Positions 1 to 64,000 of a stretch of 64,000 nucleotides of DNA are shown here, one piece after another (position 1 is the stretch's first letter; every line of letters starts with the position of its first letter). Position numbers and translations under genes: made by a program. The notes below the pieces were generated by a model that was not told the DNA's origin, did not search any database, and was given only the letters and a program-made list of their open reading frames with translations. This DNA is from Yuukianura sp. NJ FZ-2021 (Eukaryota). Location: NCBI GenBank assembly GCA_046563655.1, contig CM102284.1, positions 7,936,001-8,000,000 of the forward strand, given 5' to 3'.

Positions 1-1655
1 GAAATCGGGCGGTAATTACTTGGGTTGTCGGTAGGACCTTTTTTGTGTATCGGCGTCACCAGCGCTGTGGTCCAAGCCTGCGGGATTTTGCCAGTTTCAT
101 ACACTTTTTGAAATAATTTGGTCATCTGGATTATGGATGGTGCTGTAAAAAGTTTCCAGATTTCGTTTGGTATCAAGTCAAGCCCGGGAGCTTTCCCACT
201 CTTCGCTTTTTTGATGACGAGCGTTAATTCCAGGAAGTTAAATGGGTTGTCCAGGATAGGGTCATCGCTTTGATCAGTTTTAAAGTCTGGTCCGCGAAAA
301 GTCCTTGTTTGTGGGGGGTCATAGACAGAGCGGAAGTGCGAGTGCCATCCATCTTCGGAAATTTGGGGCAAAGGGCGGGGTTGCCTTTGTCTAAGATTTT
401 TAACTGTTTGCCAGAATGTTGTTGGATTTTTGACATTTTGAAGTCTTGCTTCTTTCTGGATATTGTGTTTTTCTGATTTTTCCTTACACAAGTGTAAATA
501 GGCTTTGTTTAATGTTTGGTACTTCATTAGCGCTTCCGATTTTTTTGCTGGTTTTGAGATTGGGATTCTTCTGAACTGGCGTAGCGATTTATTCCTTTCG
601 TATTTACTCTGCATGCACTCTTGGTCAAACCAGCATGGTCGGCTGTGAAATTGGCTACCGCTAGATTTCTTGATGTAATTGTTGTTCTGGCATGTGTCTA
701 TAATTGCTTTGTTGAGTCGTTGTGCAAACGTAGATGGTGATCCTGGTGTTTCATCTTTGAGAGCCGGGATTTCATTTATGATTTTTTTGAGGTTTCGGAG
801 TTTGCCCAAGTCGGAAGGAAGTTTGATACGTTGATGGGCTGTTGACTCATCTGGTCTTGTGGTGTCGAGGATGGACAGTGTTGTTAAGATGGGGAAGTGT
901 GATGAATGCGGTAAGTCAAGGACTTCGAAGGACCGAATGATGTTACTTGATTGTGCATTGAAGAGAAGGTAATCGATTACGCTTGCGCCCGAGTTTGCAG
1001 TGCTAATAAAAGTGTATTCGCCCTCTCTGTCTCCACTTATTGCACCATTACCGATTATCAAACCGAGTGAGTTGACGTGTTTTAGCAATGCATTGCCTCT
1101 GGTGTTCACGCTTGAGTCTTTACTTTTCCGTTCAGTTCCCAGTGACGATTGTTGTGAGCTTGTGTGAGCGTTTGCATCTCCGAGCAGAATGACATGCTGG
1201 AAGTTCATTTTCAGCTTTGAGACGTCCTCCATTAAGTTTGATAGCTTAGAGAAATAAGACTTATCTGGTGATAAATAGAAGAAGAAAATTAACACGTTTC
1301 TACTGGATAGTTTTAGGTTGAGGGCTACGTAAAATGAACATTGGGTTAGAACCGTGATTTTAATTGCTATTCGTTTATCTACAGCGACAATTAATCCTCC
1401 ACTTGGTCTTCCTTTGGCTTTTTTCGTGGCTGGGACTACTATGATGTTATAGTACTGCGACAGAGTTGGATTATGAAAGGATTCAGCAGTAAGCATTGTT
1501 TCGCTTAGACAAAAAATTGTAGGTTTAATACGAATTAAGTTAAGAAAGAAATCGGATCTCTTACTTTTGATACCAGAGATGTTGTAGTATAAAATTGTAA
1601 TAGGTTTTGAATTTGCTTTTGTAGGTACTGAGAGATGATTAGGGCTGCCTGGTTG
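1..1655 (-). CDS. LINE ORF2 (APE endonuclease + start of reverse transcriptase), partial; absent from the supplied ORF track
   Basis: Manual translation is open with no stop from 1655 to 1. APE motifs: ILYYNISG, FCLSET, GRPSGG, FYLSP, LLGDANAH, SVIDY, SSHFPI. Also PCWFDQEC, and RT-start motifs KAPGLD and PIHKKG...NYRPIS. Confidence 0.93.
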
Positions 1656-2432
1656 TCATTTCCGATTGAAATACTGGGGAGTGGACGTGGAGCTCTTCTG
1701 TTCTTCCCATTTACGTTTTGCCTCTTCTCGCAGCACTCTGGGACGATCTGCGTAGATCGGAAACGGCGGCTTGAGCTTCTTCGCGGTATTGAGCACGGCG
1801 TTTCGTTGGTCTAATTGAGGAAAATGTACCGAGACTGGTCTGGGTCGTGTCGTAGAGGTCGTAGTGTTTTTTCCGATTCGACGAGTTTCTCCAATTATTA
1901 CATTTTCAAGCTTCAAGTCTTTTCGGAGGTAGTTTGGCACGAAGTCGGCAAGGTTCGAGATGTCTTCTGGAATACCCTGGAAAATGAGGTAGTTTTTATT
2001 TGCGTCAGCCTGGAGCCGGCCTATGGACAGTTTCAGTGACTGGTTCTCCTGGTGTAGGTGTTTCACTTCATTGGCTAGATGGGCCGATACTTGTTCTTGT
2101 TCTGCTAGTCTGCCAGTTAGTTCCTTGAATCGTTCGTTGAGGTTCTCTACTGCTTCCGTGACAATTGCTAACTGGCTATTTGTTTTTGAGACATTTTCGG
2201 CAATCTTCGGTAGTATCGATATCTGTCGGAGAATTTGTTCCATTTTTTGTTCAAGGTTGGACTCCTCCATGTCCGTGTTTTTTTGTTTTCCCTTTTTGCT
2301 GGCTGGTGAGGAAGGTAAATCTATTTCATCGATCGAGCGTTTCCGAAAACCTGCCAGGGTCTCGCTGAATGAAGCTGTCTTCCTTCGTGCTTCCGGTTCT
2401 CTTGTAGGCGAGTGTCCGACAGGACCGGGCAT
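1656..2432 (-). CDS. LINE ORF1 protein (coiled coil + RRM-like region)
   Basis: 258-aa ORF with a long coiled-coil-like segment, then NYLIFQGIPE and RRIGK...RPRPVSVHF, typical of L1/CR1-type ORF1 proteins. Confidence 0.85.
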   Translation of the reverse strand: MPGPVGHSPTREPEARRKTASFSETLAGFRKRSIDEIDLPSSPASKKGKQKNTDMEESNLEQKMEQILRQISILPKIAENVSKTNSQLAIVTEAVENLNERFKELTGRLAEQEQVSAHLANEVKHLHQENQSLKLSIGRLQADANKNYLIFQGIPEDISNLADFVPNYLRKDLKLENVIIGETRRIGKNTTTSTTRPRPVSVHFPQLDQRNAVLNTAKKLKPPFPIYADRPRVLREEAKRKWEEQKSSTSTPQYFNRK

Positions 2433-2814
2433 TTCCTAGAATGTAAGGATTTGTTAGGTGGTAGGAGTTGTTCTGAGTATCGTTTAAGGGTTTATCGTAT
2501 TCGTTTTCAGTGACTGTAACTTAGCTGATCGGTTTATGAGCTTCTTTTTGGAGGACTCAGAGGCATACTATGCTATCAGTATGTCATAAGGTCCAGTACA
2601 CAGGAACAGCTGATCTCGTCCGGTTTTGCTCAATTAATTTCCAGTCAGTTATGTAGATGCTCCGTTTGCGTCTTGGTTGTTCAGAATCGATGTGTACTTA
2701 ATTAACTAAAATTAATATAGATTAATATAAAATATAGATAGTGGGTATGGAATATCGATTATTACAAAAAAAAATGCGGAAAATGGTTTGAACATTCTCA
2801 TAGTATAATCCAAG

Positions 2815-5800
2815 GTTTCTCGGGAGTTTTCAATGAAAAAAATGGAATTTTTGACAAAAATTGAGATTGGTTCACTTCAGATGGGCTTTCCGAGGCAAAA
2901 TATCGGAGTGCAATTTTCAGTTCTCAGATAGCTCATAATGTCTTTTTGGGGAGTTTTGAATGAAAAAAATGAATTTTTTGACAAAAGTTGAGCATGGTTC
3001 ACTTCAGATTGGCTTTCCGATGCAAAATATCGGAGTGGAATTTTCAGTTCTCAGATACCTCAGAATGACTTTTTGGGGAGTTTTCAATGAAAAAAATTGA
3101 TTTTTTTGACAAAAATTGAGATTGGTTCACTTCAGATGGGCTTTCCGAGGCAAAATATCGGAGTGCAATTTTCAGTTCTCAGATAGCTCAGAATGTTTTT
3201 TGGGGAGTTTTGAATGAAAAAAATGAATTTTTTGACAAAAATTGAGCTTGGTTCACTTCAGATGGGCTTTCCGAAGCAAAATATCGGAGTGCAATTTTCA
3301 GTTCTCAGATAGCTCAGAATGATTTTTGGGGAGCTTTGAATGAAAAAGAATGAATTTTTTGACAAAAGTTGAGCTTGGTTCACTTCAGATGGGCTTTCCG
3401 AGGCAAAATATCGGAGTGCAATTTTCAGTTCTCAGAAAGCTCAGAATGACTTTTTGGGGAGTTTTGAATGAAAAAGAATGAATTTTTTGACAAAAGTTCA
3501 GCTTGGTTCACTTCAGATGTGCTTTTCGAGGCAAAATATCGGAGTGCAATTTTCAGTTCTCAGATAGCTCAGAATGACTTTTTGGGGAGTTTTGAATGAA
3601 AAAAAAATGAATTTTTTGACAAAAGTTGAGATTGGTTCACTTCAGATTGGCTTTCCGAGGCAAAATATCGGAGTGCAATTTTCAGTTCTCAGAAAGCTCG
3701 GAATGACTTTTTGGGGAGTTTTGAATGAAAAAAAAATAATTTTTTGACAAAAATTGAGCTTGGTTCGCTTCAGATGGGCTTTCCGAGGCAAAATATCGGA
3801 GTGCAATTTTCAGTTCTCAGATAGCTCAGAATGATTTTTGGGGAGTTTTGAATGAAAAAAAATAATTTTTTGACAAAAATTGAGCTTGGTTCGCTTCAGA
3901 TGGGCTTTCCGAGGCAAAATATCGGAGTGCAATTTTCAGTTCTCAGATAGCTCAGAATGACTTTTTGGGGAGTTTTGAATGAAAAAGAATGAATTTTTTG
4001 ACAAAAGTTGAGCTTTGTTCACTTCAGATGGGCTTTCCGAGGCAAAATATCGGAGTGCAATTTTCAGTTCTCAGATAGCTCAGAATGACTTTTTGGGGAG
4101 TTTTGAATGAAAAAAAATGAATTTTTTGACAAAAGTTGAGATTGGTTCACTTCAGATTGGCTTTCCGAGGCAAAATATCGGAGTGCAATTTTCAGTTCTC
4201 AGAAAGCTCGGAATGACTTTTTGGGGAGTTTTGAATGAAAAAAAAATAATTTTTTGACAAAAATTGAGCTTGGTTCGCTTCAGATGGGCTTTCCGAGGCA
4301 AAATATCGGAGTGCAATTTTCAGTTCTCAGATAGCTCAGAATGACTTTTTGGGGAGTTTTGAATGAAAGAAAAATAATTTTTTGACAAAAATTGAGCTTG
4401 GTTCGCTTCAGATGGGCTTTCCGAGGCAAAATATCGGAGTGCAATTTTCAGTTCTCAGATAGCTCAGAATGACTTTTTGGGGAGTTTTGAATGAAAAAAA
4501 AATAATTTTTTGACAAAAATTGAGCTTGGTTCGCTTCAGATGGGCTTTCCGAGGCAAAATATCGGAGTGCAATTTTCAGTTCTCAGATAGCTCAGAATGA
4601 TTTTTGGGGAGTTTTGAATGAAAAAAAAATAATTGTTTGACAAAAATTGAGCTTGGTTCGCTTCAGATGGGCTTTCCGAGGCAAAATATCGGAGTGCAAT
4701 TTTCAGTTCTCAGATAGCTCAGAATGACTTTTTGGGGAGTTTTGAATGAAAAAAATTGATTTTTTGACAAAAATTGAGCTTGGTTCGCTTCAGATGGGCT
4801 TTCCGAGGCAAAATATCGGAGTGCAATTTTCAGTTCTCAGATAGCTCAGAATGATTTTTGGGGAGTTTTGAATGAAAAAAATTAATTTTTTGACAAAAAT
4901 TGAGCTTGGTTCACTTCAGATGGGCTTTCCGAAGCAAAATATCGGAGTGCAATTTTCAGTTCTCAGATAGCTCAGAATGACTTTTTGGGGAGTTTTGAAT
5001 GAAAAAAATGAATTTTTTGACAAAAGTTGAGCATGGTTCACTTCAGATGGGCTTTCCGAGGCAAAATATCGGAGTGCAATTTTCAGTTCTCAGATAGCTC
5101 AGAATGACTTTTTGGGGAGTTTTGAATGAAAAAAATGAATTTTTTGACAAAAGTTGAGATTGGTTCACTTCAGATTGGCTTTCCGAGGCAAAATATCGGA
5201 GTGCAATTTTCAGTTCTCAGAAAGCTCAGAATACCTTTTTGGGGAGTTTTGAATGAAAGAAAAATAATTTTTTGACAAAAATTGAGCTTGGTTCGCTTCA
5301 GATGGGCTTTCCGAGGCAAAATATCGGAGTGCAATTTTCAGTTCTCAGATAGCTCAGAATGATTTTTGGGGAGTTTTGAATGAAAAAAATAATTTTTTGA
5401 CAAAAATTGAGCTTGGTTCGCTTCAGATGGGCTTTCCGAGGCAAAATATCGGAGTGCAATTTTCAGTTCTCAGATAGCTCAGAATGACTTTTTGGGGAGT
5501 TTTCAATGAAAAAAATGGATTTTTTGACAAAAATTGAGATTGGTTCACTTCAGATGGGCTTTCCGAAGCAAAATATCGGAGTGCAATTTTCAGTTCTCAG
5601 AAAGCTCAGAATGACTTTTTGGGGAGTTTTGAATGAAAAAAAATAATTTTTTGACAAAATTGAGCTTGGTTCGCTTCAGATGGGCTTTCCGAGGCAAAAT
5701 ATCGGAGTGCAATTTTCAGTTCTCAGAAAGCTCAGAATGACTTTTTGGGGAGTTTTGAATGAAAAAAAATAATTTTTTGACAAAATTGAGCTTGGTTCGC

Positions 5801-8800
5801 TTCAGATGGGCTTTCCGAGGCAAAATATCGGAGTGCAATTTTCAGTTCTCAGATAGCTCAGAATGATTTTTGGGGAGTTTTGAATGAAAAAAAAATAATT
5901 TTTTGACAAAAATTGAGCTTGGTTCACTTCAGATGGGCTTTCCGAAGCAAAATATCGGAGTGCAATTTTCAGTTCTCAGATAGCTCAGAATGACTTTTTG
6001 GGGAGTTTTGAATGAAAAAAAATAATTTTTTGACAAAATTGAGCTTGGTTCGCTTCAGATGGGCTTTCCGAGGCAAAATATCGGAGTGCAATTTTCAGTT
6101 CTCAGAAAGCTCAGAATGACTTTTTGGGGAGTTTTGAATGAAAAAAATTAATTTTTTGACAAAAATTGACATTGGTTTACTTCAGATGGGCTTTCCGAAG
6201 CAAAATATCGGAGTGCAATTTTCAGTTCTCAGATAGCTCAGAATGACTTTTTGGGGAGTTTTGAATGAAAAAAAAATGAATTTTTTGACAAAAGTTGAGA
6301 TTGGTTCACTTCAGATTGGCTTTCCGAGGCAAAATATCGGAGTGCAATTTTCAGTTCTCAGAAAGCTCAGAATGACTTTTTGGGGAGCTTTGAATGAACA
6401 AAATGGAATTTTTTGACAAAAATTGAGATTGGTTCACTTCAGATTGGCTTTCCGAGGCAAAATATCGGAGTGCAATTTTCAGTTCTCAGATAGCTCAGAA
6501 TGACTTTTTGGGGAGTTTTCAATGAAAAAAATGGATTTTTTGACAAAAATTGAGATTGGTTCACTTCAGATTGGCTTTCCGAAGCAAAATATCGGAGTGC
6601 AATTTTCAGTTCTCAGATAGCTCAGAATGACTTTTTGGGGAGTTTTGAATGAAAAAAAAATGAATTTTTTGACAAAAGTTGAGATTGGTTCACTTCAGAT
6701 TGGCTTTCCGAATCAAAATATCGGAGTGCAATTTTCAGTTCTCAGAAAGCTCAGAATGACTTTTTGGGGAGTTTTGAATGAAAATATTTAATTTTTTGAC
6801 AAAAATTGAGATTGGTTCACTTCAGATGGGCTTTCCGAGGCAAAATATCGGAGTGCAATTTTCAGTTCTCAGATAGCTCAGAATGACTTTTTGCGGAGTT
6901 TTCAATAAAAAAAAATGGATTTTTTGACAAAAATTGAGATTGGTTCACTTCAGATTGGCTTTCCGAAGCAAAATATCGGAGTGCAATTTTCAGTTCTCAG
7001 ATAGCTCAGAATGACTTTTTGGGGAGTTTTGAATGAAAAAAAAATGAATTTTTTGACAAAAGTTGAGATTGGTTCACTTCAGATTGGCTTTCCGAGGCAA
7101 AATATCGGAATGCAATTTTCAGTTCTCAGAAAGCTCAGAATGACTTTTTGGAGAGTCTTGAATGAAAAAAATTAATTTTTTGACAAAAATTGAGCTTGGT
7201 TCGCTTCAGATGGGCTTTCCGAGGCAAAATATCGGAGTGCAATTTTCAGTTCTCTGATAGCTCAGAATGACTTTTTGGGGAGCTTTGAATGAACAAAATG
7301 GAATTTTTTGACAAAAATTGAGATTGGTTCACTTCAGATGTTCTTTCCGAGGCAAAATATCGGAGTGCAATTTTCAGTTCTCAGATAGCTCAGAATGACT
7401 TTTGGGGAGTTTTCAATGAAAAAAATGGATTTTTTGACAAAAATTGAGATTGGTTCGCTTCAGATGGGCTTTCCGAGGCAAAATATCGGAGTGCAATTTT
7501 CAGTTCTCAGAAAGCTCAGAATGACTTTTTGGGGAGTTTTGAATGAAAAAAATTAATTTTTTGACAAAAATTGAGATTGGTTTACTTCAGATGGGCTTTC
7601 CGAGGCAAAATATCGGAGTGCAATTTTCAGTTCTCAGATAGCTCAGAATGACTTTTGGGGAGTTTTCAATGAAAAAAATGGATTTTTTGACAAAAATTGA
7701 GATTGGTTCACTTCAGATTGGCTTTCCGAGGCAAAATATCGGAGTGCAATTTTCAGTTCTCAAATAGCTCATAATGTCTTTTTGGGGAGTTTTGAATGAA
7801 AAAAATGAATTTTTTGACAAAAGTTGAGATTGGTTCACTTCAGATTGGCTTTCCGAGGCAAAATATCGGAGTGCAATTTTCAGTTCTCAGAAAGCTCAGA
7901 ATGACTTTTTGGGGAGTTTTGAATGAAAAAAATTAATTTTTTGACAAAAATTGAGATTGGTTTACTTCAGATGGGCTTTCCGAGGCAAAATATCGGAGTG
8001 CAATTTTCAGTTCTCAGATAGCTCAGAATGACTTTTTGGGGAGTTTTCAATGAAAAAATGGATTTTTTGACAAAAATTGAGATTGGTTCACTTCAGATTG
8101 GCTTTCCGAGGCAAAATATCGGAGTGCAATTTTCAGTTCTCAGATAGCTCAGAATGACTTTTTGGGGAGTTTTGAATGAAAAAAAATTAATTTTTTGACA
8201 AAAGTTGAGCTTGGTTCACTTCAAATGTGCTTTCCGAGGCAAAATATCGGAGTGCAATTTTCAGTTCTCAGATAGCTCAGAATGACTTTTTGGGGAGTTT
8301 TGAATGAAAAAAATTGATTTTTTGACAAAAATTGAGATTGGCTCGCTTCAGATGGGCTTTCCGAGGCAAAATATCGGAGTGCAATTTTCAGTTCTCTGAT
8401 AGCTCAGAATGACTTTTTGGGGAGCTTTGAATGAACAAAATGGAATTTTTTGACAAAAATTGAGATTGGTTCACTTCAGATGTTCTTTCCGAGGCAAAAT
8501 ATCGGAGTGCAATTTTCAGTTCTCAGATAGCTCAGAATGACTTTTGGGGAGTTTTCAATGAAAAAAATGGATTTTTTGACAAAAATTGAGATTGGTTCAC
8601 TTCAGATGGGCTTTCCGAGGCAAAATATCGGAGTGCAATTTTCAGTTCTCAGATAGCTCAGAATGACTTTTTGCGGAGTTTTCAATAAAAAAAATGGATT
8701 TTTTGACAAAAATTGAGATTGGTTCACTTCAGATGGGCTTTCCGAGGCAAAATATCGGAGTGCAATTTTCAGTTCTCAGATAGCTCAGAATGACTTTTTG

Positions 8801-11800
8801 GGGAGTTTTGAATGAAAAAAATGAATTTTTTGACAAAAGTTGAGATTGGTTCACTTCAGATTGGCTTTCCGAGGCAAAATATCGGAATGCAATTTTCAGT
8901 TCTCAGAAAGCTCAGAATGACTTTTTGGAGAGTTTTGAATGAAAAAAATTAATTTTTTGACAAAAATTGAGATTGGCTCGCTTCAGATGGGCTTTCCGAG
9001 GCAAAATATCGGAGTGCAATTTTCAGTTCTCAGATAGCTCAGAATGACTTTTTGTGGAGCTTTGAATGAACAAAATGGAATTTTTTGACAAAAATTGAGA
9101 TTGGTTCACTTCAGATGGGCTTTCCGAGGCAAAATATCGGAGTGCAATTTTCAGTTCTCAGATAGCTCAGAATGACTTTTTGGGGAGTTTTCAATGAAAA
9201 AAATGGATTTTTTGACAAAAATTGAGATTGGTTCGCTTAAAGATGGGCTTTCCGAGGCAAAATATCGGAGTGCAATTTTCAGTTCTCAGAAAGCTCAGAA
9301 TGACTTTTTGGGGAGTTTTGAATGAAAAAAAATAATTTTTTGACAAAATTGAGCTTGGTTCGCTTCAGATGGGCTTTCCGAGGCAAAATATCGGAGTGCA
9401 ATTTTCAGTTCTCAGATAGCTCAGAATGACTTTTTGGGGAGTTTTGAATGAAAAAAATTGATTTTTTGACAAAAATTGAGCTTGGTTCGCTTCAGATGGG
9501 CTTTCCGAGGCAAAATATCGGAGTGCAATTTTCAGTTCTCAGATAGCTCAGAATGATTTTTGGGGAGTTTTGAATGAAAAAAAATAATTTTTTGACAAAA
9601 ATTGAGCTTGGTTCGCTTCAGATGGGCTTTCCGAGGCAAAATATCGGAGTGCAATTTTCAGTTCTCAGATAGCTCAGAATGACTTTTTGGGGAGTTTTGA
9701 ATGAAAAAAAATAATTTTTTGACAAAAATTGAGCTTGGTTCGCTTCACATGGGCTTTCCGAGGCAAAATATCGGAGTGCAATTTTCAGTTCTCAGATAGC
9801 TCAGAATGATTTTTGGGGAGTTTTGAATGAAAAAAATGAATTTTTTGACAAAAATTGAGCTTGGTTCACTTCAGATGGGCTTTCCGAAGCAAAATATCGG
9901 AGTGCAATTTTCAGTTCTCAGATAGCTCAGAATGACTTTTTGGGGAGTTTTGAATGAAAAAGAATGAATTTTTTGACAAAAGTTGAGCTTGGTTCACTTC
10001 AGATGGGCTTTCCGAGGCAAAATATCGGAGTGCAATTTTCAGTTCTCAGATAGCTCAGAATGACTTTTTGGGGCGTTTTGAATGAAAAAAAAATGAATTT
10101 TTTGACAAAAGTTGAGATTGGTTCACTTCAGATTGGCTTTCCGAGGCAAAATATCGGAGTGCAATTTTCAGTTCTCAGAAAGCTCAGAATACCTTTTTGG
10201 GGAGTTTTGAATGAAAGAAAAATAATTTTTTGACAAAAATTGAGCTTGGTTCGCTTCAGATGGGCTTTCCGAGGCAAAATATCGGAGTGCAATTTTCAGT
10301 TCTCAGATAGCTCAGAATGATTTTTGGGGAGTTTTGAATGAAAAAAAAATAATTGTTTGACAAAAATTGAGCTTGGTTCGCTTCAGATGGGCTTTCCGAG
10401 GCAAAATATCGGAGTGCAATTTTCAGTTCTCAGATAGCTCAGAATGACTTTTTGGGGAGTTTTCAATGAAAAAAATGGATTTTTTTGACAAAAATTGAGA
10501 TTGGTTCACTTCAGATGGGCTTTCCGAAGCAAAATATCGGAGTGCAATTTTCAGTTCTCAGAAAGCTCAGAATGACTTTTTGGGGAGTTTTGAATGAAAA
10601 AAAAATAATTTTTTGACAAAAATTGAGCTTGGTTCGCTTCAGATGGGCTTTCCGAGGCAAAATATCGGAGTGCAATTTTCAGTTCTCAGATAGCTCAGAA
10701 TGACTTTTTGGGGAGTTTTGAATGAAAAAAATTGATTTTTTGACAAAAATTGAGCTTGGTTCGCTTCAGATGGGCTTTCCGAGGCAAAATATCGGAGTGC
10801 AATTTTCAGTTCTCAGATAGCTCAGAATGATTTTTGGGGAGTTTTGAATGAAAAAAATTAATTTTTTGACAAAAATTGAGCTTGGTTCACTTCAGATGGG
10901 CTTTCCGAAGCAAAATATCGGAGTGCAATTTTCAGTTCTCAGATAGCTCAGAATGACTTTTTGGGGAGTTTTGAATGAAAGAAAAATAATTTTTTGACAA
11001 AAATTGAGCTTGGTTCGCTTCAGATGGGCTTTCCGAGGCAAAATATCGGAGTGCAATTTTCAGTTCTCAGATAGCTCAGAATGATTTTTGGGGAGTTTTG
11101 AATGAATAAAATAATTGTTTGACAAAAATTGAGCTTGGTTCGCTTCAGATGGGCTTTCCGAGGCAAAATATCGGAGTGCAATTTTCAGTTCTCAGATAGC
11201 TCATAATGACTTTTTGGGGAGTTTTGAATGAAAAAAAAAATAATTTTTTGACAAAAATTGAGCTTGGTTCGCTTCAGATGGGCTTTCCGAGGCAAAATAT
11301 CGGAGTGCAATTTTCAGTTCTCAGATAGCTCAGAATGACTTTTTGGGGAGTTTTGAATGAAAAAAATGAATTTTTTGACAAAAGTTGAGATTGGTTCACT
11401 TCAGATTGGCTTTCCGAGGCAAAATATCGGAGTGCAATTTTCAGTTCTCAGAAAGCTCAGAATACCTTTTTGGGGAGTTTTGAATGAAAGAAAAATAATT
11501 TTTTGACAAAAATTGAGCTTGGTTCGCTTCAGATGGGCTTTCCGAGGCAAAATATCGGAGTGCAATTTTCAGTTCTCAGATAGCTCAGAATGACTTTTGG
11601 GGAGTTTTCAATGAAAAAAATGGATTTTTTGACAAAAATTGAGATTGGTTCGCTTCAGATGGGCTTTCCGAGGCAAAATATCGGAGTGCAATTTTCAGTT
11701 CTCAGAAAGCTCAGAATGACTTTTTGGGGAGTTTTGAATGAAAAAAATTAATTTTTTGACAAAAATTGACATTGGTTTACTTCAGATGGGCTTTCCGAAG

Positions 11801-14800
11801 CAAAATATCGGAGTGCAATTTTCAGTTCTCAGATAGCTCAGAATGATTTTTGGGGAGTTTTGAATGAAAAAAATGAATTTTTTGACAAAAGTTGAGATTG
11901 GTTCACTTCAGATTGGCTTTCCGAGGCAAAATATCGGAGTGCAATTTTCAGTTCTCAGAAAGCTCAGAATGGCTTTTTGGGGAGCTTTGAATGAACAAAA
12001 TGGAATTTTTTGACAAAAATTGAGATTGGTTCACTTCAGATTGGCTTTCCGAGGCAAAATATCGGAGTGCAATTTTCAGTTCTCAGATAGCTCAGAATGA
12101 CTTTTTGGGGAGTTTTCAATGAAAAAAATGGATTTTTTGACAAAAATTGAGATTGGTTCACTTCAGATTGGCTTTCCGAGGCAAAATATCGGAGTGCAAT
12201 TTTCAGTTCTCAAATAGCTCATAATGTCTTTTTGGGGAGTTTTGAATGAAAAAAATGAATTTTTTGACAAAAGTTGAGATTGGTTCACTTCAGATTGGCT
12301 TTCCGAATCAAAATATCGGAGTGCAATTTTCAGTTCTCAGAAAGCTCAGAATGACTTTTTGGGGAGTTTTGAATGAAAATATTTAATTTTTTGACAAAAA
12401 TTGAGATTGGTTCACTTCAGATGGGCTTTCCGAGGCAAAATATCGGAGTGCAATTTTCAGTTCTCAGATAGCTCAGAATGACTTTTTGCGGAGTTTTCAA
12501 TAAAAAAAAATGGATTTTTTGACAAAAATTGAGATTGGTTCACTTCAGATTGGCTTTCCGAAGCAAAATATCGGAGTGCAATTTTCAGTTCTCAGATAGC
12601 TCAGAATGACTTTTTGGGGAGTTTTGAATGAAAAAAAAAATGAATTTTTTGACAAAAGTTGAGATTGGTTCACTTCAGATTGGCTTTCCGAGGCAAAATA
12701 TCGGAGTGGAATTTTCAGTTCTCAGAAAGCTCAGAATGACTTTTTGGAGAGTCTTGAATGAAAAAATTAATTTTTTGACAAAAATTGAGCTTGGTTCGCT
12801 TCAGATGGGCTTTCCGAGGCAAAATATCGGAGTGCAATTTTCAGTTCTCTGATAGCTCAGAATGACTTTTTGGGGAGCTTTGAATGAACAAAATGGAATT
12901 TTTTGACAAAAATTGAGATTGGTTCACTTCAGATGTTCTTTCCGAGGCAAAATATCGGAGTGCAATTTTCAGTTCTCAGATAGCTCAGAATGACTTTTGG
13001 GGAGTTTTCAATGAAAAAAATGGATTTTTTGACAAAAATTGAGATTGGTTCGCTTCAGATGGGCTTTCCGAGGCAAAATATCGGAGTGCAATTTTCAGTT
13101 CTCAGAAAGCTCAGAATGACTTTTTGGGGAGTTTTGAATGAAAAAAATTAATTTTTTGACAAAAATTGAGATTGGTTTACTTCAGATGGGCTTTCCGAGG
13201 CAAAATATCGGAGTGCAATTTTCAGTTCTCAGATAGCTCAGAATGACTTTTGGGGAGTTTTCAATGAAAAAAATGGATTTTTTGACAAAAATTGAGATTG
13301 GTTCACTTCAGATTGGCTTTCCGAAGCAAAATATCGGAGTGCAATTTTCAGTTCTCAGATAGCTCAGAATGACTTTTTGGGGAGTTTTGAATGAAAAAAA
13401 AAATGAATTTTTTGACAAAAGTGGTTCACTTCAGATTGGCTTTCCGAAGCAAAATATCGGAGTCCAATTTTCAGTTCTCAGAAAGCTCAGAATGACTTTT
13501 TGGGGAGTTTTGAATGAAAAAAATTAATTTTTTGACAAAAATTGAGATTGGTTTACTTCAGATGGGCTTTCCGAGGCAAAATATCGGAGTGCAATTTTCA
13601 GTTCTCAGATAGCTCAGAATGACTTTTTGGGGAGTTTTCAATGAAAAAATGGATTTTTTGACAAAAATTGAGATTGGTTCACTTCAGATTGGCTTTCAGA
13701 GGCAAAATATCGGAGTGCAATTTTCAGTTCTCAAATAGCTCAGAATGACTTTTTGGGGAGTTTTGAATGAAAAAAAATTAATTTTTTGACAAAAGTTGAG
13801 CTTGGTTCACTTCAAATGTGCTTTCCGAGGCAAAATATCGGAGTGCAATTTTCAGTTCTCAGATAGCTCAGAATGACTTTTTGGGGAGTTTTGAATGAAA
13901 AAAATTGATTTTTTGACAAAAATTGAGCTTGGTTCGCTTCAGATGGGCTTTCCGAGGCAAAATATCGGAGTGCAATTTTCAGTTCTCTGATAGCTCAGAA
14001 TGACTTTTTGGGGAGCTTTGAATGAACAAAATGGAATTTTTTGACAAAAATTGAGATTGGTTCACTTCAGATGTTCTTTCCGAGGCAAAATATCGGAGTG
14101 CAATTTTCAGTTCTCAGATAGCTCAGAATGACTTTTGGGGAGTTTTCAATGAAAAAAATGGATTTTTTGACAAAAATTGAGATTGGTTCACTTCAGATGG
14201 GCTTTCCGAGGCAAAATATCGGAGTGCAATTTTCAGTTCTCAGATAGCTCAGAATGACTTTTTGCGGAGTTTTCAATAAAAAAAATGGATTTTTTGACAA
14301 AAATTGAGATTGGTTCACTTCAGATTGGCTTTCCGAAGCAAAATATCGGAGTGCAATTTTCAGTTCTCAGATAGCTCAGAATGACTTTTTGGGGAGTTTT
14401 GAATGAAAAAAATGAATTTTTTGACAAAAGTTGAGATTGGTTCACTTCAGATTGGCTTTCCGAGGCAAAATATCGGAATGCAATTTTCAGTTCTCAGAAA
14501 GCTCAGAATGACTTTTTGGAGAGTTTTGAATGAAAAAAATTAATTTTTTGACAAAAATTGAGATTGGCTCGCTTCAGATGGGCTTTCCGAGGCAAAATAT
14601 CGGAGTGCAATTTTCAGTTCTCAGATAGCTCAGAATGACTTTTTGTGGAGCTTTGAATGAACAAAATGGAATTTTTTGACAAAAATTGAGATTGGTTCAC
14701 TTAAGATGGGCTTTCCGAGGCAAAATATCGGAGTGCAATTTTCAGTTCTCAGATAGCTCAGAATGACTTTTGGGGAGTTTTCAATGAAAAAAATGGATTT

Positions 14801-16744
14801 TTTGACAAAAATTGAGATTGGTTCGCTTCAGATGGGCTTTCCGAGGCAAAATATCGGAGTGCAATTTTCAGTTCTCAGAAAGCTCAGAATGACTTTTTGG
14901 GGAGTTTTGAATGAAAAAAATTAATTTTTTGACAAAAATTGAGATTGGTTTACTTCAGATGGGCTTTCCGAGGCAAAATATCGGAGTGCAATTTTCAGTT
15001 CTCAGAAAGCTCAGAATGAATTTTTGGGGAGTTTTGAATGAAAAAAAAAATAATTTTTTGACAAAAATTGAGCTTGGTTCGCTTCAGATGGGTTTTCCGA
15101 GGCAAAATATCGGAGTGCAATTTTCAGTTCTCAGATAGCTCAGAATGACTTTTTGGGGAGTTTTCAATGAAAAAATGGATTTTTTGACAAAAATTGAGAT
15201 TGGTTCACTTCAGATTGGCTTTCCGAGGCAAAATATCGGAGTGCAATTTTCAGTTCTCAGATAGCTCAGAATGACTTTTTGGGGAACTTTGAATGAACAA
15301 AATGGAATTTTTTGACAAAAATTGAGATTGGTTCACTTCAGATGGGCTTTCCGATGCAAAATATCGGAGTGCAATTTTCAGTTCGCAGGTAGCTCAGAAT
15401 GACTTTTTGCGGAGTTTTCAATAAAAAAAATGGATTTTTTGACAAAAATTGAGATTGGTTCACTTCAGATTGGCTTTCCGAAGCAAAATATCGGAGTGCA
15501 ATTTTCAGTTCTCAGAAAGCTCAGAATGACTTTTTGGGGAGTTTTGAATGAAAACAAAAATGAATTTTTTGACAAAAGTTGAGATTGGTTCACTTCAGAT
15601 TGGCTTTCCGAGGCAAAATATCGGAGTGCAATTTTCAGTTCTCAGAAAGCTCAGAATGACTTTTTGGGGAGTTTTGAATGAAAAAAATTAATTTTTTGAC
15701 AAAAATTGAGATTGGCTCGCTTCAGATGGGCTTTCCGAGGCAAAATATCGGAGTGCAATTTTCAGTTCTCAGATAGCTCAGAATGACTTTTTGGGGAGCT
15801 TTGAATGAACAAAATGGAATTTTTTGACAAAAATTGAGATTGGTTCACTTCAGATGGGCTTTCCGAGGCAAAATATCGGAGTGCAATTTTCAGTTCTCAG
15901 ATAGCTCAGAATGACTTTTTGCGGAGTTTTCAATGAAAAAAATGGATTTTTTGACAAAAATTGAGATTGGTTCGCTTCAGATGGGCTTTCCGAGGCAAAA
16001 TATCGGAGTGCAATTTTCAGTTCTCAGAAAGCTCAGAATGACTTTTTGGGGAGTTTTGAATGAAAAAAATTAATTTTTTGACAAAAATTGAGATTCGTTT
16101 ACTTCAGATGGGCTTTCCGAGGCAAAATATCGGAGTGCAATTTTCAGTTCTCAGATAGCTCAGAATGAATTTTTGGGGAGTTTTGAATGAAAAAAAAAAT
16201 AATTTTTTGACAAAAATTGAGCTTGGTTCGCTTCAGATGAGCTTTCCGAGGCAAAATATCGGAGTGTAATTTTCAGTTCTCAGATAGCTCAGAATGACTT
16301 TTTGGGGAGTTTTGAATGAAAAAAACTGATTTTTTGACAAAAATTGAGATCGGTTCACTTCAGATTGGCTTTCCGAGGCAAAATATCGGAGTGCAATTTT
16401 CAGTTCGCTGATAGCTCAGAATGATTTTTGGGGAGTTTTGAATGAAAAAAATGAATTTTTTGACAAAAATTGAGCTTGGTTCACTTCAGATGGGCTTTCC
16501 GAAGCAAAATATCGGAGTGCAATTTTCAGTTCTCAGATAGCTCAGAATGACTTTTTGGGGAGTTTTGAATGAAAAAAATTGATTTTTTGACAAAAATTGA
16601 GATTGGTTCACTTCAGATTGGCTTTCCGAGGCAAAATATCGGAGTGCAATTTTCAGTTCTCAGATAGCTCAGAATGACTTTTTGGGGAGTCTTGAATGAA
16701 AAAAATGAATTTTTTGACAAAATTGAGATTGGTTCACTTCAGAT
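2815..16744. repeat. Tandem satellite array, ~127-bp monomer, ~110 copies
   Basis: Approximate consensus: GAATGAAAAAAATGAATTTTTTGACAAAARTTGAGMTTGGTTCRCTTCAGATKGGCTTTCCGAGGCAAAATATCGGAGTGCAATTTTCAGTTCTCAGAWAGCTCAGAATGACTTTTTGGGGAGTTTT. Period 126-128 bp (e.g. CAGAT at 3771, 3897, 4025, 4153, 4281). Confidence 0.99.
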
Positions 16745-16750
16745 CTGAAA

Positions 16751-18987
16751 TTTGTTATATCCCCGCGCCGAAGGCGCGCGTTAGGTTTGGTTAGCATAAT
16801 AACAATAATTTCTAATCTCCATTGGTTGCATAATATATGTGCAATTTACACTAGAATCTTAATTAATCAATCTTATTAAGAAGGGGGTGTGACCGTCAAA
16901 AACGGATTTCAGATTTGAAATCTAGCATGTTATAAGTGGAATGGAAAATTGGATGAAGAATGTTTTCAACAAACGCAAGTATTTTTAAAAAAAATTATTT
17001 AAGAAGAGGCAGACACAGCTGCCCAAAAGCATCAAAAAGCGTCTGACGACGATTTGCTGGGGGATCTATTTGATGGATTTGATGAATTCACACTAGATGA
17101 GACCAGTTTAACGTAGAGTCTAGTACGTTTTCACACAATTCCAACTCTTGATTGAAAAAAATTTTTAGTTTTCAGGAAAAGACGAATTTTGTTTTTCAAA
17201 ATCTTGCGAAATTTCCTAGATAAGACGCGTCTTGTAGTCGAGGAAATACGGTACTATTTTTAAATTGCGCGTATTCTAAACAGTATCATCGGAGTAGCGA
17301 AAGGGAGCTGTTCTCGTTGAATGAGATTTTTCCTGAAATTAATAGACAGCGTCCGGGAGAACTGTGAGTTTAAGTTTCTTCACTTCGTTACGCTTTGTTT
17401 GAAATGTAGTGGATCCGATTTCCGTTTCCTTTGAAGCGTTTGTTTAATAGGATTAAGCGTTATTTTAAAGTTTTGAACTGGCTCAGGAAACGAAAAGATT
17501 AGCACAGTTTTAGTAGATCTCTACATTTTCGACATTTTATCAACCGATGGATACCCAGTGGTAGAAATGGATGAATCCAAAAGGGCGGAGCTTTGCCAGT
17601 GGGGTTTGAATTGAATAAAAAAAAACGGCTGTAAGTTCGTAAGTAACGTAAGGGCTTCGACCTGGTCAGCGTGTCGGGGAATGAGGGAATTCAGTTGCGA
17701 CCCCGTGTCAGTGGGTGTTCACCGATAAAAAAAAAGATCTTGGAAATGTTGAACCGTTTCGGAGATAAACGCTGCTGACGCAGCGCCACTTCCCAAGGGG
17801 GAGTGGGTTCCCCCCACTTTCTCGCCCCCCCCCCCAAGGAGGAGTTAGGTAACTATTTCGTTATATATAAAGTTATTTGAAATATCTCGTCCTAACAAAA
17901 ACGAAGGAAAACGTTTCCTATCATGTTATAATTTCAAATTATAATTGAACGAATTTTTGTAAAATATGCACCACAAGAGAAGCCACTTAACGTATTTAGT
18001 TTACCACCTTATGTGGCCACCAGGGAATGAAACTGTTAATTTTGGATTGGGGTTCTAGTAAGGCGATCGGAAGGTTCCTATAGCAATGAAAAAGTTTTCC
18101 TTCAATAGGTTTGGCAATAAGTCCTGTTTACGAAAAATCCAACTCCGAACTATTTTCTCCGCCAATTTTCCGCCAAGCCCACTTGATTACATATAAATCA
18201 TTGTCATAGGAAGGCACGGTGAAGCAAGTTTTCCTAATTTTTTAACGAATTTTAAAAAGTTCTTGTTATTGCCTAACCTGTTGAAGCGAAACTATTTTCT
18301 TGTTTACGAACCTTGCTTTAAGTCCACGGCTTCTGTTCAAATCTGCTATGCAATAGACAACGTCATGTTTTGATAGTGGTATATGAATTATGACACCTAC
18401 ATTCGCGATGTAAGGTTTGTACGTCGGCGTTTGGATTTTTCAAAATTGAATTGCATTGTAGCTTTGAGAGGTGTTCGGACCTTAAAGAATTGAGTTGAAA
18501 TGTAACATTCAAATGCCGTTGAATTTTGAAAAACTTGGTTGAAATGTAACTTTAAGAGGTAATCATATTTGGAAGAATAGAGTTTGAATGCTTTTTATCA
18601 ATGGATTTATCGTTATGGTACACATTAGGCCGATTGAACGGGGCTGGGGCGGGACCCCAGCAGTTAGGTTTTAACGACTGCAAATGCGGTATTACTAAAA
18701 AAAAACGTATTGGGTATTTGAAGACAAGCGGAAAATATATTCGCACAGGTAAATGTTTTTTGCGGGTGACAGACAGACAGACAGAGAGACGTCGAATCAA
18801 CAAAACAATTTACATGCGTATTATTTCAAACTTCCGAATTTTCTTGCAAGTTTGTTTACAAACAAATTTTGTGCAACTTAAGTTAAACCAAAAATCTGTT
18901 TGGGGATTCTTCCGCGGAGCCATTCAATTGTTGCTGTTATATGCTAACCAAACCTAACTCGCGCCTTCGGCGCGGGGGTATAACAAA
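16751..18987. mobile_element. Degenerate non-autonomous DNA element or composite bounded by 48-bp inverted repeats containing a CGCGCC-GAA-GGCGCG hairpin
   Basis: 16751-16798 and 18940-18987 are reverse complements (46/48). Interior has a (GACA)n tract at ~18768-18785. No TSD seen. Confidence 0.55.
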
Positions 18988-20181
18988 CTACAATTCTTGG
19001 TATCCATTGGTTACACTTGGAATTCTCATTCATTATGTGAAATTCACATCGTTAATTAGAATCTTAATTAATAAATCTTACCAAGAAGGAGGTGCGACCG
19101 CCAAAAACGGATTTCAGATTCAGAATCTACACCCAAGAGTTGATATAAAATGATGTTTTAATCGTAAAAAATCGAGTGGCCGTTTTGCCGAATATAAGCC
19201 ACGTACCTACACGAGAGACGAGAGTATGAAGGCAGTCTGCGACAGAGGGCCCTATTATTATTAATAACTTAAATAATCTTTAATACTCAACGATAAAGTC
19301 ATACACCTCCTGGCGCTTCTTTGCTACGTCTTCCTTAGTAAGCCGTAGAAAAACTGACTAAAACACCACTAATTAATTAATTACGTCTGCGCAGGGTCAA
19401 TCGTAGTAGAAGTGATATCGCTGCCTTCCGTCACTGAAAAATATGCAATTTTACGGATTAGCACCTTCTAAAACATTTCGCCAAGCTACAAAGCATATAG
19501 TCACAAATGAGAAATGAGGGCATGGCTAACCTTGAAGCTTACAATTTTGTTGTGGTGTTTGTTCAAAAGTCAAAGCTTTTCCCTGTCTACTTGAAGAAAG
19601 AGGAACAAGAAACCACTCTATTGAAGAAGAATCACTAGAGTTGTCTCCGTCAGAATCATGAAATGCGTAAGTAATTCCTTCCTCTATCACCTCTTTGACA
19701 TCCATAGCTGACTGAAATCAAAACACATTGAATTAAAAAACAATGAAACCAAAAGTACTAGAAGAGTCCCACAACTGAAGTTGGGAAAGTTTGACGTCAT
19801 TAAAGTAACTTTTCCTGGAAGCATTAAATTTTTAGAAAAGTGACATACTACATCATATTGTTTAAAATACACGAAATGTTTACCGCGTGTTACACTATTG
19901 TAAGGAAATCAACGACCTTTAATTTTTCCGTTACATTTCTTCTTTTGTCTTAGTCATAACTTTTGCGAATTGTAAAGTTAGCATGCAAAAACATATTCAT
20001 TGTCATGTTACATTGGGGCCCATAATGTATCCAGTCCAAACTAGTTTGTTTCATTGTATCCTTTGTCATGTTACTTAAAATACACTTTTATGTAAAAGTG
20101 GAGTAACCAGTAAGTCCTAGTTTCCGGGTCCTGAGAGCCCTATAAAAGGACTCAGTTCCCTGTTCAGTGTTAAATAATCTT

Positions 20182-20211
20182 TAACCTAACCTAACCTAAC
20201 CTAACCTAACC
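20182..20211. repeat. Interstitial arthropod telomere-type repeat (TAACC/TTAGG)x6
   Basis: TAACCTAACCTAACCTAACCTAACCTAACC read directly. Confidence 0.85.
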
Positions 20212-21060
20212 TTTTGACTTAAATTTTACTCCTGTGTATCGCTGGAACCATGGCGGCGGCTCTTGGTCTACTGGAGAACAGTTCAGTCAACATAGTCGCA
20301 AGCATGTTAATCTCACTTCTCATAGGACCAATCATGGCGGCGGGTTGCTTCGGAGCAGTCGTAGGGGACAAGAAGTTAGTGAAAACTGGAGTTTTGAGTG
20401 AGCTGATTGGGCTGTCAATTTGCTTGTTAATTAGCTTCATATTTGGAGTCTGCTTTACTTCTGCGCCGTTTGCTGGTCCATGGGCTTCTCTGAAACATTG
20501 GCCAACTGATGAAATGCTGGGACGAGGAAAGATCAGAAGTGTTGTCGTTGGTGCTTTTGTGCCAATTCCTTAGGGTGCTGGTGTCGCTCTGTCTATTTTG
20601 GCCGGAAATGCTGGATCGCTTTTAGGAGTGGCCATTTCAGCGTCTCTTCTTCCTCCTGCAGTCAACTGTATGTTCCTGGGAATGAGTGCCGTGATTACCG
20701 TAAAACTCCAATTGGCCGCGGCTACAATCCTTATGCGACTCCTTGCGACAGTTACGCTGGAGATGGGAACCAATCAGATTATATCTCTTCCGACTCACGC
20801 GTGAAGGCTACGACGTTCCGCATGTTTACTGCAAAAATGTCGTCATGGAGTACTGCCTTCTCGGAATCGTCAGTTTAGATCTCACCATCGTCAACATTAT
20901 GCTCATTCTCTCTCATCAGTGCATTTCTCATTGTAAAGCTCACCGCCTCACACAACTCGACAGAACGTAAACCGATTTTGGAAGGAAGATCTCAAGGTCA
21001 TGCGAGAGTACAACATAACTCACGGCAGTTTCAATAAGCAAGCAATTCTTGCTGAAATTG
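20212..21060 (+). pseudogene. DUF389-family membrane protein pseudogene (5'-truncated, no introns seen)
   Basis: Motifs GLLENSSVNIVASMLIS..GPIMA and GVAISASLLPPAVN. In-frame TAG at 20571-20573 (IP*GAGVAL) plus frameshifts near 20220 and after ~20700. Confidence 0.75.
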
Positions 21061-21527
21061 GCGGTACACATAATGCTGCTGAAATTTTAGACTCTCCTCT
21101 ATTAAACTTATTTTATACTCATTAATTAAGAAATTCTTTTTTTTTTTCGATACTGTGACGTCATTTCGGCAAAGTTAATGGCTTAGCAACCAAGCAACCT
21201 CGGAAAGCGTCACCTGTAATATTCTAACACCTTGGGATGGGGATGACCCTGTAATTTCACTCGGAGTGACATCACTGCGAGTGAAATTGTAAACAACTCA
21301 AGTATCGGTTTTGGTCGCTAAGGCATTATTGCCACCCCTGACTACGCTGTACCATTTAGTCCGATCCGTTCGTACATTTGCGTTCAGTCATCGAAATTGC
21401 TATTAGCAACCCAACTTTTTCGAATTAAACAAAGGATCAAAAATAAAAATTCAAACTATAGATTTCATTCCCAAATTCTATCCAAAACAAGATAATAAAA
21501 ATATTTCAAAATTTGGAAAATTTAAAA

Positions 21528-22921
21528 ATGTCAAGTACTGTTCGAGAAAGAATTTCCTGGAAAACGTTGAGACGTGTCCTCAGCGTTACTGATGTTCGTC
21601 AGCATGATCCGTCAATTCCTAAAAATGCAAAAACTTCAGGCACATCGATTTGCTTGAAAGCAGTTCTCTCTCATCCCATACTTGACCTCAGCTCACTTCC
21701 AGTTGTCGCCACAACGTTCGCTATCCTATTGGTAAACAACATTCACCAATCGCTGACGATGTCAGCGATGCAGCGTCAGCTCTCGAGAACGTCAGCCTGA
21801 CGTTCAGTTCTCAAAAACGTCAGCCTGACGTTGATGAGGAGAGCTTAACCTTTGACCTAGCCGACATGACAATGGAGTGGACAATCGAATGTGAGCTGTT
21901 TGGGTGTAACACCTTGCTTGTTCTGCTTTTATTGTAGATCGTAGTTTACAATTGTGCTGAACGATGGGGAGTCACGGAAGAGGAACAAGTTGCAGTAAGC
22001 TGGCGACAAGTGGTGATAGAGCGACAAGCATGGCGTCTGTTCGTGGCCCACTACTTCCATTTCAGCCGAGTCCAGTTCATGATCAATGTCACAAGTCTGA
22101 TGGCCCTCGGTAAAAGAAATCACAATATTAGGAATCAACTTGATTCAATCAACTTACAACATATCGATTATTCATTAATTTAGGAAGATACGTGGAGAGA
22201 AAGATCCGCACTATTCCAATGATTCTGCTGATTCTGATGATGGGGTTGCTGGGAAACGTTTTTCACATGATTTTGTGCGTCTACATTTGTGAAAATCCGG
22301 AAGATCACTACACAACAGGATTCTCACGTGACTATTAAAGATTAACTCATTTAAGCTATTGATCTAATTTGAAGCGTAATCGCTGTTTAATGTCCAGACG
22401 CCATATTTGCACTGAAGATGATCCAAGTTTTGTCCAAGGACGCTGGAAAACGGCGTGGCCCGACGCTGATGATGGGTGTCATTCCAGTGTATCTCGGTAG
22501 TTTTGCTCCTTGGGAACCCTTGTTCGAGGGAGTTTTGTCTGATGTGCTGGTCAAAGGCAAGCATTTTGCATCTCACGTTTCAGGAGTACTGGCTGGATTG
22601 TGCTTTCCTCTTCTGGATTACTTCTGGCACGATCACATGCTGGTCCCGCCTCTGGTGGTGCTTGACTTTACTCCGTCCAGTGGATCTCAAGGTCAACTGA
22701 ATCGCTGTCAAAGTAAAACAAGTTCGGAGGAACAGCTCGGTCGAGTCATGAATGTTCTGAGAGAGGAGGAGACTCGTGTGCCACTATTCCATGAACTACC
22801 GAGTAACGACACTGTGATGCTGTTCAGTCGGCGTGAACCCATGAAGGAAACGTCACTGCACAACCAGTATGTATCAAAATCAGACTCCTATTTATTGGTG
22901 AAAGGGAGACAAACTTATTAA
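21528..22921 (+). CDS. Rhomboid-family intramembrane protease, RHBDD1/RHBDL4-like (4 exons: ~21528-21731, 21938-22109, 22184-22327, 22398-22921)
   Basis: Spliced translation gives WRLFVAHYFH, GFSHAIFALKMI and FASHVSGVLAG. GT-AG introns keep the frame. Confidence 0.75.
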
Positions 22922-23061
22922 AATCTCTGAGACTAAATTAAATCAAAATATTTCATGCTTAATCAAAATAGTAATACTAACGATAACCGATAACCTTTAA
23001 TGAATTCTGTACTTTACCGATTTTGCTGAATTCGCTCCTAACTACACCGAATCTGTTCGAC

Positions 23062-24653
<1,592 letters not shown>

Positions 24654-25344
24654 ATTCAAACCCAAATCACAAATTCAATTAGCAAACTAAATTAATCAAC
24701 TTCAGTTTAATTTGATTTGAAATGAAAACTTAAAAATCCAAGAACGAAAGGGGCTTTTGTCTTTTCAAAATTCAAAATTTAATTTGTTTTGTTTTTTGTT
24801 TTTCAGTTTCTCAGGAATTCGAAATTATTTTTCCCGCGAAAACTGAGTTTGAAAAAGTCTCATCCTGCCTCACTCTCTCTCACTCTCTTTACAATCTCAA
24901 AGTGCCCCAAAATTTCCCGAAAAACGCGGGAATGTACATTTTTGAATTTTGCAAACCCCGCCTCCTTGGAACTGTCAAATCCAATAGGAGAACAACACAT
25001 GATTTTGGCCTTTGCAAAAGATTAGTTTACATGTTTCGATTAGTGATTTTCACACTCGACACTCGAGGAGAATCCCCACTTACCAGTGTCAAACGCAAAC
25101 CAGAAACCAATTGATTTAATTGGGATAATTTTTAATTAAATCAAAGTGTAATCCTCCGGCAGGAGAGCAACATCCTCCAGTTGGAACTGGTACTCTCACT
25201 CTGTCTGTCTCACACAAGTCTACTCGAAACAAGGATTTTTGCTGTTGTTTTTGCGGATGGTAAACCTTCAGCTTCAACGTTTGGTATTCTGAAACTTAGA
25301 CCAAAAGTGACAAGTTTAATAACAATCCCTTGGAAAAACGGAAG
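24654..25344. promoter_or_regulatory. Probable bidirectional promoter region between NKAP and DNAJC3
   Basis: Head-to-head start codons ~690 bp apart. Inferred from gene arrangement only. Confidence 0.5.
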
Positions 25345-27319
25345 ATGAAGGTCGATATTCAGGGAAGGATGAAGATGGATACGCTCACTTTTGTGCTGTC
25401 CTGCATCAGCATATTTTGTTATCCAGGTAAGTTCCGTGCTCCGGGGGGATTGCTAAATCAAGATTAATGTTAGTGCAAATATGAAATAGTTGTGGCTAAC
25501 TGAAGTTATTTATTTTGTTTACAGGCGTAAACAGCGGTTCACCGGATGTACAGAAACATCTCGATATGGGAAGAAAGTTCTTGGAAAGCCGGCAGTTTCA
25601 CGATGCTCTGACACAATTTCACGAAGCGGTGGAACTGGACCCGGATAATTACCAAACCTACTTCAAAAGAGCTTTAGTTTTCTTAGCCCTTGGGAAATAC
25701 AATCAGGCTCTCAAGGATTTTGATAAAGTAATTGAACTCAAACCAGATTTTTCATCCGCCCATTTACAGCGCGCTACACTTTTGATGAAACAAGGACAGC
25801 TCGACTTGGCCCACATTGATTTCGAGAATGTGGTAAGCATTAACTCAGCTTTCTAAAAACTTACAATCCTTCGGTACTTGCACTTGCTTCAAATATTTTT
25901 TCTTCTTTCCTTTTAGTTGCGAAAGGAGCCGGACAGTATAGAAGGAAATCAGGGATATCAAAATGTGGACGAAGCATGGAAACTAAAGGAAGAACTAAAG
26001 CACTACTCAGAAATGAACGACTGCAACACTCAAGTCGAACTGCTTTCTAAACTAATTGAAATTTCCCCCTGGGATCCATCCCTTCGACATCAGCGATCTG
26101 ATTGCTATCTGACGCTTGGAGATTCGGAATATGCCATATCCGATCTCCGTTTTACAACGCGTCTGGTTCTGGACGACACTGATGGTTATTACAGGTTAGT
26201 TGAAAAATGAATTTCTGTTTTTAATGATGTTGGTTCAACTTATGACAGTGGCATTTTGAAATTTCAGACTGAGCTCTCTTCAGTACCAATTGGGTGAACT
26301 GGAAGAAGCCTTAAAAGAGATTCGTGAATGCCTTAAATTGGATCCAGAACACAAATTATGTTTTCCATTGTACAAAACGTTGAAGAAATTAGACAAGTTA
26401 TACCAGGATGCAGTCAAAGCCGGCGAAAGTGAGCACTACGACGAATGCGTAACCGATGTCAAAAAGGTAAGAAACGAAAGCTACGATATAATATAATCTT
26501 AATCATCTTCGTCTGTCTGGCTGTCCGTCATAACGTAATGTTCAGAACGGTTATTTCGGAAACTGTTGTACCTATTTTGGCTATTTTTGTTTTCAATCAA
26601 TTAGACTTAAATTTTTCAATTACTGTTCTAACTTTCAGGCGCTGAAAGTTGACAGCAAATTACCATCACAAATCGATTTCAAACTGAGACACAAACTGTG
26701 TTGGTGCCATTTAAAGTCAGGTCAAGGTGGATTAGCCGTAGACCACTGCACTAAAGCCATTCATATTAATGAAGACCCCGACGTCCTCTGCGACAGAGCA
26801 GAAGCCTTCTTGTTAGACGATTTTTTTGACCAAGGTAAACTTGAAAGTAACAAATCCTAATTAATCACTTCAATTAATTAATTAATTAATTAATCTTTAG
26901 CAATTCATGACTACAAGCGGGTGTTAGAAATTAATGAAGACAATCGAAGAGCTCGTGATGGTTTGTCTCGTGCTCAAAAGCTTCAGAAACAGTCCAAAAA
27001 ACGTGATTACTACAAGATCCTCGGTGTGAATCGAAATGCAAAGAAGGGAGAAATAGTCAAAGCTTACCGGAAACTAGCTCAAAAGTGGCATCCTGATAAC
27101 TTTCAAGGAGAAGAACAAAAGGCAGCTCAAGCCAAGTTTATTGACATCGCAGCGGCTAAGGAAGTTCTCACTGATCCCGAGAAACGGGCCAAGTTTGACA
27201 ACGGAGAGGATCCACTTGACCCGGAAGCTCAAAATGGGCATCATCATCACGGCGGACGAGGCGACTTTCCGTTCTTCTTTCAAAATTCTGGTCCTTTTCA
27301 TTTTAAATTTAACATGTAA
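25345..27319 (+). CDS. DNAJC3: DnaJ homolog subfamily C member 3 (P58IPK), multi-exon
   Basis: Signal-like N-terminus, TPR repeats (HLDMGRKFL..., [15 protein letters not shown]) and a C-terminal J domain RDYYKILGV...WHPDNF...[26 protein letters not shown]. Confidence 0.95.
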
Positions 27320-27552
27320 TTATTGATCTTTAGGCGCAGGAAAGGCAGGAAAAGTACCCGTAATCCCGTTGTCATTTGGGTCCATGGTAATCGTCGAACT
27401 CGATCGCTACTTGAAAACTTTCTTTTCCTGGATTCACTTCTCCGAATTTTCGAATATCATTTCGAAATTTCTGTTCAAATTGAGGAAGAGGATTGCCATT
27501 GGCCTTTGCCGTTGTGGGGACTGACCAAGTCCACATTTCACTGGGTAACTTA

Positions 27553-27938
27553 AACATTCCCAAACTGTCATCGAGTCTTTGAATTTAAAAAAATACAGTC
27601 ATATATCATATTCCGTAATGTCGAAGGAAAAATTTCTGCAGTAGTAGTTTCGGTTGCCAACGCCAAAAAAAAGTGCCCCGACGTGGGATCGAACCCGTGG
27701 GCCCAATTCAGAGGGATGCGAATTTTTCATGTCGAATTCTTCAGCAGAATACCTTGATTCTCGACGTTTTCTGTTGAAGAATTCGACAACAAAAAATTTT
27801 TTTTGGAGTGGGGCCGCGGCCGCGGGTTCGAGGCAAGGTAGGGGTACTTTTATTCGGCGTTGACAACCAAAACTAGTGCAGATTCGTTTGAAATGCATAA
27901 TTTTTTAAATTCAAAAACTCGACAGGGTTGGGAATGTT
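27553..27938. mobile_element. MITE-like element with imperfect ~40-bp TIRs
   Basis: AACATTCCCAAACTGTCATCGAGTCTTTGAATTTAAAAAAAT versus the reverse complement of the right end, AACATTCCCAACCCTGTCGAGTTTTTGAATTTAAAAAA. Confidence 0.6.
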
Positions 27939-28643
27939 CCCCATTAGTATAACAAATTCCAATATTCTTTTTTCTTTCAAAATCCTGAGTGTTTTTGACT
28001 AATTTTTTTAAGATAAACCACTTCATGTCTTCTGTCTCTTCAATTTTTTAGATTTGGGGTGGGTATGGGTAATGTTAAATCGGTGTCAATTTCTTAATTA
28101 GTTGAATTTGATGACCTTAACTGTGTTTGACGAGAAATTAATTGACATTTGACACCATAATTTTTCTGAGGTCAAACCATTAACACCTAAAATTTAAACT
28201 GTCAATTCTTTTTTCTTCTAAAAACCCAGCCAGTTATCTCTCCGTTGTTCGATTGCTGAATGTTTTTTTAACGGAAATGATAGCATTGTGATAATTTAAC
28301 TGTAAAAATTACTGTTTAACAATTGTTAATCACTATTTTGTTGGCGCATGGTCTCTCGTTTGAGTGTAAATTATAAACCCGGAATTATGGTAATTCCTAA
28401 TGGATTCGGATGGATGAGCAGGTTATTAATTAATTAAAACTTCCCAAGGACACTGACGAATGTTACAAAAAGACAAACATGGAAAATGAACTAATGAAAA
28501 TAAACCGACATTATTTAAAAATGTTAATTCAAAAGTTAAGTCCATTAATTTAATTTCAATTTGCAAAAAATTGAAATTAGGAAAGTCGTGAATTGTGACG
28601 TACCTTAATCCCATAAATTAAATTACTGGCGGTAAATCAGCGT

Positions 28644-29321
28644 TTAGCGGAACATTTTCTTCATGGCGGACGCGGATTTTTCATTGAACTTTTTGAGCCG
28701 TTGATTTAGCAAGTCCAGTTTTAATTTAACGGCAGCATTTGTTGGTTCAAGTGCTTGGGCAGCATAGAGATCCGTTGCTGATTTTTCGTATTCCTGTAAA
28801 CAGGAATACAAAAGTGAACAATTGAGTCTGATTTTGGGTGAATTGATTGATTAATTAATTTACCTGAATTTCCATGAAGGCAGTTCCGCGACGGTATAAG
28901 GCTTTGACATTTTCCGGTTCCGATTCAAGTACTGAATTACACAAGTCGACAGCATAGGCCCAATTTCCTTTGAGTATATGACAATTGGCAGCATTATTTT
29001 GAAGTATTCCGAGTAAAGTCCTTTTACGTTCACAGATTTCTTTAGAAGTACATTTTGGATCAATTAGAATTAGAGCCTGCAAAACAATGAAAAAATTAGT
29101 AAAAATCTTATATTTGCGAAGTATCTTTGGAATTTCGTGAAAATCACCTTGATGCCGTTAGCAAAAGAGCGGAAGGCTCCTTCGATGTCTTTGGCCTCAA
29201 AACAAGTTTTCCCAGATTCTTTATAAGATGCTGCCAATTCCAATTTCTGTTCGTCATCCATGTTCAGAATGTCGTGATCAAGTAGCGAAGACGAAGATGC
29301 TGTTGACTCTGCCGCCGCCAT
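28644..29321 (-). CDS. FKBP-type TPR-only co-chaperone (TTC9/FKBPL-like), 3 exons (~29321-29148, 29076-28864, 28793-28644)
   Basis: TPR motifs KESGKTCFEAKDIEGAFRSF, NNAANCHIL, NVKALYRRG and C-terminus AMKKMFR*, typical of immunophilin TPR modules. Confidence 0.85.
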
Positions 29322-29323
29322 GA

Positions 29324-29773
29324 TTACTTTCCCTTTGTAACTTGTTTAATCCAGTTCAAGTAGGCGGAGCTTCCTTGCTCAATTGGAAGCCCAATTACTT
29401 CTGGAACGTCGTACGGATGATTTTGTTTGACGTAGCTCGATAACTCTTCAAAGAGATGCTCTTGTGTCTTGATCATCAACAGGAGTTCAGAATCTTCGTT
29501 AATCTTCCCTTCCCACTCGTACACTGATGTCACTTGAGGGATGATGTTGACACAGGCAGCGAGTTTCTTGGAGACGAGTCCAGTAGCAAGGGCTTTTCCT
29601 ACTTCAATTGATGGAACAGTCACAAAGACTGCTCGGAATGTGCTCATAGTAGGCTCTACCGAACTGTGTCGAGATTTGCCACTGCTAGTAGAGTAGACCA
29701 AGTAAAGGAAGTAACTCACCAACTGCTGCACCAAAACCAAGATGATAATAATTTGCAATACTTGTCTAAGCAT
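29324..29773 (-). CDS. CUTA: Protein CutA homolog
   Basis: VFVTVPS, KKLAACVNIIP, SVYEWEGKI, ELLLMIKT, HPYDVPEVI. Hydrophobic N-terminal extension; second Met at 29647. Confidence 0.93.
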   Translation of the reverse strand: MLRQVLQIIIILVLVQQLVSYFLYLVYSTSSGKSRHSSVEPTMSTFRAVFVTVPSIEVGKALATGLVSKKLAACVNIIPQVTSVYEWEGKINEDSELLLMIKTQEHLFEELSSYVKQNHPYDVPEVIGLPIEQGSSAYLNWIKQVTKGK

Positions 29774-29867
29774 AAGAATTCAGGAACCTACTGCTCGTCC
29801 GTACTGAAATTTAGAAAAGAACTAATTAAAATGCAATTCAATTGGATTCTCCTTGCAATGACTCACC

Positions 29868-30046
29868 GGTTGGAGAGTAGCAATGGGGTCCGTTTTTCTT
29901 TTAGTGTGAGCTATGTTTATCAAATCAGGACACAGTGCACAGTCCCTGAGTTAGGTTAGGTTAGGTGTTGAAGGTGCACTGTGTCCTGATTTGATAAACA
30001 TAGCTCACACTAAAAGAAAAACGGACCCCATTGCTACTCTCCAACC
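29868..30046. mobile_element. MITE family A, copy 1 (179 bp; ~73-bp TIRs starting GGTTGGAG; 8-bp TSD GACTCACC)
   Basis: Perfect long inverted arms. TSD at 29860-29867 and 30047-30054. Central TTAGG repeats. Confidence 0.92.
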
Positions 30047-30568
30047 GACTCACCTTTATTCTTCAGTACTAAATCCTCTCTTCATTAAAACAATTATTTG
30101 CAGCGCCTCTGAGTTATAAATCGATTGACTGATCAATCGAGTCTAACAACTGATGCTGATCGAAGAACCATATGACAATCGGTGGCAATCGCAATGCACA
30201 ACACAGTGTAATAAGGTAAGTTATTGGACGATAATTGGTTAATTTAATTTAATGACAAAAAGGAAAACCAATCATCTGTTTTGATTAAACAGTTTAATTT
30301 TTTTTCACTGTCTAAAAGTCACAGCTGTGAAATTTGAAATCAAAATTCCCGCGCCGCACAGAATAAAAATACAGAAAAGTACGTGCTGACTACGCGCTTG
30401 AAAAACAAAAACTAAATAATTAGTTCAAACTCAAAGTGAGCCAATTCTTCTAAAACTTGACGATTAATAGTAATTCAAAAATTAACGTAACGTAACGATA
30501 TGTGTCAGCAACAACTTTGCCTTTGCTCTTAACGTTTTATAATTATACCTAACTTTAGGGGGAAGAGC

Positions 30569-30723
30569 GGTTGGAGTCTAGTTTTGTAGTCCGTTTTTCT
30601 TTAGCCCATGAGTTAGGTTATGAAATCAGGACACAGTGCACGACGCACTGTGCACCTTCAACACCTAGCCTAACCTAACTCAGGGACTAAAAGAAAAACG
30701 GACTACAAAACTAGACTCCAACC
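30569..30723. mobile_element. MITE family A-related, copy 2 (155 bp; TIR GGTTGGAGTCTAG; 8-bp TSD GGAAGAGC)
   Basis: TSD at 30561-30568 and 30724-30731. Shares AAATCAGGACACAGTGCAC and a CCTAA-repeat core with copy 1. Confidence 0.9.
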
Positions 30724-30895
30724 GGAAGAGCTTTGGTCGTGCCGTTTTCGTCAGAGTCAGAGATTAAAATATTACGAGTTCACCGCGCCGAACAACCGCG
30801 CTGCTGGGTTAGGCATTACTGATTCTTCTTTTTATTACGATTTTTTTCAGTTTATCTTTATCATTTTAAAAATTGAAAGACGTATTACAAAGACG

Positions 30896-31587
30896 GGTTG
30901 AGGTAAACTTTAACGGAACTTATTGTAGCCGCACAGTGTAGCCGCCGGCGGCCATCTTGAGTGGCTACAATGGGTGGCTACGCTTGAGCGGCAACATTTG
31001 TAGCCGCTTGTGAGAAAATTTCCCTTGTCGCCACCCAATTGTAGCCGCATATGCTAAATAATGCTGGCAACAATGTTTTAGAATTTGGTCTCGAGATACA
31101 ATAATCTAAACGAGAAACTCGAATCTAATCGCTATTGTCAAGTACTGACCTAACCTAACGCCGCGCCTTCGGCGCGGAAAAATAAAAGTGAATTCTCTGA
31201 ATGATGCAGCAAAAAAAACATTTAGATTGGCAACATTTACTTTTTGATTCAGTAAATTCTAATCCTGTTGTATTTTCCCGCGCCGAAGGCGCGGAGTTAG
31301 GTTTTTAAAGTTTGCAATACTGATTTCGTCTGTAGGTTAGGCTGTTTAAAGTGTAAAGTTCGCAGTACTAATTGCGTCAACAGGTTAGGTCATCTTAAAT
31401 TCTTAAACAGTGTTGCCAGCATTATTTAGCATTTGCGGCTACAATATGGTGGCTACAAGGCAAAATTCTCCACGGGCGGCTACAAATGCTGCCGCTCGAG
31501 CGTAGCCACCCATTGTAGCCACTCAAGATGGCCGTCGGCGGCTACACTGTGCGGCTACAATGAGTTCCGTTAAAGTTTACCTCAACC
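30896..31587. mobile_element. Foldback MITE, ~180-bp TIRs starting GGTTGAGG, 8-bp TSD CAAAGACG
   Basis: TSD at 30888-30895 and 31588-31595. Arms are rich in GTAGCC/GGCTAC. Internal CGCGCC-TTC/GAA-GGCGCG hairpins at ~31162 and ~31278. Confidence 0.9.
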
Positions 31588-32034
31588 CAAAGACGTTTCG
31601 TCTTTCGTGGGTGGAGGTGGAGGGAGTTGGTTGAATGGAGTTTAGCATGTATTTTAGCAAAGATTCGATAAATCCTTGAGTAATATTGAAAATAAGGTAT
31701 TATGACAAGTCAATATCCAAGTACAATCCAAGTTAAGAATTAATCCATAATTCATTCTAATTTATCTGCTCATTATTCAGGATATAGGAAGACTGACTGA
31801 AACTGGAACTTCCGGAACCTTCGTTAAGTTTTATTGACCGTTGACCTTCTTGACCATTTTAATATTCAGAAGTCAGCTGAGCTTGCTTGAGCAGCGCTTA
31901 AAGTATGACAAACCTGCACATTTCAAATGATTTCATCGTCATCCACACACTTAAAAATTCTACTGAATAGCTCTCAATCGAAGCGAAACACTTACTGATT
32001 AACTATTTTCTTTTTTCTTTTTTCCAGAAAAAAA

Positions 32035-34761
32035 ATGAGGGTAGACGGAGTAGATTCGCAGCATGAGGAACATGTAAAAATCCTAGAAGCCCTTGGATCC
32101 AATCTGAAGTCAGAAGTAGCCCGTGGACTTCGGTTACTGGACACTTGTGTTACGAACATCGCCCAAGCGAAATGGATTCTATCAAATGTAGACGAGTGTC
32201 TTTCTGGATTCTCAAAGGGCTGTCCAGTCTGCGGAACTCTCCCAGAACGACATGTTGCTAAAACTGTTGGAAAGGAAATCAAAACCAAGTCTAATGCTAA
32301 CTCTCCCGACTCCAATCAGAATCAGTTCAAACGATCTACTGAACCAGACCGTGTTGTCATTACGAACAAACCGTTAAAATCGTCTGCATTTCAGTCTCTC
32401 CGAAAACCATCTTCCTCGCCACCACCGCGGCCCAAACCTCCTACAACAAATGCTGCACCAGTACATCGGATCGGTCCACGTTCTAAGACACGCCCTGCCG
32501 AACCATCGGCTGCTGTTCCTGTTCCTGCTGAAGTTATAGTTGAGGATCCTCCGATACCTCCTAAACCCAAAATCATTGACATCACCACACCTCCGAGGAA
32601 ACTTCCAAAGATATTCAGCGTCGTGGTAGCCCAAACGGTAGTACAAGTTGAGTTGACCGACATAAAACCTTACCTACGCGGAAGAACTACGAAAGTGGAC
32701 TTAAGTAAACTCAATGGCTTTGTTTCTCCTACAAAACCAATCCCCTCTGACTTGAAATTCAAGCCGGAGGTGATCAAAGTCAGGTCACAAGCAACTAAAA
32801 AGGCTGTTCAGGGCCCTGGACCAGCTTCCAAGAGATTCATAGAATCCTTAAAGAAAACTGAATCTGTCTCAAAACCGAACATATTGGATTCCAGTAGCAG
32901 CGATGATGACAAACCAGTCATTGTCAAGCCCACGCCTCGTCCAACTCCAGCTCCTGTCGCAGCTCCAGCTCCACCTCCCGCAGTATCATCAAAGAAGAAC
33001 GCCAGTGACTCTGGAAGTGACTACGACTATAACTTTGCCAGCACAACAAATACCAATAACACCAAGAGTCTCAAAACGAACAAGAGTAAGATTGGATCTC
33101 AAGTGACTTTGAGCAAGAGACCGCGACCGCAGAGTACTGACAGTGACGAAGACTATGACTACAAGAAAAAGAAAGGCACAAAGTCCATTTTTAAAAAGAA
33201 AGTGTCCTCCAGTAGTTCTACCTCGGACGATTCGGATTCTGATGCTTATGAACGTAAAAAGAAGAAGAAAGTGAAACGTAAAGATTCCACAACGGACAAA
33301 GAAAAAGATAAAGCTTCATCATCTAAAAAAGAAGCTAAGACTGGAAGTGGAAGCAGATCTTCGTCAATCGTGACCTCTCGCATGACAGTTGCACTCGACC
33401 CGAGTCATCCCAGCTCAAGTAAGATTCTGAATTCGTTGAAATCGAAGAGCGATTCAAAAATTCGGAGAGATTCTGGATCGACTACTGGCAGTTACGCCAA
33501 ATCAGACACCAGCAGTAAGGATAAAGCGAGACATAAACCTGAAACTAAGGAAGTTCCCGCCAAATCCAAAGTCCAATCAGCTGATCCCGTACCGGAATCA
33601 ACTGTCAAACCGATAGAACCTACCGTTGCTCCGGTACCGCCAAAACCAGCAGCATATCGACCCGGTCCTGCCTCTCGCAAAAAATTGGCACAACCTCCCG
33701 TTCCTGCTGCTGCTGAAGCATCAACTTCGAAACCGACCGAACCGACTTCCAAACCGGACGCCGTGAGTGAACCGAAAACCGTGAATGTTGCCGAAACAGC
33801 TGATAAGTCTGAAACTGCTTCTACCAATGGAGAGAAGACCGCTACGACGACGGTGCAAGGAAATTCAGCGTCTAAAGCCGACCCATTTACGCTTCTGAAG
33901 CAGTCAATCAAAGCCAGTCACAGTAAGGCTCCGGAAGGTCCAGCAAAGGATAAGCCCGTTGCAGCTCCAGTAATCTCTAGTTTGATGAGCTCACTTGATT
34001 TGAAAGCCAAAGCTCAACTACTGGCCAAACTTACTCAAATGTCATCCAAGAAACAAGGTCCTCCAGTGTCCAAACCTACAACAGAAACTCCAGTTCAAGC
34101 ATCGCTGAAAGCGCTATCAGCGCTGGTCAAGCCTCAGAAACTAAAAGCTCTTCCTGCAGCTCCTCTTCCAGCTCCTGTTGACCTTGACACTGAAGATGAC
34201 CGCGGAATAGAACTGGGAGATGATGTTATTGGACGATGTATTGGTGACATTGAAGATACTGGCGCTGGAGGAGATGTTCCTGATAATACCGGTGATGCTG
34301 ATGCTGATGCTGGCAGTATCGACCAGACTGACTCCGAACCCCGCATTTCCATTACTTTTCAAGACTGTCTTTCTCCGACTCCGACGACACTTTATTCAGG
34401 GAATGACGATGCTGCTGAACCTTCTCCAGAACCGGACTCCTCTTCAACAACTACTGTGGAGAAGATCCAGCATCTTTTACTCAAGTTTGCTTTAGAACCG
34501 ATTGACGATGCGGCTCTGCTGCACTCCCAGGATAAACTGAACCAACTCTTTGCTTTTGGATTGCATTCGAACAGTGCTGAATTTGAAACGTTTCGAGGAG
34601 ATTTGCAAGACGGAGTTTGGTATCTCGTCAATGGGAAGTCTTTGGGCAAAGCAGTTTGTTCCGATACTGTCAGCCTTTTTGAGTGGGAGGCTGTGTCAGA
34701 GGAAGATTTGACCAGAATTCTGAGAGAGCTGGAAGGATACACTGCTTCTTGTGTGCGCTGA
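32035..34761 (+). CDS. Uncharacterised 908-aa low-complexity protein (Pro/Ser/Lys-rich, probable NLSs)
   Basis: Long single-exon ORF preceded by a splice acceptor (TTCCAG, ~32027). No family recognised. Confidence 0.75.
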   Translation: MRVDGVDSQHEEHVKILEALGSNLKSEVARGLRLLDTCVTNIAQAKWILSNVDECLSGFSKGCPVCGTLPERHVAKTVGKEIKTKSNANSPDSNQNQFKRSTEPDRVVITNKPLKSSAFQSLRKPSSSPPPRPKPPTTNAAPVHRIGPRSKTRPAEPSAAVPVPAEVIVEDPPIPPKPKIIDITTPPRKLPKIFSVVVAQTVVQVELTDIKPYLRGRTTKVDLSKLNGFVSPTKPIPSDLKFKPEVIKVRSQATKKAVQGPGPASKRFIESLKKTESVSKPNILDSSSSDDDKPVIVKPTPRPTPAPVAAPAPPPAVSSKKNASDSGSDYDYNFASTTNTNNTKSLKTNKSKIGSQVTLSKRPRPQSTDSDEDYDYKKKKGTKSIFKKKVSSSSSTSDDSDSDAYERKKKKKVKRKDSTTDKEKDKASSSKKEAKTGSGSRSSSIVTSRMTVALDPSHPSSSKILNSLKSKSDSKIRRDSGSTTGSYAKSDTSSKDKARHKPETKEVPAKSKVQSADPVPESTVKPIEPTVAPVPPKPAAYRPGPASRKKLAQPPVPAAAEASTSKPTEPTSKPDAVSEPKTVNVAETADKSETASTNGEKTATTTVQGNSASKADPFTLLKQSIKASHSKAPEGPAKDKPVAAPVISSLMSSLDLKAKAQLLAKLTQMSSKKQGPPVSKPTTETPVQASLKALSALVKPQKLKALPAAPLPAPVDLDTEDDRGIELGDDVIGRCIGDIEDTGAGGDVPDNTGDADADAGSIDQTDSEPRISITFQDCLSPTPTTLYSGNDDAAEPSPEPDSSSTTTVEKIQHLLLKFALEPIDDAALLHSQDKLNQLFAFGLHSNSAEFETFRGDLQDGVWYLVNGKSLGKAVCSDTVSLFEWEAVSEEDLTRILRELEGYTASCVR

Positions 34762-35338
34762 AAGCTGATCGCTGATTTGTTAGAAGCAGCACATTGTTAC
34801 CTAAGGTGGTCTAAAATTCTGTAAGCAATCTCTACGATTTTCTCTACAATTTTTTTTTTGACTATATGATTAGTTTCTTGACTTATTTTGCTGGTATTTA
34901 CCAAACTCCATTGCTTTTTTGACTAATTATATAAATTATAATATTATACATGGTTAATTAATTCATATAAATTATGTTAAGTTTAGTTTCAAAATAATCT
35001 AGAAGGTGAGAATACCGTTGACCCGAATGCATTTTGTTGAATCTTCATAGATTGTGTTAAATCTGTGCACTGGTTCAAAGCCATTTAACAATAAATTGCG
35101 CTTGAACATATGGAAATCTCATGAAAAAACTTTTAAAAAAAGTTTCTTTTTTTTGCTTGCATTTTTTTTTGAATGTTGATCGGTATGCCGTATGCCTATT
35201 TTTAGAACTTTAGAATCCCCTGTTTCGGAACTTGTTTTCTAAAGCAAGATGTGATGTAATTCGAACAGTTCCGGTGAATTTGAAATTTTGAAATTAGTGA
35301 AATTTTGAAATTACTCAAATTTTTCGATTACTTGGACC

Positions 35339-37551
35339 ATGGTAGACTCAATTGTTGAGGAAGCTCTGCTTGGCGAAACTTGTTCTACTGAAAGTTCAGT
35401 AGGATCAGTACTAGTGAAATTGAATAGTGCATTTTTTGAAAATGTTCAAAAATGTTCATCGTTAGAATCTTTTGATCGAAGTTTCAAAAATTGCAAAAGT
35501 AACCAAGAGCGTCTCAAATTCTGTTCAAAGTATTTTCCATTTTCCGAAGAATCCTCATTCTACAACAAACTTTTAGGTACTAAATCCTTTTCAAATTTCT
35601 TAAACCAGCTCTCAGTTTTGAACATAATTTGAGTGTTTGTTTTGAAATTTCAGATTATACTAAAAATGAAGACATTTCGAACAAATTCCGGAATCGTGGA
35701 AATGAATTTTTCAAAAACCGGAACTTTGACTTGGCCCTTCGCGCTTACAATTTAGCCCTGTGTTATGCTCCAACTGGAGCAGCTTCAACAGCACTTAGCC
35801 TCTCCTATGCTAATCGTTCTGCAGTGTTATTTGAACTGGGACAACTGGAGTTTTTAGAAAACAGTTTAGAAGACATTTCTAGAGCGCTGAATCTTGGATA
35901 TCCAGAAGAGTCAAAGGTCAAGCTGGAGAGGCGTCGAGAAAAAGCGACGCAAAGAATTGCTTCAATTCGAGAAATTTCTACAGCAAATATTGCAGCTCAC
36001 AGCGATCCAGCGAACCAAGAATTTCAAAAGTTCGAAATTTTCAAGAAAAAGCTGTTTCAAATTCAAAATCCTTCGAACATACTTCCCTCCGCTGAAAACT
36101 TTGTGGAGATTTCGTCACATCCGATTCGTGGAAGGGAGTTGTCAGTAACAAATGATGTTCAAGCAGGTTAGTGAAAATAAATTCCAAAAAATTTGATGTC
36201 TTTTTTGGATTTTGGAATTCAAAATTTTGAAATTTTTGGTTTTAGGAACGACGCTGGTTGTTGAGAAGCCTTTTACAAAAATCCTGAAGAATTCACTCCA
36301 GTGGGAAGTCAGTCACTGCCACAACTGCTTCAAACCAGTCGTCACTGGACTGCCTTGTACTGGATGCGTTTTCGTAAAGTTTTCAAAAACAAAGTCTTGG
36401 TTTTCAGTTTTTGAAAAAAAGTTCATTCCCTGCAATTTCAATTTCAGGCCATGTTTTGCTCCTTGACATGTCAAGAACAAGCGATGTCCACTTTTCATAG
36501 CTACGAATGTCCATGTTGGCCATATTTCTACGAATCACAAACGCCGAGATTCGTTTTGCAAACGTTTCGGCTCATCTGTCAACTCGGCCCCACCGAACTG
36601 ACCACTCTTTTCGAAAATCCTACAAAACTTGTATCCTGGAGTGACCGAACGTGTGCAAAAGAAGTTTATGACCCAACTTCCTACACTTCAGTGTACCAAC
36701 TCGTGTCGCATGTCAAAGGTCACGACGACATTGCAAACTTTGCTAACGTTTTACACACGTTAACGCTCACGGCTCTTCTGGACCGTCTCACTCCATTTTT
36801 CAGTCAACTTCAACAAGAAATCAAGTCAAAGTTTCTACAATTCGTCCAGAATCTAATCCTGCACCACTTACAGAATCTTCCATGCAACTCACTGGCTCTA
36901 GAAGAGGTCAAAGGTCAACTTGAAAATCTCGGACGACCAAGTCGTGACCCCGCAAATATTCGAACTGCCAAGTTAGAACAATTTGCTTCCGGCGTCTACC
37001 CCACCATCAGCCTAATCAATCACTCATGTGACCCGAATGTCACTCGACTCACGGATTCTGCCAACGGAGGTCAAATGTCAATCGTGACCCTTAAGTCCCT
37101 CAAGGCCGGAACTCCTCTCTTCACTTCCTATACAAAAAGCTTCTTTCAAGATCCACTTCCAGAAAGGCTCCACTATTTGAGTGAAAATTACCATTTCGAA
37201 TGTGCTTGTCCACCGTGTACTGAAAAGTGGCCTCAATTGACTGACCTCTTGACCTTGGACCCTAAGTTTCAGTGTGACCTGTGTCGCAAGCCAATCCGAT
37301 CAAACGGACAATGCAGCTCAAAATGCAGAAAGAAGCATAAGATGCTGGATGTGCTGGCAGAATTTGAGCAGCAGTTGAGCAATTTCTATCAAACTTACGA
37401 ATTGGTTGTTCAAAACCAACCAATAGAGGCGCTGGAAAAATTAAAACCGGTTTTAGCCTACTTTGAATCTAAAGTTATGAAACCGTCTGGAAAATACTTG
37501 CTGGTACTGGAAACACTCAAGAGAGCACTGGATCTAGTAGTCTATTTCTAA
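35339..37551 (+). CDS. SET and MYND domain protein, SMYD4-like (multi-exon)
   Basis: N-terminal TPR (RNRGNEFF, YANRSAVL), MYND (CHNC...C..C..MFCS..C...HSYEC), SET (GVYPTISLINHSCDPN) and post-SET (YHFECACPPC). Confidence 0.9.
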
Positions 37552-37628
37552 AATTTCGAAAAGTTTGTGGAAAACAATTAAAATAAAATAGTTTAAATTA
37601 AAATAATATGTAATTAAAAGTACTTATT

Positions 37629-40108
37629 TTATTCCTGATTTTTACTTTGAAATAAGGCTCGTCTCTCTTCGTTTTTCTTCTGCTTCGCCAGTGCTTCACG
37701 TTTCTTCTTTTTGCGCAGTAGTTTCATAAAGTTCATCTTCTTTTCGCCTTTTCTTTTTGCATTTTTCATTTTACTTTGCGCAATCGCTTTCAGTTCGTGT
37801 CGTCCACTTTCGTTAAATTTTTTGGACACTTCGGACAGATTTTCATCCGAATTGAGGAACTGCTCGAAAACGCCTTTCAAACGTTCGTCCTTTTCGGTGA
37901 AAAAGAAACTCTCTTTTTTGAAAAACGATTGCGCTCCAGTAGCAGCACCGGGATGCTTGGCAGTAGCAGCACCAGGATGCTTGGCAGTAGCAGCACCAGG
38001 ATGCTTGGCAGTATCTGCAATTGGAGTTGACATCGATGGCCCATCCCTCTTGACCTTCTTGCTGTCCGTGACCTTATCTTCGTCATCAGATGAGTCGTAC
38101 TTAAACGGATTTTTGTTCCAGTTGTCCCTGGGTTTCTCGGTTTTTGATTTCGATTTCAGTTGTTCCGGCTTGGTTTTGTCGATACTAGTCTCAGTAGTTC
38201 CAAATTTTTGAAGAATGCTGAAAGAACTGCCAGTATTTGGTTCGGATTCTTTTGAAAACAAAGTTTTCAAATTTTCGGCTACTTTGAACGTGGGTTTGGC
38301 AGTTGGATCTCTCAGTTTTGCTTTTTCTTCATCAATGGCCTTTTCTGCTTCTTTTTGCTTCAATTTCTTCTTCTTCTTTTCTGTAATTTTAGTTTCTGGG
38401 TCTGGAACAATTTCAGCGACTGGAGGAATCGCTGACAGTACCGATGTTTCTGGATTGATAATTAGCTTTTGATGTTCTGGAAGTGTCGGATCGAATCGGA
38501 TGAAACTCTTCCTAGCCGAAGTCGGTTTCGGTATCGGTTTGGATACTGTAGCTGTTGGGCCCATCAGTTTCTCCAGTACTTCCAACTGCAAGTTTTTTTC
38601 AGAAGTGTCCAAGATGCTTGATGCTTCAATTGAACTGGTATCGGCAAAACGCTCGTCAAGTTGAAACCTTGAGTCCCCGCCATACTTTGATTTCAGTTTC
38701 AGCATTTTCTGGCCTGTTGCTCCTTCGTATTGTGGTTTGACGCTGAATGAAATGTCATTGCCTTCCGTCTCCTCATCAGCGTCTTCATCATCTGCAAACA
38801 GCGCTTCATTGTTTCCAGCGATTCTTGAATTGGCGTCTGGTACGCTTGGTGGCTCTATTCGTCCTTGGCTCAAGGAGTGACGAATTATGTTAGAACGCTG
38901 ATTCAGTTGTTGTCCACGGGCAGTGAGGGACTTCAGCCTAAGTTCATCTGATTTTGCCTTCTTGTGCGGATTTACTTTCAGTTTGAATCCATTAGTAGGA
39001 GGGGCAACAGCGCTGGACGTGTCTGGAACAATCGCTGCGGGTTGTACTGGAAGTATCGATAACGGCCTGGAGTGTACCGTTTCCGGTTCTGGAGCTAGAT
39101 TCGGTGTCGTTTTGGCACCGGAGAAGAGCGATGCACCGAAAGATGCCAGGCCACGGAATTTCGGGATTCCGTCTTTTTCGTCGGCGGAAGAATCGTCGTC
39201 TTCAGAGTCATCGGAACCTGAATCGCTGTGATTTCGTTTCTTCGGCTTAGCTGGACTGACCTTCTTTTGTTTCGATTTGGGAGACGTGACACTGACAGGA
39301 ACGGAGATTGACATGGACTTTTCAGAATCTTCTTTGTCTTGCTTTTGTGCCGGCAGCACTTTGCTTGGAATCTTCTCCGGAGTCGAGTTGGTATTGTCCA
39401 GATCGTCAGATTTCAATTCTGCAGCGTTATCTCCGTTGTTCGTTGCCTTCTTCCGCGGAGCATTGACGATTCGAGCTTCTTGAAAACCTACGAGATTGCT
39501 GGCAAATCCGTGCTCATTTTGAAGGACAAACTTTGGGGGATGAAGTTTCGTAGGTTTTGGTTGGGGTGCATGGTTCAAATGATTGTTGTTGAAACTGGTG
39601 TTGATGTCGCTGGTGCCCACAATTTCAAAGTTAAAGTTGGGTGGTGGTCTTGGTCTCTCCGGCTTAAACGATTTTCGCTGTAGTTGGTCACGCAGTGGTC
39701 CCTCTGCAGGAGTTGCTTTGGAGTTTTGATTATCTTGACCTTGTTGACCTTGCGCACGCTCTCGTTTTAATTTCTCCAGGAAACTCTCCTTAGCATACTG
39801 TACTTTGAGTGTCAGTCCTTTCCAGCGTGTGTTATTCAGAGTATCAACACCTAAAAATCAAACAATTTGTAAACAAACGCTTTCAAGTTCATTACTTTTT
39901 GAAAAAAAAGGAAGGTCCACTTACACTTTCGCATTGCATGAATGTCGTCGAACACCATATTCATGAAGGCAAAGTGGTCATCGTTTTTTGAACGTAGTTC
40001 TACTTCCTTCACGGTTCCAAAACTTCCAAACCTTGACTTAAGTTCGTCTTCTTTGACGTTAGAATGAACATTACCGATGAAGAGGCGCTTCGAGATTGCC
40101 TCCGACAT
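37629..40108 (-). CDS. NOL8: Nucleolar protein 8-like (N-terminal RRM), 2 exons
   Basis: RRM KRLFIGNV...RFGSFGTV, followed after splicing by LNNTRWKGLTLKVQYAKESFLEKL. Also DSRFQLDERF and RFDP motifs, and a Lys-rich C-terminus. Confidence 0.85.
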
Positions 40109-40427
40109 ATTTTCTTGGATAGACCTGTAGATTAGTCCTTGTACATAGTAAATCAAAAAACGATGTTATTCGTCTTTTGATAATTTAATTTCTACTGTTT
40201 CTAGAATCAAATTTTGAAAACTTTGATGTTGAAGAAAAAAAAAGGAAAATAAAATTGCCAACTGCTCGTGTGGAGTTCAAATTCAGCGCGTGAAATTTTG
40301 GTGTAAGACCCAGAAATGCATAGGCGAAATATTTTTCAGTTGCAACTTGCAAGTTAACAAGTTGTTTGTAACTTACAACTTGTAATGAACTTAATTAATC
40401 AATTCAGATTAACTTTTGTTTTAATTA

Positions 40428-41717
40428 AAAGGGAAACGTAGTTCGTTTATGGGACAGAGCGGACCCGTACGATTTGGCTGAAAATTTAACCACGTGTTCT
40501 CGACAACTATAGGAACAACTTTTGTACAGGGTCCAGATGGGGCATCAAACGGTTTGACCTCAAGGGGTCACCAAAGTCACGGGGTCATCGTATGACAACC
40601 CCCTTCGAGTAAGGTGTCGTTGGAAAGCCCTTGACCTCGTGGTTTAACAAATGTATGGGTATCAATACTTTGGTTCAGGCGTTTAGACGTAAGGGGTCAC
40701 TGAAGGTCAACTATGGAAAAAGTTGCAAAATACCAAAAAGTGAAAATCGTTTCATGACAACCGACAAAATAACTGGTTGGAGAGTAGCAAAGGGGTCCGT
40801 TTTTCTTTTAGTGTGAGCTATGTTTATCAAATCAGGACACAGTGCACAGTCCCTGAGTTAGGTTAGGTTAAGTGTTGAAGGTGCACTGTGTCCTGATTTG
40901 ATAACCTAACTCACACTAAAAGAAAAACGGACCCCATTGCTACTCTCCAACCAAATAACTTATACAAAAGTTGTTCCAATCAAAAGAATATGCAACTTTT
41001 CCCTCTTGCATTTTGTTCTGCGGCAAACAGCTGATGAGATACCGAGGCAGGTGAAACCGGCTAAAAGTAGATTTCAGATAGGACTTTCGCGACGGAAAAC
41101 GGAATCGGATTCTCTTCTACTGCTTTGACTTAAACGACAGCATATTGTATTAAGAAGTTTTTTTCTTGAACCTTTTCCGTGTTTTGTGGGAATCTAGAGG
41201 TGTATAACCGTCGTTATTATCCAATCTCCATATACCGTCGCCAAAGCCCTATCCGAAATCTACTTTTAGCAGTTTTGGCCTTGCTCGGTATCTCATCAGC
41301 TGTTCGCCGTAGAACAAAATGCAAGAGGGAAAAGTTTCCCATTCTTTTGATTGGAACAACTTTTGTATAAGTCATTTTGTCGGTTGTCATGAAACGATTT
41401 TCACTTTTTGGTATTTTGCAATTTTTTCCATAGTTGACATTCAGTGACCCGTTCCGTCTAAACGCCTGAACCAAAGTATTGATACCCATACATTTGTTGA
41501 ACCACGAGGTCAAGAGCTTTCCAACTACACCTTACTCGAGGGGGGTTGTCATAAGATGACCCCACGACCTTTGGTGACCCCTTGGGGCCAAACCGTTTGA
41601 TGCCCCATCTGGACCCTGTACAAAAGTTGTTCCTATAGTTGTCGAGAACACGTGGTTAAATTTTCAGCCAAATCGTACGGGTCCGCTCTGTCCCATAAAC
41701 GAACTACGTTGCCCTTT
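40428..41717. mobile_element. Large foldback element with ~480-bp inverted arms and ~140-bp spacer
   Basis: 40428-~41095 is the reverse complement of ~41235-41717, apart from the nested MITE. No TSD recognised. Confidence 0.88.
40775..40952. mobile_element. MITE family A, copy 3, nested in the foldback left arm (8-bp TSD AAATAACT)
   Basis: Near-identical to 29868-30046. TSD at 40767-40774 and 40953-40960. Empty site present in the right arm. Confidence 0.93.
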
Positions 41718-42021
41718 GTCAATCAATACAGTTCCTTAATTTGTCGTATTTCTTTATTGAAGTACTGCAAAAGTTAAAATGAAATTAAAAACACCTAAAA
41801 TGTAAAGTTAAAACGAAAGAAAACTGGTAAAATTAAAACTCACATTAAATGTTTTTAACCATAATTAAAATAAAAATTTTGTATCTCACTATTCAGTAGA
41901 AGTACCACCACACACACAGTGATATTGAGGCACGACTTAATTAAAACTTGATCAATATGAAATCGAATGTCAATAATCACGTTAAACTTGTACAAATGGA
42001 ATTCAAAACACTGGTAAGAAG

Positions 42022-44445
42022 TTAGCTAAGGTAGTGGTAGGCTGCAGACATGCCCTGGAATTAAAAACATCAATGCAATTAGAAATCAGAGGTAGACATA
42101 AGAAGTCAACTTAGGTTTGTGACCTTGTACCTCCAGACTTTGCGTAGCTGAAAGTGACTTGAGTCGTAAATGGTTCATGTGACATGGTTTGCACATCAAC
42201 CGATCATCCAGTGGGTAACAGCGCTTGTCCGGCTCATCCGTAAGTTGGATTCCACAATCCTAACAATTTAAAAAAAAAAGACATTGATGAGCAATTCGTT
42301 AGGAAAGCTTTAAGCGTTTGAAAGTTTCTACTTTCGTAAAAATGGTTACCTCGCAAGAATAGCAATCAACATGAAAATCTTTTCCCATCGACACGACCCG
42401 TACAGTTTCTTGCGTTCCCTGTAACATCAGAAAGTCAAAACAATTTTATTTATGAATCAAATTAATCAATTGTTCAATTAAAATTATACAAAAATTGTAC
42501 AAAATTGCTACTTCAATTGGTGTTATCGATTTTCCACATGCTGCGCACACTGGTGCAAAAATTTCGTGATAATGTCCAAGACAGTAGATTTTGTTGTCCA
42601 TGTCAATCTGGAATTCAGCAATCAATGCGTTAGTTAATCGAACAACTCATTTTCAATTGATCGGTTAAGCTTACCGTAAAGGGAATCCCGTCAAGACAAA
42701 GATTGCAGACACAACATCGAAAACATCCAGGGTGATACGATCTGGTCATAGCATGTAGAATCTTCAACGATCAAAAAACGTTTTTTTCTGAGTGAATCTT
42801 AACATGAATTGAAACTGACTGATTAATTGAAGCGAATCTTACCGTTTCCATTATTAAATGACCGCACACGACACATCTCTCTGCAGTTTGTTGAAACCCG
42901 GAGTACAAGTAATCTTCTTCGCAAAATACTTTGCCATTGACGTTGTAAAAAGCTTTCCCACGCAGTACTCTTCCACAAGAAACACAAGTGAAGCAAGTAG
43001 TGTGATACAAATGCAGTGTCCCATCGCCACCCATTGCTTGACATGCTGAGCCCTCTCCTACGACTTTTTGGTTACAAGCGTAGCATATTCCGAAATATGC
43101 TTCCTGTTCCTCCATTTCTTGCTCCAGGCGACGAGTCAGTTCTTCCAGTTTCAGTTCAGCTTCAGTCGGACCCTAAAAGAAAGAAAAATTGATCCAAATT
43201 AGGTTATTTTCGAACAAAGTTTAAAAAAACTCCAAACTTTTTCAAAAAATCTATTATCTTACGTTTGTCTTGTGCAAAGTCATTGAAGGTAGAAGTTTTC
43301 GACCTTGCGTCTTCGGCTGCTGGCTGATCTTGGATGCTTCGGAAGTTTTAAGTGGCTGTTGCTGATGCTGGTGCTGCTGCAGTGGCTGATGCTGTTTCAG
43401 CGGTGAAGTTTTCGGGACAAGCACAGTAGGAGGTTGAGTATTACGATTAGGCATTACATTTGTCACTGCGTAGGGAGAGGGTGACGACGTTCCACCGGTA
43501 GTGTTGGTATTATGAATTGGTTTGAATTGATTCACAACAGGAATCTCGGCGTAGAGATGACCCCGGTTGAGTACCGTTTCACTCCGAGCGACTACTCTGC
43601 CGACAACGTTAGTCGATGGAATGGGTTTTTTCACTGGAACTTGCGGACAGGCTTTGCTGATGTTGCTATTCGGAAGACTGATGCTGCTGCCAACATCACT
43701 CAGGGGAGCATAGATGTACTGGCTACCGTTGCCTTCCAAATGTGCAGTAGAAGGCTTGTTATAACCATTGTGACTCTGCTGTAAAGTGTCTAAATTTTCG
43801 TAAATTGGGCAATCCTGATCGTTTTCCAGAGTGTTTGAGTACATCGACTTGTTCAAAGTTATGCTGCCACTGTAGAGTGAAGGAGACGACCGACTACTGG
43901 CAACAGAATTTGCACCGCCATGTTGAAGATGGTGGTAATTCGGTAGTCCAATGCCACCGCTAATTTTATTATGGAAGGCTTCATATGGAGGTGGAGCTGG
44001 CGGTGAATGGAGCGGAGGCGGATTAGTTACAGGAATTTTGCCCAAGTTGGCGTATATTGGATCTTCTGGAAGTCTAGGTGAACTGTGAATGGGAGAAACG
44101 ATGAGGTTAGGTCGATTATTTCCCAGAATCTCTGGAATCAATTGGATTCACTTGGTGAATGGGATATCCACTGGATTGTACGAAGCCTCGTGACTGTTGA
44201 TGCTTTTGATTTGCGGTTGATAAGTTCTTGAAATCGTTGATCATGTCAGCAATGGAACCTCCAGTGGCTGGACTGTTGTGAGATTGTTTTAGATTCAGTG
44301 ACGTTGAACTTGAATTTTGAGTAACAAATTCTGAAGGTAGAGAATGTTCGTAACGGGAATTGCCGTTGGAGGCAGGAGGATTGTTCTTTTGTATTCTGGA
44401 ACGATGCTGCATGTAGGCACTCATTGTATTCGGGTTTTGTGCCAT
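42022..44445 (-). CDS. jub: Ajuba/WTIP/LIMD1-family triple-LIM protein (multi-exon; 5' part uncertain)
   Basis: [93 protein letters not shown]. Confidence 0.88.
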
Positions 44446-45261
44446 GTCGGATACAATTCTTCAGTAGTGCTGTCGTGTCGAGTAGTAGGTCACAGACATT
44501 CTAGATCACGTCATCTCCGGTGATTCACCTCTCCTAGCCATTTACAGCCAATTCCTTCGAATTTGACGTCGATCAGCAAAACCTAAAAAACAAGATTAGG
44601 TCAAACATGCTAATTAAACAGTTTTGAAAAAGGGATGGGTTGTGAGTGATAATGTTTTAAGAAGTAATTTAAGCCGAAGTCCCGTTACCGATTCGGTGAT
44701 CGGTCCAACTTGGACCGTCCAATTATTCGTCTCCTGCTTAGTCAGCTGTGAGTGTGACCCGTTGGATTTCCCTGTGTATACACCATCCTCCGCTAAAGGA
44801 CACCTTTAACATAGTCCAGTTACTAACCATACACCATACCGTCCCTTGCATTCACTCTTATCGCAATAGACGTAGTTAACTTACTTTAAGTACTGCATAA
44901 ATTGCAAACAGTAAACACTTACCAGACTCAAAGCACGATAGAGAGCAGACAATTTGCCCTCCTCCACAAAATACACGAAGCGATAGCCAAATCAAAAATG
45001 ACATAAGATGCCCCTTGTTTTTTTTAGTAGAGTTTGTAAATCTTTTTTTCTCAACCCCAAGCTTCAATGTCACTCGAAGATCTTTAAATTATGATGTCCA
45101 ATTTAGCATAAGGGAAGTTAAGTTGCTTTGCGCGTACAATACTAAAACAAAAACGACGGAAAAAACAAATTGAATTTTTGAATTAGTATTTTAATTGAAT
45201 TGAATATAAAGTTGGCTGGCAATTTTAAAACAAAAAATCGATAATAACATTTAAATATCAA

Positions 45262-47128
45262 TTAGCCAAAGAAGAAATTGGACACTTTTTCCAAGAACGA
45301 AGGAGACTGGGCACTTCTGTCACGGCTGACCTGTTGCGGGGGAGAGTTGATGTTGAATGGGTAGAAATTGGGGCCACCGTTAGCTCTTGCCGATCCTCCG
45401 ACGTTTCCGTAATACTGATAAATTGGTGGGCGTTGTGGACCGGATTGATGGCCCATCGGTAGCCCTCCACTGTTGCCTTGCTGTCCATTGACGTTGTCGT
45501 ACGAATTCGGAAGTTCTGGAGGGCTATTAATAATTTCCGCTTGACCTTGACCTGTTCCTTGGGTAAACGTAGTTCCTAGAATGCCCTTCGTATCGTTAAC
45601 TGGTATTTTGAGTACTGGAAGCTGAATTGGCTGTCGGAATCCTGGTTGACCTTAGGTCAAATGCAAACAAAATAATTTCAATTTACATCAAAAAGGTAAA
45701 AGCGCTATTGAATCAAGAATTATTATTGCTTGTACAAGTGAAATATTAAAACACGACTTGAGACAAAAGGAGATCTTTTTTTTCAATTTTGAATTGTTTT
45801 CGCGCGAAAAATTTTAACCGCAAAAATGACGTGTTGTTGTGTATTGTTAATTTTTTTATCGCAATTCTAATTTTTGTTTTGCTAATTAATTAGTTGATTA
45901 ATCAGCTGGATCGCGATCGTATATTCATCGTAGGGACTCCTTTCCTTAAGTAAATACTGAGGGGCACGCAATGGCAACCATTAAAGGAAAAGTAGCACGA
46001 GACGATACTCCACGTCCGCTCAGCAAGCAAGGGGTAAGTTAAAAATTTCAAAATTACTATAAATTGATTAATCTCAGCTTAACAATTACTTAGACTAATC
46101 GTATTGTATAAAACTTACCATGAATGTTGATACCATCTCTTGTCTCTTCTCCGGTTACTCCGTCTGATGGATAGCCGTTCCATTGGAACAGCTGTGACAC
46201 GGTAGCATCCCCTTCTGGGTCAATGTCAACGTCACTCTTCTTCATAATCGATAGACCACAACATTTGATATAGTGGAAAGGGCAAAGCATGTCTTGGTCT
46301 TGTATGACGGTAAGTTTACTTTCCTGACATTCTTCAGATGACATACATTGACACTGATGATCATCCGTCATCTCTTCAGTCAACTTTTGGTCATTTGCTG
46401 AAATCGTTATCAGTCTTCCATGTTCTGCTATTTCCTTTTGTATCTGATCTAGTGGTTCACAGCATCGAACTTTGTCATATGAACAATGGAATCCGAAGCT
46501 GTAATCGGTGTGTTCGTCTTGACAGTCTTCCCGTGCTCGACAATTGCATTTTATTTCCTGTTTTGCTAATTTCGTGTCATCGGAAGTATTGTCATTTCGG
46601 TAACTTGGATCCTCTTGTAGTTTTTCCTCGATTACTGGCAGTATCCGAATTACAACTTTTGATCGATTAGTTTCTGGCGGAGTCTCGTCAATTTGCGCTG
46701 CGATTTTTTCATCATAAAAATCGCAGCAATATTGGTGATTTTCCGGGCAACTGATTTCCTGTGCCTTTTGATAGAATTCAAAAGGAAGGAAAAAATTTCC
46801 AAATAATTACAACGATTAGCCTCTCAAAAATCTTTCGAATTGACCAACTTACACGCAATGAGGATTTAGCAATGGATAATTTGCATAGGTTAGTTCTAGG
46901 TAGACAGTGACATGACTTCGGGTCAACGTTTGTGTATGGTTGAAGCAGATTTCCGGAAGCTCGTAGGCTTTTGTCAGTTCTAAAAATTTAACATAACGAG
47001 TTAGGTGTTGTAGATTTGCAATAACTTTCCCATTACTAATTCAATTACTTTGTATTTTCTGTCGGCAGGGGCGATGATCCAACAATTACGAAGATGCTGA
47101 GAAGCAGAATAATTGCAGCAGTATCCAT
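45262..47128 (-). CDS. Secreted protein with three Cys-rich clip-like modules and a Gly/Pro/Gln-rich tail (4 exons)
   Basis: Signal peptide MDTAAIILLLSIFVIVGS. Modules CHC..C..C..YCC, CNC..C..C..RCC and CQC..C..C..KCC. Last exon ends SNFFFG*. Confidence 0.7.
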
Positions 47129-47458
47129 TTTCCAAAAGTTTTTTGAAACTTCTACGTCCGATCCTTGATTTTTACTAAATTTCCTTAGGATTGATGCATT
47201 TACCTAAAAAGTACCCTCAATTCCTTAAGCTTTGTGTTTTTGTTTGTCTCCCTTGAATTTGGATCCCTTGAAGGGTTTGTGATTGAACTTGACCTAGAAT
47301 GCCAGTGAAGGCCCCCTTGTCAAAAATAGCATCAAACCTTTTACTTTTAAACAGAATTTGATGAAGTTGAGGTTGAAGGAAGTGCAAACCTTAAGTGTTC
47401 TGCTAATGGACTTTCGATGTTTTGTTAATTTCGAAATTTTGGTATCTTTTTTTTTCAG

Positions 47459-48573
47459 GGAGGTGATGGCAAAAAAACAACAAAAGCGAAATCTACGAAG
47501 TCCCCCGTCAAGACAATCCTTGTGCTTCTGTCCATCGGTGTCGTTTTCGTTGGTGTCTTTTTGGCCTTGGATGGGAAGAAGGCAGTGAAGCATGCGTTTA
47601 ACAGCTATTTCAAGTCAAAGGACTCAAAAGATGTTTCCCATGATGACACAAATGAAAAGGAACAAGAACAAGTCAAATTGAACGCAGACTTGGATTGGTC
47701 CTTAAGTCCCCTAAGTGGCTTTCCGTTTCTGACTGATGAGGAGATCAAATATGTCGATGGCGGGAAGTCGTATTTGGTTATTCTGGGACACGTTTTTGAC
47801 GTTTCGTCATCGTCAAGCTACAACCCAGGTTCTGGATACCATGGATTCATTGGTACGACACCAAAAACAGTGCAGTTTTCTTATGATTTCATGATTTCCT
47901 ACTTGGTTTTTAGTAATTTTTACAATTTATTGAAATTCAAATAGGGCGAGATGCCACCAGAGCCTTCATTTCTGGTCAATTCGATAGCGATGGACTGATT
48001 AGTGAGTTGGAGGGGCTAAAACCGGCGGATTTTCAAGGGCTCGCTGATTGGTTGAAATTTTATTTGAAAACGTATCCATTCATCGGTAAGAACGAGCGAT
48101 TATAAATCATGATTTAAAACTAACTATGAAAAGTGCTGATTTTTTTTTGGTTTCGTGCAGGATATCATGTAGCTAGATTCTTCGACGCAGAGCAAACGGC
48201 TACAAGTGCTTACAAACACTTTCTGGGAATGCTAGATGTTGCTGCTGAGCAGAAGAAGGCTCAAGAGGCTGTCCAGAAAGAATTTCCGAATTGCAATGTC
48301 GAGTGGAGTGACAAAGATGGAACGAACGTTTGGTGCTCAAAACAAAGGTAAGAAGTCCATTTTTTGATACTTTTGGAGCAGTTGATTATGTTTTGGTTTT
48401 GTAGTGGCGGAGTTGAGCGAGATTTTGTTGGATATCCAGCTATGTTCAAAGAAAGTCCAGACAAGGAAACGCGGTGTGCCTGCGTTCGCGAGTCGCAACT
48501 CCAAGATCCGCGTATCGAACTCTATCCAGGGTGCGACCATAAGAAGCATCGCTGCGACAGAATTGACAAGTGA
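47459..48573 (+). CDS. CYB5D2: Neuferricin (cytochrome b5 domain-containing 2); start exon not resolved
   Basis: YLVILGHVFDVS, YHGFIGRDATRAFISG, FPNCNVEWS...VWCSKQSGGVERDFVGYP, RCACV, YPGC. Confidence 0.9.
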
Positions 48574-48983
48574 TGGGGTAAAACTACTTTCTAGTACGTT
48601 TCAAATACTTTCCAGTACATTTCAGTATGTTTCCGGAAATTATCTTCCTTTCGACTCTGTAATACTTACCATTCCGATGTCAATTACTTAAACAACAAAT
48701 CTTATTCAATCAAAATGCTTACGATTAGTATTCACAAGTGCACTTAATTAGTAATTGATTACTAAGTAATTAGCAATTAGTAATTAATTACTACGTAAAT
48801 TACTTTTGCACTGAGTGCAAAAGTAAAAACAAAGTCTGATTCCGTGATTCCAGTGATTTTAAATAAATGTGATTTTCATAATGTACTATTTGCTTTTCTG
48901 GATTTAACTGAATTTCAGTTTCAGTTTTTAAAAATTAAATCTCAATTTTTTTTTGAATGTTGGAGAGTCTTTGAAAATCAGAT

Positions 48984-51043
48984 TTAATTGAATTTTTTAA
49001 ATACTGTTCTCATTTTGTCTAGAGCCATGTCCACGTCTTCAGTTTGTAGGCAGAGCGGTGGGGCGATGCGGAAGACCTGGAAATCGCAAACAAAAATTAT
49101 AATTTTGGAAATGTGTTTCGAAACTTTTGGTTATGGTTTCAAAATTTTTGAATTTTTACATTTCCAGATGCACCGCCTTTGCCGACCAAGAGTCCAGCGT
49201 CTTTCAGGTCTTCAAAAATATCTGCCATTTTTTGCACAGCTATTGGCTTTCTACTGGTCTTGTCTGCCACCATTTCCACTCCAATCATCAGCCCCTTCCC
49301 ACGAACGTCTCCCACCATCTCAAATTCCTTCCGGAACTGCCCGAGTCCCTCAAGGAAATAAGTGCCCACCTTCTTAGCATTTTCTTGCAACTTCTCCTCT
49401 TCCATGACCTTTGACCCACAAAAAAAAACAGTTTCAAAACATTTGAAAATCTGAAAAGTGCTAATTTTGGTTTTTCTTACTTCCAGGACGGCCGTGGCGA
49501 CTGCTGCCCCCATGGGATTCCCTCCGAAAGTGTTGAAATGTGTAGCAGTGTTCAAACTTTGAGCAATTTCTGGAGTAGTGACAACAGCAGCCATTGGGAA
49601 TCCGTTGCCAATTGACTTGGCCATCGTCACGATGTCGGGAACAACATCTTGATCTTCAAAGTGCCACATCTTGTCTCCTGTTCGTCCGAATCTACAAGCA
49701 GCGAAGCAGTTCGTGAATCGTGAGGGCCCGGAAACATCCGAACAATTTTTGTAAGATTTACCCAGTTTGAACTTCGTCGGCAATGCAAATGCCGCCATTT
49801 TGCCTAATCAGAGCAAACGCCTTTTTCATGTAGGTTTTTGGATACTGGACAACGCCACCGACTCCCTGACAGAGAAATCACGGGTCAAGGTCATTCAAGG
49901 TCAGAATGTCACATGGTCAAGGTCATGTGAATACCTGAATGGATTCGATGAAGAATCCAGCCACTTTCTTCTGAGGAACAGTGTACTGGAGAAGTTCGTC
50001 CAATTGCTTGACGTAGTTTTCCGCAGCAGCACATTCCTTTCCATGTACTGCGCAAGTACAATCTCTGTCATCGACTTGAATCGGCGACAGTCGGCAGTTG
50101 GCTCCGCCCCACAAACCTTTGTACACGTCTGGATTCATTGCCTAAAAATCAAGGTCAAGCAATTTCTGAAAACTGAACTTTTTGAAGTTAAAATAATTTT
50201 GGGTTTTCAAAATTTTGAAATATTTTGAGGAAAATGGTTATACATGGTGGATTCCAGTGGCGTTGGGAGCCATTTGCTTCCAGTTGGAGAGACCAGTGAG
50301 TGCCATTGTGGTGGGACTCATGCCGTGGTACCCATTTCGAAGCGAAATTATATCAAAGTTGCCAGTGTAAGCTCTGGCCATCATCACTGCCAAATCGTTA
50401 GCTTCTCCACCGCTGTTCACCATGTACACAACCTATGATATATTCATATGTATTTTATAAATTTATTATATTTTATACATTTTAAATATAAATGTATTTA
50501 TATTTTATGTTTTTTAGGGTAAGAGGAGCATGCGTTACCTTAAGATTTCCTGGAAGCGTTGAGGTCAACTTGGCAGCATACTCGTGCAGGGGTTCGTTCA
50601 AGTAGATGTTGGTCGTGTGCCAAAACTTGTTTGCTTGGTCAATGAGAGCATCGTTAACTTTTCTAATTTTTCAAAAACAAACCAATTTTTACTGAAAATT
50701 AGACTTAAAAAAACTGAAATTTCGAAAATGAATAACTGTTTTTCAGATTTGGACTTACGGATGACAGTGACCAACTCCAACAGTGACGATTCCACCAAAG
50801 AGGTCCAAGTACCGTTTGTCACTTGTGTCGTAGATGTACTGCTTAAAAGCATTTCGAATGACAATTGGATTCTTGTAATACGTGGACTTGATCACTGAAG
50901 GATGAAGATGCTTTGCACGAATTCTCAGGATCTCATCTCTCGTAAGAGCCTGTAAAATATAAGTTACATAACTTATTTATATTTTATTTATATTTACAAC
51001 TAATTCTCACCTGTTTCACTAATTGCACTCCACTAAATCTCAT
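48984..51043 (-). CDS. AGXT2: Alanine-glyoxylate aminotransferase 2-like (class III PLP aminotransferase), multi-exon
   Basis: [83 protein letters not shown]. Confidence 0.93.
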
Positions 51044-52214
51044 GATTTACTTTTTAATTAGAAACTGGATCGTACGATTTCTAATTTTGGAAAAATGTGA
51101 CAGTAAAAATCTGTTAGGCCGGGTTGTTCTTGAGAGTGGAGTGATCTCAAGTTGACACTATCTCAAGGTCAAAGGTTAACCAAATGCTATGCTCTTCTTT
51201 TCTAAAAGCTCTTTTTAGTTAGAAGTGTTTCACCACAAGGTTATTAGGCGTTGTGGAAACCAACTAACAACAACTCAAGCGCTGATTGGAGTTGAAGCTA
51301 AGCCTATGACTATAATAAGAAGCTTTAACTTATGTTTTATTGCAGCGTTTATCGCTTCTGACACTCTTAAACTCAATACTAAACAAAAGGCAATTAATTA
51401 GTAATGTTAATTACAAATTAATTTAAGTTAAACTCATTTAACATTTAATTTTTAGGCTGCAGAAATTCGACGCCGTTCAGACTGAATTTCAATAAGAAAT
51501 TCATTTTTGTTATTAATGCATTTGAATTTAAATTAAGCAGGGTTGAAATTGTTTTTCTTTTCGTTGAATTGTTAAAAACAGTGTTAACTTTTCAGTTTTC
51601 AACAATTCAAAAAAAAGTTTTGTTTTAACTTTTTAACTTAGCAATTAAGCTTAACTATTATGTTGTTTAGGGTGGGGTCCTAAAAATTGTTATTGTCAAT
51701 TACTGTTAGAAGACATTAAAAACAGGCTACAGAAAGCACAGGATTTCCTGGCCAAATAGAGTCAAATTTTTGCAAAGTTTAAAAATTTGCATACGAAACT
51801 AAAATTTATGCTTGGAGGCAACAACCCCGCCCAGCCCAATTTTTTTTTGAAAATCTTTTTCCATATGGAGATTCTTGTGTTGTTTTTTGCAAATGTGCGA
51901 ATTCAAGGGCACCCAGTTTCATCTTTTTTTGGCATCATCTTTTATGCAAAGCTCTTGTTAGTAAACGTAGAGACGCCCATCTTAATTCAATTATCAATTG
52001 AATTCTTATCGTCTCACATCCTGCTACTCTCAAAACATTGATTTAGATCAACTTTTTATGTTTACAGATTTACATTACATAAAAAATGGCGCTACACCTT
52101 CGAAACACTACGGCGTCACAATGATATACTTATAATTTGGATCCTGGAAGAGATACCTTAGAGCCAAAGATGAAGGAAATCAAATCAATTACTAAATTGA
52201 TTGAGACTGCAAAG

Positions 52215-52254
52215 TATAAAAGCAATGGACAAAGGATTCCGTAGTCATTCAGTT
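52215..52254 (+). promoter_or_regulatory. TATA box + arthropod initiator of the cuticle protein gene
   Basis: TATAAAA at 52215 and TCATTCAGTT about 30 bp downstream, 40-50 bp before the ATG. Confidence 0.7.
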
Positions 52255-52293
52255 CAATTTTTGGTTCAACCAATCACAAACTAGGACACGAAG

Positions 52294-53598
52294 ATGAACA
52301 GCTTCGTAAGTTTTTCTAAAACAAAAAATTGAGACAGTTTTTGAAAGTTTGGGTTTTTGGAATGTAATTTTGAATTTTAATTGACATTTTCTCGTAGATT
52401 GCTTTTGCGTTGATGATTGGTGCAGCCAATGCTGCCGGCGGTGGATTTGCTTACAACACGGTTTCTCATGCAGCACCAGTGACCTATGCTGCACCAGCCG
52501 TCGCTGCACCAGTGACCTACGCTGCACCAGCCGTCGCTGCACCAGTGACATACGCTGCACCAGCCGTCGCTGCACCAGTGACATACGCTGCTGCACCAGC
52601 CGCCACCGTGAGCCACTACCAATACCACGTAGCAAAGAATGTCGTTGCAGCTCCAGCACCAGCCGCTGTTTCCTACACCGCTGCAGCACCAGCCGCTGTT
52701 TCCTACACCGCTGCAGCACCAGCCGCTGTTGCCTACACCGCTGCAGCACCAGCCGCTGTGGCCTACACGGCTACAGCACCAGCCGCTGTTGCCTACACCG
52801 CTGCTGCTCCAGTGGCTGTCCCAGTTGCCACCAAGACGCAATACCACGCACAGGATGTGCTTGGACAAGCTTCCTTTGGATACAGCTACCCTGGACAAAC
52901 ACACCAAGTAGTCCGAGATGCTGCTGGAAATGAACGTGGAAGCTACGCTTACATCAACCCGGAAGGAGCTGAAAGTAAATTTTGCAAAACTTTGTTTTTA
53001 AACTTGCTTTTTTGAGTTTTTGAACAATTTTCTAAAAAATGTTTCCATTTCAGTCCGTGTCAACTACGTCGCTGGACATGGCGGATTTCGAGCCGAGTCG
53101 AACGCTCTTCCACAAGCTCCATTGGCCGTAGCACCAGCAGTCGCCGCAGCTCCAGTTGTAGCCGCTCCAGCATTTGCCACCATTCCAGCGGCTCCAGCCG
53201 TTCCAGCCGATACTCCAGAAGTCGTCGAAGCTCGAATTGCCCATGCTCATGCTCACGCCGAGGCCCGAGCACGCAACCTCGTTTTCAGAAAGAAACGTGG
53301 AGCTGTTGCTCCAGTCGTTGCCTATAACGCTGCCGTTCCAGCCGCAACTGCGCTGACCTACGCTGCTCCAGTTCACACTTACGCTGCAGCGATTCCAGCC
53401 CACGGTTACGCTTACACCGCAGCAGTTCCAGCCGCAACTGCCTTGACCTACGCTGCTCCAGTACATCACACCTACACTGCCGCTACGACTCTTCACCACG
53501 CTGCTCCAGTCACTTACGCTGCTGCAGCGATTGCTCCAGCCACCTACACTCAAATCCACAACAATCCTGGACATGCCGTGTCTTACCGAGTTTATTAA
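52294..53598 (+). CDS. Cuticular protein with Rebers-Riddiford chitin-binding domain and AAP(A/V) repeats (3 exons)
   Basis: Short first exon MNSF|, signal peptide, YAAPAV repeats, QYHAQD.LGQ...GY...RGSYAYINPEG..RVNYVA..GGF, and the 18-aa motif VPADTPEVVEARIAH. Confidence 0.92.
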
Positions 53599-53804
53599 AC
53601 AATCCAGAAATCCAGAAAAACTGTAAGCTACGTCCAGCGTCCAACTTTGAACTAAAACTTTTTATAACTTGAAAAAAAACTACTTGTGTGTTTTCAAAAT
53701 TTCATTAAAAAATGGCAGTGACACTTTTTGAAGCTTCAGAATTTAGTGGGTCCAGAACCAAAAGTTTAAAAAATTCAACAAAAAAGTCAAAAACTACAAA
53801 ATTT

Positions 53805-54278
53805 TTAAAAAAGTGACCTGAATAGTAACAAAATTGGAATGAAGATTGAGCTTCCAATGGTGACTTGAATTCCAGCATTTCCTAGGAAGCATCCAGTACC
53901 GTCAAAATTTGCTCTGTAAAGTGGTAGACATTGGCAGTATCCAGTTCCTGGATTGCAAAATGAGTTGTCTGGACAGAAGTGGTTGTACCATGACTCGTCC
54001 ACTCCACCGAACCGCTCTTTGCATGCTGTTCCAATGCGATGGTAACATCGAGCATTGTAGTTGTCGTAGAAGTTGTAGTACAGATCTGGACACTGGCATG
54101 ACCCTGTGCGCACGTCACATTTCAGCATCCTCCTAGAATCGCATTTGTCCCGGTCGTAGCCCAAACAAGGCTCTCCGTAGTATCGGTAGCGATTACAACT
54201 GTGGACTAACGGAACGGGTAGAAATTGAGCCAAAATGAAAAAGGTCACAGCCCAGGTCAATCCAGAAAATTGAACCAT
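53805..54278 (-). CDS. Small secreted or GPI-anchored Cys-rich protein (EB/EGF-like modules)
   Basis: 157-aa ORF with a signal peptide, CxC-containing modules and a hydrophobic C-terminal tail. Confidence 0.7.
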   Translation of the reverse strand: MVQFSGLTWAVTFFILAQFLPVPLVHSCNRYRYYGEPCLGYDRDKCDSRRMLKCDVRTGSCQCPDLYYNFYDNYNARCYHRIGTACKERFGGVDESWYNHFCPDNSFCNPGTGYCQCLPLYRANFDGTGCFLGNAGIQVTIGSSIFIPILLLFRSLF

Positions 54279-55571
54279 GTCCAGTCTAAAAAAAAATTTG
54301 AAAGAAAATTTTTATGAAAAATTTTTTGACTAGTTTCTCAAATAGAAGTTGTCAAGAATCACAACTTTACGTTTACGTTTAAAAAAAATTCACCTGAAAC
54401 CTCGAACTGCTGCGAAATTTGATTTTTTGACAAACCACGGCGAAAATCTTTACGTTTTTGGCAAAATACTTCAAAAACTTTCGTTTTTTTGACCAAATGC
54501 TTGGAATATTTCGTCTTTTTGGGGAAAAGCTTTTAGAAATTTTGTATTGTTTTGACACTTCCACTTCCACTTATGAGTTTCTAAGCGAAAATTAAGAAAG
54601 TAGAGGAAGTTGTAGACTGAAAGCTGGTGAATTTGAACTGAAATTGGAGCTAATTGTTGGCAGTTGGGATGAGTAAGGTGTTAGTGCGTTGGTTTACGAC
54701 TGTTCCAAGGCCCAAATACTTGAAAGGGAAGTGCTAAAGCAGGGTTGTACAAACAAGTGTGCTGCTAATGACTCAACTTCGTTTGCCTTAGCACGAAACT
54801 AAACTTATTTTGGTTGTAGGGATGAATAGTAATGATGCAGTAATGTTAAAGTTAACAATAGAACTTAATGTTAGGCAGGGTGTGAAGAGTTAAGTGCTGA
54901 AGAAGATTTTGGCATTCCAACTTCCAAGTCATAAGGATGCGTCATGTTTTAAATTTTTACTTAACAGGTATGACACAAACTTCAAAATTTCTGAATTTTG
55001 AAGTTTTGTTGTATTTTTAAAGAATGAAGATTTCGTTTTTAGTTTTGTTCCGTGTTAGGAGAGCAGCAAGTACTGAGGTATGCGTTGTTAATTACTTAAA
55101 CTCTCCCTTTCTTAATTTTTCAAAATTTTCTTAAAAAGTTGTGACGAAAAGAAGTCAGCGACCTCACAGTTCAAGTCAAATTGCATAATTAGTTTTTATA
55201 ATTAAAAGTTCCTTTTGTCTTTTTGTTAAAATAGATTTCTAATTTGCAAATATTGTAAGTTGGAGTAGGATTTACCCTTCTTTTACTCTTCGCAGTTTCC
55301 GGTGTGGGCCCTTACAAGGACCCAGCCCTGCCTGTACATAATTCATTCAACTTGGAACTTTTAGTGATTTGCTTGGAACAGAGTGACCTTTACTACTCGA
55401 CAGTTTGACCTCACAGAGGTCAAACTGCCTTTCATTTTCTTTGGACTTTTGAATAAAAAGTTAAATTTTCACCTTGCAATAAGCAAGGTCACCAACCTTG
55501 TAGAGTATTTTCTTTTTAATTTTAGGTCGAAAAGGCCTTTTTTTCACTACAAAGTCAAAATTTTTAATTTT

Positions 55572-57490
55572 TCAATTTTTACTGGAAAATTTTGAGATGG
55601 AGATGACTAGCGTGCGTGGCGGCTCGGTTTGATTTTTCCAGGATTGGTGGTAGACCTTGAGTCTGTCCCAGAAAACGAGCATCAGGAGGGAGTAAGGACC
55701 TTGTCTGAAATCAAATTTCGAAATTTTGAAAATGAAATTTCAAAAAAAAAGTTAGTTTTTGAGAAAAATTTGACCTAAAGTAGCAGGCTGTGAAGCCCTT
55801 GAAAAAGGCGAGGAGCCCTTCAGATCTGTAAACCTTCGCTACACATTCCAGAAATGATTTGTACATCACCCCTGAAACAAAGAGAAAATAATTTATATAA
55901 ATAAATAATGTAATTAAATATTATTACAAAAGTTGTACTACCTTTGCCCTGGGCATTGGTTTTTTGATTGTAGAATCGCGTTGCAATCAGGTCAAAGGGA
56001 GCCATACACACAGCCACGAAAAATCCAGCAGTAAAACAAGCCGAAATTAAAGCTGCCCAGGGACGGTCTGGAAATTGAAATTTCATGAATTCTGAAAAAA
56101 AAAAGTAAATTCGAAAATTGGAAAAAACTTAAAATTTTGAAATTTCGGTTCCAAAATTAAAGAAATCTTGAGATGGAACTTTGTTTACCTACACACAACA
56201 ACTTACAAATGTTAAGCAACACAGTAATAAAACTTGACGTACCACGCCATTGCCATTAGGCCCTATGAATTAGGCCCTCAGCCAATAAGCCCTATGAATT
56301 AGGCCCTAAACAATTAGGCCCTCACTGCCTTTAGGCCCTAATGAATTAGGCCCTCAAAATGTTTAGGCCCTAATTTTTATGCCCTCAGCAATTTAGGCCC
56401 TCATAATTTTTAAGGCCCTAAAATCCATTTTGAGAGATATTCAAACCGGAAGCCTTTTGCTTTTATACTCTGCTTTGATTTTCCCGCGCCTAATGGCATG
56501 GAACCAAAACTTGAGTTTTGACGCAAAGTAACCACCAAGGCCAAGCTTTTTTGGTGAACATTTTCAAAATTTTTCAAAAACGAACCTTACCTTTACTTTT
56601 TTCGAAACTGATCAACTGCGCAGCACTTGCCGCTGCAATTCTAGGAACCATGATGCTGGATCCTCTCCAGAGACCCAGCACTCCGCCTTCCCTGTAAATC
56701 GTCCTAAATGCTCCCAGCATTCCGCTGTGTTGATGCTGCGTACCAACGGCAATTGCTTCATTGGCTTTCGACTGCAGATGAGTTTTGACCTGGGTTAAAG
56801 CAAAATTCGTTGAAGTTTATTGAAATTGTGAAATTTTTCAGAATTTCGAATTGTAAAAAAAATGTCTTACCAGGAAGAATGGTGAACAGAATACCCCACC
56901 GATGCCACCAGAAGCCATGGCAACAAAAAACGTTTTAAAAGTGTTGACACCGCCATCTTGATCTGTCGTAAGTCCGCGCTGAGTAGCCATTTCGTAAAAG
57001 CCAAGCCTCGCAGTGTTGCATGCAAACTGGTAGCAGACGAAGGGTACCAGTCCCTTCTGCAGGGCAAACATACCATCCTTGGTAGCAACTTGGTAAGTAG
57101 CATGGAAAACGTTTCTAAAACGATAAAATGTATAAATAAAATAATAAATTAATTTAATATTATATTATTTACTGTTAATACCTGTAATGGACACTGTAGT
57201 TCCCTTTGGCTTGGAGTTCTCCTTGTAGCTGCATTCTAATCTTGACTACTTCTAGAGGATTGCAAATCGCCCCTGAATTTAATCCGAATTTTTTATATTT
57301 GAATTAACGGTTTTTTTTTTTTGGTTTTTTTTTATTTGTTTTTTTTTTGTTTTTGTTTTTGTTTTTGTTTTTTTTTTTTTTGACATTTTGAGTTTTTCGA
57401 ATCTGAAACTTTTTTGAATGTGTTGGAATTTCATGAAGTTTTTAAGTAACCTGCAATGGCTGCCGCAGCGCCGCCAAGCAACATCTCCAT
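55572..57490 (-). CDS. SLC25A35: Mitochondrial carrier SLC25A34/35-like, copy 1 (7 exons)
   Basis: [22 protein letters not shown]...YQ...N..RLG, VKTHLQS...[33 protein letters not shown]. Confidence 0.85.
56255..56421. repeat. Short degenerate minisatellite built on the TTAGGCCCT motif, in intron 4 of carrier copy 1
   Basis: About 10 dispersed (T)TAGGCCCT/AGCCCT units. Absent from the equivalent intron of copies 2 and 3. Confidence 0.65.
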
Positions 57491-57877
57491 TTTTGAAGAA
57501 ACTCAAATCAAAATGAAAATGCTAAAAATTTTTGAAAAAAATAGGGTACAGTTGTCAAATAGTTAGGTTTTGTAGTTATTGATTTTTGTAACTACGGAAA
57601 TTAACTATGAACTTAGCACTTGAAAATTTTTTGGTGGATTTAACTGGACTTTACAGAAGTGGATTTGGATCTTGTGGATCTCGGAACTTGTGAATGAGAT
57701 TTACTGCTCCCCAACATCTAACTTTGTACCGTCTACTTGGTGGTACTTTTTCTCCAAAATTTGTGAGCGGTCCTTCTTATCGCTTTTTCGAGCTCGACCC
57801 TTCCTTTTTATCTGCAAAAATGGCGATTCTGTAAATGCCGTACCGTGAGGCTTCTCCCTATATAAGACCTATGGCTG

Positions 57878-58465
57878 TTATTAAGTAGCGAAGCTACTTG
57901 ATACATCGACCTTGTCTGTCTGGCCGTCCGTCTCCGGCAATTATCTTGGAAACGGTTAAACATTTCCGGGATCTGTTTTCACCGGTGGACACCTAGTGAC
58001 CCGGTGATGTTCACTATTGAATATCATCCCGGTGGGTCAACTCCTTCCGGGTCAAAGGTCAAGGTCAACCGGTTTAATCCCCGGTAACACGGAAAATGAC
58101 CTCTACAAAACTTGTTCGTCTCATCGAGTGCAACAACTTTTGTGTACATTACATGACCCCAAGTGACCTCCCTCCGGGTCAAAGGTCAACTTTTTTATTT
58201 TAGCGTTCTCCTGTTGTCCCATTGGAAGAAGTTGTGGAACCCACCCCCACTTTCCCGGGTGAACCCATCTCTACTCTCCAGGGGGAACCTGTTTCCATTC
58301 CCCCCGGGGGAACCCATCTCCACTCCCCCGGGGATCTCCGGGGAACCCATTTCTACTCACTCGGGAAAGGGCGGCGGAAAAGTGGGGGAAACCCACCCCC
58401 ACTCCCGGGGGGGGGGGCGCTATCTTCGCTACTTACGTACACCGGTTTACAACCGGTTTATTTGT
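57878..58465 (+). mobile_element. DINE-1/Helentron-associated (HINE)-like non-autonomous element, copy 1
   Basis: 5' AAGTAGCGAAGCTACTT, a GTCT/GTCC tract, internal GGGAACCC repeats, subterminal inverted copy CTTCGCTACTT and a 3' stem-loop ACCGGT-TTACA-ACCGGT. Confidence 0.7.
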
Positions 58466-59062
58466 TAAGAAAATGAGCGCGATTAAAAGAAATTCCACTA
58501 AAAAAAATACCGTCATTACATAAAAGAAATTAATAATTAAAACAAAACGGCAATACTTCCATAAAAATTAAAAATTGATGGCAGTCAAAACGATTCGTCA
58601 TGTTTTTATTAAAATTTTTACTTAACATGTACGTGTTGTTCAGCGAAAAGTAGACACCAACAAACTCAAAAGTTTGTTTATTTTCAAAATTCTGGGGGGT
58701 TATGAGTACCAAATTAAAAAAAAAATACCCTGCGCAATATAAATTCGCTTAAACGTGTCGTTTGTTGGCCTCAATCTCCCCCCAGAAATCGCAAATTTTA
58801 GAAAAAATGCCATGGAAACAATTTTGGGGTGTCTACTTTTCGCTGAACAGACACAAACTACAAACTTTTTGAATTTTGAAGTAATATTTTTTTTTCAAAA
58901 AAAAATTCGTTTTAGTTTTACTGTGTAGTACGGACGGGTTACAGAGAGCAGGAAGTATGTACTAAGGTATGCGTTGTTAATTACTCAAGCTGTCACTTTC
59001 TTAATTTTCAAAATTTTCTTAAAAAGTCAAAATTTTCAATTTTTTTTTGAAATGGAGGTGAC

Positions 59063-59841
59063 TAGCGTGGCGGTTCGGTTTGATTTTTCCAGGATTGGTG
59101 GTAGATCTTGAGTCTGTCCCAGAAGACGAGCATCAGGAGGGAGTAAGGACCTTGTCTGAGATCAAATTTCAAAATTTCGAAAATGAAATTCCAGAAAAAA
59201 AAGTTTAGTTTTTGAGAAAAAAAGTGACCTAAAGTAGCAGGGTGTGAAGCCCTTGAAAAAGGCGAGAAGCCCTTCAGATCTGTAAACCTTCACTATACAT
59301 TCCAGAACGGATTTGTACATGACCCCTGTAACGTAAAGTACGAGAAAATAATTTACATAAATAAATCTATAATTTATATAAATAAATGAATTAAATATTA
59401 TAATAAAAAAGTTAAGTACCTTTGCCCTGGGCATTTGTCTTCTGATTGTAGAATCGCGTTGCAATCAAGTCAAAGGGAGCCATACACACGGCCATGAAAA
59501 ATCCAGCAGTAAAACACGCCGAAATCAAAGCTGCCCACGGACGGTCCGGAAATTGAAATTTCATGAACTCTGAAAAAATGAAATTTGAAAATTGAAAAAA
59601 AAAACTTAACATTTCGGTTCTAAAGTTTCAAAGAAATTATTTCCTACCTGCAGTACAAGCTTTACTAAACGTAAGGTAACAAAGTTTAAAACTTAAGTTT
59701 GACTCAAAGATTCGATACCATACCAGATTCTTTTTTCAAAAGAACGTTTTCAAAATTTTTCCAAAACGAAACTCATCTTTACTTTTTTCGAAACTGATCA
59801 ACTGCGCAGCACTTGCCGCTGCAATTCTACGAACCATGATG
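59063..59841 (-). pseudogene. SLC25A35-like copy 2: 3' fragment only (part of exon 4 to stop)
   Basis: Homology stops at ~59841. The exon-4 donor is mutated (AAAG|ATGAG versus AAAG|GTGAG in copy 3). Confidence 0.8.
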
Positions 59842-60298
59842 TGACCCTGATGAACGGTGACCCTGAGGGGCACAGTCCGAGTCACGCGAAATTTCACGTC
59901 GCGAAATTCGCGAATGGCACGAGGTTCCAATTTCGCGAAAAGTGAAAAATCGCTGGGTAAACGTCATCTGGGTGACAACGATACGACTCCGACGCCATTT
60001 TGGTTCGCACGTGAAATTTCGCGCCGCGAATCGCGAAATTCGCGAATATTGGCGAAAATGCCATGGAAACAATTTTGGGGTGTCTACTTTTCGCTGAACA
60101 GACACAAACTACAAACTTTTTGAATTTTGAAGTAATTTTTTTTTTCAAAAAAAAAACTGTGTAGTACGGACGGGTTACAGAGAGCAGGAAGTATGTACTA
60201 AGGTATGCGTTGTTAATTACTCAAGCTGTCACTTTCTTAATTTTCAAAATTTTCTTAAAAAGTCAAAATTTTCAATTTTTTTTTTGAAATGGAGGTGA

Positions 60299-61934
60299 CT
60301 AGCGTGGCGGTTCGGTTTGATTTTTCCAGGACTGGTGGTAGGCCTTGAGTCTGTCCCAGAAAACGAGCATCAGGAGGGAGTAAGGACCTTGTCTGAAATC
60401 AAATTTCAAAATTTCGAAAATAAAATTCTGAAAAAAAAAGTTTAGTTTTTGCGAAAAAGAAAGTGACCTAAAGTAGCAGGCTGTGAAGCCCTTGAAAAAG
60501 GCGAGAAGCCCTTCAGATCTGTAAACCTTCACTATACATTCCAGAACTGATTTGTACAAGACCCCTGTAACATAAAGTACGAGAAAATAATTTACATAAA
60601 TAAATCTATAATTTATATAAATAAATGAATTAAATATTATAATAAAAGTTAAGTACCTTTGCCCTGGGCATTTGTCTTCTGATTGTAGAATCGCGTTGCA
60701 ATCAAGTCAAAGGGAGCCATACACACGGCCATGAAAAATCCAGCAGTAAAACACGCCGAAATCAAAGCTGCCCACGGACGGTCCGGAAATTGAAATTTCA
60801 TGAACTCTGAAAAAATGAAATTCAAATTGCAAAAAAACTTAAAATTTCATGAATTCTGAAAAATGAAATTCAAAATTGAAAGAAAAAAAGCTCAAAATTG
60901 TGATCCCAAAGTCTCAAAACACTTTCCTAACTGCAGTACAAGCTTTACTAAACTTTAGGTAACAAAGTTTAAAACTTAAGTTTGACTCAAAGATTCGATA
61001 CCATACCAGATTCTTTTTTCAAAAGAATTTTCAAAATTTTCAAAAACGAATCTCACCTTTACTTTTTTCGAAACTGATCAACTGCACAGCACTTGCCGCT
61101 GCAATTCTAGGAACCATGATGCTGGATCCTCTCCAGAGACCCAGCACTCCGCCTTCCCTGTAAATCGTCCTAAATGCTCCCAGCATTCCGCTGTGTTGAT
61201 GCTGCGTACCAACGGCAATTGCTTCATTGGCTTTCGACTGCAGATGAGTTTTCACCTGGGTTAAAGCAAAATTCGTTGAAGAAATTTTGTGAAATTTTTC
61301 AGAATTTCGAATTCGAAAAAAAAGTCTTACCAGGAAGAATGGTGAACAGAATACCCCACCGATGCCACCAGAAGCCATGGCAACAAAAAACGTTTTAAAA
61401 GTGTTGACACCGCCATCTCGATCTGTCGTAAGTCCGCGCTGAGCAGCCATTTGATAGAACCCAAGCCTCGCAGTGTTGCATGCAAACTGGTAGCAGACGA
61501 AGGGTACCAGTCCCTTCTGCAGGGCAAACATACCATCCTTGGTAGCAACTTGGTAAGTAGCATGGAAAACGTTTCTGAAACGATAAAATATATAAATAAA
61601 ATAAATTAATTTAATATTATATTATTTACTGTTAATACCTGTAATGGACACTGTAGTTCCCTTTGGCTTGGAGTTCTCCTTGTAGCTGCATTCTAATCTT
61701 GACTACTTCTAGAGGATTGCAAATCGCCCCTGAATTTAATCCGAATTTTTTATATTTGAATTAACGGTTTTTTTTTTTTTTGTTTTTTTTTTGTTTTTGT
61801 TTTTGTTTTTGTTTTTTTTTTTTTTGACATTTTGAGTTTTTCGAATCTGAAACTTTTTTGAATGTGTTGGAATTTCATGAAGTTTTTACGTAACCTGCAA
61901 TGGCTGCCGCAGCGCCGCCAAGCAACATCTCCAT
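60299..61934 (-). CDS. SLC25A35: Mitochondrial carrier SLC25A34/35-like, copy 3 (7 exons)
   Basis: Same exon set as copy 1; ends NQTEPPR*. Confidence 0.85.
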
Positions 61935-62324
61935 TTTTGAAGAAACTCAAATCAAAATGAAAATGCTAAAGAATTTTGAAAAAAAATAGGGTACAGTTGT
62001 CAAATAGTTAGGTTTTGTAGTTATTGATTTTTGTAACTACGGAAATTAACTATGAACTTAGCACTTGAAAAATTTTTGGTGGATTTAACTGGACTTTATA
62101 GAAGTGGATTTGGATCTTGTGGGATCTCGGAACTTGGGAATGAGATTTACTGCTCCCCAACATCTAACTTTGTACCGTCTACTTGGTGGTACTTTTTCTC
62201 CAAAATTTGTGAGCGGTCCTTCTTATCGCTTTTTCGAGCTCGACCCTTCCTTTTTATCTGCAAAAATGGCGATTCTGTAAATGCCGTACCGTGAGGCTTC
62301 TCCCTATATAAGACCTATGGCTGT

Positions 62325-62911
62325 TATTAAGTAGCGAAGCTACTTGATACATCGACCTTGTCTGTCTGGCCGTCCGTCTCCGGCAATTATCTTGGAAACG
62401 GTTAAACATTTCCGGGATCTGTTTTCACCGGTGGACACCTAGTGACCCGGTGATGTTCACTATTGAATATCATCCCGGTGGGTCAACTCCTTCCGGGTCA
62501 AAGGTCAAGGTCAACCGGTTTAATCCCCGGTAACACGGAAAATGACCTCTACAAAACTTGTTCGTCTCATCGAGTGCAACAACTTTTGTGTACATTACAT
62601 GACCCCAAGTGACCTCCCTCCGGGTCAAAGGTCAACTTTTTTATTTTAGCGTTCTCCTGTTGTCCCATTGGAAGAAGTTGTGGAACCCACCCCCACTTTC
62701 CCGGGTGAACCCATCTCTACTCTCCAGGGGGAACCTGTTTCCATTCCCCCCGGGGGAACCCATCTCCACTCCCCCGGGGATCTCCGGGGAACCCATTTCT
62801 ACTCACTCGGGAAAGGGCGGCGGAAAAGTGGGGGAAACCCACCCCCACTCCCGGGGGGGGGGGCGCTATCTTCGCTACTTACGTACACCGGTTTACAACC
62901 GTTTATTTGTT
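62325..62911 (+). mobile_element. DINE-1/HINE-like element, copy 2 (co-duplicated with the carrier gene)
   Basis: Near-identical to 57878-58465, with identical flanks. Confidence 0.7.
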
Positions 62912-63492
62912 AAGAAAATGAGCGCGATTAAAAGAAATTCCACTAAAAAAAATACCGTCATTACATAAAAGAAATTAATAATTAAAACAAAACGGCAATA
63001 CTTCCATAAAAATTAAAAATTGATGGCAGTCAAAACGATTCGTCATGTTTTTATTAAAATTTTTACTTAACATGTACGTGTTGTTCAGCGAAAAGTAGAC
63101 ACCAACAAACTCAAAAGTTTGTTTATTTTCAAAATTCTGGGGGGTTATGAGTACCAAATTCAAAAAAAAAATAACCTGCGCAATATAAATTCGTTTAAAC
63201 GTGTCGTTTGTTGGCCTCAATCTCCCCCCAGAAATCGCAAATTTTAGAAAAAATGCCATGGAAACAATTTTGGGGTGTCTACTTTTCGCTGAACAGACAC
63301 AAACTACAAACTTTTTGAATTTTGAAGTAATTTTTTTTTTCAAAAAAAAAACTGTGTAGTACGGACGGGTTACAGAGAGCAGGAAGTATGTACTAAGGTA
63401 TGCGTTGTTAATTACTCAAGCTGTCACTTTCTTAATTTTCAAAATTTTCTTAAAAAGTCAAAATTTTCAATTTTTTTTTGAAATGGAGGTGA

Positions 63493-64000
63493 CTAGCGTG
63501 GCGGTTCGGTTTGATTTTTCCAGGACTGGTGGTAGGCCTTGAGTCTGTCCCAGAAAACGAGCATCAGGAGGGAGTAAGGACCTTGTCTGAAATCAAATTT
63601 CAAAATTTCGAAAATGAAATTCTGAAAAAAAAAGTTTAGTTTTTGCGAAAAAGAAAGTGACCTAAAGTAGCAGGCTGTGAAGCCCTTGAAAAAGGCGAGA
63701 AGCCCTTCAGATCTGTAAACCTTCACTATACATTCCAGAACTGATTTGTACAAGACCCCTGTAACATAAAGTACGAGAAAATAATTTACATAAATAAATC
63801 TATAATTTATATAAATAAATGAATTAAATATTATAATAAAAGTTAAGTACCTTTGCCCTGGGCATTTGTCTTCTGATTGTAGAATCGCGTTGCAATCAAG
63901 TCAAAGGGAGCCATACACACGGCCATGAAAAATCCAGCAGTAAAACACGCCGAAATCAAAGCTGCCCACGGACGGTCCGGAAATTGAAATTTCATGAACT
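63493..64000 (-). CDS. SLC25A35-like copy 4, 3' exons (continues beyond window)
   Basis: Near-identical to 60299-60807. Confidence 0.75.

Follow-up and report, generated by a model that had tools for sequence, protein, structure and literature searches.

A probably dicistronic locus pairing CutA with a TPR-only BDBT/FKBP-like gene, conserved among springtails

Introduction

FlyBase holds 159 dicistronic pairs for Drosophila melanogaster, amounting to 2.5% of gene models, and 45 of these 159 have no monocistronic isoform, according to the part of Crosby et al. (2015, PMC4528330) covered here. The original prediction for the locus described below considered dicistronic mRNAs to be rare in arthropods, which these figures contradict. 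The two reading frames of a fly pair can lie extremely close to each other: by hand count, 18 of 41 junctions in part 1 of the 6 parts of File S1 of that paper measure 20 nt or less or overlap, and short spacers in the portion covered include those of tectonic/CG42730 (2 nt), CG34314/Rad1 (1 nt) and CG9960/Snapin (18 nt; PMC4528330). As far as this source describes them, the D. melanogaster loci resemble ours in having unrelated head-to-tail ORFs, a very short spacer and a small ORF1. They involve other genes, however, and are backed by transcripts, whereas the transcript evidence for our pair is indirect.

Two modes of translating a downstream ORF are of interest for comparison. Leaky scanning has been tested in vivo for green-algal bicistrons, which share with our locus a weak first ATG, few ATGs 5' of ORF2, a variable frame relation and a short spacer (PMC11892635, in the sections covered). 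Our locus differs from them by a second in-frame ORF1 ATG with A at -3. For termination-reinitiation the viral reference is TURBS, whose motif is UGGGA. In the calicivirus and influenza B cases, stop and start are likewise close together and out of frame (PMC10275272, in the portion covered). In contrast to these viruses, our locus and its metagenomic relative (L002, see below) have no UGGGA and no conserved fold upstream, and their spacer is not fixed.

The downstream gene of our locus is related to the family of Bride of Doubletime (BDBT, CG17282). Fly Bdbt uses its N-terminal domain to bind the kinase Dco/Dbt (PMC7402468, partial text), and BDBT is described as not reliably identifiable outside Diptera (PMC9794997, partial text). 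Regarding the springtails, the available part of a 145-taxon study leaves their orders at two topologies, with Symphypleona placed either with Neelipleona or with Entomobryomorpha (bioRxiv 10.64898/2026.07.05.736609). No report of a CutA-TPR pair was found among the top papers listed in the literature searched, a coverage outside which most subscription papers and preprint supplements (bioRxiv) fall. We take CG11590 to be the fly identifier of CutA. None of the names CutA, CG11590, bdbt and CG17282 appears in the 11 of 12 supplements of PMC4528330 that were covered.

Results

The stretch of DNA analysed, hereafter the window, comprises 64,000 nt (G000:C2:7936001-8000000) of an assembly of 98.7 Mb in 22 contigs (G000), and its features are collected in Table 1. 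On the minus strand, the CutA stop codon TAA (29326-29324) is followed by the dinucleotide TC (29323-29322) and by the ATG of a TPR gene (29321-29319), which has A at -3 and G at +4. On rereading the sequence, all coordinates given in the original prediction hold, as do the TAA-TC-ATG junction and the start context.

Table 1. Coordinates of the features at and upstream of the CutA-TPR junction (positions in the window)
Feature	Coordinates	Strand	Basis or remark
ORF1, CutA	29324..29773	-	Intronless, uninterrupted; PF03091, E 2e-38
ATTAAA hexamer	29345..29350	-	In CutA Trp-Ile-Lys codons; 21 nt to the end of the stop
ORF1-ORF2 spacer	29322..29323	-	2 nt
ORF2 exon 1	29148..29321	-	TPR-only BDBT/FKBP-like protein
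ORF2 exon 2, TPR repeats	28864..29076	-	TPR_1, E 1.9e-4
ORF2 exon 3, ending in FKBP/Cyp40-type C-terminal helix	28644..28793	-	Sequence and alignment
Putative core promoter and non-coding first exon	30054..30153	-	Motifs only
Putative splice acceptor (29803), with a short leader 5' of the first CutA ATG	29774..29803	-	T-rich tract and CAG
MITE, 179 nt, in putative 5' intron	29868..30046	.	Terminal inverted repeats, 8-bp target duplication GGTGAGTC

ORF1, which belongs to Pfam CutA1, has one match in G000. It encodes 149 aa from ATG 29773 or 107 aa from ATG 29647, and these two forms would likely be a membrane or secreted protein (long) and a soluble one (short). The first ATG lies in a weak context both in the window and in L002, a metagenomic relative; the second has A at -3, with an identical flank in L002. 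No out-of-frame ATG is found in the window CutA ORF. The long form is kept in L002/P0006 (proteins are designated here by P numbers), and the N-terminal extension (29773-29648), which precedes the second ATG, is hydrophobic with a hydropathy peak of 2.4 and is conserved in L002 and others. CutA has no intron in the window and L002, and that of P0059 appears to contain one; while the intronless state would fit a retrocopy, which is a conjecture, the P0059 intron speaks otherwise.

The original prediction saw no room for a CutA polyA site. This was overstated, as an ATTAAA lies inside the last CutA codons (29350-29345), and L002 has one at a matching distance from the stop (579-584). Back-translation, inspected by eye, indicates that the hexamer is not present in the P0010 species. 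It is a possible poly(A) signal, with which a CutA-only mRNA would end near the stop without a 3' UTR.

When metagenomes were scanned with the CutA alignment, 80 loci came up; L002 is the sole close relative among them (86%), the other 79 showing 39-56% identity; in the TPR alignment (A3), no stretch conserved enough for such a scan was found. Read directly, L002 consists of CutA with a TAG stop, a 16-nt spacer without ATG and the TPR ORF, whose ATG has T at -3 and an in-frame TAA immediately 5' of it. This TPR ORF lacks intron 1 and has intron 2 in common with the window. In Allacma fusca, the CutA and TPR proteins (CAG7730625.1 and CAG7730626.1) are consecutive accessions from one 19,104-nt contig. 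Moreover, 8 of 11 springtail-like CutA entries have a contig size identical, in nt, to that of one of the 20 springtail-like TPR entries, 12 of which are left without a CutA partner by this measure. Among 43 other CutA entries on contigs <8 kb, used as controls, none matched a springtail-like TPR size and two matched the contig size of some BDBT-like entry, which we take as the chance rate. For P0002, a full-length spliced TPR protein on a 3,386-nt contig, a CutA entry of equal contig size was not found.

Since the pairing recurs in relatives, the adjacency of CutA and the TPR gene exceeds chance; looked for in relatives, as the original prediction had called for, the pairing is seen in L002 and A. 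fusca, and the shared contig sizes of 8 of the 11 entries point to it. Independent assemblies show the same layout, on which ground an annotation or assembly artefact was rejected. The pairing seems to be lineage-specific, because the two genes lie on differently sized contigs in all three hymenopterans present in both lists (Nasonia vitripennis, Belonocnema kinseyi and Trichogramma kaykai). Across the paired lineages, the TPR proteins are only ~40-45% identical.

A third spacer could be deduced from proteins. The first ten residues of P0129 equal a shifted frame of the last ten codons of P0010 plus its stop, a 31-nt overlap given by 1 of the 120 CutA ends tested and by no other of 15 TPR starts. 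This places the first Met of P0129 17 nt after the P0010 stop, on a contig of 1,202 nt. The measured spacers are therefore 2 nt (window), 16 nt (L002) and 17 nt (P0010/P0129), all three below 20 nt. With such variation, conservation of the 2-nt spacing itself was rejected, and the original reading of the 2-nt geometry as in itself a pointer to termination-reinitiation lacks support. In the pairwise DNA alignment of the window and L002, judged by eye, the ORF2 start appears shifted yet near the CutA stop. A gene with a DnaJ domain and TPRs (about 25300-27319 of the window, plus strand) converges on the CutA-TPR unit and is the downstream neighbour in L002 too; it is presumably DNAJC3/P58IPK-like.

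ORF2 is composed of three exons of 174, 213 and 150 nt, joined across GT-AG introns of 71 and 70 nt, and encodes 178 aa with no internal stop. The intact three-exon TPR gene originally proposed is confirmed in its exon structure by P0002, a full-length 170-aa relative that matches all three exons at 64-73%. Longer proteins searched with exon 2 as query gave 29 candidates, with four relatives among them, P0002 included. TPR intron 1 (29147-29077) is present in the window and absent from L002 and from the genomic calls P0003, P0004, P0126 and P0127; it is probably a recent gain.

In the TPR profile search, which collected 162 proteins at E 1e-12 or better, 13 short forms rank first, followed by insect proteins of ~290 aa with PF18023 and TPR. 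Conversely, the best G000 match of both Nasonia P0139 and Orchesella dallaii P0256 (CAL8111520.1) is the ORF2 locus, over the TPR part only, and the window TPR protein forms one well-supported tree group with P0256 and P0258 (98/90). On the basis of the profile search, these reverse best matches and the shared tree group, we assign ORF2 to the arthropod BDBT/FKBP-like family as a TPR-only member, which sharpens the earlier and correct label of FKBP-type TPR. Weak matches, below the curated cut-off, were obtained to PF18023 in P0256 and P0258 and to PF21603 in the close relatives P0129 and P0133. The named close relatives come from A. fusca and O. dallaii, which would put the genome among the springtails.

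The kinship of ORF2 with BDBT and the PF18023+TPR proteins is seen in its grouping with P0139 and P0256, and its three-TPR region and C-terminal helix are like those of FKBP51/52 and Cyp40. Orthology to dipteran BDBT itself is uncertain, and the ORF2 trees have no dipteran sequence among their rows. The K-E, N, K and R positions of the TPR protein align with FKBP51 and would be carboxylate clamp residues (putative Hsp90 binding). For the structure model of P0002 (pLDDT 71, pTM 0.56), the best hits are TPR domains, those of FKBP52, FKBP51 and FKBP38; in the ESM Atlas, generic FKBP/TTC9-type TPR clusters were the only result. ORF2 differs from BDBT in having no N-terminal FKBP-like domain, the part that binds Dbt/Dco in flies (PMC7402468, partial text). 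Comparison with two-domain relatives makes this absence evident: Orchesella and insects retain the domain, and the window has CutA in its place. Elsewhere in G000, P0139 and P0256 as queries gave no convincing match to an FKBP-like domain, and a PF18023 search of G000 gave no match, nor did its controls.

A 33-row TPR tree, 7 rows of which are fragments of unknown architecture, has 15 TPR-only rows on one side of a branch with 81/84 (not starred), including the Allacma type, the P0128-P0130 type and the window's group; the two-domain springtail proteins form a separate group (96/93). The first TPR tree was a quick version, and the CutA tree, built on a small number of columns, resolves little. 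The CutA-TPR unit is old in springtails and most likely arose once: CutA would have come to lie 5' of a BDBT-like gene, whose FKBP-like-domain exons would have been lost. The tree fits such a single origin with domain loss and does not prove it.

Evidence for a common transcript comes from relatives. The proteins P0129, P0131 and P0386 (contigs of 1,202, 2,326 and 1,274 nt) read through the conserved intron-2 position, where the genomic calls P0001, P0003, P0004, P0126, P0127 and P0132 run into the intron. For this reason the three contigs, to which the CutA entries P0010, P0009 and P0011 are assigned by size, and P0010 also directly by the 31-nt overlap, look like spliced transcripts carrying both ORFs, their content being deduced from proteins and contig sizes, with the caveat that short-read assembly may merge overlapping mRNAs. 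P0011 and P0386 match Allacma proteins, and their 1,274-nt contig has 308 nt beyond both ORFs, too little for an FKBP-like domain plus UTRs. The locus has one of the marks of a dicistronic mRNA locus (SO:0000722): its two ORFs are distinct, intact and conserved and share a strand. Considering the conserved adjacency together with the apparently spliced contigs, it is very probable that a single mRNA encodes CutA and the TPR protein in the window, so that this central claim of the original prediction receives indirect support.

Upstream of CutA, the putative promoter and first exon contain Inr-like TCAGTT (30153) and TCAGTC (30132), a DRE-like AATCGATT (30126) and a donor AAG/GTGAGT at 30053. 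Inside CutA, none of the 10 core-promoter patterns scanned was matched. An acceptor similar to that at 29803 is seen by eye 5' of the CutA ATG in L002, the sequence of which stops short of the promoter/first-exon region. A possible 9-codon uORF (30085-30056) lies in the putative first exon and ends just 5' of the donor. The MITE contains CCTAA repeats internally. Its position coincides exactly with that of the putative 5' donor, which it duplicates. It is young and one of 12 full-length copies in G000 at 96-100%, another of which lies at 40775-40951 of the window; an older relative is found at 30569-30688. The window also contains a 127-bp satellite array (2822-16744; ~110 copies, 93% identity, strong GC skew) and, on the plus strand at 31999-34761, divergent from the CutA unit, an uninterrupted low-complexity frame of 920 codons, rich in Ser/Lys/Pro and without Pfam match.

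With regard to the way ORF2 is read, out-of-frame ATGs in CutA were compared with synonymous resampling, using codon usage from unverified long frames and two related sequences: the window has 0 against 3.0 expected (P 0.014) and L002 has 1 against 3.0 (P 0.11), whereas the TPR ORFs have 8 (window) and 9 (L002) against 6.3 and 5.8. The depletion spans the entire CutA and not just its stop-proximal part. In Met content, the CutA core does not fall clearly below that of other animals (8 versus 91 proteins). On the way to ORF2, scanning ribosomes would meet three in-frame ATGs and perhaps a leader uORF.

At the junction itself, stop and start are within a few tens of nucleotides of each other, as in TURBS-type cases, and an 18S-complementary UGGGA in a structured element is not found. 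In agreement with the original prediction, TGGGA is absent from the 119 nt 5' of the window ORF2 ATG, as it is from about 120 nt in L002. Compared with shuffles, the junction fold is nothing unusual (z -0.78 and +0.27), and all four regions folded at the junction and the second ATG are no better than shuffles (z -1.27 to +1.08). Likewise, there is no strong splice acceptor just 5' of the ORF2 ATG, as had been stated, and a pyrimidine-rich (trans-splice type) acceptor next to it was found in neither the window nor L002.

Discussion

We propose that one promoter 5' of CutA would produce a spliced mRNA with two separate ORFs, encoding CutA and a 178-aa TPR-only co-chaperone. Most scanning ribosomes would initiate at either CutA ATG, and a fraction would leak past them, travel ~450 nt without an out-of-frame ATG and initiate at the TPR ATG. 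The original prediction had left the choice between reinitiation and leaky scanning, and the sequence evidence leans to the latter: given a shared mRNA, we consider it reasonably likely that leaky scanning is the main route to ORF2, and the depletion of out-of-frame ATGs in CutA modestly favours it. Against it, ATG 29647, with its A at -3, should stop most leaking ribosomes, the in-frame ATGs and the possible uORF precede ORF2, the TPR ATG of L002 has T at -3, the Met content of the CutA core gives no clear signal, and spacers below 20 nt in all three cases are not needed by leaky scanning. Our explanation as a whole, combining a shared mRNA, ORF2 translation by leaky scanning and a unit that is old in springtails with a likely single origin, has a slight balance of probability in its favour.

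The short spacers fit at least as well with the idea that ORF2 of a shared mRNA owes its translation mostly to ribosomes that terminate at the end of the complete CutA ORF and then reinitiate, independently of a viral-type TURBS. The ORF2 start, which by eye has moved in the alignment yet remained close to the stop, also agrees with this idea, and leakage may be low past a second CutA ATG with A at -3. Nevertheless, we regard such reinitiation as unlikely. The junction has neither a TGGGA within ~120 nt nor an unusual fold in the window and L002, findings on which TURBS was rejected, and viral reinitiation after a long ORF requires TURBS (PMC10275272, in the portion covered). Furthermore, the ATG depletion extends along the whole of CutA, and short spacers are common in fly dicistronic loci as well (PMC4528330, in the part covered). 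A different possibility is that the TPR protein comes from an mRNA of its own, either with a start site within CutA or by a first-exon splice past the last CutA ATG; the CutA mRNA may then end at the internal ATTAAA, the long transcript being minor or an assembly merge. The hexamer located 21 nt ahead of the last base of the CutA stop, in the window and L002 alike, an acceptor-like CAG site at 29400 with an L002 equivalent at 529, and the monocistronic isoforms that 114 of the 159 fly dicistronic loci also have (PMC4528330, in the part covered) would be in line with a separate mRNA. However, the 29400 site, with 5 T in 16 nt, is a weaker acceptor than those inferred to be real (9, 12 and 11) and falls on conserved Pro-Glu codons, the hexamer coincides with codons for Trp-Ile-Lys and is missing from the P0010 species, no core-promoter pattern was matched within CutA, and both ORFs are deduced to be in three transcript-like contigs. 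A TPR mRNA of this kind seems improbable to us.

In the two-domain relatives, the place occupied by CutA encodes the N-terminal domain, and a donor-like AAA/GTAATC overlaps the CutA stop. Both observations would suit a CutA-TPR fusion protein, made by readthrough, frameshift or splicing, in which CutA replaces the lost FKBP-like domain. Such a fusion is highly improbable because spacers of different lengths give different frame relations among species, on which ground readthrough was rejected. In addition, the in-frame TAA directly precedes the TPR ATG of L002, splicing from the donor-like site to exon 2 or 3 would break the frame, and there is free length variation at the C-termini of CutA and the N-termini of the TPR proteins. 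None of the four relatives retrieved among longer proteins with TPR exon 2 is fused; the CutA-query search reached proteins up to 188 aa.

The locus is real and conserved, and it is probably dicistronic. New are the pairing of CutA with a TPR gene, the depth to which it is conserved and the loss of a domain from ORF2; the dicistronic kind is already known from Drosophila, and with 159 such pairs in flies the gene arrangement is ordinary as such. With spacers and start contexts that differ naturally between lineages, the unit lends itself to tests that set leaky scanning against reinitiation, and it illustrates a possible birth route of dicistronic units, in which the downstream gene loses a domain. 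Annotation pipelines may overlook one of the two ORFs at loci of this type.

The unit may also be of use for the relations of springtail orders. Allacma (Symphypleona) has it, while Orchesella dallaii (Entomobryomorpha) has the two-domain protein and apparently not the unit. Being hard to reverse, the CutA-TPR unit could mark these relations if the window's lineage lies outside Symphypleona. A doubtful but consequential reading, which we also consider, is that CutA replaced the kinase-binding FKBP-like domain once, long ago, and that the spacer has stayed below 20 nt across deep springtail lineages because ribosomes that have translated the whole of CutA resume at the TPR ORF, with no tether of the viral type. 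If true, animal cells would here reinitiate efficiently downstream of a long ORF, and the unit would be a character for springtail orders that is in effect never reversed, shared by Symphypleona and the window's lineage and missing from Orchesella.
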